64,000 nt of DNA, taken from the NCBI GenBank assembly GCA_951406725.2, contig OX597830.1, positions 44,392,001 to 44,456,000 on the forward strand. The letters run 5' to 3'. The stretch is from Octopus vulgaris (taxonomy: Eukaryota). The notes under the pieces were generated by a model. The model saw nothing but the letters and a program-made list of their open reading frames with translations, was not told where the DNA came from and ran no database searches. Numbering within the stretch: position 1 is the stretch's first letter; each line of letters starts with the position of its first letter. This document shows, in pieces, positions 1 to 64,000 of the stretch. The position numbers and the translations under genes are program-made.

Positions 1-271
1 CTTCCATAAACAAACTTGTCCAGACATGTCTCGGAGGGTAAATTTCTAGGTGCAATCTCATGGTAATCCATGACCGAAGGGTATCTTTATCCACACATAA
101 GCACCACTTATGAATGCATATAATCAACTTCCTATAAATATACTACTGCTCTAACGATTAGATTGTGCTTCTTTTTCGGATGATCCATGATCCACTGACA
201 ATATATGTATATATATATATATATATATGAATATATAAATATACATATATGTATACACACACACACACACA

Positions 272-309
<38 letters not shown>

Positions 310-324
310 AACATCTTTTTTTTA

Positions 325-730
325 TTTTTTGCATGTTTCAGTCATTAGACTACGGCTATACTGGGGCACCGCCTAGAATTTTTAGCCGGATGAATCGACT
401 CCAGTACTTAGTTTTTAAGCCTGGTACTTATTCTATCGGTTTTTTTTGCCGAACCGATAAATTACGAGGTCTTCAACACACCAACACCGATTGTCAAGCG
501 GTAATGAGAGACAAACACAGACACAAAGACACATCGACATAAATACACACACACATACACATATATACGACGGGCTTCTTTCAGTTTCCGTCTACAAAAT
601 CCACTCACAATGCTTTGGCCAGGCCGAGGCTATAGTAGAAGACATTTGCCCAAGGTGCCACGTAGTGGTACTGAATCCAGAGCCATGTGGTTGGGAAGCA
701 AACTTATTACTACACAGCCACTCCTGCGCC
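325..730 (-). mobile_element. tRNA-head SINE family A (internal TA/CA microsatellite)
   Basis: Reverse complement matches copies at 19474, 24013 and 31009. Family consensus has an A/B-box-like head (GGAGTGGCTGTGTGGT...GGTTCAGTCCC) and a tail (CCAGCATGGCC...TGACTGAAAC). Confidence 0.85.
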
Positions 731-1043
731 TATATCTTATATAATAAATGCGAAAATTAATTTCTGTGTCAGTGTGTCACACTTTGACCCTCCCTCTCTC
801 ACTGTTCAATGACACTTCTACTATTCCTCCTGTGGGGTGACAGTAATAGAAGGCATAGAGAGGGTGAGGGTGGTGGCGAAGACAGGGAGAGAGCGAGAGA
901 GAGAGAGAGAGAGGGAGAGAGAAAGAGAGTGACAGAGAAAGAATAAGAGAGGGAGAGAAAGAGAGACAAAGAAATTCAGACAGAGTTGATGATGTTTTAT
1001 TAAGAGTAGTAGTATTGATGGTGGCAGTGGGAGTAATAATAAT

Positions 1044-1082
<39 letters not shown>

Positions 1083-1345
1083 AGAGAAATAGTGGGTAAG
1101 TGAGAGAAAGAGGGAGATGATGTACAACTTTCTTTAATCATATCTCTTTGACAGAAATTCCTGTGGCCAATATACTGAACACTGAACCAACATACTGAAC
1201 ACTGAACCAACATACTGAACACTATCATTTCTGTTTTATTTTTTGCTTGCTTTAATACACACACACATACACATATATATACATACGTACACACACATAT
1301 ATAAATACACTTTAATTAAATACAGTTTCCCCATAGTTAAACATA

Positions 1346-1890
1346 TCTAATATAATAAATGTGAATGTCAGTGTGTCAGTGTATCACACTTTTTCAACTT
1401 AACTTCTTGAGGCCATAGCCCAACATATCATACCATTTTGAAATCAGACTGATTCCATGATTAAATTAAAAATCATTCCGAGTTGAATCCGGACCCACAA
1501 TCCCAAAATTTTGGATTTCCAAGTTTTCACTACTGTGATTGTTTTCAGCAATTTTTTTTACGTGACTTTTTGCGACAGATTATTTTTTGTACAATAACAA
1601 TTTTTATAATCTAAAGGCCAACTCTGTGAATAAATTTAAAACATTCTGGGCCGAATCCAGAGCTGCAATCCTGAAGTTTTGGATTCTTGTTTTCATTGTG
1701 GATTGTTTTCGGCGATTTTTTTTTACATGATTTTTTGCGACGAATTGGGATTTGACTCTGGAGGAAGCAACTGCAGCAAATTTTCCAAAACAAATCAGAG
1801 ATCTGTTTGCAGATCTTCCCATTCGGGACGAGTTGCTTAAAAGTTATAAACAAGCTTAAAAGCCGCCCGGGAAGGCGGTTTTTAAGCTAA
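1346..1890 (+). mobile_element. Non-autonomous Helitron-like element
   Basis: Starts A|TC (TCTAATATAATAAA) and ends with hairpin AGCTTAAAAGCCGCC-CGGGAA-GGCGGTTTTTAAGCT then CTAA|T. Second copy at 20391-20896 and a 5' stub at ~735-790. Confidence 0.7.
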
Positions 1891-1895
1891 TATAC

Positions 1896-1962
<67 letters not shown>

Positions 1963-1972
1963 CATACATACA

Positions 1973-2008
<36 letters not shown>

Positions 2009-2592
2009 TATATACATACATATATATATGGAGAGAGAAAGAGAGAGAGGGAGAGGGAACGAGAAAGAAAGAGAGAGAGGGTATATGTATATGTATATAT
2101 ATATATAACTACAAAATTAGAGAATGGAGAAACATACTTAAATCAGTAAAACATCAACTATCCGATGATACTCAATCCATACTTTAATACACCATTACAT
2201 ATGAGTAAAGCAATCCCATGGTGGGTTGAATTTTCAACCCCTATCTCATTTTATATATATATATATATATATTAGTTTCATGTAACGAGAGCATGCCAGG
2301 CAGTATATCTTTACATGTCTGGTGTCCCAGCACAATCATCAGGCACTGGGACACCACACATGCTAAAAAATAGCGTCTGGCATACCCTCATCAAATGAAA
2401 CAAATAGTAATACGCAAAAACATATTCTGTGCTCATTAGATAATATTTATCTCTTACCAGATGGAGCACGTTTTTGTTAATATTACCATCACGGAACAGT
2501 ACACTATATATATATTTCTCTCTGTCTCTCTCCCTTCTCTACGTTTTCTCTCTTTCTCTCGCTCTCTCTCTTTCATTCTTTCTCTCTCTCTG

Positions 2593-2694
<102 letters not shown>

Positions 2695-2708
2695 GTACGC
2701 TTATACGC

Positions 2709-2742
<34 letters not shown>

Positions 2743-3414
2743 TCTGTGTACATACATATATATGCGCGCGCGCGAGCATGTGTGTGGTCTGTGTGTGTAT
2801 ATATGCAAATATACTCATGCACCCACATACATCCATGAATGTAAAAATTAGTAAGGGATGCACTGACAGTTATCCCCCATCTTGGACCTTCTCTAGCGTT
2901 TCTTTCTGCATGTGCATTTCTCCAAGTATCTTAACTATTAATAATTCTCGTTATATATTTCCCCCGTAAGAAGCCATGTTTTGTGAAGATTAACATGAAA
3001 ATCTTCTTTCTGATGTTTTCTCTCTTTTGTGTGCATTTATTTTGAAACAGCAGCCTTTTAATGAATGCACTCTGCTCCTTAACTCATTCCATTTCCCATG
3101 TTCATTCAGTAATGTTAGACACAAACGATGAAAATCTACTTCTGAATGTCCGCTCAAACTGTAGTGCAGAATTTATAGATTCCCTGTTTTATTACGTGCT
3201 CTTTTTCTATGAAATACTTGTTTATCGTGTAATACACCTGTGTAAAAGTTTATGTTCTGACTATCTTTGTTACAATCTTCACAACATTCTGAAAATGGAG
3301 GAAAAAATCACAGTAACAGTTAATGGCATATTTAGCCTCTCTCACTCTCTTTCTTTCTCTTTCTCTGCACCTCACCACACAACTTTTCTTTTTTTTTTCA
3401 GAAAAAAGTACGAA

Positions 3415-3720
3415 TCGCCTCCAGTACGTTTTTTTAATCCGTAAAGCCAGGTACTTATCCTATCGTTCACTTAAGCCAAACTGCTAAGTTACAGGAACGT
3501 AAACACAGCTACACCGTTTGTCAAACAGTGATGGCGACAAGCACAGACAGACACATACATATTTACGACGGGCTTCTTTTCAGCTTCCGTTTACAAAATC
3601 CACTTACAAAACTTTGGTTGACCCGAGGCTCTAGCAATTACCCAAGGTGTCACGAAGTAGGACTGAACCCCTGAACTTTGTAGTTAGGAAGCAAACTTCT
3701 TACCACACGGCCACACCTGT
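3415..3720 (-). mobile_element. SINE family A, partial
   Basis: Similar to the other family A copies in the window. Confidence 0.75.
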
Positions 3721-4502
3721 TCATATATATTTTGTCTGCTTAATTTTGTCGCCAAATAAGCAATTTTTCACTCATCAATTGTAATTTGATACTGGTGACT
3801 ACTTACTAGTCATTCAACATATTAATCCCCTCTTTCGTCCAGCTACCTCCAGTGGTTCTCAGCCATCTTTTGCTATCGATCTCCTTAATTCCTACTTTAC
3901 TCAACCAGACATCCTTTGCTGTTCACTGTCTGTAAAAAAAATCTTATTGTTTTATTTTTTCCTTTCTATTTTTTTCTATCATTTGTTTCAGTCATTTTGA
4001 CTGCGTCCATGTTAGAGCACCACTTTAAGGGATTTTAGTCGAACAAATAGACCCCAGGACTTATTCTTTGCAAGCCTAGTAGAGTGTAATCAATTAGACA
4101 GAATGTTATCGATTCTTCCATGTGTTAACAAATACCCCTTTGCGCCAATGTAAACTTTCATTCAATCAAGATACCCTTGGCCTGACGAGTAGCCTGTGGA
4201 ATACACCTCTCTTGGATATTTACCACTTTCGAGGTTCTGCTTGCTATGAAACATATGTAACCCGGATCTTGTCTACTCCATTCCTTAACCTTTGTATTCT
4301 TATTCACACACCTGGCAACCCTGGTCTCCTATCGTGAAATATAAAAAGGAACTTTTTTCGATTTATCGCACTTCAGTATGAAAAAAAAATCCACAATCTT
4401 ACGTCACAATGAACCAATACTGTCTCTGAAAGTTGTTTTTTATATTTACTATGGATTGCTTCAAGCTAACGTTCTTCCTACACCTCGATCCTTGGATCTA
4501 TG

Positions 4503-4542
<40 letters not shown>

Positions 4543-4599
4543 TGCATATAAACATACATATATACATACATTCACACACATACACACACATATACATAC

Positions 4600-4649
<50 letters not shown>

Positions 4650-4652
<3 letters not shown>

Positions 4653-4820
4653 GATTTTCTTCCTTTGTCTTCCTTTCTATTGGACTTTCCTCTGTTTCTG
4701 AAGAAGAATGTTGCTTGAAATGTTAAACCATCTTTCTTTCCCTCTCAGAGCGTCTGCTAATACTTTACATGTCCTCGTGTTGTTGTTTTTTTGTGTTTGT
4801 TCTTCTTTTTGGGGATTTAC
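4650..4820 (+). mobile_element. Short Penelope-like repeat with minimal hammerhead motif (4694-4728)
   Basis: GTTT-CTGAAGA-A-stemII(decayed)-GAAA-TG-TT-AAAC. Homologous to 18425-18620 and 23770-23975. Flanked by (TA)n. Confidence 0.6.
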
Positions 4821-5099
4821 TATATATATAAATGTATGTATACAGAAAATATCAATAAAATAAATATTAATATCCTCAAAAATATATATTAATATATATA
4901 AATGGCGGTGCCCCAGCATGGCCACAGCTCATGAGCTGAAACTGGAAAAATCAAAATCAAAAATCAAAATACAACATTAATAAGGTTATACAAAATTAGT
5001 GAAATTGGAACTGAACATCTGAAATTTTATCAGGAGTTGAAGCAACGTATGGAATCAAGGGATCTTAGAATTAATTAATTTGGCAAAAACTATGTAGAA

Positions 5100-6152
5100 A
5101 AGGCATCGTTAGAAAGTCCATAAGGTGTACTCAGTGGAAGCTATGGACACATAAGAGGTGCGGTAGTATCAAAGGTAAGTTAACAGAGAAATAGTCTGTG
5201 TGTGGCAGATGTACAGGTACAGTAAACACTAGAAAATAAACTCTGTCAAATGTCAGTGGGGGATATCTAAAACTAGTTGGTAGCTTCTGTTATCTTGGTG
5301 GCCAAGTCAGCAGTGGAGGCAGATGCTCAGAGAGCATAGCTGCTATAATAAGAATAGATCCTCTTACCTCTGTTGGCAACAAAGAGCCTCTCTCTCTCAT
5401 TGAAGGGCAAATTATATGATGCCTGTGTGTGAACAGCCATTATATAATGAGCGGAGCATGGTCTGTGACTGCAGAGGACATGCAAAGGCTTGAGAGAAAT
5501 GAAACTAGTATGCTCCACTGGATGTGTAATGTCAGTGTTCATGTACAACAGAGTGTAAGCATCTTGAGAGAAGAGTTGGGCATAAGAGGCATCAGATGTG
5601 GTGTGCAAGAGAAATGATTGCACTGGTTTGGTCATGTGATGTATATGGATGAGTACAGTTGTGTGAAGAAGTGCTGATCTCTAACTGTTGAGTGAACCTG
5701 TGGAAGAGGTAGACCCAAGAAGACATGGGATGAGGTGGGGAAGCATGATCTTCAAATGTGGGGTCTCATGGAGGCAATGACAAAGCATTGCGATCTTTGG
5801 TGATTTGCTGTGCTTGAGGAAAGCTTGTCAAGTGAAATTGTAGTTGTGGCCAGTGCCAGTAACGCATAACAGCACCAGCGCCAATGACACATAAAAGCAC
5901 CTGTGCTGGTGGCACATAAAAACTTCAGTGCAGGTGACATGTAAAAGCAACCATGCTGGTGACACATGAAAAACAAACACAACAGTCTCAGTGTGGTTGG
6001 CATTAAGAAGGACACCCAGCAGCAGGAACCAAGCCAAAGTCAGATTGGATCCTCATGCTCCTCGGCTTGCTAGTTCCAGTTAAACCATCTAGCCCATCAC
6101 AGCATGGAAAGCGGACATTAAATTATGATGGTAATGATAATGACAATGATGA
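5100..6152 (+). mobile_element. RTE-clade LINE, decayed 3' part with (GAT)n tail
   Basis: Translates in pieces to the RTE C-terminus (RLERNETSMLHWMCNV, GRPKKTWDEV) with stops. Homologous to 14216-15232. Confidence 0.8.
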
Positions 6153-6300
6153 CATATGACAAATATATACACAGAAACATACGTACATATATATATATTA
6201 TGTATATACACATACCTATATATATACATATACATGTGCATGTGCATATTTATAAATGTTTACATTTACTTGTATATATATATATATACATATATATATG

Positions 6301-6385
<85 letters not shown>

Positions 6386-7054
6386 GTATATGTATGTATG
6401 TATATGTATGTAGAAGGCATGCCAAATCAGATTGGAGCCTGGTGCAACCTCGCATCTAGCATTCTAAATCAAACCGTCCAACCCTGCCAGCATAGAAAAC
6501 AGATGTTAAACGACGACAATGATGATGATGTATATATATATATATATAAATAATCAGTTTGGGGATTTATCAATAGATATGTGGGTATTGTATTTCAGAT
6601 TATGCAAAAAATAACAAAACGTGTATATCTGAAGGAAAACTCGTGGTATCTAAATACACATCAAGAAATAATACTTTAAGGATAAAACCAATACACCAGC
6701 AGGGTATAAAAAGCATACTTCCTTAATTATCTCCTACTTAGGTTAAAATTATCTGTATTTTTCACGTTATTTTTCACATTTAATCACAGACATCTTCATT
6801 CTGATGTATAATGTTTTATCTTCTGTTTGACATTATATACTTGACTTTCTAAGTTTGATATATGTATGCAAATATATATTTAATTTGTAATTTTTAATTC
6901 TTAACTTTGTAAATTTTTAATTTTTAATGTTTTAATTTAAAGCTTAATTTTAAGGTGATGCAAAATTAGGATGACAATATTTTGGAAAAGAACCTGAAGA
7001 TGTGTTGGTAGAATTGTAAATCTGATGATTACATATATATACATACATACATAC

Positions 7055-7110
<56 letters not shown>

Positions 7111-7144
7111 TATATATATATGCATATATATATATATATGTATA

Positions 7145-7204
<60 letters not shown>

Positions 7205-7689
7205 TAAATAGGTGTGTGTATTTTTTCCTTGTTAACAATTAACACGGAAACAATAGATAAATCGTTACCAGGGTAGCAAAAAATCATACAAGTAAAGATT
7301 TTTCTTTTACTTCTGACACTTGTTTTGAAGATATCACCGATATTATTCCAAATGAATAAAATGGTGTAAAACGATGTAATCTTCTCTTCAGGGAAGTGAA
7401 GAAATGAAACTTGTCAATAAGACATTTTAACAGAAACTGATGGATATGTATAGTGATTAACTGAACGCTATTAATATTGTTTAAAACATTATATGATATA
7501 ACGTCAGAGGTAGCCTATAGAAAGAGGAGGGATAAAGTAAAGAAAAACTAAATAAATGAGAAGTATATAACTATAACTATATTAAATAAAACCTTCTATA
7601 CTAGGAAAATATGTATTTAGTGAATGTGAAACATAAAAAGAAAATTAATGTTTAAATTATATATAATGATAGAGATCACTTATATGAAC

Positions 7690-7860
7690 TAAAGGTGTGT
7701 TTTTGCCAATGTTTACATCGGTATGCACGCTCTATAACCGTGTTTACTAGGGGATTTTTAGATAAAATAATGAAAAAATAGTTCAGAATTACAGAGAAGA
7801 CAGAATTCCTTGCCTTTGCCATAAGGTATCAAGATTGAGAGAATCAACCAATCTAAGTTA
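7690..7860 (-). mobile_element. Penelope-like element C-terminal relic
   Basis: Frameshifted PYGKGKEFCLLCNSE...NPLVNTVIERAYRCKHWQKH resembles the CxLC...LN...E...CRH terminal motif of Penelope-like ORFs. Confidence 0.45.
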
Positions 7861-7882
7861 AACTGTTTATTATGTTTTTTTA

Positions 7883-7950
<68 letters not shown>

Positions 7951-8317
7951 GTATATATATATATATATATACATATATATACATACACCCCCCCTACACA
8001 CATATACATATATATACAGACACACACACATACATATATATATATATTTATATTAGTGATTTTTAAAATTCTCAAATGCAGGATAATTTGTTTTTATATA
8101 TTTATTTTTATGTTCAGTTATAATAAAAAGAATTTTATATTAATCTGATGGATTACTCTATACTTTTGTAGAGTAGAAATTTTATTATTCTTAAAAAAGA
8201 AGAGTATTGAAAACGACATCGAAGTTACAGTCAGTTAAGCCATTGTTCGGCTGCAATGATGTCTAACAGTCTGAAACTTTGAAGTCACTTCAATAATATT
8301 TTTGGTTAAGAATAACA

Positions 8318-8356
<39 letters not shown>

Positions 8357-8357
8357 C

Positions 8358-8611
8358 TGAGACCCCCTTCGGTCATGTCTGACCATGGGATTGCACCTAG
8401 AAAGTTGCCCTCAAGACACAAGTCCGGACAAAGTTGTTTATGGAAGACCAGCAGTCGCCCATGTATACCAGCCTCCACTCTCCACACCACCAGTGTTATC
8501 CAATTGAAAAGCAAAGGGGCCGATACAGCTTGGCACCTGTGACATCGCAACTCATTTCTACAGCTGAGTGAACTGGAGCAACGTGAAATAAAGTGTCTTG
8601 CTCAAGAACAC
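8358..8611 (-). mobile_element. SINE-like repeat family C
   Basis: Shares sequence with 1-90 (inverted) and 45630-45810 (AGCTGAGTGAACTGGAGCAA...GCTCAA core). Confidence 0.6.
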
Positions 8612-9195
8612 GAGAAAAAAATGGAAAACAGGACATGTAAACACAGAGAAATGGCCCTTCATCAGTTGTCAGCTGTCTATTTACTCCTCATTTTGAGCAT
8701 TTGACAACAATAATATTAGTCCTAGAGTGCACAGTGTTCCTAAAGGTCAGTGATGGTCTTCCTCAGTCATGAGTGGATGGCCATCATCATATACGTTTAT
8801 ATATATATGGCAGAGCATTCAGCTGTAAAAACCTTGCTAAAACTGACTTTGCCTCTGCTTGTGCCACATACAAAATAATCTATCCACTCTGCCGGGTGGT
8901 TGGTGTTAGGAATGATATCCAGCTGTAAAAGCCCAGCCAAAACAGACACTAACATCAAGTGCAGGCTCCTGTCAAGCCGTTCCACCCATGCCAGCATAGA
9001 AGACAGATGTTATACAATGATGATGATGATGATGATATATATATATATAATAAAATATTAGGGAGTAAATCCAAACTTACAGGGAAAAATTAGATTTAGG
9101 ATTAAATCTAATTTTATTGTATAAATATATATTATATTAAATTAGAGATAAAACCACTATTTGATTTGCCTAATAGTGGTTTTATCTCTAATTTA

Positions 9196-9237
<42 letters not shown>

Positions 9238-9731
9238 TGCATACAGATTATTAATTAGCCCTTTAGCACTTAATCTGGCTATATCAGACCAAAATATTGT
9301 TCTTGTTATATGTTCAAACAGGACTGATCTGTTCCCTCACACCTACCCTGTAATGTCATTCTATAGATAAACAACCACATCACTGAAATCTCAAAGCTTT
9401 GAGATAGTTTGTGATTAATTCAAAATAATGTGGATAAATAAGGATTAGATTAGACAGAGAAATATGAGTACTTAGAGAATTAAGACTAGTATGGTCCCTT
9501 GTTGGGTCAATAGGTACATATTTGGTTCTAATTGGGTCTCTTTAATTAATTTTCATTTCTTTTCTTTCTGATAATCACTAATCACTGAGAGAAAGGCAGG
9601 AATGCCATTCTTTCTGATTCTCTCTTCCTTTCTTTTTATTAAAGTTTTGGCGCCATGACACACCAACTAAACAATAACATTGTAGTTGAGAGTGGTTAAC
9701 TGTCTAAAGTGTGACCAAAAATCTGAACCAC

Positions 9732-9817
<86 letters not shown>

Positions 9818-10411
9818 TTGTGAAGATTAGTGTTATTTTGTTATCCTCTTAGGTGAAATTCTCCAAAAGCACTAAATTATAAACATTTCAACTAATTGCA
9901 TTGTGAGTTTTAAAATAAGGGAAAATAATTCAACTGACCACTCCTACTGATGAAAGCTGAAGATAAAATGAAATGACAAAACAATGGTCACTTAACACAT
10001 CTTTTTCTTTTTTTATTTTAAGAATATAGGGATAAAAATTAATGAAAACTTACCTGAAGTAACATTCTTACATTCTTACAAAAGATAAATTATTTGTCCT
10101 GGGTATTGAACACCTGCATATATGAGGAATAAATAAAGTGAATTGTCAGCTAAAAGAAAATAATATGTTATCTTTTAGAACATTAGCAGAAATTGCAACT
10201 AATGCATTAGTGTGTGACTGTTTTTCCCTAACTCTGTCACATCCAATTATGTCAACAGTGTCACTATGGATACTAAAGTCCTGTTGTCACGTTGACCTAA
10301 TTAGTTCTTTCATTAATCTCTGTATTCGTGTATGTAAATATGAGAATGCATATGCAAGTTTGTGTGTGTGCATGTTTAATATACACATCACCACAATCAT
10401 AAATGCACATA

Positions 10412-10617
10412 TTAGGTTGGTACATAATTATTGCGGCTTTTTTTTTCAATAAATTTTATTCAACAAAATATTTTAACAAAAACACCAAGCAGAAATTGAA
10501 GTAGATGGTGAATATGCTCAGGAATAATCATTTTAAGATGTTTTTGTTAAATATTGTTATTGCTTTTGTTGAATAAAATTTATTGAAAAAAGCTGCAATA
10601 ATTATGCACCAACCTAA
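10412..10617 (+). mobile_element. mariner-derived MITE
   Basis: TIRs TTAGGTTGGTACATAATTATTGC / GCAATAATTATGCACCAACCTAA with TA on both sides. Interior holds transposase C-terminal codons (IEVDGEYAQE*). Confidence 0.85.
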
Positions 10618-10757
10618 TACATAAAAACATGTGCACATACATGCACTCATACATGCACACATACACATATTTACTTATGCACGCACACACACACATATGT
10701 ATGTATAGAGTGTTTGAAGTGGTGTACAGATATTGTATATTCTTTTTTTGTATATAT

Positions 10758-10966
10758 TTTTCTACTCTAGGCACAAGGCCTGACATTTTTGGGGAGGGGG
10801 ACCAGTCAATTAGATCGACCCGAGTACATAACTGGTACATAATTTATTGATCCCAAAAGGATGAAAGGCAAAGTCAACCTCCATGGAATTTGAACTCAGA
10901 ACGTAAAGACAGACGAAATACTACTAAGTATTTCGCCTGGCGTGCTAACAATTTGGCCAGTTTGCC
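10758..10966 (-). mobile_element. SINE family B
   Basis: Matches the family core GTTCTGAGTTCAAATTCC...GACTTTGCCTTTCATCC. Confidence 0.8.
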
Positions 10967-11336
10967 TCTTACAGATATTGTATATTGAGAAAAAGGAGGC
11001 AGTCAGAATTTTGGATAATTCTTTATTAGCATTCCAAAATTTTGATTGCCTTCTTTCTCTCAATCCTCCTCCTCATCATCATTTAATGCCCGCTTTCCAT
11101 GCTGCCACGGGTTATATGGTTTGACTTAGGGCGGGCGGGTGAGCTAGAAGGCTACACCAGGCTCCAATCCGATCTGGCAATGTTTCTACTGCTGGTTGCT
11201 CTTCCTAACATCAACAACTCTGAGAGTGTAGTAGGTGGTTTTTACATGCTACTGGCATGAGGGCCAGTCAGGCGGTACTGGCATTCACCTTGCTTGGATG
11301 GTGCCTTTTATGTGCCACTGGCATGGGAGCCAGTCA

Positions 11337-11406
<70 letters not shown>

Positions 11407-11771
11407 CATAGACAGACATACATATATGGCTGTATGCATATCTGTGTGTGATTTACATGTATTCTTTTAAGATCCCACTTAAACTTTGTAGGGCAGACGT
11501 CGAAGGAAAATTATTCCACTGCTGAGCATCTGATATTTCTGGTCACAGATATTCAATGCATTCTTTTTGTTTTGAAGACAATAGTAAGTGATTCAAGGGA
11601 GATTTGCTTGTAATGAATAAATGTGTATACGTGTGAATATAAATGCGTGTGTGTTTGAATGTCTGCATGCGTGTGTGTGAATGTGGTCATGTATGTGCGT
11701 GCATGCATGCATGTGTTTGTGTGCTTCTGTGTGATTGTTCATATTTCTATATATATATATATATATATACA

Positions 11772-11819
<48 letters not shown>

Positions 11820-11837
11820 CACACACATATATATATT

Positions 11838-12057
11838 CTTTTATTCTTTTACTTGTTTCAGCCATTTGACTGCAGCTATGCTGGAGCATTGCCTTTAGTT
11901 AAACGAATCGACCCCAGGACTTATTCTTTGTAAGCCTAGAACTTATTTTATCAGTCTCTTTTGTCAAACCACTAAGTTATGGGGATGTAAGCACCAACGT
12001 CGGTTGTCAGACGAAGGCGGGGGGTACAAACACAGACACACAAACCCACACATATAT

Positions 12058-12128
<71 letters not shown>

Positions 12129-12238
12129 CACACACACACACATGTATATGTCTACCAATTCACTCACAAGGCTTTGGTGGCCTGAGACTATAGTAGAGGG
12201 CACTTGCCCAAGGTGCAATGCAAGCTTCTTGCCACACA

Positions 12239-12240
<2 letters not shown>
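11838..12240 (-). mobile_element. SINE family A
   Basis: Similar to the other family A copies. Confidence 0.8.
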
Positions 12241-12276
<36 letters not shown>

Positions 12277-12349
12277 CCCTGTGCATATATGTATGAGTGT
12301 ATATGAGTTTATGCAGGTTGCTACTTATAGATGTATGTAAATGTGTGTC

Positions 12350-12381
<32 letters not shown>

Positions 12382-12870
12382 TGTATGTATGTACGTACGT
12401 ATGTATGTATGTATGTATGTATGTATGTATCTATAAATCTCCCTTTGCCTACATATATATATCTGTGTGTGTGTGTGTTTATGTCTAAGCATATAGACAG
12501 ATACATATATGTGTGTGATTCTGTATACCTTGCATCTGTAGTATGTATACAATAAGCACACACACAATAAACACACACACACACACACTCATACATGAGT
12601 ATCATTTACGAGCATGTATAACCTTAATCACTTGTCCACTTATGCACATGTACACACATGTACACAGCATGCAAACATATTTGTTGTCAGCTCTAGGCTG
12701 GAGTCAATCATTAAGTGAGCTGTCCTCTTTTACACTGACGACATTGAGGCTTGCTTGCATCTACACGTATCAACAGCTTCTAAATCAATATAACTAAGGA
12801 TTTACACACACACACACACACACATTATAGATAGATGCAGAAATATATATGTTTGTGTGTGTATATATAT

Positions 12871-13270
12871 ATATAAACAATATGAAAGATCACTATGTGG
12901 ATTCCTTGTATGCTAAAAATAGATGTTAACTGCCTTACCTTTAAATCAGTGTTCTCATCTTAGTAAGGCGCTAGATGTTTACGAGCTGGACAAGTGAAAA
13001 GAAATAAACATAGCACTTAATTCCATTCCTTAAGGTTTCGACATGAACAATTTAATAATTTTTTGTGTCTCTTCAGTGAAATTGGGGCCAACACAATGGC
13101 AGCCAATTATTGAATTGTTCATGTCGGAAACTTAAGGTATGGAATTAAGTGCTATGCTCGAAAACATCTAGCATCTTGCTAATTTGAGAACACAGGTTTA
13201 GTGGTAAGAGGGTTTGACGTCTATTTCTAGCATACAAGGGATCCACATAGGGATCTCTCATTGTTTATAT
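12871..13270. repeat. Imperfect long inverted repeat (Penelope pseudo-LTR-like) containing a type I hammerhead motif (13019-13083, -)
   Basis: Left and right arms are reverse-complementary. The - strand reads AATTTCA-CTGAAGA-GACA...TGTC-GAAA-CCTTAAGG-AA-TGGAATT. Confidence 0.7.
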
Positions 13271-13379
13271 TTAAGTAGAATTTACGATCCTCAGACATTT
13301 TTAAGTATGTTCACCATTAGTTGAAATTGATATTATATAATAATATTATTTAATAATATTAATTTCTACTCATATTATA

Positions 13380-13444
<65 letters not shown>

Positions 13445-13449
13445 AAATA

Positions 13450-13669
13450 TAAGGTTGGTGCATAATTATTGCAACTTTTGTTCAATAAATTTTATTCAAC
13501 AAAAACATCTTTAAATGGTTATTCTAATCGGCTGCCAAGCAGATGGGAAGCAGTAATTGAAGTAGATGGTGAATATGCTTCGGAATAATCATTTAAAGAT
13601 GTTTTTGTTAAATGTTATTGTTTTTGTTGAATAAAATTTATTGAAAAACTGCAATAATTATGCACCAAC

Positions 13670-13673
<4 letters not shown>
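13450..13673 (+). mobile_element. mariner-derived MITE (second copy)
   Basis: Same TIRs as 10412, TA flanks. Encodes RLPSRWEAVIEVDGEYASE*. Confidence 0.85.
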
Positions 13674-13713
<40 letters not shown>

Positions 13714-13767
13714 TGGTATATATATATATATATATATATATATGGATGGATGTATAAAGTGTACATC

Positions 13768-13836
<69 letters not shown>

Positions 13837-14123
13837 TGTATACTTACATATAAGAGACCAATATATGTATATGTAATGAATATGTATATATGTGTATGTA
13901 CATTCTTTTATTTTTTATTCTTTTACTTGTTACAGTCATCTGACTGTGGCCATGCTGGAACACTGCATTTACTTGAACAAATCAATCCCAGGACTTATTT
14001 ATTGTAAGCCTAGTACTTATGCTATCAGTCACTTTTGCCAAACTGCTAAGTTACAGGGATGTAAATACATCAACATCGGTTGTCAACATTTGTTCACAAA
14101 CACAGACACATAGACACCCACAT

Positions 14124-14160
<37 letters not shown>

Positions 14161-14215
14161 TACATATATATATATATATATGTGTATGTATATATGTATA
14201 TATATATATATATAT

Positions 14216-15232
14216 CATCATCATCATCATTGTTTAATGTCCGTTTTCCATGCTAGCATGGGTTGGACGGTTCAACCACTGTCTGGGAAGCCAGGAGGCT
14301 GCACCAGGCTCCAGTCTGATCTGGCAGTGTTTCTGCAGCTGGATGCCTTTCCTAACACCAACCACTCCGTGAGTGTAGTGGGTGCTTTTTACGTGCCACC
14401 GGCACAGGTATCACAACTACAATTTCCATTTGATTTTTATTTTGATGTTGATGTACTTGACTCAATAGTTCTCCTCAAGCATAGCAGGTTGCCCTACGAT
14501 CCAAGGTAGGCACAGCAGGCTGTCCTGTGAGCCATGAACTCACTTCATTTGTTGGGTCTTCGCAATCACAGCATATCTTCAGAGGACTCGGTCTTTTGTC
14601 ATTAACTCTGTGAGGCCCAATGTTCGAAGGTCATACTTGACCACCTCATCCCATGTCTTCCTGGGTCAACCTCTACCCCGGATTCCTTCAACTGTTTGGG
14701 AGTGGCACTTCTTCACACATCTCTCCTCATCCATCCATAGTACATGACCATACTGCCTCAAATGTCTCTCCTGCATGCCACATCCAATGCTTCTTATGTC
14801 CAACATTTCTCTCAGGGCACTTACACTCTGTCGTGCATGCACAGTGACATTACACATCCAGCGGATCATGCTAGTTTAATTTCTTTCGAGCATACACATG
14901 TCCTTCACAGTCACGGCCCATGTTTTACTGCCATGAAGCATGGCAGTTCACACAAATGCGTTGTACAATCTACCTTTCACTCTGAGTGAGAGACCCTTTG
15001 TTGCCTGTAGGGGAAGAAGCTTTCTAAACTTTGCCCAGGCTATTCTTATTCTAGTGGTAACACTCTCTGAGCATCCACCCCCACTACTAACTTGGTCACC
15101 TAGGTAGCAGAGGCTATCAACAACTTCTAGTTTCTTCCCCTGGAGTGTGATGGAATCTGTTTTCTGAGTATCTGTGGTGTCTATTGCCCCTGTGCATCTG
15201 CCACACAGGAAAGCTATCTTCTCGGTTAATTT
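14216..15232 (-). mobile_element. RTE-clade LINE, 3' half with (GAT)n tail
   Basis: KLTEKIAFLCGRC...LEVVDSLCYLGDQVSSGGGCSESVTTRIRIAWAKFRKLLP and MIRWMCNV, followed by 3' UTR and tail. Confidence 0.85.
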
Positions 15233-15254
15233 TAATATATATATATATATATAT

Positions 15255-15256
<2 letters not shown>

Positions 15257-15286
<30 letters not shown>

Positions 15287-15432
15287 TTAGCGTCCGTTTT
15301 CCATGCTAGCATGGGTTGGACGGTTTAACTGGGGTCTGTGAAGCCAGAAGGCTTCATCAGGCCCAGTCAGATTTGGCAGTGTTTCTACGGCTGGATGCCC
15401 TTCCTAACGCCAACCACTCCGCGAGTGTAGTA
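15257..15432 (-). mobile_element. 5'-truncated RTE 3' end, (GAT)n tail
   Basis: Similar to 14216-14405 and inverted relative to 18740-18921. Confidence 0.75.
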
Positions 15433-15744
15433 GGTAGAAAAATGGAGGAGAAAAAGATGTTGCATCGAAATTAGATTTAATACAAAATAGGATTCAATAC
15501 ATATGTACGTTTCAAAGGACAATGCAAATATGTAAGAAAAAATTATAATCATAGTAATTATAATTAAATTTATGCATTGTCATTCTCGACTTGAAAGCCC
15601 CCGCATTACTGGAAAACCCATGCAACTGGCCGAAGAGCACCCAGCATCCCAAATCCGCTGCAATACCTACAACCCTCAATAAAATGTTGCAGTGCGAAAC
15701 AACTGCCCCAAACTACCGGAGTCACTCCTGTTGCTTATTTTTTA

Positions 15745-15778
<34 letters not shown>

Positions 15779-15980
15779 TGTACACACGTATATATATTTA
15801 TATATGCATGTATATATACATGTAGATGAAGGTACGTACATATATGTTTGTATGTATGCATATATTTTATTTATTACACTATTGTATGACTGAGCGCCTT
15901 CGCGTCGATTCGATTCGTTTGGTTTCGTTTGGTTTCTTCTTCTTCTCTAAGCTGGTTTATATATATATATATATATATAC

Positions 15981-16042
<62 letters not shown>

Positions 16043-17610
16043 TATATACACAAAAACACATACATAAATACATACGCACAATTGTATATACATACACACA
16101 ATATCATTGTAACTCAATTTCTTTGTAGATGACCTGAAGATTTATGCTAAAAGTGTGAACCATGCTTAAAACCAACTGGAATTAATTCAATCCTTTTCAG
16201 CTGCTATTGCTAGACAGCCGTTCATCCGACCTTTCAACAGGTCTTGTTTTTAATTTTGTTGGGTTTCTAGCAAGCTCCTCATCTGGATATCCAGGTGGGG
16301 TTGCCAGTTTAGTTGCTGACAACCCAACCATGCAACTGGTTGTACTGGATTCCATGTTACCAGCCACAGTTATGAGAGCCTTGTAAGTGACCTGACATAC
16401 AGACAGACATACATAAATACATACATATATATTTGCATACTTACAAACACATACATACAGACATACATACATGCATACATACAGACATACATACATATAT
16501 ACATGCATACACACATACATGCATACACACATAATGTATGCATACATACATACGTACATACATACATACATACATACATACATGCATGCATGCATACATA
16601 CATACATGCATGCATCCATCCATCCATACATATATATTTGCATGCTTACAAACACATACATACAAACATACACACACACACATACATATATACATGCATA
16701 CATAAATACATATGCACATACATGCAGATTCATACATGCATGCAAACACACATACATACACATATATACACACATACATATGCACCACCAGTTTTAGACG
16801 TATCAGTTTTCCGATTTAGTGTTTTGTCTGACATTTGAAATCAGGATAAAAATTTTTTTAAATATTTGAAACGAACTCAAAAAAAAAAAAAAGAAACAGG
16901 ATAGAAATTGATTGCTGCATAACAAAATATGATAGCAGAGTGCGTAAAGTAATACTTATGTTGACCGATTTCTCAATCACAACGTGACTAACATCTCAGG
17001 TGTGGCTGACGATATGAAATTACGCCAGGTGTGTCCATTGTTCTAGTTAATTTAAGAAAAGTGATCCTCTCTAAAATTAACGATGATTATCTTGTTGCTG
17101 GTGGTGGTGGTGTTTTGTGTGTGTGTGTGTGTATTTGATATTGTTGGTACTGTTATTGTTGTTTCCCTCTCTTCCAGTTATCTGATCAAATGGCTGAAAT
17201 GCAGCCACACATATATTGTCCCTGATATACATATGACTGCATCAAGCTGACACCATAGAGGCCACGTCTACCTCTTGTGCTATCTCTAGTGAACATTTAA
17301 TTCTAGTGAGTTCTAATTTTAGATGTTGTTGTCCAGCTCCCAGATCATCTCTAATCCAGAAATCATTTGCTTAAAGACGTTTTATCCATGACCATCCTGT
17401 CTTTTGGCTATGAGTAATGTTGAAATTACATTATCTACAATAGCCTTTCTTTCTTATAACAGTAAGGCGTGAGCTGAGTGAGGTTTAGCTGCTTTTTCTA
17501 TCGGGTCTTCACGATAGCCAGTTGACAGCTTTGCAGTAATTGTTGCGGTTCTCTATGTTCTGAGATCAAATCCAGCTGAAGTCAAATTCTTTCCGGGTCA
17601 ATAGATAAAC

Positions 17611-18370
17611 TACTAGATAGAAATAACTACAGGGTCATCAAACTGCTGGATCAGGCGACGAAGGTCCCAGAGAGGGTCACAGCCCATCCCACCAGGGAGA
17701 GGATTTGCCTAGATGAGATGCAGTTCGGTTCTGTGCCAGGTAGAAGCACCACCGATGCTACATTCCTGCTCCGACAACTGCAGGAGAAGCACCTAGCCAA
17801 AGACAAACCCCCGCCACATAGCCTCTGTGGACTCGGAGAAAGCCCCCGACAGGGTCCCCCGATCCCCCATCCGGTGGTCGATGCGGAAACCGGAGATTGA
17901 CGAATGGCCAACAAGGACTGTACAGGCCCTATACAGAGAGGCCATCAGCAAGGTCAGAATTGGCAACGAACACAGTGAAGAACTCCGGGCAGAAGCAGGT
18001 GCACACCAAGGCCCAGCCCCCAGTCCCCCCCATTCATCACAGTCCTCCAGGCAACAACAGAGGAACTCAAAACAGGCCGCCCCCGGGAGCTCCCCCACGC
18101 CGACGACCTGGCCCCCATAGCAGAATTACCACCGGAACTAGAAAAGAAATCTCGGGCGCGGAAGCAAGGGCTAGAATCAAAAGGGCCCCAGAGTAAACGT
18201 AGCAAAGACCAAAGTTATAGCAAGCAGAAAGGCGAACTCAGTACACACACCCTCGGGCAGGTGGCCCGGCCCGATCTGCAGGAAAGGCGCAGGTAGAAAC
18301 TCCACAAGATGCACCCAGTGCAAGCCACGGACGCACAAGAGGTGCCGCAACATCAAAGGGAAACCAACCG

Positions 18371-18371
<1 letters not shown>
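17611..18371 (+). mobile_element. RTE-clade LINE reverse-transcriptase fragment, T>C hypermutated
   Basis: RT motifs are recognisable but systematically altered: QFGSVPGRSTTDA, ASVDSEKAPDRV, GAHQGPAPSP, ELPHADDL. Confidence 0.9.
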
Positions 18372-18416
<45 letters not shown>

Positions 18417-18424
18417 AGTAACCA

Positions 18425-18618
18425 CATGTGATTGTTGGTGATTTTTTTCCCTCCATCTTCTTTTCTATTGGATTTTTCTCTGTTTCTGAAGAAGAGCTTT
18501 TCTTGAAACATAAAACCACCTTTCTTTCCTTCCTTGAGCATCTGCTAATACTTTACATGTTCCACGTCCTTGTGTTGTTGTTGTTTACTGTTTGTTCTTC
18601 ATTTTTTAGGGGTTTTAC

Positions 18619-18620
<2 letters not shown>
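18425..18620 (+). mobile_element. Short Penelope-like repeat with minimal hammerhead motif (18482-18516)
   Basis: GTTT-CTGAAGA-A-GAGC-TTT-TCTT-GAAA-CA-TA-AAAC. Confidence 0.6.
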
Positions 18621-18652
<32 letters not shown>

Positions 18653-18739
18653 CATGTTATCTCTGCCCCAATATTTATAACATGATACTCATCTCTATAA
18701 CAGTGGGTTTTATTTTTCTAAAATTTGTACATATATTGT

Positions 18740-18921
18740 AAAAAGTACCAACTACACTCTTGGAGTGGTTGGTGTTAGGGAGCCCATCCAGGTGTAGAAA
18801 CACTACCAGATCAGATTGGAGCCTGGTGCAGCCACTGGCTCTCCAGACGTCAGTCAAACCGTCCAACCCATACCAGCATGGAAAGCGGACGTAAAACGAT
18901 GATGATGAGGATGATGATGAT
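18740..18921 (+). mobile_element. 5'-truncated RTE 3' end, (GAT)n tail
   Basis: Same family as 15257-15432. Confidence 0.75.
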
Positions 18922-19054
18922 TGTACTAATGTTTGTTCATGCCAAAACATGAAATTAAAAGAAACCTGACTTTAATTTTCAATGCAAAACATTGAAATTA
19001 CACAGTCTAGACAAAAACCTATTTCCAAACACATGAACTCACATGTACACATAT

Positions 19055-19100
<46 letters not shown>

Positions 19101-19336
19101 TATTTTCCTTCTTTGCACCTTAAGAAAAAAAATGCTTTCAGTGATGACCGCACCCCATCCATTTTTCATTATTTTCCCCAACCAAAAAGAGGTCACCATC
19201 CTTGAACTCATGTCTCATACCAATAGCTATACAATGGAAATAAGTAAATAAATAAATGGTAAAAGTCATTCCAGATTGAAAAGAAATCCCTCCCCCTCCC
19301 TCTCACTATCTATCTCTCTGTCTGTCTATCAATCTG

Positions 19337-19425
<89 letters not shown>

Positions 19426-19473
19426 ATCCATTGTCCTGGAGCCTCACCCAAAAAAACAAAAACAATGTTCTCC

Positions 19474-19881
19474 CTGAGTGGCTGTGTGGTAAGTAGCTTG
19501 TCTACCAACCACATGGTTCCGAGTTCAGTCCCACTGCGTGGCACCTTGGGCAAGTGTCCTGCTATAGCCTCGGGCCGACTAAAACCTTGTGAGTGGATTT
19601 GGTAGACGGAAACTGAAAGAAGCCCATCGTATATATGTATATATATATATATATATGCGTGTGTGTGTTTGTGTGTCTGTGTTTGTCCCCTAGCATTGCT
19701 TGACAACCGATGCTGGTGTGTTTATGTCCCCGTTACTTAGCGGTTCGGCAAAAGAGACCGATAGAATAAGTATTGGGCTTACAAAAGAATAAGTCCCGGG
19801 GTTGAGTTGCTCGATTAAAGGCGGTGCTCCAGCATGGCCGCAGTCAAATGACTGAAACAAGTAAAAGAGTAAAAGAGTAAA
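19474..19881 (+). mobile_element. SINE family A, near full length
   Basis: Head, internal microsatellite and GTAAAAGA-repeat tail all present. Confidence 0.85.
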
Positions 19882-20164
19882 CAAGAAAACTCACTTGATT
19901 TATATAAATAAACAAACTGTTTGCACAGTCACAATTTTATTTGACAAGTTCAGAGACAAAGGAAAGTGCTAATAATAATGACTAAATAAAAAAAACTCTT
20001 TATCCAAAATTCTGGCGACCTCCTCTTTCTTCAATATTTAATATATGTGTACCACTTCTAACACTACACACACACGCACAAAGTTGCCCCAAAATTAAAC
20101 ATAATATAATAAATGTGAGTATCAGTATGTTACACATTTTTAACTTTAATAAATCTTTTGTAGT

Positions 20165-20369
20165 GAAAGCACAAGGACTCAAATTTTGGGGGAAAGGATT
20201 AAGTCAATAACATTGACCCCAGTACACAACTGGTACTAATTTTATCGACCTTGAAGGGATGAAAGACAAAGTCGACCTTGGTGGAATTTGAACTCAAAAT
20301 GTTACAGCAAACGAAATACTACTAAGCATTTTGCCCGGTATGCTAGCAATTCTGCTAGCTCGTTGCCTT
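20165..20369 (-). mobile_element. SINE family B
   Basis: Family core present. Confidence 0.8.
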
Positions 20370-20390
20370 AATATAATATGATAATATAAT

Positions 20391-20896
20391 AAAATAAATG
20401 TGAATGTTTGTGTGTCACACTTTTTCAACTTTACTCCCAGAGGCTGTAGCCCGACATATCATGCCATTTTGGAATGAGGCTGACTCTGTGAGTAAATTAA
20501 AATCATTCCGGGTCGAATCTCGACCCACAATCCTGAAATTTTGGATTTCCAAGTTTTCATTACTGTGATTGTTTTCGGCAATTGTTTTACGTGACTTTTT
20601 GCAACAGTTTTTTTCGTACGATAACAATTTTTATAATCTAAAGGCCAACTCTGTGAGTAAATTTAAAACATTCCGGGCTGAATCCACACCTGCAATCCTG
20701 AAATTTTTGATTCCTAAGTTTTCATTTCTGGATTGTTTGCGGCGATTTTTTTTACATGACCATCATTGGGATTTGACTCTAGAGGAAGCAATTGCAACAA
20801 ATTCTCCAAAACAAGTTTGCAGATCTTCCCATTCAGGGTCTGTTGCTTAAAAGATATATACTAGCTTAAAAGCCACCTTGTTGGGTGGCTTTTTAG
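20391..20896 (+). mobile_element. Non-autonomous Helitron-like element (second copy)
   Basis: Colinear with 1346-1890. Terminal hairpin AAAAGCCACC-TTGTTG-GGTGGCTTTT then TAG|T. Confidence 0.7.
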
Positions 20897-21420
20897 TATA
20901 TATATATATATATATATATTTACATACATACATACATACATACATCCATATATATATATATGCATACATACACAGACACACATACACACACACATGCTCA
21001 TACACACATGCACACACACATTTATATCCTTATCATATGTATGTATGTATGTATGTATATATGTATATATATATATATATACATATACAAACAGACACCA
21101 ACCAAAAGTCATTACAGTTGCTCCCATTGAACACAAGGTAAAATCTAAAATGAATTCCTTGCTTTTTCAAGAACATGAATTTTTTATATTGAATGCATAT
21201 CACCACTATGAACTACTACATCATACTTTTTAAACATATAGCATGGACTCGCTTTACTATATATGAATTTTTAATATTTGATAGCATGAACTATCTTTTT
21301 TATATATAATTTTTTTTGATAAGGTTCGTCATTTCAAGAACCGAAACATGTTAAATAAATAATGTATATATAAAAATTAAAATTTGTCTAATGTAGCAGC
21401 ATTTTCAAACTTCATTTTTT

Positions 21421-21451
<31 letters not shown>

Positions 21452-21454
21452 CGG

Positions 21455-21660
21455 GAAGCTTTATGAAAATAAACAAAAGACGAAGGCAGGTGGAATACAA
21501 ACAAACAATTGTATTAGTTTGGCGCTCAGGAATATAAATAAAACAAGTCTTTTACATTTCAAGCCTACGCTCTTCAACAGAAAGATACACAGAAAGGAAA
21601 CACGGAGAGAAACAAGGAGAGAAAAAAAATGCATGCAGAAGCTAGCGAATCAACATGGCG
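21455..21660 (-). mobile_element. Short Penelope-like repeat with minimal hammerhead motif (21548-21585)
   Basis: The - strand reads TCTTT-CTGTTGA-A-GAGC-GTAG-GCTT-GAAA-TG-TA-AAAGA. Confidence 0.55.
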
Positions 21661-22221
21661 ATCTCATGTATATATATATAGTAAGATAAGGATTCACATA
21701 GAATCAGGAACTTGAAAAGATATGCACCAGGTAGGATTGGATAATCTCTGGTTCTGGCATATGGTTGGTGAATATCAAATAGGATATTTCAGCTGTGTAC
21801 ACAGAGAAAACCAGACTTATGAGTGTTTAGTGCCTAGGAGCTGGTCCAAATACATGTTACTTTGAATAATATATATATATATATACTCCAATAAAGTTAG
21901 AGGTTGTGAATCCAACCCACTAAGGGATACAATCTATCCAATATTCTGCTGGTAGACTACCCAATTATTAATACACAAGTGATTTTTAATGCATTGCAAT
22001 TACATAACCTAGTGTACTAAATGGGTGATATTCATGTATGTTACATTTAAATAATTACTGGTATCTTTATATATTAATATATTTTATATCTTATATGTAA
22101 AGCATATGTTATACATGTATGTATATTCTTGTAATTGTCAGTTTAGTAAATAAATAAGTTAACATAATATAATGTCTAAAAGTTGATGAATCAGCTATTG
22201 ATCCCCTCCATTTTCTTATTG

Positions 22222-22277
<56 letters not shown>

Positions 22278-22987
22278 TATATTGAATTGAAATAATTTCA
22301 GCTCATGAGCTGTTGCTATGCTGGGGCACCGCCATTTGATGTTGCTATATAATTTTTATTTTGCTAATACATATATACACATATATATATAAAAGTATAT
22401 ATATGTGTGTGTATGTGTGTGTGTGTGTATGTATATATACATAGTAGAATAAGAAATAAAAGGTCTTTGGTACAGTATTATATATTTAAGAAAATTAATT
22501 AGAAATGACTTTCCTGATAATTTTCCCACTTTAATTATTAGATGTTTTGTAAGTTCCAGAAAAGCCATTCCCTTCATTTTATTAAATATATATATATACT
22601 TCTTTTTAAAGCTGCAAAAAATCCCAGAAGTGTTACTCAGAGTCTCACATTCTTTTTTGTTAAATAGTTCTGTAATAATTTTGCACCATTGATAAAAAGA
22701 ATATTACTCTACCTTTGGTATTCGAGTACTATTTTCTCCACTTTATTTTGCACTTATGTGCTCACCTGTGTGAGTGTGTATATATACATACATACATACA
22801 TACATATATATATATATATGTATAATGTTTTATTTATTCCTCTCTATCTTTGTTTTTGTCTGCTTGGGTCTCGCTTTGGTGCAGCCTTGCAGCATGACAG
22901 CCCGGTCAAACTGTCCAACCCATGCCAGCATGGACAACGGGCGTTAAATGATGATACTGATGCTGATGATATATGTATGTGTGTGTG

Positions 22988-23021
<34 letters not shown>

Positions 23022-23729
23022 GATAGATATATATATATATATATATTATATAGACACACACACACACATATAGGCACACACATATGTCCGTATTGATTTA
23101 ATGATTTAGACACTGCTCATGTTTACAAATTCCGGTATGCTTTATTGTCATCTGTGTAGACCATAACGTCACATTTAATGATTGACTCCAAATTACAGGT
23201 AACACCAAAGTTGTTACCTGTGTTTATGAATGCGTTGTAGCATGTCTAATGGGAAAAGTGATTATGGTGTTAGATATTATGTTCCTAAATGATATTCCGG
23301 CATGTGTAAGTGTATGAATGTGATGGGACTGTGTATGTATTTGAGTGTATAGGAGTGTGTGTGTCATCATCATCATTATTGTTTAACGTTCGCTTTCCAT
23401 GTTGGCATCGGTTGGAGGTTTTAACTAAGGACTAGCAAGCCTGTAGGCTCCAATCTGATTTGGCAAGGCTTCTACAGCTGGATGCCCTTCCTAATGCCAA
23501 CCACTCCAAGGTATGTATGGATATAGTTCCAGCTTACATCGTTCTTTTACTCAGGGTTTTATACCTTTATCCTCACACATTTCTCAGGGAATGTTGGCTG
23601 ATAGAATGGATTCTCTTCAATGGTTTGGTAGGAGAAGGTCTGTTTAAGGATGAACAATGTCTAAAAAACAGAATAATACCTTGTGTACTATGTATATATA
23701 TATATATGTAATATATGATATATGGTATA

Positions 23730-23769
<40 letters not shown>

Positions 23770-23770
<1 letters not shown>

Positions 23771-23968
23771 ATCTCTTGAGCACCACCAGCAAAAATATTT
23801 TTTTCCTCTGTCTTCCCTTCTTGGGATCTTTCCTTCTTGTTTCCGATGAAGAGCTCCGCTCGAAACGTTAAACCCTCCTTCCCTTCTTTCCTGAGCGTCA
23901 AATAATACTTTAATTGTTCCACGTCCTCGCGTTGGTGTGTTTTTTTCTGTGTTTTCTTGTTTGGATTA

Positions 23969-23975
<7 letters not shown>
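23770..23975 (+). mobile_element. Short Penelope-like repeat with minimal hammerhead motif (23839-23873)
   Basis: GTTT-CCGATGA-A-GAGC-TCC-GCTC-GAAA-CG-TT-AAAC. Confidence 0.65.
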
Positions 23976-24010
<35 letters not shown>

Positions 24011-24012
24011 CA

Positions 24013-24418
24013 CAGGTGTAGGAGTTGCTGTGTAGTAAGTAGCTTGCTTACGAAAAACATGGTTCCAGGTTCAGTCCCACTGCGTGGCACCTTCGGCAAG
24101 TGCCGTCTACTATAGCTTCGGGCTGACCAAAGCCTTGTGAGTGGATCTGGTAGGCAGAAACTGAAAGAAGCTTGTCATAAATATGTATATATATGTGTGT
24201 GTGTATACGTTTGTGTGTCTGTGTTTGTCCCCCCCAACATCGCTTGACAACCGATGCTGGTTGTTTATGTCCACGTAACATAGTGAGTAGTTTGGCAAAA
24301 GAGAACGATAGAATAAGTACTAGGCTTACAAAGAATAAGTCCTCGGGGCGATTTGATCGACTAAAGGCGGTGCTCCAGCATGGCTGCAGTCAAATGACTG
24401 AAACAAGTAAAAGAGTAA
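24013..24418 (+). mobile_element. SINE family A
   Basis: Full head-to-tail match to the family. Confidence 0.85.
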
Positions 24419-24583
24419 TATATATATATCTATTGTGAAGGCACATGGCTTAGTAGTTAGGGTGTTGCACTTATGAGCTTATGTGTACACAAACATTTGA
24501 ACGCCAATAAACAAATCATGTGTCATTGTGTGGCAAGAAATTGCCGAACCCTCACATAGATTGTCTAACAATGATTGAGTCCA

Positions 24584-24614
<31 letters not shown>

Positions 24615-24919
24615 CTAGCTAGATAGATAGAAAGATATATCTATGCATGTAAGTATTTGTGAATCTGTGATCTCACTGCCCAGTAGGTGGAGCAACATAA
24701 GCTTTGTCATTAAAATCAAGTAGATGGAAGCTGTACAAGTCCATTGGATGGACTGCCCTTGCAGTGTATCACTCAACTTTCCCATCAACTCAATGTGTTT
24801 GTCTTTTAGTTGATTAACCCCTAAACGGCAAGAAAGAGTTTCATGAATGTGTGTCAAATGGGCAAAAAGCAAAAAAAAAATTTTTTTCTTAGGGATAATT
24901 TTTACACTTATTTTCAAGT

Positions 24920-25234
24920 AAAAAGCACCATTTGAGCATGGTCGTTGCCAGTGTTGCCTGACTGGCTACTGTGTTGGTGGCACATAAAAAGCATCGTTCA
25001 AGTGTGGCCATTGCCAGTACTGCCCAACTGGCCCTTGTGCCTGTGGCATGTAAAAAGCACCCACTACACTCTCAGAGTGGTTGGCATTAGGAAGGGCATC
25101 TAGCTGTAGAAACTCTGCCAGATCAGATTGGAGCCTGGTGCAACCTTCTGGCTTGCCAGTCCTCAATCAAATCATCCAACCCATGCCAGCATGGAAAGCA
25201 GGTGTTAAACGATGACGACGACGATGATGATGAT
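24920..25234 (+). mobile_element. 5'-truncated RTE 3' end, (GAT)n tail
   Basis: Same 3' UTR as the other RTE copies. Confidence 0.75.
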
Positions 25235-25239
25235 TATAT

Positions 25240-26012
25240 ATGTAGTGTCAATTCTTAATGAAATTAGTAGACAATCAACACTACTAAGCAACAAGAAAAG
25301 AACGAAAATATTATGCAAATACAACATTACAGCAAATGATTTACCTGAGGTTAAAGAAAAGCTAAAGCAAGATATTCTTGCCAAGCACAAAGGATCCGCC
25401 GGTATGAGAAACGCCAACGTTTCTTTGAACAAAACAAACAGTTCAACTCCAACCCCCAAAAATTCTACCTAGAACTTGGCAAAAATAAAACAGACATCAA
25501 TGCAGCACCAACAGCAGAAGACGGGTAGATTTTTGGAAAGAAATATGGTCGGCGAAGGAACAACCTCAGAAAAGGATTATTAATACAACGAACTTAGCAC
25601 CTGAACAACTCTGGCCCCCTATAACAACTGAAGAGGTCACCCAGGCACTGCAAAGACTAAGCAACTCGAAGGCACCTGGACATGACAAAATGCCCAACTC
25701 CTGGTTAAAATATCTGACAGGAATACACAAAAAGCTGGCTGAAAACTTTAACGACATACTAGCAGAACCAGAGACAATGCCTGAATGGCTCACGAAAGGG
25801 AAAACTATCCTAATTTCCAAATCAACTGAAATGGCACAACCACAAAACTACAGACTTATAACCTGTCTCCCTACAATTTACAAAGCCTTTACTGCAATAA
25901 TATCGCAAAGATTGAGCAAGCATCTGGAAGAAAACAACCTGTTTCCAGAAGAGCCGAAGGGATGTTGCAAGAGTTCACACGGCTGTAAAGATCATCTAAT
26001 GATCAATAAAGC
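25240..26012 (+). mobile_element. R4/Dong-like (RLE) LINE, N-terminal RT fragment
   Basis: KAPGHDKMPNSWLK...PEWLTKGKTILISK...PQNYRLITCLPTIYK...LFPEEPKGC...GCKDHLMINKA. Cut off where the LTR begins. Confidence 0.8.
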
Positions 26013-26451
26013 TGTAGGAGAATATGATGTTGGCACTTGTTGGGTGCCTCACATTTCCTTTCATAATTGTAAAAAGGAAAATTGCAGGAACACGAATCTC
26101 CGAACAAATAAACAATAATTTATTTTCACCGAAATAAGCATTTCATCTCTGGTCATCTGTAGCCTAGACGCCTGGGGGTGGAAACAGCAGAGTCGGTTTA
26201 AATCACAATTGTTGAAGGCATTCTTCACAGCTTGCCAAGTCGTATTCCTCCTTCACTCGGAGCTTGTCTGGTCGCGTCTGGTTCTCTCGCAGGAGCAAGC
26301 AAAAAGAGAGAGAATAGCGGTCTTGCCTAGCTGCTGCTGATGACTGCGCATGCGCAAAAGGGACTTCCGGTAGGACTTCCGGAAGACACTAATCCTTGCG
26401 CATGCGCAGATGAAGACCCCAAAATGGCATCTGGAACCTGGCGTCACTACA
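26013..26451 (-). mobile_element. LTR of an LTR retrotransposon (3' LTR)
   Basis: The - strand begins TGTAG and ends CTACA, preceded by purine tract AAGGGGGGTGGCT (26452-26464). AATAAA at 26119-26124(-). Partial second copy at ~26745-26924. Confidence 0.7.
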
Positions 26452-26744
26452 AGCCACCCCCCTTGAGCACGAGAATATAAAGATTGTAGTGACACCAGAA
26501 ACAATATGGCTACCGATCACCCACAAGATGTGGTACAAAATATGACAACTCAAGAAAGAAGTGTAATTACAATATAAATGAGCATGCACAAAGATAAATT
26601 TTCCAAAAATGTTCAATAACAAAACGTTGAAATGTCCAGCACACAACAGAACACCTGTTTGTACACACTTACACATTATGTATGCAGGACGGCTCAGCTT
26701 AGTATTGTTCTGTATATTATCTGAGACTTGTGTCTAATCGGTAG

Positions 26745-26924
26745 CCATCTTGTTTCTGGTTCTCTCGGTAGCAGGAAGCAAAAAGCGAGAGAATAGCGGT
26801 CTTGCCTAGCTGCTGCTGATGACTGCGCATGCGCATGAGGGACTTCCGGCAGGCCTTCAAGAAGACACTCAGCCTTGTGCATGCGCGGATGAAAACCCCA
26901 AAATGACGCCTGGAACCTGGCGTC
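26745..26924 (-). mobile_element. Partial second LTR-like copy
   Basis: Direct repeat of ~26275-26445, truncated by the SINE at 26926. Confidence 0.65.
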
Positions 26925-26925
26925 T

Positions 26926-27156
26926 TTTTTACTCTCTTTTACTTGTTTCAGTCATTTGACTGCGGCCATGCTGGAGCACCGCCTTTAGTCGAGAGGAAAT
27001 AGACTCCAGGACTTATTCTTTGTAAGCCTAGTACCTATTCTATCGGTCTCTTTTGCCGAACCGCTAAGTTACGGGGAAGTAAACACACCAGCATCGGTTG
27101 TCAAGCGATGTTGGGGGTACAAACACAGACACACACACACACACACACGCACACAC

Positions 27157-27231
<75 letters not shown>

Positions 27232-27383
27232 CGGGCTTCTTTCAGTTTCCACCTATCAAATCTACTCACAAGGCTTTGGTCAGCCCGAGGCTATAGTAGA
27301 CGGCACTTGCCCAAGGTGCCACGCAGTGGGACTGAACCTGGAACCACGTGGTTGGTAAGCAAGCAACTTACCACACAACCACT
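26926..27383 (-). mobile_element. SINE family A
   Basis: Full match to the family. Confidence 0.85.
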
Positions 27384-27424
27384 CTTTATTTTTTTATTTT
27401 GTAAGTATATTCATGGTACCCAAG

Positions 27425-27457
<33 letters not shown>

Positions 27458-27987
27458 TGAACAAAAAAAATCATAGTGTAGGAAAGGTCATGGTTGGATT
27501 GCCTTTGATTGCAGGTCTTAACAATCAAGGCCTAATTGGAAATTGAATTACATTAATAACAACACACATACTTGCACATTGTACAAATGCACTCCCCACA
27601 CACGTGTACATGTACACAAACGGACACATTCACACACAAACATAAAAAAGATACATTGACTAGTGTAGTCCCTAAAATACAAAGAGATTGGATGGTCATA
27701 ACTGGAAAGCCTTTGATCATACAATCAAAGTAGATGTAAGCTACAATCTAAGCTTTAACTTTTGAAAAGGCGAAAATAAAAAAAAATCTTACCTCAAGAG
27801 CATCAGTAGGGCAAGTGAGGAAAGTCCGCATCTAACACTTTATCTACTTCAAAATACAGCCAATCAAATACTTTCGTTTTAAAATTTATCAGTGACAGGA
27901 TATTTCATGATTTATGAGTTTAGATAAATTGATGGCTGTGTGGATGGGGGAAGAGAAAAGGAAACAAATACTTAAATATAAATATAT

Positions 27988-28515
27988 TGATTTCAAATTT
28001 TGACACAAGGCCAGCAATTTCGGGGAAGTGGTTAAGTCGATTACATCGACCTCAGTGCTCAACTAATATTTGTCTTATCCACACCGAGAGGATAAAAGGC
28101 AAAGTCCACCTTGGTGAAATTTGAACTAAGAACATAAAGGCGGGTGAAACGTCGCTAAGTATTTTTTCTTGGTGGATTAACGATTCTGCCCGCTTGCCGC
28201 CTTAGAATAATCGATTCTATTGGTTTCTAATTTGGGAACAGGGCCAGCAATTTCGGAGTAAGGGATTAAGTCGATTACGACTCTGAAAGGACGGAAGGCA
28301 AAGTCGATACCAGTGGAATTTTCTCTCGGAACATAAAGGCGGACGAGATGTCGCTAAGCATTTTGCTTAGCGTACTAACGATCCTGCCAACTTGCCGCCC
28401 TAGAAAGAATGATAAGCAATTCAAACCTCTATGAAATTTGAACTCAGAAGATATGAAGCCAGGAGAAATGCCGCTAATCAACTTTGCGGCATGTTAACGA
28501 TTCTGCCAGCTCGCC
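27988..28515 (-). mobile_element. Tandem cluster of three decayed SINE family B pieces
   Basis: Repeated blocks resembling AAGGCAAAGTC...GAACTCAGAA...TTAACGATTCTGCCAGCTCGCC. Confidence 0.7.
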
Positions 28516-28714
28516 TCATTCACTTAAATAAATATATTAGTTTATATGTTTATGTGTGTATGTATTTGTGTTGTGTGGTTATTATGTGCCTGCTAAAGTA
28601 TATTCTTTATTACATATACGGTGGAAGTCAACTTGTGACCAAGTAAGACCGCTTCCTAAACTTAGTAAATGTTCATGCAAATGTTCTGAGAGTTCAAGAA
28701 GTTTCTGTGTGCTT

Positions 28715-28849
<135 letters not shown>

Positions 28850-30408
28850 CGAAAGAAGGTTTGAAAATGCAATTTTAAAGAAGAAATGTTCCTTGCTTTG
28901 GTTAGGTCTTTTCATGAAGACATGAATGGTAGGGTGAATGTTAGAGGGAAAATGTCGGAGCCCATTTCAATACAAAATGGAGTGAAACAGAGGGGTATTC
29001 TGGCACCGACCCTTTTTCTAAATATTTTGCGATGGTGTTCTGTATAGCATTAAGAAACTGCAGACACTGTGTTTATATCCATTATCGAACCTCTGGCAGC
29101 ATATTTAATATCAGGCGCTTTGCTGCAAAAACAAAGGTATTTACCTCTATCATAAGAGACCTTTTGTATGCAGATGATTGTGAGCTAGTAGCACACACAG
29201 AGATTGATATGCAACACATTTTGAATGCATTCTCTGATGCTTGCACTGCCTTAGGATTGACAGTCAATCTCAAGAAAACTGTTGTCATGCTTCAACCTGC
29301 CCCTGGTAAGCAGTATAGTGTACCAAATATCTATGTGTATGGTAAACGACTTGGTGTAGTTGATCAGCTTGTCTACCTGGGAAGCACTATTAATAGATAT
29401 AGCAATTTGGATGATGAAATTCCATATAGAATTAGGAAAGCAAGTGTTGCTTTCGGAAGGCTAGAAAAGCGCCTCTGGAGTCGGCGAGACATATGTAGAA
29501 AGACAAAGATAAAGGTGTACAAGGCATGTGTGCTCCCTTCTCTTATCTATGCCTGCGAGACGTGGGTCACATATCGATACCACCTTAAACAACTGGAACG
29601 TTTCCATCAGATGTGTCTTAGACGGATCTATGGCATTAAGTGGAAGGACCGCATCAGTGATCTTGAAATATTGGAAGGCTCTCGGTGTGAAAGTATAGAA
29701 GCTCTTGTGTTAAAGCAAAGGCTCAGATAGAGTGGTCATCTGGTCAGGATGAAGGATTCAAGGATGCCAAAACAACTCTTTTATGGAGAGTTAGCTAAAG
29801 GAGAACGACCTCCATATAAACCAAAAAAGAGGTATAAGGACTTGCTGAAGGTTTCCTTAAGAGATGCTTGCATCTCTCCTGACACATGGGAAGGCATAGC
29901 TATTGATCGTAGCAGGTGGAGAAAGATTGTGCACGAGGGGACAGCCACTTTTGAGAAATCTCGAGTTGCACACGAGAAAGTAAGGAGGGATGTCAAGAAG
30001 GGCATCGTTGATGCACTTCCAGATGGGAAGGGTCTTCCTATGATGCTGACATGCAGTGTCTGTGCAAGACCCTGCCTCAGTAAAGCTGAGTCATCTTCGT
30101 AGTAATAAAGCGAGACAGATGAGTGACAACCTGGCAACAGGTGGTGGTGTAACACACCATACTAATCATATCTGTCGGGCATGCGGAAGAGAGTGTAATT
30201 CGGCAGGAGGACTTAAACGACATTCAAAGGTACATGGAGCCCAGTTACAACTACAGCCGGCTATTACCGGTAAAGGTTTTAGTTGCCAATTTTGTACAAG
30301 ACATTGTAGATCTTTAGCTGGGCTAAAAAGTCACATTCGATCACAGCACCAGTAACAGTTAAGCTTCGTGCAATGGCCATACTCGATAACGAGGGGGCAG
30401 TCATCATA
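28850..30408 (+). mobile_element. RTE-type LINE, 5'-truncated, RT plus C-terminal C2H2-like zinc fingers (pseudogenised)
   Basis: GVKQ..ILAPTLF, LLYADD, VNLKKT, YLGS. RLR* (TAG at 29728-29730 where W is expected). Then [44 protein letters not shown]. Confidence 0.9.
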
Positions 30409-30414
30409 TGTATG

Positions 30415-30471
<57 letters not shown>

Positions 30472-30541
30472 GTATGTATATATGTATATATATATGTATA
30501 AATATATGTATATATATACATAATATCATCTATCATATATG

Positions 30542-30573
<32 letters not shown>

Positions 30574-30647
30574 TACGATAGATATGTATATATGTCTATA
30601 TATATTCATACATATATCTATATATAGAGAGATATATATACATATCT

Positions 30648-30760
<113 letters not shown>

Positions 30761-31008
30761 CATGTGTATATCATACTGCAGTCAACTATACATGTGAAGA
30801 CTCGATGTTACATTGGCTACATTTCCGACTGGTAGAGAACGGTGAATGCCTAACAATATTCAAGATGCCAGGAACCTAATTCTTCACTCGATCCAACTCA
30901 ACAGTTCCGCGAGAGAATCAATCTGCAGAAACATGGATCACACAAACGCTGACGTCACCTGTTTTCCATCCGGAATCTATGAAAAGACTGCAATTTCCGC
31001 ATACCACC

Positions 31009-31440
31009 GGCGTGGCTGTGTGGTAAGTAGGTGCAGGAGTGGCTGTTTGGTAAGTAGCTTGCTAACCAGCCTCATGGTTCCGGATTCAGTCCCACTGCGT
31101 GGCAGCTACGGCAAGTGTCTTCTACTAAAGCCTCGGGTCGTCCAAAGTCTTGTGAGTAGATTTGGTAAATGGAAACTGAAAGAAGCCCGTCGTATATGTA
31201 TATATGTGTGTGTGTGTGTGTGTGTGCGTGTGTGTATTTCTGTGTATGTCCCTTCCACCATCGCTTGACAACCGATGTTGGTGTGTTTACGTCCCCGTAA
31301 CTTAGTGGTTCGGCAAAGAGGCCAATAGAATAAGTACTAGTTTTACAAAACATAAGTCCTGGGGTTAACTTGTTCGAGTAAAGGCGGTGCTCCAGCATGG
31401 CCGCAGTCAAATCACTGAAACAAATAAATGAATAAAAGAA
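31009..31440 (+). mobile_element. SINE family A with duplicated head
   Basis: Family match. ATACCA on both sides is a possible TSD. Confidence 0.8.
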
Positions 31441-33225
31441 TACCAAAGTCTCTGCATAGAGCGAGTTGGCAGAAGATGACCGTTCGAACCAATGGAACGC
31501 TTTCCTTTCACCAGAAGCGGAAAAGGAAACGCTCCAACGGGGCCAAACGAAAACTGGGGCAGGACACGATGATCAGTTGATAATAAATAACGATGATGAT
31601 GGTGTATGCATTCATGGTACATATTGGTTATCTCACCCCCATTGAAAAATTAGGTTATCTTCCCCGTTTTATGAAAAATATCGGTACTCTTGGTTATCTC
31701 CCCCCACCTAATAAAATTGTTTAACCCCCAATAAAACAAAGAAAAAAAGAAAATGAATGAATTAATAAACATGAAAACGGAAGCAAATAAATAGGAAAAC
31801 TGAAAAAATTAAATATCTTATAGAATCTGATAACATTTTTATAACAAATACCATGCCTATTGAGGAGGCCAAATGTCAACAATGTGTTGAAGTATTAAAT
31901 CAGAAGGATATCTTTTAATCCAATCTCTTGTCGCTACACAAACATAAACTCAACTGTTTAGTGGGAAGATAACCCAATTTTTTTTAATGGTAATTTTACT
32001 TCTCTGCTTGCGATTTATGTCTATTGCTTTCGGCAGTTCCCTAATATAACTATCCATGATACAATGGCAGACGTCTGACCATTTCCCTAATGCCTTCCAA
32101 ACTACTTAGAGCCTCTACAACTTTCTAGAAGCCATTCCCAAACGTCATACAAAGTTTGTGAGTACCAAAGTCGGCAAAGAAATCTCAGTGACTTTACATC
32201 TCAAAATCTTACAACAAATATTGTAGATATGAGGATTTAAACGCACTGACAGAGTAATTAACTCATATCGTAAAAGAATTACTCGTCTTGTCAGATGTTC
32301 GAAAACATATACGAATCGCAAGGCATTATCGAATGTGTTACGATTATGACGTTTTAATTGGATTAGGTGTACTAAAGATACACAGCATCACACAAATAAC
32401 CTTAACAAATATGTTCAGGGAAAAGCTCTAGATAATATTACTGCCACAATAGTTAACTAAAGAAACTGATATTTAGTTAAGGAAGCTCTTGATAACGGCA
32501 GAAATGAAGAAAAAAAATGAAAGCGTTTGGAAATGCTCTGAAAAGTTAAGTGAAACTATGAAACAAATCATCCAGGGCAAGCGATTCTCATCCAAAGAAG
32601 CAAATGCTTTTCGGTTGAAAAAGGAATGATACGTTGATTACAAATCTCGGTTGGTAAAACAGAACCGGAAGTGTCTCACAACCAGTTTACCAAAGAGTGA
32701 TTTCGAATATCTACCTATCATTTCAGTCTAGGTAAGTTCACTGTCTAAACGGATTTACGGTTTATGATAATGACCCAAGCATACGATGATTCAGGTGAGC
32801 ATTATCAACTTCTCTTGCATCCTAGTATAGTGTTGATTATAAAAGACACTCTACACACAATTTGTCTTGGAAGATATGCATCCATCAAGTTCACTGGCGA
32901 TTGGTGTTGTTGAAACTGTTTCCACGAATAGTCTTAATGGCGGCGTAGTACTAGTCTTCAACAAAATCATTGGTATATTGACACCATGCCTCCTACATCG
33001 CATTCTCCAAAGTACTCTTTCAGCGGCCTCAGACAAATATGACATATCTGAAGAATTAAATAAGTCAAACACGCTCTAACAGTGCAACAATATTAAACAT
33101 TGAGCGAAAATATACCAACATGTCTGTTGGTAAAGTTTGGAGAAAAGTAATATACTTGCGGCGAAGAAAGGTTAATAAATATTTCTTTTACGATGCCTTT
33201 TGTGCGATTTGTGGTTACTCTAAAT

Positions 33226-33777
33226 CAGTGGTTCCCAACAGGAGTTCTCACAGCCCCTTAGGGTCCACATAAGATTTTTAGGGGTCCACAATAGTATTTT
33301 AAGGGCTCCTGAAAATCTTTTGCTTTAATATTGGTATGTATTGCAAGAACCAACTAGTTTTCTTTCTCTAGCATGTTACTGAGTTCAACTTGTACAAGTT
33401 AATGAGTGAAAAACAAAAAAGAGGAATTTTGAATGAAGTTTCTATAAAACTAGTTTGCAAATATCCAATGGCTATGGAGGTCCACCAGAATAAAATAGTA
33501 ATCAAAGGGGTCCATAGCTAAAAAAAAAAAATGGTTGAGAACCCCTGCGTTAGATGTATTTATTGATATGCATTAACAAGAAAGAGCTGGGTTACTTTCT
33601 CTAGCATTTTACACAGTTAATGAGTGAAAAACAAAAGAGGAATTTTGAAAACAGTTTCTATAAAACTAGTTTTTAAACATTGAATGTCTATGGGGGTGCA
33701 GCACAATAATATAGTAATCAAAGGGGTTCTTAGATACAAAAAAAAAAAGAAAAGAAAAAAATGGTTGAGAAACCCTG
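33226..33777. mobile_element. hAT (Charlie-like) non-autonomous element with duplicated right part
   Basis: TIR CAGTGGTTCCCAAC, with complementary ends at 33547 (GTTGAGAACCCCTG) and 33777 (GTTGAGAAACCCTG). Flanks CTCTAAAT/CTCTTTAT. Confidence 0.7.
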
Positions 33778-33844
33778 CTCTTTATCATCAATTACTAAAA
33801 ATCACTTTTGTTGGTATTTGAGTTTATATATCTTTTATCTTTTT

Positions 33845-34101
33845 TAATTGTTTTATTCATTAGACTGAGGTCATGCTGGGACAACGCCTTGAAGAATCTT
33901 TAGTTAAATGAATCTGTACCAGTACTTATTTTTATTAAACCTGGTACTTATCCTATCAATCTCTTTTGCCGGACCGCTACGTTGCGGAGACGCAAACACA
34001 CCAACACCGCTTTCAGTGGTAGTGAGGTACAAACAGACGACACAAAGATACACATACACACACGCACAAACACACACACACATGCACAAACACACACACA
34101 T

Positions 34102-34143
<42 letters not shown>

Positions 34144-34310
34144 AGACACACACACACACACAAAGGCACGTACGCACACACAATCATATAGGGGACGGGA
34201 TTCTTTCACTTATCGTTTACCAAATCCCACTGACAAGGCTTTTTGGGACGGAACCCAAAACCACATGGCTAGGAAGGAAGCTTCTTATCCGCACAGCCAC
34301 TCCTGTTCCT
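33845..34310 (-). mobile_element. SINE family A, diverged
   Basis: Family match. Confidence 0.7.
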
Positions 34311-34584
34311 ATGTGAGTAGCCTTCTGTCCCTTACAAAACAGCCCCATACGTCCACGACTGAGTGCTATTATTAGATCTGCATTGTTTTTAAAATCGATA
34401 TCCCCCGCCCCGCCACTAAAAAATTCCTTCATCAATTCATTATCATCGAATATGTTTTTTTTTCCTTTTTTGAAATTACATGTGATACTGAAAATAATGC
34501 GATAATAACTGCCAAAGTTTTAGGAATTGCGGCTTTGAGAAATGAGTAGGCAATAATCTGATAGCTCTGCATCGGCAAAAGTTG

Positions 34585-34863
34585 AAAAAATATGGAAAAA
34601 AAGTGAAAGGAGTACAGTGAACTTGCCGTGAGGAGTGGAATATCCAATGTTTCGGATTCAATCCTTCGTCAGAGGGAAGAGAAAAAGAGAAGAAAATGAG
34701 AAAAAAGTCAAACAGAGTTTACATCCTCTCAGCTTGAAAAACTGACTGCAACACTTTTTTCTCTTTTTCTCTGCCCCTGACGAAGGATTAAATCCGAAAC
34801 GTTAGATATTCCACTCCTCACGGCAAGTTCACAGCACCCCTTTCATTTTCTTCCATATTTTTT
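34585..34863. repeat. Inverted repeat with a hammerhead-like core in each arm
   Basis: ~105-bp arms. CTGACGA-A-GGAT-TAA-ATCC-GAAACGTT at 34777-34803, mirrored on - in the left arm. Confidence 0.7.
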
Positions 34864-35388
34864 GAGAAATGATTGCTGATTTTCCAAACTGAAATTCTTT
34901 TGTTTTTATGTCATGTAAACAAACATAGGTTTGTTTTGAAGCGCTGAAATGTATTGTTGTACAAGTAGAAAGATTAGTCGCTGGATGCTGACATATTTTT
35001 TCTACTCTGTAAGGATTTTATCCTATATATACTGTTCTATCAGTATTTATGCGTTGAAAAATATATCTTTTTTGTTTTTGTTTTATTTATTTCCGAATTT
35101 GGAGGCTTGTATTCATGAACGCTTTACGAACTATAAAAAGAGGTCTTTCTACTTTGTCCCTTTCTGACACAACGATATTTTCGTTTTATTAACATGCACA
35201 TTTCTGTTTATTCATTACAAACGAAAATTGTTCTTCTCCATACATTGTTGAAACGGTATATGGATTTCTGAGTAGTTTGTGATCTATTTTGGAGATGTAC
35301 TCGCATAGCAAGTAATTTGATCTGAGATCGTGTGCTGAAACGAAAACAATTGCAGCGTGGAAGGTGTTTATAAACCATTTAAGAAACA

Positions 35389-35586
35389 CACAAAAGCCGT
35401 TCGATTCACTTCAACATTTAAGTTTAATTTGTCAAAATATTTTCGTCGCTAAAATCCGCGACCTGTTCACTGACAAAAACCCGTTGCAGCACGGGTTTTT
35501 GTCAGTGAACAGGTCGCGGATTTTAGCGACGAAAATATTTTGACAAATTAAACTTAAATGTTGAAGTGAATCGAACGGCTTTTGTG
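35389..35586. repeat. Perfect inverted repeat (96-bp arms, 6-nt spacer) with G3-C8 hammerhead-like motif
   Basis: 35389-35484 is the reverse complement of 35491-35586. Confidence 0.9.
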
Positions 35587-36701
35587 ATCTATTATTATTA
35601 GCAAATTTTGAAAATAAAAAATAAAAGATTGTTGTTGTAGTTACTAGGAAAAAAAAAAAAAAGAAAAGAATAAGAATTGGATTTCAACATAAGTTGAAAA
35701 ACTTTTGCTGCTACTCTGATTGGTCTGACAGACTCAAACTCAAAAATTCATTAATGTCCGCGTAACAGGAGACGCTGCAAATACAGAAAAAAATTTTTGA
35801 AATTAAATTTCGTATAAAATTTTACAAAAGAAAGAGTTTCCTCTTTAATGACTTAAATACTTATAAAATAATAAAATCGAAAAGACATCTTCAACTAGAT
35901 GAACCATTAGACGATAGGGTTGGCTGCCTATCACTCTGTACACCTCAGAAAAATTAAAATCCTCAAACTTAGCCATGTGGAAGAACACTACATCTGTTAT
36001 CAAATGGTTCCCCAATGCACAAATCACTAAACCCCTTCTTTTAAAATCATTTACATTCGCATAAAATACAGTACATTCACATAGACAGACCCACACGTGC
36101 AAACGTTATCGATTTAGTATATGCTGGGCATACATTATTTTCGACGTAGATTTGGATAGTGTATTGACAAAATCGTTAGAATGTCGATCATTCTTCCGGG
36201 GCCGAACATAAAACGTCTCGGGTGACGAACGATGTTTCGAATAACGAACAAGCAGGCCGAAAACAACGGTTGGCGACAAGCTGGGTGTATCAGCAGGAGA
36301 GCACATTCCTGCTTGAATTATTGTTGGGTCATTCATATCTAAGAACACTTCTTATTTTTACCTTCTATCTAATTATCATGGACAACCTAACCACAATCAC
36401 AAGCAGTTGTTGATGCCTACTTAACGTAATATTGATTACGTTAAGAAATGCAATATTTGCCAACACGGTAAATGAAATAGAAAACAGTTTATGGCACAAG
36501 AAAGATATCAGAATGTTTTGAACAATGCGAATGTCTTGGCACAATAAATTAATGTAAAAATAATTAGAAAAGTAAATAAATCATGGAAATGGATAAATAA
36601 ATTAAACAAAGAGTTTCAAATTTTGATACTTCTGCTTCAAAATACTGCCAATATCGATTGATATAATATCTATTAATATAAAAGTTAATAGAATTATATT
36701 T

Positions 36702-36926
36702 CTTTATTAACCGCAACGGGCTAAACATAGAGGGGACAAACAAGGACAGACAAAGGGATTAAGTCGATTACATCGACCCAGTGCGAAACTGGTACTTTAT
36801 TTATCGACCCCGAAAAGATGAAAGGCAAAGTCGACCTCGGCGGAATTTGAACTCAGAACGTAACGGCAGACGAAATACGGCTACGCATTTCGCCCGGCGT
36901 GCTAACGATTCTGCCAGCTCGCCGCT
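36702..36926 (-). mobile_element. SINE family B, well preserved
   Basis: GCGGCGAGCTGGCAGAATCGTTAGCACG head and CpG-rich core. Confidence 0.85.
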
Positions 36927-37294
36927 TTAGATAATAATGATTTCAAATTATTTGAATTTTTTGCTACAAAGGCAGCTTGGAGAAGGGGATTAAGTCGATT
37001 AAATAGACTTAATAGAATTAGCCACGTGTTTCAATTTCTCAGAGTATTCTTCAACGGGAGATAACTGTAATCTTACTGCTATTATGTCCCTTGATTACTA
37101 CTTGCTAATTAGTCTTACCGATCATATGACAAATAATATTGGGGACAAATAGGTTCAAATAGTGCATTACGTCACAAGTGTAATTACATGATATAAAAAT
37201 CAATATTATTTCTATTGATAACATATTTATTGCAAATATACAAATGAGAAGTTAATTCAAATGAAATCTTATTTTAATAAATATATCTATTTTA

Positions 37295-37488
37295 AGGCAG
37301 TCAGCTGGCAGAATCGAGCGCTGAGCATTTCGTGTCTTTACTTTCTGAGTTCAAATTCCGCTGAAGTCGACTTTGCCTTTCATCCATTCGGGGGCGATAA
37401 ACTAAGTACCAGTTGAACTCTGGGGTCGACTTGACCGACTTACCCTCCTCACCCCCGAAGTTGCTGGCCTTGTGCCAAAATTTGAAAT
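37295..37488 (+). mobile_element. SINE family B
   Basis: Family core. Inverted relative to the 36702 copy. Confidence 0.8.
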
Positions 37489-38686
37489 GCATCTATTTTG
37501 AAAATTAGCGTTCATTTTATTCGCATTCATTCCCAATAAAATTTGAAAACAAAAAAAAAAAGTAAAATCATAATTATTCTTTATCTGTTACATTACCTGT
37601 TATTACCTGCAATTAGCAAGAGTATATATTCCCTGCATCACCCGTCATAAGGACGGTTAATACTCTTTTAAATATATTCTGCCGTCTGAGTGTGCTGACA
37701 TAAATACTTTTATGTGGGATGTTAAAGATAAGTGTCATGCTTGTTAATCTAAAAATAACAATATTCAAATACAAAGAGACAGATATCTGTCATAGATTTT
37801 GTCCTATACATTTGTCTAGTGTGTGTGTGTGTGTGTATGTGTGTGTGTGTGTGTGCGTGTGTGAATGTTTTTAAAGTCACACCCTGAAATAATAATCAGC
37901 ACAGCATTATTTATGTAGATAAAAAGTATGTTTAGATTTTGAGGATAGAAAATGTGGTAGATAAGTTGTAGTTTCAAAAGAGGGGAAAATTAAATGCGTG
38001 AGTTTTAAATTAAAATACAACCCCAAACGCCGAATCGAAGTGTTGAACTTAAAAATTGGGAATTATAAACAGAACAACACATACACACACAAACACAGAC
38101 ACGGACACCCACACACATGCGTGCACATACACACGGACACACACACATGAGCACACACGCACACACACACACACAAGTCATTACTGACTTGGATAATGTG
38201 TAGTTGTGACCTGAAGTCGAGTTAGTCAAGCATAACTAGTCATTACCCAAGTGTAAGTCTGTATAATATCATAACACAGTACAACGTATTGGTTCATTAC
38301 ACAGTTCACCTGACACGTCTGTTCTCCTCCTCTGCCTACACCCATTTCTTCAATCCAGCTTTTTTTGTTTCATTTCAGTTTTTTTTTCTTTTCGCTTTTT
38401 ACTTGTTTCCCTTGAAATAACTTGCGGCTTCATTACCATATATGAGACAACAACAACAAGTTTCTGGGCGGATAAGTAGATCAAGACAAGGAAATAATTC
38501 TGTCACAACCACACTAATATCGACGATGACCGTACCTTGTTTTAAAATATTTACTTTTGTTAAACAGTAGCAGATAAATCTAGGACAAACACACATTCCA
38601 GAAAAAAAAAAAAAAAAAAAATAAAACAGACTTTTAAAATTTATATACATTCGCAGTCAAATCTTTGTTAACTTTAAAGCACAAAC

Positions 38687-38809
38687 ATGGACAGTAAGCT
38701 TGACTTCATCGTCATTAAGAATGGATCGGATAGCTGCAAAGCTGGATTTCGAGATGACACTACACCAAAGACAGTGATCCCTTCAGTTGTTGCTTATTCC
38801 CAAAATGAG
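38687..38809 (+). CDS. Divergent actin, coding exon 1 (aa 1-41)
   Basis: MDSKLDFIVIKNGSDSCKAGFRDDTTPKTVIPSVVAYSQNE aligns to the actin N-terminus ([29 protein letters not shown]). AAAC-ATG context. Donor GAG|GTATGT at the conserved actin 41/42 intron position. Probable 5'UTR acceptor CAG ending at 38656. Confidence 0.9.
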
Positions 38810-38818
38810 GTATGTCTT

Positions 38819-38879
<61 letters not shown>

Positions 38880-39270
38880 CTAGTATTATAACCCGATTTC
38901 ATTTTAAAGCTGAGGAATTTTGCTCTAGAGGCCACGCCTTTCAAGTGAGCAAACTCAAAGTTGCCATGCAAACTCCCCAACACTTTTAACATAGGTGTGC
39001 AAATTTTCAGGTCAATCCGACCACATTTACTAACACTTTTGCCTGCACAACTGCTTGTAAGACTACGTCCGCCCTTTTCACAAATAAATAGTAGATATAT
39101 AATCGCTCTATTTTTCTTTAGAAGTGTGCTTGTTTCTGACTCACGAATAAGTCACCGATAGTAATATTTATAAAATGCATACTCACGCACACATTGCATT
39201 TATGTGCTTCACTTAAATACCTAACTTAGATTATGTGTACGGTTGTCATAACATTCCGTATGTATACATA

Positions 39271-39602
39271 CAGTGGCAGACTGAGTCTAAAAATATTGGT
39301 TGCCAGGAGACTAAGGGAACCAACCCGCAACTACAAGGGGGCCTATCCGCAACTACAAGGGGACCCACTCGCAACTACAATGCTATCATTTAATTTGCTT
39401 TTCTTAAAAGTGTTCTTTTCAACTGTCTACAAACGTAGCCAGGCTGAAATAATTAATGCATTCTTCCAGGAGTGAATAAAAAATTCTCAAACTTGAGGCG
39501 ATGGGCCCCTTAGATACTAACATGGGCTCCCTTATATGGATTCTAATGGCGCAGGGGCCCACTTGCCATCGGGCAAGCTGGCAACCTGGCAGTCCGCCAC
39601 TG
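39271..39602. mobile_element. hAT-type MITE in actin intron
   Basis: TIRs CAGTGGCAGACTG / CAGTCCGCCACTG with perfect 8-bp TSD TATACATA. Confidence 0.85.
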
Positions 39603-39682
39603 TATACATACATACATGCATACATACATGCATGCATGCATATATACATACATAGACATATATGTACGTATGTACATGTGTA

Positions 39683-39775
<93 letters not shown>

Positions 39776-39781
<6 letters not shown>

Positions 39782-39907
39782 TATATAGAAGGAGCTTCTA
39801 CAGGACTAGAACTGTTTCATTCAAGAGAAATCTTCAGGAAGCTTCCTGAAGATTTCTCTTGAATGAAACAGTTCTAGTCCTGTAGAAGCTCCTTCTATAT
39901 AATAAAT
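39776..39907. repeat. Perfect 132-bp spacerless palindrome
   Basis: Centred on AAGCTT (39839-39844). Arms contain CTGAAGA...GAAAC...GTC. Confidence 0.9.
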
Positions 39908-40004
39908 TAATTTTACTCTGCTATGTATTGAGTACCTTATTTACTGTGGTTAACCCCGAATCAACCCGGGACCTACATATATAATATATATATATATATT
40001 ACAT

Positions 40005-40385
40005 CGTCGTACTCGGTCGGTTACGACGACGAGGATTCCAGTTGATCCGATTAACGGAACAGCTTGCTCGTGAAATTAACGCGCAAGTGACTGAGCACTC
40101 CACAGACACATGTACCCTTAATGTGGTTCTCGGGAAGATTCAGTGTGACACAGAGTGTGACAAGGGTGGCCCTTTGAAATACAGGTACAACAGAAACAGG
40201 AAGAAAGAGTAAGAGAAAGTTGTGGTGAAAGAGTACAGTTGAGTTCGCCACCAGCCCCTGCCGGAACCTCGTGGAGCTTTAGGTGTTTTCGCTCAATAAA
40301 CACTCACAACGTCCGGTCTGGGAATCGAAATCGCGATCTTATGACCGTGAATTTGCTGCCCTAACAGCTGGGTCATTGTGCCTCC
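40005..40385 (-). mobile_element. SINE-like repeat family D
   Basis: tRNA-like head on - (GGTCATAAGATCGCGATTTCGATTCCCAGAC). CpG-rich relative to flanks. Confidence 0.5.
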
Positions 40386-40482
40386 CCACCCACAGAGACA
40401 CACACATATATACGTATATATATATATTTGTATATAAATACACACGCATTATCTATGTATGTGTGTGTGTATATATATATAT

Positions 40483-40699
40483 ACTCTTTTACTCCTCTAC
40501 TTGTTTCAGTCATTTAACCGTGGCCATGCTGGAGCACTGCCTTTAGTCGAGCAAATCAACCACAGGACTTATTCTTTGTAAGCCTTGTACTTATTCTATC
40601 GGTCACTTTTGCCGAACCGCTAAGTTACGGGGACGTAAGCACACCAGCATCGGTTGTCAAGAGATGTCTGGGGGCGGGGGAACAAACATAGACACACAA

Positions 40700-40774
<75 letters not shown>

Positions 40775-40930
40775 TACGACGGGCTTCTTTCAGTTTCCGT
40801 CTACCAAATCCACTCACAAGGCTTTGGTCGGCCCGAGGCTATAGTAGAAGACACTTGCCCAAGGTGCCACGCAGTGAGACAGAACTCAGAACCATGTGGT
40901 TCGAAAGCAAGCTACTTACCACACAGTCAC
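40483..40930 (-). mobile_element. SINE family A
   Basis: Full family match. Confidence 0.85.
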
Positions 40931-40988
40931 TATTTGTATATGTATATTTGTATATCTATATATATTTGTATACCTATATATATATATG

Positions 40989-41034
<46 letters not shown>

Positions 41035-41288
41035 CATATATATACGTATGCATGTATCTATGTATGTATATATCTGTGTGTGTGTGTGTCTCTATTACTC
41101 TACCACCCATGTCGTTTGGCAACAGATGTTGGGCGTGTTCACGCAATTTAGCGGTTCGGTAAAAGAGACCAATTGAATAAGTACATGGCTTAAAAACAAA
41201 GAAAAGCCCTGTGGTTGATTTCTTCCACTAACCTCCTTTAAGGCGGTGCTCTAGCATGACCACCGTCAAATGACTGAAACAAGTAAAA

Positions 41289-41513
<225 letters not shown>

Positions 41514-41523
41514 CACACACACA

Positions 41524-41556
<33 letters not shown>

Positions 41557-41581
41557 CACATATATATACACACACACACAC

Positions 41582-41624
<43 letters not shown>

Positions 41625-41911
41625 ACTCACACATATATATAAATTTAAATAATCCCCAAATGGAGAAATTTTTTGATCAACAAACAAGCATACTGGACCA
41701 CATCTGTAGATTATTTTTTTAATACAAGACATGACATCACATTTCTGTGACATAACTGTAATGTCTTGTCATGCTTTTGTATTAAAAAATAATCTACAGG
41801 GAGATCATAGGTAACTGATAGCGATAGTAAATATGGATATTTTTATCCCTTAGTCGGTCACTATAACCGCTATACGCTTGCATGTGTGCATACGAATGTG
41901 CGTTTGTGTAT

Positions 41912-41944
<33 letters not shown>

Positions 41945-42385
41945 CTAGTTAAGTTGAATGTGTAGGTGGACTAAAAAAATGCCACATTCCCCTAAAACTG
42001 CAATTCTTTCGAAACAATTTTAAGAATGTCCAGATTGTTCGTGCATTTAAGTGTGTGATCCTCCGATGTATCCCATACGCTATTCCAAAATATTTGTTGA
42101 GGATGGGAATGTTAACCCTTTGCGTGTGTCGTATCACATATGATACGCAAGACACATCTCCCTGGAGCTCATGCATCATATATGTTATACATTCACAATG
42201 TTTCCTAACCACTAGAGTAAGCTGGAACTTGGGAAAAACATATAAAAAACATAAACTCACTAAAAGTCTGAAAACATGGATTTGATTTTGCGGTCTTACG
42301 TCAAGCATATTCATTAATTAAAACACGTTTGTTTCGTAGTTTTACTTAACAGCTTAAAGTTAAATTAGAATTGAGAAACTGTACA

Positions 42386-42592
42386 AGGCGGCGAGCTGGC
42401 AGAAACGTTAAGATACCGGGATAAATGTTCAGCAGTATTTTGTCTGTCATTACGTTCTGATTTCAAATTCCGCAGAAGTCGAGTTTGCCTTTCATCCTTT
42501 CGGGGTCGATAAAGTAAGTACAAGTTGCGTAATAGGGTCGATCTAATCGAGTGTCTCCTGCCACAAAATTTCGAGCCTTGTACCTAGAAAAG
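42386..42592 (+). mobile_element. SINE family B
   Basis: Family head and core. Confidence 0.8.
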
Positions 42593-43699
42593 AAAAATAA
42601 TTGAGAAACTGTACATACTAATAATTTCCTATTTGATTTGAAGAAGATGATTAGTATTAGGAAACCTATTACATGTTAGTAATTAAGTTATTCATTCAAC
42701 CAATTTTATTTACGAGGAAGATATGTATTAAGTTCAATACTGGCTTTAATGCATCAAAAAACGGAAATAGAATGGTAAATCTAATGATTAGCATTCAGTG
42801 AAGATAAAGCAAATCTGTTCATTTAACGTTGCCATTTTATTTAATTATTGTAATTTATTTAGTTTGAACTGTGTTGGATCTCTGAAATATTCTGAGCATT
42901 GAATCAACTTTAAACACCTAATTATTCATAAAAGTTGAACGTAATACAATACTGTGCTATATAACTTTAGTACTATAATAATACTCTTTACGTGGGTCTC
43001 TTGACAATGCGAGATCCGTAACCGTATGCTAGATTAACCGAATTAATTCAATGAATAATCTTTCGATTTCTTCATACACCTCTTTGCAATGAGTTTGATC
43101 TGGGACTAAACTCACACAAAAGGACAAATGTCTACGGAGTTTCTCTTTCTAAAAATAATATTACTGGATAATTGCTTTACTTATTTAATGTCCATGAATT
43201 TCAATTCAATATAGTCTGTACATACAAATCACACATCCTATTCCTCTCCAAGATACAACCCTTCCTCTCCTTATCTGTAACCCTTCACTTCTGTCCAGGT
43301 TACACTGTAAACTAAAACCTCTATTCTAAAAGGCGGTGTCAGCACATACGTATATTCTACTTTCTCTTCAATTCACCTCCCTCATCTGCTCATCCGCAAT
43401 AACATTTCGATATATCTTTTCCTGAGTCAAACACAATTCTCTCACTTTAGTCCTCTCTGAAATTATCGTTTTCAGTCGCTTCAATGCTTTCAAGTGTCTT
43501 TGGTTTCCAATTTTAATATCGCCGGAGATACAAAACCTCAATTTTACACAGTCCTCAACTATGTTTATGAATACGTTTCGTCTGCTACACGCATCCATGA
43601 TAAATACTTAGATATTTCAAATACAGTTGTTTTTTTTTTGTCTCTGTCTCTGTATCTCGTGGTTTGACTGAATACTGATTCATCGCTACTCCCCACCAC

Positions 43700-45490
43700 A
43701 CATCTACATAATATTCCCCCACCACCATCATTGATTTCTATGGTACTTCAGCTCAAATGGCGAGTTGGGGCTCCATTCGTGCTATCCATAGCTATCCATG
43801 GCAGTATATATGCTTCGCCCTCGATCATTTAGAAGCAGTGAAGCGGGTGACTGAAACCACCCGCTTAACCATAATTCACAGTTTCTGGTCCCCGAATTGG
43901 TTCAATAATAGCTGTGCTGCAGCAGACTAGACGAAGAAAACGACCAACAACTCTTGGAGCAAAGCTCATACCACCCGGAAGTGGACGACGGTTCTTGTCC
44001 AGCACCGCAACTCCTTTAAGACAATCATACGAAGTACAAGAAATAATCCCATATATCACACAACTTACGAACATCCCCAAACTGTAACCTTTCCTTTAAC
44101 TCTCTGACCCAAAGAATCTTTACAACATCAAGAAATCATCCTCTCCTCCACTTCTCAATCACAATAATTCTCTCCGCTTTGAATCCAGCTCCGCACTGCA
44201 CACACGAGGTAAGATTCACCCCAAACCTTCCCTTCAGGTTCAGAACTACGTAATCAACAATACAAGCACAAAAACACTTTCAGTCGCTCCACACCCATAA
44301 GGTTGCCATCCCTTACAAAATAACTCACCTATTACCCTAAAACAATCAACCTCACAGCTGGCCTCTATCTTCACCAATCTCCTTTCCCCTCTTCACCATA
44401 CACTCTCGATCTGCCTGTCTGCCTCTTTCCTCTCTCTCTCTCTCATTCCCTCTTGCTCTCTCTTTGAGGATATCCCGCTCTTTGGAAACATGGTACAGGA
44501 TATCCATGCTACAGGGTGTCCCATTCCGGAGAAGGCAAAGCACTTACTCGGTTAACTATTTTCCTACCGAACTTGCTTCCAACATCTCAAAGATGATGAG
44601 AAAGTCATTAACAGTCATATTCCCCAACACCTTCAACCCCTTTCTCTCTTTAAGGGCTATTAAGAAGGTTCTAAACCATTCTGAGGACCGACTCTTCTAT
44701 TGAGGATCGACTCTTTTATGTTGCCCACCCGGAAATATCTCACAATGTGGTCATGTCGTTCCTGTCTCCTTCAATAGCACAAAAGGCACAATCACCACAT
44801 ATATCAAGTAAAAAGAATTACCCCGCTTACCTCTCAACATGAAGAGCACGCAACTAAAGCCTTCAAAGTTGCTGCAAATGCTAGGCATCGCAATCACTGA
44901 CGATCTCTCCTGGTGAATACACATCTTCACTATAACAGCTTTCCTCTTCACAACCAGAAAATACTTAATCACCTAATAACTATCAACCGTGTAGGAAACT
45001 TAGATCACAATACTGCCCTCACTTCCCTGACGGTTCAGCTGAAATATTGACATCCTACTTAGAGAACATCAAAAATATAAAATAAACAAGTCAACCGACT
45101 GATTGGCTTCGCGTGGCTGACTGACCCACTTAAACCTCAGGCACAAACTTATTTGTTTCTTCTCTTTGATCTTTCTAACTCTACTTTAGAGGTATGTATT
45201 TCTCGAAGCTGGCTGGTCCCGTACTTCCTTCACTCAGACACTCTTAACTCACCCAGCTCTCCTTTCATGCACCTCTAATTTCTTTCCAGACATTCATCTC
45301 CAACTCTATCTTCCTCAGATCATTGGTCCCCTGGAATGCCAATCCTGCGCATGCTATTCCTGTAGTTGTCGACTTTCAAATGTTCCAGAGGAACATTAAA
45401 CGCTTTGATCTCACCAGTCTCGGAGAACCCTGTGATTTCCAAGAGTCCAAGCACTTGATTTTCACGAGCACAGAAAGTATAATAAAAATA
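43700..45490 (+). mobile_element. Highly decayed CR1/Jockey-group LINE
   Basis: C-rich sense strand. Relic motifs LGIAITDDLSW*IHI (~44880) and RSLVPWNANPAHAIP (~45320). Confidence 0.5.
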
Positions 45491-46196
45491 AGCGAATATT
45501 TGGTCACCATGTAATATTTGTTCAATTCTCGTCTTGCATGAATTGTATGTCTTACTTCTTTACGAAAATCTTTATTGCTGTTCAGTAAAAGAGACAAAGA
45601 TCCTTCCCAAGTTATACAAACTCATACGGGCTGGCTTTCCGGTTTCCGTGGTGCATATATACATTTAACCCCTGGACAGGACGCCAGTTCTTCGCAGGGT
45701 TATTCATCTTTACCAGCTGAGTGAACTGGAGCAATGTGAAACGGAGTGATCCGCTCAAAGACACAACGCATTGCCTGGTCCAGGAATCGAAACCACAATC
45801 TTTCGATCATGATTCCACTATGTCCTTACCACTATGTCCTTACCACTTTGTCCTTGCCTCTATGTCCTTACAAAATATGTCTAGCACTTTGTTTTCATCG
45901 AACCCCAGAAATATAAAATGCAAAGTTAAGTTGGACGGTTTTGAACTCAGAAGGAAAGTTTGTAGCAGAATTCCATAAAATATTTGTCTAACGCTGGTGA
46001 TACTTGATGCGTAAGAGAATGTTCTGGATAGAGTTTCAGTTATTCAAGACATTTCACTTTTATTTGGTACCTTTGACATAAAAATATAATTTCATTCATT
46101 TGTAATTTATTTGTTTCTGTAATTCATATTCTGACAATATTTTTTCAAAATTAATTTCAGTTTCTAGGAATTTAATTATTGTTTACTGTATTTCAG

Positions 46197-47213
46197 GTGG
46201 AAAGTGGATACAAAGGCGGCTATGTTGGAAATGACGTTAAAAGCAAGAGAGGAGACTTTACCTTAAAATACCCTATTGAACGTGGTATCATAACCAACTG
46301 GGATGATATGGAAAAGATTTGGCATCATATATTCAAGAACGAGTTGAAAGTTTCACCCGAAGAGCACCCTGTCTTTATGACCGAGACTGTTAATAACCCT
46401 AAGGCCAACAGAGAAAAGATGACGAAAATTATGTTTGAAAAATTTAACATCCCTGGCATGTATTTAGGTATACAGTCTGTATTGTCCCTTTATGCTTCTG
46501 GTCGTACGACAGGCATTGTTATTGAGTGTGGGCATGGCACCACCCATATTGTCCCCATATATGATGGGTACACCCTGGCTCAGGCAGTCACACGTCTTGA
46601 TTTTGCTGGTAAAGACTTGACAGATTACCTGAGAAAGATCTTGGTTGATAGTGGCTTAACTTTTGCATCAACTGCTGAGAGAGAAACCATTCGAAATATC
46701 AAAGAAGGTTTATGCTATGTTGCCCTAGACTACGAACAGGAAATGAAAACTGCAAACTCCTCTTCATCTCTGGAAAAGAGTTATACGTTGCCCGATGGAC
46801 AAGTCATCTCTATGAATCGAGAAAGGTTCCAAGCATCAGAAGCTTTGTTTAAGCCATCTTTAATTAATATCGAATCTACTGGTATTCATCAAGCAACTTA
46901 CAATTCAATCATGAGGTGTGATATCGATGTTAGGAAAGATATGTATGCCAACGCTGTATTGTCCGGTGGTTCCACAATGTACCCAGGTATTGCTGATCGC
47001 ATACAGAAGGAAATCAGTGACCTTGCACCACCCACCATGAAAATTAAGGTCATTGCTCAACAAGATCGTGAAAACTTTGCATGGATTGGCGGTACTCTGT
47101 TGCCTTCTCTGTCCACTTTTGAAAAACAGTGGATTACCAAGCAGGAATACGACGAAGCTGGCCCACAAATCATCCACAAAAAATGCTGTCAACCGATAAT
47201 CGATAACGAATAG
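46197..47213 (+). CDS. Divergent actin, coding exon 2 (aa 42-379, stop TAG)
   Basis: Acceptor TATTTCAG|, phase 0, compatible with exon 1. Open frame with actin signatures [59 protein letters not shown]. Candidate AATAAA at 47707 and 47845. Confidence 0.95.
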
Positions 47214-48321
47214 GTATTGTTAAAAGTACCGTAACTTTAAGAAAAATACTAAGTTTTCTTTATACTTTCTTTTGGCGTGTTTTTTAAATACATTTCTTAA
47301 GCAACTGAATTGTAATATCTGAAGAGGGTTCGTGTGTTATGTATGTGCTTGGGTGTGTGTGCATGTGTATGAGGACGTGTGTATCTCTAGTAAAAGAACT
47401 TGAAAAAAACAAACAACAACGTTTATATGTTAGTAAGGAAGAGTATAAACTCAGACAAGAGATATAAACTTGAGAAGCGGTATGTGGTGAAACTAGAGGA
47501 CTACATAACTTTCGAAATACTGACATAGGGAAAGAAGGCAAGTAAGTGATGTTAACTGATGGGGCGTTTAACATCACTTTCATCCTTCATTTTCACCCTT
47601 TTCATCCTTTTATCATACAATTATGTTTTTGTTTTAATTTTAATTTTTGATGTTTTGTGTCCCCAATGTGTTGTGATGTACCCCTCTATATAAACCCTTT
47701 ATGGGAAATAAAAAAATAGTGTGTATCTCTAGCATGTGTATATAAGATGTTTTCCTAGTTTAATGTTAACAATTGAGCGTTCATCTTTCGGGAGCTCAAT
47801 ACAGTTACTGAATACGTATTTCCTTCCCTACTTTTTTTTTTACTAATAAATGATGATTTATCTTTTACATATTTAATGCAAGGGAAGTCAAAAAAGTTAA
47901 CTAGAAATTATTATATTAGTAAGGAAAAACAATATCGTTCATCGACTGATATTGTTTTTGAATTATTCTCTAAGTATGGGAGACTGCTTCAGGGATGTTA
48001 CGATCTCATAACATCGTCATTGTCTTATGTAATAAAGAAGCGAAAGGAGAATCTATTTTTGTTGTTGTTGTTGTTTTAGATGTGAAATGCAGTAAACTGT
48101 AAACAGGTCGGCATGGAAACCAGACTTGTTTAAAGAATGAAGAACTAAAATGTGTGATATCGATGTTAAAGAAACATATGTAAGTCAACACCATATAGAC
48201 GCTTTCTGTACGAAAGAAGTGAAGTTAGTATTAACGTATTTAATACAAAGAGGAGAATCAAAACAGAAAAATAGACATAATCATGCAGTAAGAAAAAACA
48301 AAAATATATTCGTTATTGACA

Positions 48322-48383
<62 letters not shown>

Positions 48384-48387
48384 TATT

Positions 48388-48583
48388 AAGGTGGTGAGCT
48401 GGCAGAATTGATAGCACGCTTAGTGGTATTTCGCCTGTCGCTACGTTCTGAGTTCAAATTCCGCCGAGGTCAACTTTGCCTTTCATCTTTTCGGAGTCGA
48501 TAAAATAAGTACCAGTTGAACACTGTGGTCGATGTGATCTACTCATCCCCATCTTCCTATGCTGCCATTGTGGCAAAAATTGA

Positions 48584-48585
<2 letters not shown>
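48388..48585 (+). mobile_element. SINE family B
   Basis: Family core, lying between (TAT)n and (AAT)n. Confidence 0.8.
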
Positions 48586-48615
<30 letters not shown>

Positions 48616-48629
48616 TAATAATAATAATG

Positions 48630-48960
48630 ACAGAACGATCCAGGCTAATCGACCAGGCATAATTATTAAAGACAGAGAAGAAAAAACTTGTACACTAATA
48701 GATGTAAATGTTTTTTCTGCTAAAAATACATCTGTCAAAGAATTTGACAAACTAAGTAAATATAAGGACCTGGAAATTGAAATACAAAAGATGTGGCATC
48801 TTAAAACGAGAATTGTTCCTGTTATTGTAGGTTCCTTAGGTATGATAAAAAAGGGATGTCAGAAACATTTAGATAAGCTCCCAAGAGAACCATGTCTCAG
48901 AGAAACCAAAACGATTGTGCTGAGACAAGTACTACCCATATCCTTAGAAAAACCTACCCA
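48630..48960 (+). mobile_element. R4/Dong-like LINE 3' end (REL endonuclease)
   Basis: ANRPGIIIKD...LIDV...KEFDKLSKYKDLEIEIQKMWHLKTRIVPVIVGSLG. Related piece at 53370-53495. Confidence 0.8.
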
Positions 48961-49234
48961 CTTAAATGTCTGTGTTGTATAACATGAAGATATTTAACTA
49001 CCTCCCTCCACAAACTTTCAGTCATACTGTAACATATCTTATCCGTCACTCGCCCCAAGATGCAAGTGGCTGTGACAAACATGCAAATTAAAAGTAAAAA
49101 TAATAATAATAATCCTTTCTACTGGAAGCACAAGGCCTCAAATTTAGGGGAAGGGATCGAGTCCCGACAGTACGCAAGTGGTGATTTATCGACCCCGAAA
49201 GGATGAAAGGCAAAGCCGAACTCGGCGGAAGAAA

Positions 49235-50512
49235 GGGATATTGGATATTGGAAATGGATAAATTGATGGAGAAAGAAATGACGGGAAAATTTAAGGTAGA
49301 GTACTTGCGCAGACTAAGATTGATCCTTAAGTCGAAATTAAACGGACGGAATAAGATTGAAGCCATCAACACCTGGGTGGTTTAACTATTTAGATATGGA
49401 GCAGGGGTAATCGTATGGACAGTAGACGAACTAAACAGCTTAGACAGAAAGACAAGGAAGTTGCTGACTAGATATGGGATACTCCACCCAAATAGTAACA
49501 CAGACAGACTGTATGTACCAAGAAAAAGAGAGGGAAGAGGACTGATTGGATGCGAACACAGCATTAGAGCAGAAGAAAACAACATAGCATGGAATGTAAA
49601 AAATGTCACAGAACCGCTATTATTGGAAACAAGAAGCTCAGGCTTGTGTAAGATGGAAGATTGCAAAGATAAAGCACTGTAGAAGGATTTGAGAATGAAT
49701 GAAACTGGAAATAGATGGAATAAGAAAAGAATGCATGGACAATTTCATTGGGATGTTGAAGATAAGACACGGAGAGAAAAAAGATGGTTATGGATGACTA
49801 AAAGTGATTTAAAACGGAAACGGAGGCTTTAATCTGTGCTGCCCAAGAGCAAGCATCAAGGACCAATTACATCAAATACAGAAAGTGATAAGTGTAGAAT
49901 TTGTGGACAAAATAGTGAAACTGTATAGCATATTACCAGTAAATGTACGCCACTAGCCCAGAAAGAATATAATAGACGTCATGACAATATAGTAAGGACT
50001 GTCCATTGGACACTTTGCAACACGTATGGACTTGACAGAGCAAAAAAAGTAGTACGAACATAAAACCCGAAGGCATCATCGGAAATGATAATGCAAAGAT
50101 TCTATGGGACTTTAAGATTCAGTGCAACCATGAGATAGAGAATAGGCAACCAAATATAGTGTTAACTGAGAAAGAAAGTAAACGATGCTGGATCATAAAT
50201 ATAGCATACCCAGCGGACAACAAGGTATGCGATAAGGAAGAAAGAAAAGTCGATAGATATAACAAGTTAACTTCAGATGTTGAGCAGTTGTGGTCGCTGA
50301 AAAAGGTGGTCGTAGTACCAATAATTGTCGGAGTCCTTGTCTTGAGAAGTAAATGGAACAAATAGGGGCTGCAATAAGGGTGGAGTACTTGTAGAAAACA
50401 GCACTGCTTGGAGCTGCTCGAATACTCCGGATGGTGCTCGAAAAATAAGGGGTGTTACTTTAGTTCACTGGTAGTGATCAGCTGACACCGTAATACATAT
50501 CCAGCGTTAGAA
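49235..50512 (+). mobile_element. R4/Dong-like LINE, RT thumb + CCHC + REL, decayed
   Basis: KLNGRNKIEAINTW, RLYVPRKREGRGL, MHGQF, CRICGQNSETV*HITSKC, RRHDNI, NRQPNIV. (AAT)n tail. Confidence 0.85.
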
Positions 50513-50519
50513 TAATAAT

Positions 50520-50716
50520 CTTTTCTACTCTTGGAACAAGGCCCGAAATTTTGGGGGATAGTGCCAGTCGATTAGATAGACGCAACTGGTACTTAATTTA
50601 TCGGCCCGAAAGGATGAAAGGCAAAGTCGACCTCGGCGGAATTTGAACTCAGAACGTAAAGACAGACGAAATACTGTCAAGCCCGGCGTGCTAGCGTTTC
50701 TGCCAGCTCGCCGCCT
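50520..50716 (-). mobile_element. SINE family B
   Basis: Family core. Confidence 0.8.
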
Positions 50717-50807
50717 TCCCGTTTTAAATAATAATATCACAACAAATGTGTTGAGTGCACTTTTCCTTCGTTTACCTATTCATTCTTATATGTATATGTG
50801 TATGTGC

Positions 50808-50866
<59 letters not shown>

Positions 50867-51210
50867 CGTGTGCGTGTGTGTATGAGTTTATATATGTGTG
50901 TATATGTATGTATTCAATAACTATGTGCGTATGCTTGCGTTTGTCACCCGGTGCTGGTTTGTTTACGTACCCTAACTTTGCAGTTCAGACAAGGGGCCGA
51001 TAGTATAAGTACCGGGCTCAAAAAGGAAGTCCTGGGATTTATTTGTTCGACCATACCCTTCAAGGTGGTGCTCCACCATGGCCGCAGTCCAGTGTTAGAA
51101 ACAAATATAACATATGTATGCATGTGTGAGAATGTATGTGTGCATGTATGTATGTATGCATGGATGGATGGATGGATGTGTTTTTCTGTCTGTCTGTCTG
51201 TATTTATGTA

Positions 51211-52536
51211 TTGGGTTGGCAACTAAGTTGCCACCGGTTTTTTAAATTTAAATTTTTTAAAAGGTTTAATAAAAATTAACAACTAATTAATTAATAATGT
51301 ATTCACCCTTGTTGTTTACAACTTCTTCCCAACGTTCAACAAAATTTTCAATACCTCGTTGGTAGAAATCACCCGATTTCGACTCGAAAAATGATCCAAC
51401 CAAACTCTCAATTCTGCATCAGTATTGAGCAAAACTCCGCGCATAGCATTTGAAAGAGATTGAAAGAGGTGGAAATCCGTTGGTGCCAAATCAGGAGAGT
51501 ACAGCGGGTGTGGCAGCACTTTCCAGCCATGTCATAACTGGAAAGTGCTGTTTGAATGGCTTCCTTGGTCATATTGGCGATATGAGGGCGGGCGTTTTCG
51601 TGCAGCAGAAAAACTCCATGCTGCCGATTAGGTCTTTTCTCTTGAATAGCCGTGTTGAGGTAGTTCCATCTGTTGAACATAGAGTTTCGCGTTGACCGTT
51701 TGGTTCCGATCAAGCAATTCGTAATGGATAATCAGTTCCCAGTCCCACCATAAGCACAACATCGTTTAACGCGGATGAAGATCTTGTTTCACGCGCGGTG
51801 TCGCTTGTTTACCTGGTCTAAGCCATTCCTTACACTGCTTCATATTGATGTACAGGCACCATTTTTCGTCGCCAGTAACGATTCGGTAAAGAAATCGTTG
51901 CTTGTGTCCATGAGTTGAGCGGTGACGAGCAAGCAAACCAGCGGAGATTGTGAGTCGTTGACTTTTGTTGTTGTCACTTAAAGCATGCAGAACCCATGCT
52001 CCATACTTCTGAACCTTTCCCATCGAGTGAAGATGCTTCTCTATTACAGTGTGGGAGCACTCCCTTGTCGTTTGACGAGAATTTTCGTGCAAAAGTTGGT
52101 TTAATCGCTCTTCATCGAACTCAACTGGAAGGCCAGAACGAGGTGCGTCTTTGAGATCAAAATTTCCATTTTTGAACTTGGCATACCAATCACGAGCGAT
52201 TCTTTCAACTATGGCACCCTCTCTACACACAGCACAAATGTCGCGAGCGGCTTTTGCGATCTTAGAACCTTAATTAAAAGCAAAAGGTGGTGTCGAAAAT
52301 GCTCGTTTTTCTTAACTGGTCTTAACTTGACATTCCATTTTATTGATCTGAAAATAAACAAAAATTAACTAAAATTAAGTAGAAAAACAAAACAACAAAC
52401 AAACAAACAAAATAGATTCCAAAATGATTCAAAAATAGAATTCTCGAAAAAAAATAGATTCCAAAATTTAAAAACGCAATAAATTCCAAAATAATAATAA
52501 TAATAAAAAACGGCGGGAACTTAGTTGCCAACCCAA
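51211..52536 (-). mobile_element. Full-length mariner transposon (mellifera-like), transposase pseudogene ~52338-51288
   Basis: TIRs TTGGGTTGGCAACTAAGTT / AACTTAGTTGCCAACCCAA with TA flanks. Motifs RSGLP, WVLHAL, TGDEKW, HENARPH, YSPDLAPTDF spread over several frames. Confidence 0.95.
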
Positions 52537-52541
52537 TAGAT

Positions 52542-52963
52542 CAGGCGTGAGCAACGTTTTGCTCGCGAGCAATTTCTGCGCGGCCTTCGGCGTCTTGTCT
52601 TGATTTCCAGTAGGTGCGTCCAGCGGCACATTTCTCGTGACCTGCTGGGATTTATTGAATCGACGGCAAATTTAACAGAGCCAGTCAGCGGCCGTCTTCT
52701 CCGCAGCCAGAACAGCATCCTACTTTCCAGATACTCCTGGCCTCCTCTTCCATGAAGCCGGACATTGACTATCTGTTTCAAAGAATCACCAGCTTTCACA
52801 TTAATCGTTTCAGATTGTGATTACAGCAACTCTTAAGAAAGGTTCGATTTACATTTATTATCATTGATTTTGTGTGTTTGTTATTTTATCAGGTTGGGAG
52901 GGAGTGCGGCCCGCGAGGTGGCCTAGAAGTGATCCGAGATCTGATTTAGTTTGCCGACACCTA
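52542..52963. mobile_element. hAT (Charlie-like) non-autonomous element
   Basis: Ends CAGGCGTGAGCAAC / GTTTGCCGACACCTA with internal GCGGCCCGCG. Reconstructed TSD ATGTAGAT/ATTTAGAT. Confidence 0.6.
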
Positions 52964-53635
52964 ATTTAGATAATAACCAAACATGTCATTAAAAATATAT
53001 TTTGCTTTCTTACAAAAAATAAATATGTTAAACAAAAAAAAAAACTTCTGTCCAAGGGAAAATACTCCTTATTTAATACAATTTTGATGAAGGGTTGTTT
53101 CCCTTTCATCTGATTTATTTTCTTCTTTGTTTTTGTCGACTTTTAACTTGTTTTTGAGAAGTAATATAATCTCTTTCATTTTATCAGTGTTGATAAAATT
53201 ACCAATCAAGTACAAGTCCACCATCACTGATCCGACATCATCAGGGACTGAAGGATGGTGGATTAGTGATTTGGGCGAATTACATAGTAGTTAAGCTAGA
53301 ATTTATTGATATTGGTATTAAGATGCAGTGTTCTATGCCTCTTTCTCAACTAGATTCTGATCATCTGAACCTGTTGATAAAAAAGGGATGTCAGAAACAT
53401 CTAGATAAGATCCCAGAAGAACCATGCCTCAGAGAAATCCAAAAGATTGTGCTGACAAGTACAGCCCACATCATTAGAAAAATCCTATCCATCTAAACAG
53501 TAGCCCCACCAGCACCATTAGCACCACCAACACCACCAGCATCACCAGCGCCACCAACACCACAATCACCACCAGCACCAGAAGCAACACTAGCACCAGT
53601 AGCACCACTAGCATCACTAGCACCACCAACACCAC

Positions 53636-53905
53636 TTGCTTTGCGGCAACCATCAAGCATATTGCATACTTGGACATAATAGCCCCTATTGAAGAAATAG
53701 CCATAAAGGTACCGAAAGCTCAGGGAAATGAACTAAGGTGGAAAGCAAAGCATGTACTTGAAAAAGCAAAACTTCCTCAACCAAACATCAGTAAAGAAGA
53801 AAAGTTCACTATGAAAAGACTACAGAGTGACAATTCTATCATAATACTTCCAGTGGACAAAGGAAATGCTACAGTAGTGATGAACAAGTCTGACTACTCT
53901 GAAAA
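53636..53905 (+). mobile_element. Penelope-like element RT N-terminal fragment
   Basis: PNISKEEKFTMKRLQSDNSIIILPVDKGNATVVMNKSDYSEK contains the Penelope-typical DKG motif in context. Confidence 0.85.
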
Positions 53906-54157
53906 ACACACACACACACATGTTGTGCTGTTAGACATTAACACCCCTCTGGGATTTAAAGGTGGACTCATCAAATTCTTATAAAGAGTGTCTCGTTGAA
54001 GAAAAAGAAGTCATTGGAGACTCACGTGTTGGTAGTCGGAAGTTACGTCTCTAAATACATCGCTTACTCCTACTTTGTTAAAATCATATATCCACAAGTA
54101 AGGATACAGTGTACACACACGCACACACACGCACATACACACAAGCACACACATATA

Positions 54158-54709
54158 TAATAATGCCTCGATATTCAAGTTAATTTGTTCCTGGAGACCG
54201 CTCGTAAAATGAAAACTTGTAAAGCAGAGCAATAATTTCCCATAGTAGCAATGTTACAAAACATAATTCATTCCCAGAAAAATACTTTACCCATAAAATT
54301 TACAATACTCGTAACTAAATGGCACTAAAGCTACTGTAGAATGTAAAGGATTTTTTATGTAAAAAGAAAAGTCAAGATCATTTATAATGAAAAATATATT
54401 ATAATCGTATTCTGAATTACTTTCACTCACATTAGATTTACACACACCATCACTTGTAGACGCGATCGCCGATTCACAAGCACTCATAGACAGACTTGTA
54501 GAGTTCCTTTTAAAAACAAGTCCAGAGTTGTTTATTTAAAAGAAGCTTTTATTCGCTCTCAAAAAATTTCTTGGTAACACACAGAAGTGTTTGTTATGGT
54601 AGTAGAAACTTCTGCACTTCATTCAAAATTTGGATCTTGTACTTGAAAAATTCAGCTCGTAAACCTGGAGTCTCATAAAGCGTGTCTTCGTAAAGTGAGA
54701 TATTACTGT
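54158..54709. mobile_element. Possible Tigger/pogo-like non-autonomous element
   Basis: Ends TAATGCCTCGATAT.. and ..CGTAAAGTGAGATATTACTG|TA are roughly inverted. Confidence 0.4.
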
Positions 54710-54835
54710 ATACAATTCAACTCCAGTGTTTATCTTGGCAGGTTGTTTTATGTCCTTCGTAATGCCAACCATGTTACTGCACATACTGGGTGCATTTCTG
54801 TACCACTAGCACTAGTTATGATACAGTGCATATTT

Positions 54836-55062
54836 CTTTACTACCCACAAGGGGCTAAACCCAGAGAGGACAAACAAGGACAGACAAACGGATTAAGTCG
54901 ATTACATCGACCCCAGTGCATAACTGAAACTTATTTAATTGACCCCGAAAGGATGAAAGGCAAAGTCGACCTCGGCGGAATTTGAACTCAGAACGTAGCG
55001 GCAGACGAAATACCGCTAAGCATTTTGCCCAGCATACTAATGTCTCTGCCAGCTCGCCGCCT
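54836..55062 (-). mobile_element. SINE family B
   Basis: Family match. Confidence 0.85.
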
Positions 55063-55599
55063 TCATATCTATGATACAATGCAACTTGCAAGACAATGAA
55101 CCCAAGAGAGTGTGGTTTACATTCGGATATGAGGGGTTAAATGCTGAGAGAAAGGGCCACAGCAGAAAATACTAGATGAGCTACATGTTTACTTATTTTA
55201 TAAGAGAAGGTGGGGAGGTGGAATGAGATGAAAATGGTAGTGATGAGGTGTTTAGGTGGACCCTCAAGGTGACTAAAAGAGAAGAACAAGGACTGTGGGT
55301 GGGAGAGGATTTCAAGGGTGCAATGGAGAATTACAGTCGAGGAATCATCAAGAGGAAGTAGGTGACAATTGTGAAGACTGGGCACAGCTGAAGGGTAGAT
55401 GTAGCAAATGGGGGATAAGGGTGGGGGATGGATGCCAAATGTTGTATGCATCACGGAAAGTAGGGAAAGGAAAGACTGGACAATGTGTAAGGATGTGGGT
55501 GTGTGTGTGTGCTTTGTATGTGTGTATGTGTGTGTGTAGTTGTGTATAGGTTTGCATGCAGAAAAATAAACAAATAGATGTATTGATATTTTTATTAAA

Positions 55600-55846
55600 A
55601 TTTTTATTCCATTGAAGTTAATTAGAATAATAAACATAAAGTTAGATTTCTGAATATTATTTGATATTTTAGAAGTATAAAAGTAACAAGTTTTTTGAAA
55701 ATTGTTAATATTTTGGGGCAATAAAAATGAAAAGTTTTCTGAATATTGCTAATAGAATAAAAGTAAATTAAGAATTCTGAATGTTGTTAATATTTCAGAA
55801 GAATAAAAGTAAATTAAGAATTCTGAATATTGTTAACATTTTAGAA
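55600..55846. repeat. Degenerate ~45-bp tandem repeat
   Basis: Recurring AATAAAAGTAAATTAAGAATTCTGAATATTGTTAA units. Confidence 0.65.
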
Positions 55847-56621
55847 CCTGTAACAAACATAGAGTGAAATATCTGTTATCTGTTATATATTGTGATGTTC
55901 CTGTCATTTCCCTTTGCAGCAGTTCATCCACTGGTCGATTTAAATTCAGTAATTCCTATTCTCCAACACTAATTTGGAAGTATCATATCTCTATTTCATA
56001 CTTCAAGTTCTTACATTTACTTGACTGTTAGTAAAATACATTTAATACATTACATTAAAACATTGGTTGGGTTGGCACAATTTTAGAATTTATTCTTATT
56101 TTGTCAGATTATTTCTGTCCCAAAACCATTAACAACAACAACAACATCCATTCCTGAGGTTAGTGTTGCCGTTGCCTATGGTTTATTATGATTTAGTAAG
56201 TAATTGAGACTTTAAGAGTAGTAAATGTTAATTATATAGTTATATGGTTGCATACAGTAGATAGAGGGAATTCTCAATAATTTGGTTAGACTCTGTTCCT
56301 AATATGAAAGTGTTATCTTTATATTTTGTACTTCAGATTCTTGCATTTACCAGATTCTAAGCAAATTTATGTTAATATATTATGTTAAAATTCTGGATTA
56401 TTTACAAGACCAAAATATTTGGTTTATACCTTAAAGTTTTTATTTTAGAATTCATTTGTATGTCACAATGGTTTGTTATTATTATCAACTAGCTGACACT
56501 TTAAGTGTAATAAATGTTAATTATATGGTTATATGGTTGTATGTAGTCGAGGGAATTATCAAAAATTTAGGAAGAAAATGTTTCATCAGATTCAGGTAAG
56601 TCTTCTCCAGGAACAATCTCC

Positions 56622-56684
56622 TTATGGCTTTGTTTTCATGAGATTCTCTTTTATCCATGCTAGAGATGTATCAATGTTTTTCAT
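56622..56684 (-). CDS. TRPM-like channel, terminal coding exon (MKNIDTSLAWIKENLMKTKP*)
   Basis: Acceptor TTCTTTATTTTCAG|, phase 0 matching the previous exon, stop TAA. AATAAA on - near 56440 and 56090. Confidence 0.65.
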   Translation of the reverse strand: MKNIDTSLAWIKENLMKTKP

Positions 56685-57009
56685 CTGAAAATAAAGAACA
56701 ATTGTTTGTTATTTTGTATTTAATATATACAAGCTGTCATATTTGTCTTTTCTTTTTTTTTTTTATTTACCTTCAGTTACAAATAAATTTTCATCAAAAG
56801 TATGAAATCCTGAAATATTTTTGACTTGCTGCTGGGCATTGTACTTCCTTTCAGTTTGTGATTGGCAGTTGTGGTGATGGTGGAGGGGGGGGAGATGTCC
56901 CAAATTTGAAGTAAATATCAAAAACCAGTAAAACTTATTTATTAATGTATTTGGTACAAGATAAAACAACAATCTGCCTCAAATGGTAGAGTATGAGATT
57001 AAATAATAT

Positions 57010-57180
57010 GAATGGCTCCGTGGTAAGAAGCTTGCTTCCCAACCACATCGTTCTGGGTTCAGTCCCACTGTGTGGCACCTTGGGCAAGTATTTTCTACTA
57101 TAGCCTTGGATTGATCAAAATCTTGCAAGTAGATTTGGTCGACAGAAGCTGAAAGAAACCCATTGTGTGTGTATATATAT
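57010..57180 (+). mobile_element. SINE family A, 5' part (3' part at ~58340-58597)
   Basis: Head ends in the internal microsatellite and resumes after the RTE insertion. Confidence 0.7.
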
Positions 57181-57189
57181 ATACTTTCT

Positions 57190-58320
57190 GAGAAGGTAAC
57201 AGTGATGGAGTAGGTGGTGTGGGAATATTTCTTGCAGAGAAATGGGTGGATAAGGTCATAGAGGTAGTCTGAGTGTGCGATAGAATACTTAAGCTCAGGC
57301 AAGTCTTACAGAATAGCATAGCTACAATTATCTCTGCCTATGCCCCACAAGCAGCCCTGCCAAATGAACAGAAGGACCACTTTTACTACATTCTTCTGCA
57401 GGCTACTTTAAATATGAGGGACTATGGTTTTGTCTTCGTGGTTGGGGATTTCAATGGGCATGTCAAATGGCACCCTATTATCTTCTATGCTGTATACGGG
57501 GGCTGTGCAACTGATGTCCAAAATGAAGAGGGAACAAGGCTATTAGAGTTCTGTGATGCAAATGACTTACTGATCTGCAACACCAACTTCAGGAAGCCAG
57601 CCAACCACCTGATCACCTATCAATCAGATGATTTTACTAGCCAGATCGATTTCATTCTCACCAGACAGTATGATGCATGGTTGCTCTTGAATACAAAAAC
57701 CCTCAGAGATCAGCACTATGTGCTGATCTCTAACTATGGAGGGAACCTGTGGTAGAAGTAGATCCAGGAAGACATGGGACGAGGTGGCAAAACATGAATT
57801 TCGAACTTTGAGCCTCACAGAGGCAATGACCACTGGCTGAGACCTTTGGCGATTATGCTGTGCTTGACAAGACCCATCAAGCCAAGTGAGTTCAAAGTCA
57901 TGACTGATGCTAGAGTCATGTAACAGGCACTTGTGCTGGTGGCATGTAAAGAGCACCTTTCAAGTGTTGGACCTCATGGAGAGGAGTTCCTTTCGGGTGT
58001 TGAGCTTCACAGAGGCAAAGTGGCTGTGTTACTTTCAAGTATTTGGCCTCACAGAGGCAATGACTAAGACCTTTGGCATTATGTCATGTATGAGAAGAAG
58101 ATCCATCAACCCAAGCAAAATCACAGTCATGGTAAATACCATTGTCATGCAAATGGCACCCATGCTGGTGGCACATAAAAGCTCCCATTACACTCTTGGT
58201 GTAGTTGGTGTTAGGAAGGGCATCCTGCTGTAGAAATCATGCCAAATCAGCCTTGTAGAATGCCAGCCCAGTCAAACCATCCGACCCATGGACAACAGAC
58301 GTTAAATGATGATGATGGTG
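57190..58320 (+). mobile_element. Internally deleted RTE LINE (APE endonuclease fused to 3' end)
   Basis: GVGGVGIFLAEKW, IISAYAPQ, GDFNGHV, LLEFCDANDL, QIDFIL, then a jump at ~57720 to the 3' end and (GAT)n tail. Confidence 0.85.
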
Positions 58321-58704
58321 ATATATATATATGAATATACATACATATGTGTGTGTGTGTGTGTGTGTGTACTTCTTTGTGCCTGTGTATGTCTTCCACC
58401 ACCACTAGAGAACCAGTGTTGGTGTGTTCATGTCCCCACAACTTAGTGGTTCACAAAATAGACCAATAGAATAAGAACCAAGCTTAAAAAAAGAAAGTTC
58501 TGGAGTCGATTAGCTCAACTGAGGTTTTTCAAGATGGTGCCTCAAAATGGTTTCAGTCTAAGGACTAAAACAAGTAATAGATAAAAGACAAAAGATAAAT
58601 ATATAACTTTAAACAGGAAATATTTACTAAAGAATGGCAATAAAATTTTACAGAAGTTTTTATGCTAAAACTGGAAAATAAATTAAAAGTAATAAATTAC
58701 AAAC

Positions 58705-58864
58705 CTTTTCATCAACATTGTGTTGTAACTCTTCTTCCTTCAACGTTAACTGGTCAATTCGTGAACATAATTTTCTAAACTTTTCTTCAATATCCTGTGA
58801 ATTTTCATACTGAGAATTGTTTAGTTGATGTAATTTTTCTACCTTCAATGTTAATTGGTTAATT
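58705..58864 (-). CDS. TRPM-like channel, penultimate exon (coiled coil)
   Basis: TTTTCTTTACAG| ... AAG|GTTTGT, 160 nt, phases 2 and 0. Encodes INQLTLKVEKLHQLNNSQYENSQDIEEKFRKLCSRIDQLTLKEEELQHNVDEK. Confidence 0.75.
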
Positions 58865-59402
58865 CTGTAAAGAAAACATATTACATTAAAAGGATTTTAT
58901 TAAAAGCTGTGGGTGAAATTTTTAATGAAAACCTTTAAATGAATCAGAAACTTAAAACAAAATAGTTTGGAACATTGATAACTTGTTTTTCTTTTTTTTT
59001 GTTATTTACTCCCAGGTCAGTCCTGATTGAGGATTCAAATGATCATAAATGTTCCATTCATGAATAATCCATCTTCCATGTACCTAGTTGCAGTTACTTG
59101 GTGACTTTATGAATGCTAGAGGCATGAAAGAAGCATCTGGTACACACTGTAAAGTGGTTGGCATTAGGAAAGGCATAAAGGAATGGAAACCATGCCAAAG
59201 CTGACAGTGGAGCTTGGTACAGCCCTACAGCTCATGGGATCCTGTCAAACTGTTCAACCCAAGCCTGTAAAGAAAACATGTTAAATGCTGCTACTGATGA
59301 TGATGATGATGATGTTCAACATTGTCCAAAAGTGTTTGTCCATTTTTACTTGTAGAGTGGTTCACAATAAATCAGTTTTGTGCTCAATATATTTAATGAT
59401 GG

Positions 59403-59636
59403 AGGGTGGTGAGCTGGCAGAATCGTTAGCACACCAGGCGAAATGCTTAAAGGTATTTTGTCTGCCATTAAGTTCTGAGTTCAAATTCCACCAAAGTCAA
59501 CTTTGCCTTTCTTCCTTTCAGGGTCAGTTAAATAAGTACCAGTTATGCACTGGGATCGATGTAATCGACTTAATCCCTTTGTCTGTCCTTGTTTACCCCC
59601 TCTATGTTTAGCCCCCTGTGGGCAATAAAGAAATAA
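59403..59636 (+). mobile_element. SINE family B
   Basis: Family match. Confidence 0.8.
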
Positions 59637-60574
59637 ACATACTTAATGATGGAGTATTCCTATCATTAGTTCCACCCATGCCAGTATGGAAGGTGGACAT
59701 TAAACAGTGATGATGATGATGATGACGCATAACATATCAGTTACTGTTTTCAACTGATGATTTCACTCAAGAAAATTTTTTATGTCACAAAATTAAAAAC
59801 CAATATGAAGCTATAAGCAAAACTCAAATCCTTCCTGTTAAATTAATTGACATTTTCCTTTTATTGTTTGTCAGTATAAATAATTATACTGAGATCAGAC
59901 AAAATATTCACAATTGAAGAATATTATTGTCAATTTCTAACCACTGAAAAAGTTATTTGAGGAAAAGGACAAAGTTGCAAGTTAATAGGATATAGTACAA
60001 ATAGAACTAATGGTTAAGTGTTTGTAGTTTGTCACTGGTGTTGCATGAGTTCAAGGTTAAAACACTTAACTGATCAATCCTCCTAACAATAAATAGGAGA
60101 ATGCAATAAAGGAAATTCAAACTTGTAGAGTTGGCTTGATATCTTTCTTTGGAATTCAGACATAACATTTTTTCATACAGTTCTATGGGTAACAAAGTAA
60201 AGTAGACCCAATAAGAATAAATGAAGCCTTGAAAATAAACAGATAAGTTTTAATGCCTTTATTGAGACAAAGATGTCAGTTATTATCTCATGAGCTGTTA
60301 TAAAGTTGAATCAAGTTTCATGTTTGTAAGGTAGCAAACAAGGATACTTGAAACTCTCTCAGGTCATTGCCATTTTGTTCTATTCTCAACTTGAAGTTTT
60401 AATTCCGTTAGAATCAACTTTGTCATTAACCAGTCAGAGCAAATGAAATGTATACTATGCTCTCAAGTGTGGTCAACTACATCCTACCCTTATTATTTTT
60501 TCCTTGTGAAAATTGTTTTGCTAGTGTCAGAACATCAGCTTAATGCATATAAATTTGAAAATGAAATCACTTAC

Positions 60575-60677
60575 AAATCGTTGTCATTACTCTCAGGTTT
60601 ATGCCGCCTTGAGAGGTAAGACTGAACCATCTTATGCTCCCACTCAAGTAATTTGCTTGCATCACCATATCTACGTG
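60575..60677 (-). CDS. TRPM-like channel, internal exon (rib-helix-like)
   Basis: CTTTCTTCCACAG| ... |GTAAGT, 103 nt, phases 1 and 2. RRYGDASKLLEWEHKMVQSYLSRRHKPESNDND resembles the LL-x-WE-x5-[YF]L segment of TRPM2/TRPM4. Confidence 0.7.
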
Positions 60678-61532
60678 CTGTGGAAGAAAGTTATAGCAGC
60701 AATTAATTATTGAAATAAAAAGTTATTCTAGATAAGTTGTAGTGGTTACAGAGTGTCAAGATAAACACACAAGGTTGTAATGTTTAAGGAGCGTAGTTGC
60801 AACTCATAATGTTCTACAAGAGATTATGGAGTGTAGCAGTGAAGGAAAGATAAAACTGCAGTGGCTGTAGAGTACACTGGTAATGGTTATATAAAGCTCT
60901 AGTGATGATAAAGTATAATGATAACATGGAAATGAAATTGTAGTAGCTTTGAAAGGTAGTGGCAATATGGAAATACTGCAGACGTAGTTATAAGGTCTAT
61001 GAGATAATGTTGGAGATGCTACAGAGTTAAATAGTAAATGCTGTTTGGTTAGATAATGTTGATGTAACAATCATTGTAGTAATGAAGTACAATGGAGTAC
61101 ACTTATAAAAAGTTAGTGGTTATAGACTGCAGTGTACATCTAGAGAAAACGTTGCATTGGATTACATTATGTAAGTGCTGTTATGTGCATAATGTCGAGG
61201 CTGTAGAGTTTAATAGTAACAGAAAGTTGTAGCAGCAATGGAGTGTAATCGTAACCTGTAGACAATGCAGTGGCCATATAATGTAGAGGTAATGCAAATA
61301 TATACATACAATTGCTGTGGAGTTAAAACATAGATAAGGTTGTGGTAACTAGGACATAGTTTTAAAAAGAGATTATGTCGTACTGGTTATTGAATGCAGT
61401 GCTAAGATAAATTTGCATTTGCTATGAAGTGTAGTAATAATCCATTAAATACAAGAAAAGGCTGGATTGATCTTGAAGACATGAAACCAGAAAAATGTTG
61501 TAGTGTGTTTATGAAGTATAGCAATGACATGG

Positions 61533-61727
61533 ATTCTGTTGTGTCTGGGGAGAGTCATTTTCTTTTTGTGCCTTATAATGTAATACACTCAATGGTAAAA
61601 TTTCCACTTATTTCTTATTTCTATTTTCCTAAAACTTTTGTTGCATCTTGCAACCTTTTCAATAGTCTTGACTCTGTTTGTTATTTACACTGCGTTCCCT
61701 TTTGTTTGTTTGTGCGCATGTGTGTGG

Positions 61728-61767
<40 letters not shown>

Positions 61768-62226
61768 CTATGCATGCATGCATGTACGAATGTATGTGTG
61801 TATGTATGTATGCATGTGTATGTATGTATATATGTGTGTGTGCATCCGTATGTATCCTGTATATTCATGTGCTTGCATGTCCATGTTTGTGTATTTTCTA
61901 TGTATGTGTGTGTGTGTGAGCATGTGTTTGTATATGTATGCACCTCTGTCTCCTTGTGTGTGCATGTGTGTGTGTGTGTGTGTGTTATGCAACTATGTAC
62001 CATGTTTGTATGTATGGATGGATGTGCATCTCTATAAGTGTGGATCCGTGTCTCCATATGTGTCCTTGTGTGGAGTAAAGTGTGTGTGTATATATGGTCC
62101 TGTGTGTCAGTCTCATTTGCGTGTGTGCTTGTCTGTTCTTATAACCTATGTACCTATCCGTCTGTATGTTGATCTGTTTATTTTCATATCCATATGCTTA
62201 CATACAAAAAAAAATTAATACGTGTG

Positions 62227-62273
<47 letters not shown>

Positions 62274-62531
62274 CTATCTACATAAATCTACATAACAGTC
62301 CACTAACTAGTCTACTCTACCTGTGTAAACTGTGGGTATGGAGGTATTATATCTACTATGTATATTTCCTATTTAGTATTGGGGAGGTTTCATTTATAAA
62401 TGAAACACAGACATGCAAGCACATGAATATACAGGATACATACATACAGATGCACACACACACACATATATACATACATACACAAGCATACATACATACA
62501 CACATACATATGTACATGCATGCATGCATAG

Positions 62532-62567
<36 letters not shown>

Positions 62568-62765
62568 ACCTACACACATGCACACAAACAAACAAAAAGG
62601 AATGCAGTGTAAATAATGGACAGAGTCAAGACTATTGAAAAGGTTGCAAGACGCAACGAAAATTTTAGGAAAATAAAAATAAGAAATGAGTGGAAATTGT
62701 ACTGGTGAGTGTGTTACATTATATGGCACAAAAAGAAAATGACTCTCCACAGACACAACAGAATA
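61533..62765. repeat. ~350-bp inverted duplication with ~510-bp spacer
   Basis: 61533-61890 is the diverged reverse complement of ~62400-62765, including non-microsatellite sequence. Confidence 0.85.
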
Positions 62766-62899
62766 TGCTTCAACACACAAACTCATATAAAGAATCTTGC
62801 AAACCAAATCCAAAAACGAAAAATAACATGGCTATTTTAGTGGAATTGGTGTATCATTGTAATGCTCTATTATCAGATCTGACGAGTCTAAATATGCTG

Positions 62900-63880
62900 A
62901 AAGTAATGGACTCTTCCAATGAGAATGATTCCCTAATCATGTGAGAAAAAGTTAAAGTTGCAATAAGATGAGTGGAAGATGAAAAGTCAGTAGGTGCTGG
63001 CAATATCCCTGCTGAACTGTTGAAACATGAAGGAGAGGTCACAATACCCATCTGTAATAAGATCTGACAGACAGGGGATTGACTGATACCCTCATCTCAA
63101 TTTCTGATCATACTCTTTCCTAAGCAAAGCAATCTCCAACCATGTCAGAATAATCACAGCATGTGTAAGCTCAGTCAAACAAACAAGTTTATGTTCAGAA
63201 CAACCTTGAACAGACTCATGCTTGAGACAGGAAACATCGTAGCTGTAGAATAAGTAAACTTCCATAAATCTAGAAAAACTACTGAGCAGATGTTTGACAT
63301 GTTCATTCTCTGCAAGAAACACTTTGTGGTATTAAAGAAACTTAGGCCAAATTTTCTAAAATGTTAAGAAAAAAAATTATAGTTTGGCATGATGCTCTTT
63401 GAATTTCACATGAGGCAGAAGTTTGTTCATTCTGTACAACACCATAGGAATCCATTAACTTTGTCTTCTCTCATCCCATCTTTTTAACATGTTGGAGCAT
63501 GTTATGACCAATACCTGTATGAACAAAACCATATGAACACAGTCAACATTTGAGGGAGGAGCATGAAAAACCTATTTGCTGACAAAACTGAAGATCTGGT
63601 AAGAAGGAAGGTGAAGTAGTTGACTTAAAGAAGAAAGAAAAGAAAGCTGGAATATTAAGGTCATGCACTGAGACCCAGTAGCTTTGTAAAGATCACTGAA
63701 TCTTGTTCTTCAAGGACCAATGGGGGGAGGGAGATATAGAAGGAATGAATGATGGACACACAACATGAAGAAATGGACCTTAGCTCTGGTACAAAACCAC
63801 ATCAGATAGAAATGTTTGGTGGACAGTAAGTCCTAAAGTACCTCTACGCCACCATTAGAAGTTGAGGTCTCAAGCAATCA
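62900..63880 (+). mobile_element. Highly decayed RTE (BovB-like) LINE
   Basis: EKVKVAIR..DEKSVGAGNIPAELLKHEGE, PKQSNLQPCQNNHS, a FAD relic, many stops. Confidence 0.6.
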
Positions 63881-64000
63881 ACAGATTGGTAGTACATATA
63901 TCATAATGTAGTTGCTAGAGGGTTTAGTTCTAACAAACAGGTAACAATGTAGTGGCTGTGGAATGAAGTTGCATTTATAAGAGTTTATGAAGCATAATGG

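Follow-up and report, generated by a model that had tools for sequence, protein, structure and literature searches.

The question raised by this locus was how one copy of a retroelement terminal repeat in the genome of Octopus vulgaris came to carry C at many positions at which its relatives carry T, and whether this change arose in RNA or in DNA. The window, that is, the whole stretch of 64,000 nucleotides that was analysed (G000:C17:44392001-44456000), belongs to a genome of 2.8 Gb in 227 contigs, rich in (TA)n.

A C-rich hammerhead motif was found at 15627-15710 exactly as a first-pass annotation of the window had written it, and the 120 nt at 15601-15720 contained 18 T and 41 C, among the T-poorest complex segments outside the main T>C patch at 17612-18372. 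When the core T was restored, the motif pattern retrieved 49 genomic copies, and the reversed-pattern control retrieved 0. The motif lay in a terminal repeat (pLTR-like) of a Penelope-like family (15588-15745, plus strand), which was truncated on its left side and collinear with positions 2081-2245 of an unedited tandem unit on contig C29 (L123) and with sequence at 746 kb on C13. From 15585 to about 15745 (160 columns, 61 T), comparison with a consensus of 66 distinct paralog alignments gave 26 T>C, 1 A>G, and 1 A>C; the paralogs differed from their own consensus by a mean of 0.97 T>C each, and each of 72 paralog copies carried C at 3 or fewer of those 26 sites. Site 15713, which was C in 12 of the 72 paralogs, may be inherited, and site 15587 was ambiguous, falling in a junction overlap of 2-3 bases with the next element, so that 24 of the 26 sites were clean. 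These results confirmed that the T>C patch in the terminal repeat is real and not a product of chance. The annotation had placed same-strand T>C changes at 15590-15725, and this was borne out: the edited stretch measured 15590-15728, ending approximately 10 nt before the end of the repeat, 26 of 28 substitutions were T>C, and in the paralog consensus and count of substitution classes that it had proposed as a check the paralogs carried T at these sites, which left the claim standing.

The broken motif (15626-15711, plus strand) was resolved by comparison with the family copies and by comparing paralog and window folds. It consists of stem I (15626-15629/15708-15711), the core (15630-15636), a long, branched stem II (15637-15695), GAAA (15696-15699), helix III with a palindromic loop (15700-15705), and the cleavage triplet (15705-15707). 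In the family, the core was CTGAAGA in 46 and CTGATGA in 17 of 67 copies (CTGA(A/T)GA, 63/67), CGAAA or TGAAA was present in 69 of 72, and the triplet was GTA in 69 of 72. The loop of helix III was CAATTG in 53 of 72 copies and CGATCG in 4 of 72, a double change that preserved the palindrome, and stem II was GCAC/GTGC (51 and 52 copies) or, in a subgroup, GTAC/GTAC (11 and 8 copies); these counts are of related copies and not of independent events. The unedited family thus has the type I core with CUGANGA, GAAA, and an NUH triplet, together with covariation in three helices, and is from its sequence a type I hammerhead motif with predicted self-cleavage. In the window copy, neither core nor triplet was intact: the core was CCGAAGA (U4>C in the usual core numbering), the loop was AACT with loss of the palindrome, and the triplet GCC arose from one T>C and an unrelated A>C at 15707. 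The annotation had proposed that reversion of three Cs would give a canonical type I hammerhead; a real type I motif does exist in the unedited family, but its triplet is GUA and not the GUC that had been supposed, and stem I, given as TGG/CCA, is TTGG/CCAA in the family, with a fourth T>C of the window motif at 15626. Stems I and II formed in the predicted fold of one of two paralogs (L062) and were absent in that of the other (L045). Rfam gave no hammerhead among 150 listed of 214 matches of the window, nor among 100 matches at E up to 10 for three unedited loci and the locus in the window, which may be due to the length of the insert in helix II. On the edited strand the ribozyme is antisense, so that its destruction was incidental.

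The two patches were not independent. The region 15585-18372 was collinear with unedited units on C29 (L123) and C13, in the order of terminal repeat, spacer, and LINE fragment, and parts of the unit were also dispersed on C1, C5, C7, C9, and C13. The spacer (15746-17611, plus strand) is made up of captured sequence and microsatellites and begins with a (TA)n run (15746-15818), which, from repeat content and from the ends of other copies, stands at the usual terminus of the Penelope-like family. The LINE reverse-transcriptase fragment (17612-18372, plus strand), identified by consensus comparison and by translation of an unedited copy, is presumably RTE-type, judging from its motifs, and would be the 5' end of a minus-strand RNA copy; a second (TA)n run (18374-18417) closes the composite on the right. 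In the LINE fragment, 75 of 81 substitutions from the consensus were T>C (169 T), and against nine unit copies 77 of 168 T were changed to C. In the terminal repeat, 26 of 56 T were changed to C against the unit copies, so that approximately 45% of T had become C in both patches, whereas in the spacer only 5 of 366 T were changed, with 20 other substitutions, over four alignable blocks with the microsatellite blocks left out (Fisher p = 4e-21, spacer versus terminal repeat). In the two patches pooled, 101 of 109 substitutions were A>G on one strand when read from the minus strand. Since the nearest unit copies differed by only 1.5-3.5% apart from T>C, the event was fairly recent. As judged from sequence, both patches belong to one copied composite, within which the process kept to the borders of the elements. 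The annotation had described an unrelated element, hit approximately 2 kb from the main patch, and a spared T-rich region at 18425-18620. The same directional process on the same strand and the existence of both edited and spared parts were upheld, but the elements are parts of a single composite, and 18425-18620 lies outside it, the informative spared region being 15746-17611. A 96-nt T-rich piece at 15860-15955, between two (TA)n runs in the composite, was absent from the unit copies compared and is perhaps a later insertion.

No further edited copy was found among 79 other terminal-repeat alignments, 38 other LINE alignments, and the other unit parts compared, nor was clustered A>G found among the 100 matches listed of 130. 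One forced-edit LINE pattern retrieved only the window and another retrieved nothing; both are weak tests, since a match demands particular edits in an otherwise unchanged stretch of 33-34 nt. In one copy on C29, a run of 11 T>C was rejected as editing and proved to be a TA/CA microsatellite. Within reach of the searches made, the edited copy has not multiplied.

The bases adjoining the changed sites carried a signature. With the patches pooled, minus-strand A preceded by a 5' G was edited at 8 of 37 sites versus 88 of 177 otherwise (p = 0.002), A with 5' A or U at 68 of 123 versus 28 of 91 (p = 0.0005), and A followed by a 3' G at 35 of 55 versus 61 of 159 (p = 0.002); in the hammerhead patch alone the figures (5' G, 1/5; 3' G, 9/12) were too small for a context test. 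The edits, read as A>G, avoid 5' G and favour 3' G and are in this respect ADAR-like. Avoidance of 5' G with preference for 5' U or A and 3' G is described across most metazoans in PMC9989829. For invertebrate hyper-editing, octopus included, PMC5625713 reports a preference for 3' A and a weak one for 3' G; the two sources agree on 5' G, and with the 3' G excess seen at this locus the match to the octopus pattern of the latter is imperfect.

The edited (minus) strand is also the strand of the Penelope reverse-transcriptase frame in the unedited unit. In L123, the terminal repeat stands head-to-head with this RT-like frame, which lies on the opposite (minus) strand. The putative Penelope RT frame was RT-like by Atlas features with a score of 0.95; its three pieces gave neither a Pfam family nor a PDB match, no C-terminal GIY-YIG endonuclease could be made out in the broken downstream frames of L123, and the motifs of the frame are probably those of Penelope/Neptune. 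Copies of the family shared this end point, which was followed in some by (TA)n and in others by a common tail, and a second, inverted (head-to-head) copy was present within 3 kb at 11 of 30 loci; as the family often occurs in such inverted pairs, fold-back RNA is expected. Hammerhead-bearing terminal repeats, a tandem and inverted layout, a tail, and microsatellite targets were all found. By these repeats and this layout the element would be classed as Penelope-like, with a putative clade, and from the layout of the unedited unit the edited repeat is the inverted copy that stands at the element's 5' end. Inverted 5' copies of Penelope-like elements are described in PMC8557442; further background is given in PMC11167929 and in bioRxiv 10.64898/2026.07.22.740005, the latter without mention of ADAR. 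Large tandem arrays of a unit of approximately 9 kb (L123 being an example), made of the Penelope-like element and captured sequence, were observed on C29 at 27.6-27.9, 29.5-29.7, and 19.4-19.7 Mb; some of the array units carry a LINE insertion, and pieces are dispersed to C1, C5, C7, C9, C13, and C17.

The reading that we prefer, with a probability of roughly 0.8, is that a single minus-strand RNA was hyperedited by ADAR where it was paired and was then reverse-transcribed and inserted here once; in it we infer the RNA, its pairing partners, the enzyme, and the reverse transcriptase as follows. A read-through transcript on the sense strand of Penelope would carry the antisense LINE, the spacer, and the inverted terminal repeat. 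The inverted repeat would pair with a sense terminal repeat, at the other end of the element or in another copy, and the antisense LINE with sense LINE RNA, and ADAR would convert approximately 45% of the paired A to I. The reverse transcriptase of a retroelement, probably of the Penelope type, would read I as G, and the cDNA would be inserted, with (TA)n runs on either side, in a cell of the germline or the early embryo, the Penelope body either never having been copied or having later been replaced by the terminus of a second family. The annotation had already suggested editing of the double-stranded parts of one minus-strand RNA, and the one-strand pattern of edited and spared parts agreed with it; the duplex is the conjectural part, in that neither edited segment had an inverted partner in the 94 kb searched around the locus and no full-length inverted partner was present in the stretches of C29 and C13 compared. 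The partner may have lain in the lost Penelope body or at a more distant site, or may have been another molecule.

At the left junction, the edited arm was joined over 2-3 shared bases to the terminus of the second family, which occupies the place of the Penelope body in the unedited units, and the join is either a template switch in reverse transcription or a later insertion with deletion. The neighbour (15434-15587, minus strand) is an unedited terminal repeat of a second hammerhead-bearing family, truncated at its CUGAUGA core, with 0 T>C at 44 T; a full hammerhead motif was present at 17 of 29 paralog loci of this family and inverted pairs at 9 of 29. Its identification as the arm of a MITE was rejected in favour of this second hammerhead terminal repeat. 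The motif of the second family has a long helix II and a palindromic helix III. Short hammerhead-like motifs were also observed in the window at 18486 (plus; inside 18425-18620), 4698 (plus), 34777 (plus), and 34672 (minus), the last two forming an opposite-strand pair approximately 100 nt apart. A near-perfect inverted repeat of 80 nt was observed at 39802-39881, and 12868-13273 and 13381-13743 are self-inverted and may be fold-back elements (region 13009-13743).

At the right end, the edited LINE stopped within 12 nt, in LINE coordinates, of the 5' end of a resident inverted LINE (18372 versus 15232); the two ends overlap by approximately 12 nt in these coordinates, each adjoins (TA)n, and they belong to different LINE copies. 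The resident LINE (14220-15232, minus strand) is an older, unedited copy, 72-92% like the donor per 100 nt, with 12 T>C, 16 A>G, 24 C>T, and 22 G>A, and is too diverged to be the same element as the edited LINE. The coincidence of the ends may be due to chance, for which our rough guess is a few percent. As to a target-site duplication or an empty site, both ends of the composite sit in (TA)n runs. A simple inversion of 15236-18373 splitting one LINE was not favoured, the left part being 83-85% like the donor and the edited part 98% apart from T>C. Twin priming was rejected, as it predicts A>G on the LINE sense strand, opposite to what was observed, and the LINE tail at 15255-15436 was rejected as the donor's own tail, its nearest copy lying elsewhere (95%).

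Because the LINE ends coincide within 12 nt, it is conceivable, though we give it only a small chance, that the edited RNA was written into the germline at a site chosen by homology, the antisense LINE part pairing with the resident inverted LINE, anchoring the insertion, and stopping the cDNA at the edge of homology. The same coincidence, together with the (TA)n runs at both ends of the region, would suit an overwrite in place, in which an unedited composite already stood here and was repaired or converted on the template of an edited RNA, which came from this locus or from a paralog, the resident inverted LINE perhaps serving as a homologous anchor. This is unlikely in our estimation: the resident LINE spans only sequence that the edited copy lacks, which means that it could not be the pairing partner, and is itself unedited, and the unit was dispersed to C1, C5, C7, C9, and C13, for which plain transposition is enough.

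We consider hypermutation at the level of DNA improbable, whether an error-prone polymerase placed G opposite T or A was deaminated in an RNA:DNA hybrid or in single-stranded DNA, as the element was inserted or a break at (TA)n was repaired. Both patches end at (TA)n runs, and the 5' A/T bias also fits polymerase eta, which is expected to show such a bias. The sparing of the T-rich spacer of 1.9 kb between the patches, however, largely refutes it, and the agreement of the patch borders with element borders, the 3' G excess, the 45% rate with almost no other change, and the (TA)n junction being a trait of the family also stand against it.

A sequencing or assembly artefact beside the (TA)n, which the annotation had held equally compatible with its observation, is very improbable. 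Adjacency to (TA)n did not hold up as a sign of artefact and was rejected as a cause, (TA)n being the normal end of the terminal repeat of this family. In the read data, a check that the annotation had also proposed and that was made over the hammerhead patch at 15567-15745, a separately assembled read set (run X1) contained a 198-nt contig with a depth of 52.3 and 0 differences from 15567-15745 over 179 nt. Runs X5, X6, and X2 had a depth of 0 at 15594-15657, which is compatible with an empty site or a T allele, no T-bearing paralog having been placed there in any run; the C version was therefore seen in one of four runs, and X1, by our guess a DNA run, may come from the very sample that was used for the assembly. 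The clean state of 71 paralogs, many with the same (TA)n junction, the neighbour bias, and the element-bounded borders likewise argue against an artefact. Least probable of all is a diverged C-rich subfamily of the terminal repeat, as hinted at by the C in some paralogs at 15713, since no paralog shared more than three of the sites, other substitutions numbered only 2 in 160, and of 62 family copies matching a T/C-tolerant pattern only the window copy carried the C letters, which refutes it in this assembly within reach of the searches.

If ADAR editing of a paired RNA followed by reverse transcription is the correct reading, the locus is a record in DNA of RNA editing, and from this one copy it can be read where a retroelement transcript was double-stranded, in a cell whose DNA was handed on. 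ADAR would then have acted on the RNA of retroelements in the germline or in the early embryo. Genome scans could test how often non-LTR elements of invertebrates are mutated and inactivated by ADAR, and which RNA is in fact copied by Penelope elements; being rare in the family (1/62), the locus alone is no sign of a general defence. Were the insertion guided by homology as well, A-to-I edits would be a heritable, homology-guided source of clustered mutations in an animal with very high ADAR activity. We found no paper on edited RNA fixed in an animal genome via Penelope or a LINE in a search outside which most subscription journals lay.

Several known systems resemble parts of this locus. In the terminal repeats of Penelope-like elements, PMC4209133 describes type I hammerheads with a short palindromic helix III in metazoans, and in PMC4209133 and PMC8557442, as here, a type I motif lies in the terminal repeat with a short helix III and palindromic loop, opposite-strand pairs stand 100-700 bp apart, and inverted 5' copies, a tail extension, and microsatellite targets are reported. 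Helix II is 4-8 bp in the known hammerhead pLTRs described there, whereas the helix II domain here is approximately 59 nt, and the window copy is broken at core, loop, and triplet. ADAR hyper-editing of double-stranded repeat RNA (PMC5625713, PMC9989829) likewise gives dense A>G clusters in repeats with avoidance of 5' G, octopus being among the highest rates; those edits are in RNA only and those described here are in DNA, and the 3' G excess fits PMC9989829 and not the invertebrate cluster of PMC5625713. DNA editing by APOBEC, for which PMC4866542 screened 123 genomes and reported G>A editing in LTR elements with 19 invertebrates at noise level, also leaves hypermutated retroelement copies in genomes that are detected against a family consensus. 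It acts, however, as G>A on cDNA of LTR elements in vertebrates, and that screen covered LTR elements and DNA transposons, in contrast to the T>C in a Penelope/LINE composite found here. A mouse endogenous provirus with an A>G excess without ADAR context is described in PMC12548423. In avian retroviruses, ADAR-type A-to-G hypermutation (RAV-1, Felder 1994; avian leukosis virus, Hajjar and Linial 1995, as cited in PMC8586724) gives, as here, clusters of A>G on one strand of an RNA, which reverse transcription then fixes in DNA. Fixation of ADAR edits is thus known for retroviruses, and here it would extend to a non-viral Penelope/LINE composite in an invertebrate chromosome, a single copy of which contains both edited and spared blocks.

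Follow-up and report, generated by a model that had tools for sequence, protein, structure and literature searches.

The closest described parallels to the locus reported here are avian retroviruses, with "nearly 50%" of the adenosines described as changed in an inverted-repeat region of one of them (reviewed in PMC12925331), and vertebrate retroelements edited by APOBEC enzymes, a type of editing of which the LTR elements of 19 invertebrate genomes were reported to be devoid (PMC4866542). In octopus, hyper-editing is described at the level of RNA: the survey concerned counts octopus as one of its two most hyper-edited species, depletion of G 5' of the edited adenosine is given there as the shared ADAR motif, and bulk octopus hyper-editing shows a weak 3' G preference (PMC5625713). 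Edited sites are also linked to A>G substitutions, and this link is usually read as selection or tolerance; an action of ADAR on DNA, or reverse transcription of edited RNA, has been proposed on indirect grounds (PMC10209271, PMC7703385). Whether RNA edits reach inherited DNA is an open question, and the locus offers a concrete case that can be tested by PCR. It has internal controls as well, namely two edited pieces with an unedited middle and unedited flanks, common to independent samples. A literature search that covered main texts with few subscription papers among them turned up no cellular retrocopy described as hyperedited by ADAR and fixed in the germ line.

The window, meaning the whole stretch of DNA analysed, comprises 64 kb of the Octopus vulgaris genome (G000:C17:44,392,001-44,456,000; assembly of 2.80 Gb in 227 contigs) and contains a 2.8-kb insert with dense T>C changes in both of its end pieces (98 of 218 T pooled), the parts of which are listed in Table 1. 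The larger end piece had been noticed from its letters alone as a T-poor LINE segment, and its T-poverty is real: there are 6 T in 18001-18060 and 4 in 18061-18120, and the nine most T/A-poor 400-bp intervals of the 64 kb all lie on it. A genome search with 17611-18371 gave 3,938 candidates, and the other copies among the 40 that were scored reach at most 88% identity. Aligned one by one to 29 fetched paralogs, the window carries 74-82 T>C and 1-2 C>T relative to each, in about 758 columns. At columns with at least 80% agreement among these paralogs, 73 of 165 T are replaced by C, 0 of 231 A by G on the plus strand, and other changes number 7; the spectrum is one-class and not symmetric, and the count of T>C (73-80) is well above the "about 40" first estimated by eye. 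The changes are A>G on the strand antisense to the LINE, just as originally read. G>A affects 2 of 195 G, so the pattern is not the G>A on the element's sense strand that marks APOBEC. Three one-base indels lie at 17813, 18028 and 18179.

An intact paralog (L009) matches RVT_1 (E = 1.5e-29) and then a PHD-like finger in Pfam, and the family tail is (GAT)n, a short tandem repeat. This combination of non-LTR RT domain, cysteine finger and short tandem-repeat tail is that of the clade which we take to be RTE. The motif changes first pointed out are present in the translations for LPHADD, ASVDSEKAPD, IRW and RPRE, where an intact copy has LLYADD, AFVDLEKAFD, IWW and CPWE; in a further motif the A that had been counted among the changes is the family's own (GVHQGSALSP) and no edit. 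Over codon positions 1/2/3, edited T are distributed 19/32/22 and unedited T 25/44/22, and this lack of codon bias argues that the C-rich form is no selected subfamily. A multi-copy C-rich subfamily, named beforehand as a possible source of the pattern, is contradicted by the identity of the best paralog and by the 31-mers of the segment, 1 of 730 of which is common to the 29 paralogs. The non-edit divergence of about 1-2.5% implies that the event is not recent, yet postdates this LINE subfamily. The edited part has 6 of 8 alleles diagnostic of the lineage that is embedded in a host repeat; at the seventh diagnostic column the window has C, the lineage T and the family A. At columns 17667 and 18077 the window has C, as against T in the source lineage and A in most of the family, so it was copied from that lineage first and changed afterwards.

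The limits 17611-18371 proved too narrow, because a second patch is also edited. In the Penelope-like end piece 25 of 54 T are changed to C, with no C>T and 3 other changes relative to the copies on contig C29. The members of its family, with about 2,260 first-look candidates genome-wide, all stop at one fixed 3' end, are 5'-truncated to varying extents, form inverted copies placed head to head and target microsatellites, traits described for Penelope-like elements (PMC8557442). Three ORF pieces of the element gave no Pfam match for a PLE-type RT or GIY-YIG endonuclease; in the Atlas they fall with eukaryotic RT-like clusters at 0.91-0.95. An ADKT motif and a C-terminal motif are presumably those of such elements. 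Hammerhead core-like words can be seen by eye in the terminal repeat, for which there was no Rfam hit at gathering score and no fold better than shuffles; five sources in all gave no Rfam hits. The piece in the window has 1 of 3 C29-private alleles and is without the C29 3' junction. No hyperediting was found in 50 other Penelope-end alignments. At L078-L083 and L108-L136 the terminal repeats often form head-to-head inverted pairs at microsatellites, with the fixed 3' end, and are thus ready-made hairpins; the DNA of these pairs shows no hyperediting.

Table 1. Parts of the insert, its flanks and the neighbouring LINE copy (positions in the window).
Feature	Position	Strand	Basis
Older RTE copy, inserted separately in a (TA)n site; 5'-truncated, no hypermutation	14216..15232	-	alignment to family
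Left flank: unrelated dispersed repeat cut at junction, unedited	15436..15587	.	0 T>C of 43 T
Complete insert, copied from part of a C29 tandem-repeat unit: Penelope-like end, then host repeat, then RTE LINE part	15588..18372	- (strand of inferred edited RNA)	piece order as in L033
3'-terminal 152 bp of Penelope-like terminal repeat	15588..15739	+	comparison with C29 copies
Young dispersed repeat inside insert, unedited	15776..15965	.	0 T>C of 85 T
Low-copy host repeat of C29 arrays, unedited	16050..17612	.	6 T>C of 382 T in non-microsatellite parts
RT region of 5'-truncated RTE-type LINE, cut again at 18372	17613..18372	+	paralog alignment; T>C = A>G on minus
Right flank: (TA)n tract	18373..18417	.	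sequence

The borders of editing follow the borders of the pieces. The outermost edits (15590 and 18369) lie no more than 3 bp from the outer junctions, and the high-copy repeats just outside the insert have 2 of 115 T changed (0/43, 0/40 and 2/32). On the inner side, the last edit of the first patch is at 15728, 11 bp before its repeat ends at 15739, and the first edit of the second is at 17636, 23 bp after the LINE starts at 17613; the chance of such a coincidence with the repeat junctions is roughly 0.002. Marks of target-primed reverse transcription (TPRT) are missing at the insert, where neither a 3' poly(A), element tail or T-run at 15588 nor a target-site duplication is seen, the left flank being a cut repeat, whose normal continuation was not found within the window, and the right flank (TA)n. 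The left junction (15585-15590) has 2-3 bases of microhomology, the third counting as a match only on condition that its T had been edited beforehand. Relative to its paralogs the host repeat in the window has three private deletions, one of about 0.7 kb at 16203 and two smaller ones, of 9 bp at 17005 and of 31 bp at 17260; inspected by eye on the minus strand, none of them has the GT-AG ends that canonical intron loss would require. The largest lies between short direct repeats, which is what template switching or recombination would give. The young repeat within the insert must have arrived after the event, since it is unedited and six C29 units do not have it. Immediately to the right of the (TA)n tract, 18418-18620 is another dispersed repeat with hammerhead-like words by eye, for which one relative was available for comparison. 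Elsewhere the window holds actin gene exons (38678-47210, +; Pfam Actin, E = 1e-112 and 3e-7), a C2H2 finger fragment (30050-30352, +), a mariner-type HTH fragment (51769-52269, -) and further RT and endonuclease fragments (25489-26115, 28945-29727, 57273-57752, +).

The pieces of the insert occur in the same order at L033 (G000:C29:29.66 Mb), the only unit with all of them. The LINE is embedded in the host repeat, which forms tandem arrays on C29 and has single copies on C1, C9 and C13 and in the window, 9 of 29 LINE paralogs have the same upstream flank, and host-repeat copies without the LINE exist as well; in six units at C29:29.57-29.69 Mb the Penelope-like end precedes the host repeat. 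By pairwise distances of the host repeat, L033 is 5.1% from the window versus 3.1-3.2% for the C1 and C13 copies, and the stretch 16050-16203 is closest to the Penelope-bearing units, with 4-7 differences as against 13-21 for the best copy in the other units shown. As judged from these comparisons, no present-day unit is the exact source, and an ancestral, since-diverged unit is the simplest account. The C29 arrays (27.63-27.90, 29.07-29.08, 29.56-29.69 and 19.43-19.65 Mb) and the single copies on C1, C9 and C13 comprise about 40 copies of a mosaic tandem unit of retroelement pieces, with or without the LINE, which has a period of about 8.9 kb at 29.65-29.69 Mb and lies beside C2H2 zinc-finger exons.

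A second LINE copy to the left of the insert had been taken for the "unmutated 3' half" of the same element and used as an internal control. It cannot serve as such, 14381-15232 being a separate, older copy with 81 differences over 790 columns and a mixed spectrum, and the copy as a whole (14216-15232) having 2 of 8 source-lineage diagnostic alleles versus 6 of 8 in the edited part. It was inserted separately, and it is the 29 paralogs that establish T as the state of the family. A link between 14381-15232 and the edited part through twin priming or inversion was considered and rejected, the two being different copies by spectrum and diagnostic alleles. Although unrelated and 3 kb apart, the two RTE copies have ends (15222-15232 and 18361-18372) that differ by no more than 11 nt in family position, each beside (TA)n; chance, a truncation hot spot or homology used at integration may account for this.

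The 5' neighbours of the changed bases fit ADAR. Pooled over both patches and read on the minus strand, the edited fraction is 0.60 after T, 0.58 after A, 0.36 after C and 0.19 after G, so that 8 of 42 sites with a 5' G are edited versus 90 of the other 176 (19% vs 51%, p = 1.4e-4). On the 3' side the fraction is 0.61 before G and about 0.39 before the others (p = 0.005), and G follows 36% of edited sites as against 26% of all. A 5' T precedes 39 of the 98 edits, leaving 59 outside TpA, and 26 of 65 sites with a 5' T are unedited, so the pattern is not restricted to TpA. The dense one-class cluster on one strand (98 of 218, with 0 of 231 A>G on the plus strand of the LINE part) and the 5' G depletion bear out the ADAR-like spectrum and context proposed at the outset, and a density near one half would match promiscuous editing of a long duplex.

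The C-rich segment is present in inherited DNA. Some of its words occur in 11 public runs from eight studies, seven of which hold 0.20-0.35 of them. Contigs were compared from 4 of the 11 runs (X1, X2, X4 and X5), whose kinds are guesses ('DNA?', '?') and one of which may be the source of the assembly. X1 has contigs over 17606-17742 (0 differences, depth 46) and 17720-17908 (1 difference and 1 gap), X2 one over 17590-17954 (3 differences, depth 9) and X5 one over 17945-18147 (0 differences, depth 10); in X4 no long piece over the edited part was found among the matches listed. The X1, X1, X2 and X5 pieces cover 10, 17, 29 and 25 edit sites, together 54 of 73, and the depth of the C-rich contigs is 9-47 versus about 1e5 for the summed family. 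X1, X2 and X5 come from three studies with three organism labels and have the same C pattern, which we take to be genomic, as full agreement at 25 of 25 sites would not be expected of RNAs edited independently. The caution that the pattern might be an artefact is thereby answered for these sites, and basecalling errors do not explain the indels at 17813 and 18028, which lie inside gap-free contigs of X2 and X5 (2 of the 3; 18179 is outside the listed pieces). Run X3, guessed to be RNA, has 0.28 of the edited segment's words; these may stem from transcription of the C17 copy or from DNA.

We consider it probable that a minus-strand transcript was hyperedited by ADAR where it could pair with repeat RNA, and was then reverse-transcribed and captured at a break. 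The minus strand of the C29 unit would have been transcribed, antisense through the RTE LINE and the Penelope-like pieces; these two high-copy pieces would have formed long duplexes with complementary repeat RNA, in which ADAR would have turned about 45% of the adenosines of both into inosine, and the low-copy middle, for want of a partner, would have stayed unedited. A 2.8-kb part of this RNA would then have been copied in the germ line by some reverse-transcribing polymerase that read inosine as G, and the cDNA inserted into C17, a DNA break being the most likely site, and inherited since. Both edited pieces are antisense on the minus strand and belong to families with thousands of candidates each, and since the middle is low-copy, the layout is the one expected from a duplex defined by its partner. 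Capture at a break is favoured over target-primed insertion because the insert has neither a tail nor a target duplication and the repeat that flanks it is cut off at the junction. Of the options first offered, cDNA from a hyperedited antisense transcript is thus the one that gains support, from the one-strand A>G, the two-patch layout and the genomic presence.

A number of observations weigh against this account. None of the 11 listed runs is on record as RNA that would show the source unit transcribed. A candidate host transcript in the predicted direction does exist, in that both Penelope-bearing arrays have a C2H2 zinc-finger exon on the minus strand 7-10 kb to their left, but zinc-finger orientation is mixed, 3 of 4 exons beside arrays fitting and two of these being one duplicated pair. 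No inverted partner in cis of useful length was found in C29:29.61-29.72 Mb (110 kb) or in 84 kb around the window, and in the other fetched array flanks inverted pieces are no longer than 115 bp; the partner is therefore assumed to have acted in trans, as sense element RNA, or to be a lost or distant copy. G is favoured on the 3' side more than in the published bulk octopus motif (PMC5625713), the retrocopy hallmarks of a tail, target duplication and canonical intron loss are absent, none of today's units matches the source exactly, and there is one event only.

Among the rival explanations, the one that survives best has ADAR deaminating dA in the DNA strand of a hybrid before integration, with minus-strand cDNA or ssDNA annealed to its template or to sense repeat RNA. 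This predicts the same strand, class and context, the DNA of DNA/RNA hybrids is a substrate of ADARs in vitro (PMC5389660), and annealing in trans to sense LINE and Penelope RNA would confine the edits to those pieces. A hybrid of template and cDNA, however, is duplex throughout, yet the middle has 6 of 382 T changed, and efficient DNA editing is described mainly at dA-C mismatches or with mutant enzymes (PMC12925331, PMC5389660), a saturation of 45% being a dsRNA figure. With 1.9 kb unedited between the patches, editing of the DNA strand along a hybrid, which had been put forward as one of the options, is disfavoured and the explanation as a whole unlikely. A mutator other than ADAR, be it an error-prone polymerase or reverse transcriptase or a DNA adenine deaminase, could have made strand-specific A>G changes at both fragment ends. 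The 5' T/A preference resembles the motif of polymerase eta, which is WA, and both patches are terminal, as end-filling would give. TpA-directed A:T>G:C hypermutation is moreover known in an alga (bioRxiv 10.64898/2026.01.13.699255). We give this possibility little credit, as it has to face a density of 45% in one class, inner borders at repeat junctions, and 59 of 98 edits outside TpA with none on the other strand.

It is also conceivable that the segment was duplicated to C17 as DNA and edited later in place, by R-loop editing or by conversion from its own edited transcript. DNA-level copying does happen, as the unedited host-unit duplicates on C1, C9 and C13 demonstrate, the missing retrocopy hallmarks would be explained, and RNA-templated break repair exists in human cells (PMC12065846). 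But the edits end at both structural junctions while the adjacent high-copy repeats are clean, no inverted partner lies within 84 kb at C17, and no minus-strand host gene was found among 80 scanned of 124 candidate window ORFs, all of which makes editing in place quite improbable. An assembly or basecalling artefact or a C-rich subfamily is barely credible, for even though one compared run may be the assembly's source, the run kinds are guessed, and 19 of 73 sites, the Penelope patch and both junctions are outside the listed contigs, three studies share the C pattern at a depth far below that of the family, RNAs edited independently would not coincide at all 25 sites of one piece, and no near-identical copy is among the 40 scored candidates.

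The proposed hyperediting of a transcript that was later captured remains the best reading of the locus, and the event is rare and not a general defence. The LINE-tail motif matches 43,640 places genome-wide, and with three required T>C it matches none, which puts a rough 95% upper bound at about 14 copies or 0.03% if the sites are independent. The other genome-wide screens, for the tail with three A>G, the RT region with two A>G, and two required T>C, each gave 0, and in a further screen with two T>C the window itself is the only match. All-against-all cluster scans of 104 sequences (469,413 positions), 29 loci (32,425) and 17 loci (52,050), which overlap and are biased to LINE and Penelope families, found nothing beyond the two patches of the window once three hits to microsatellites had been set aside. 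The suggestion of a heritable route of transposon inactivation is accordingly not borne out: the LINE was already a 5'-truncated passenger in another repeat, and no second hyperedited copy appeared in the five motif screens or the scanned loci. As a single, rare event with no function, the locus shows neither a defence system nor an evolutionary force. What it does imply is that both editing and reverse transcription took place in the germ line or in the early embryo. Inosine can direct the cleavage of RNA, and the position of both insert ends inside the putative edited duplexes fits such cleavage. More speculatively, germ-line hyperedited antisense repeat RNA may be cut in inosine-rich duplexes and become part of chromosomes, and the heavily editing coleoids may harbour a class of fossils of this kind, although we hold this general form of the idea to be doubtful. 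If true, past ADAR activity would have left a record in DNA that can be dated, and the fossils would prove directly that blocks of A-to-I edits can turn into inherited A>G changes.

Among known systems, the restriction of LINE-1 by ADAR1 shares with the locus an ADAR and a LINE; it is described as independent of editing, with L1 RNA unedited, whereas here there is editing and no restriction (PMC5224506). In Bigelowiella natans, dense T/A to C/G transitions likewise occur in mobile or foreign DNA, but there they are reported at TpA only, and here most of the changes lie outside TpA, on one strand of a single copy (bioRxiv 10.64898/2026.01.13.699255). APOBEC-edited vertebrate retroelements also show a dense one-class, one-strand cluster against the family in a genomic copy; that change is G>A, in contrast to the A>G found here on a non-LTR passenger, which is not the element's own replication intermediate and does not, for this reason, amount to restriction (PMC4866542, PMC2873906). 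Hyper-edited repeat RNA of octopus has the same A-to-I clusters in repeat-derived duplexes and the same 5' G depletion; those clusters are in RNA, while the present one is in DNA, is identical between samples and favours a 3' G more strongly (PMC5625713). The avian retroviruses, Rous-associated virus as well as avian leukosis virus, have in common with the locus A>G on one strand at about 50% of adenosines, confined to a duplex and fixed by reverse transcription, as summarized in a review (PMC12925331). These are viral cases from infection or culture, whereas the change on C17 would have arisen in a cellular read-through repeat transcript, antisense to the elements it crosses, and is inherited under three organism labels.
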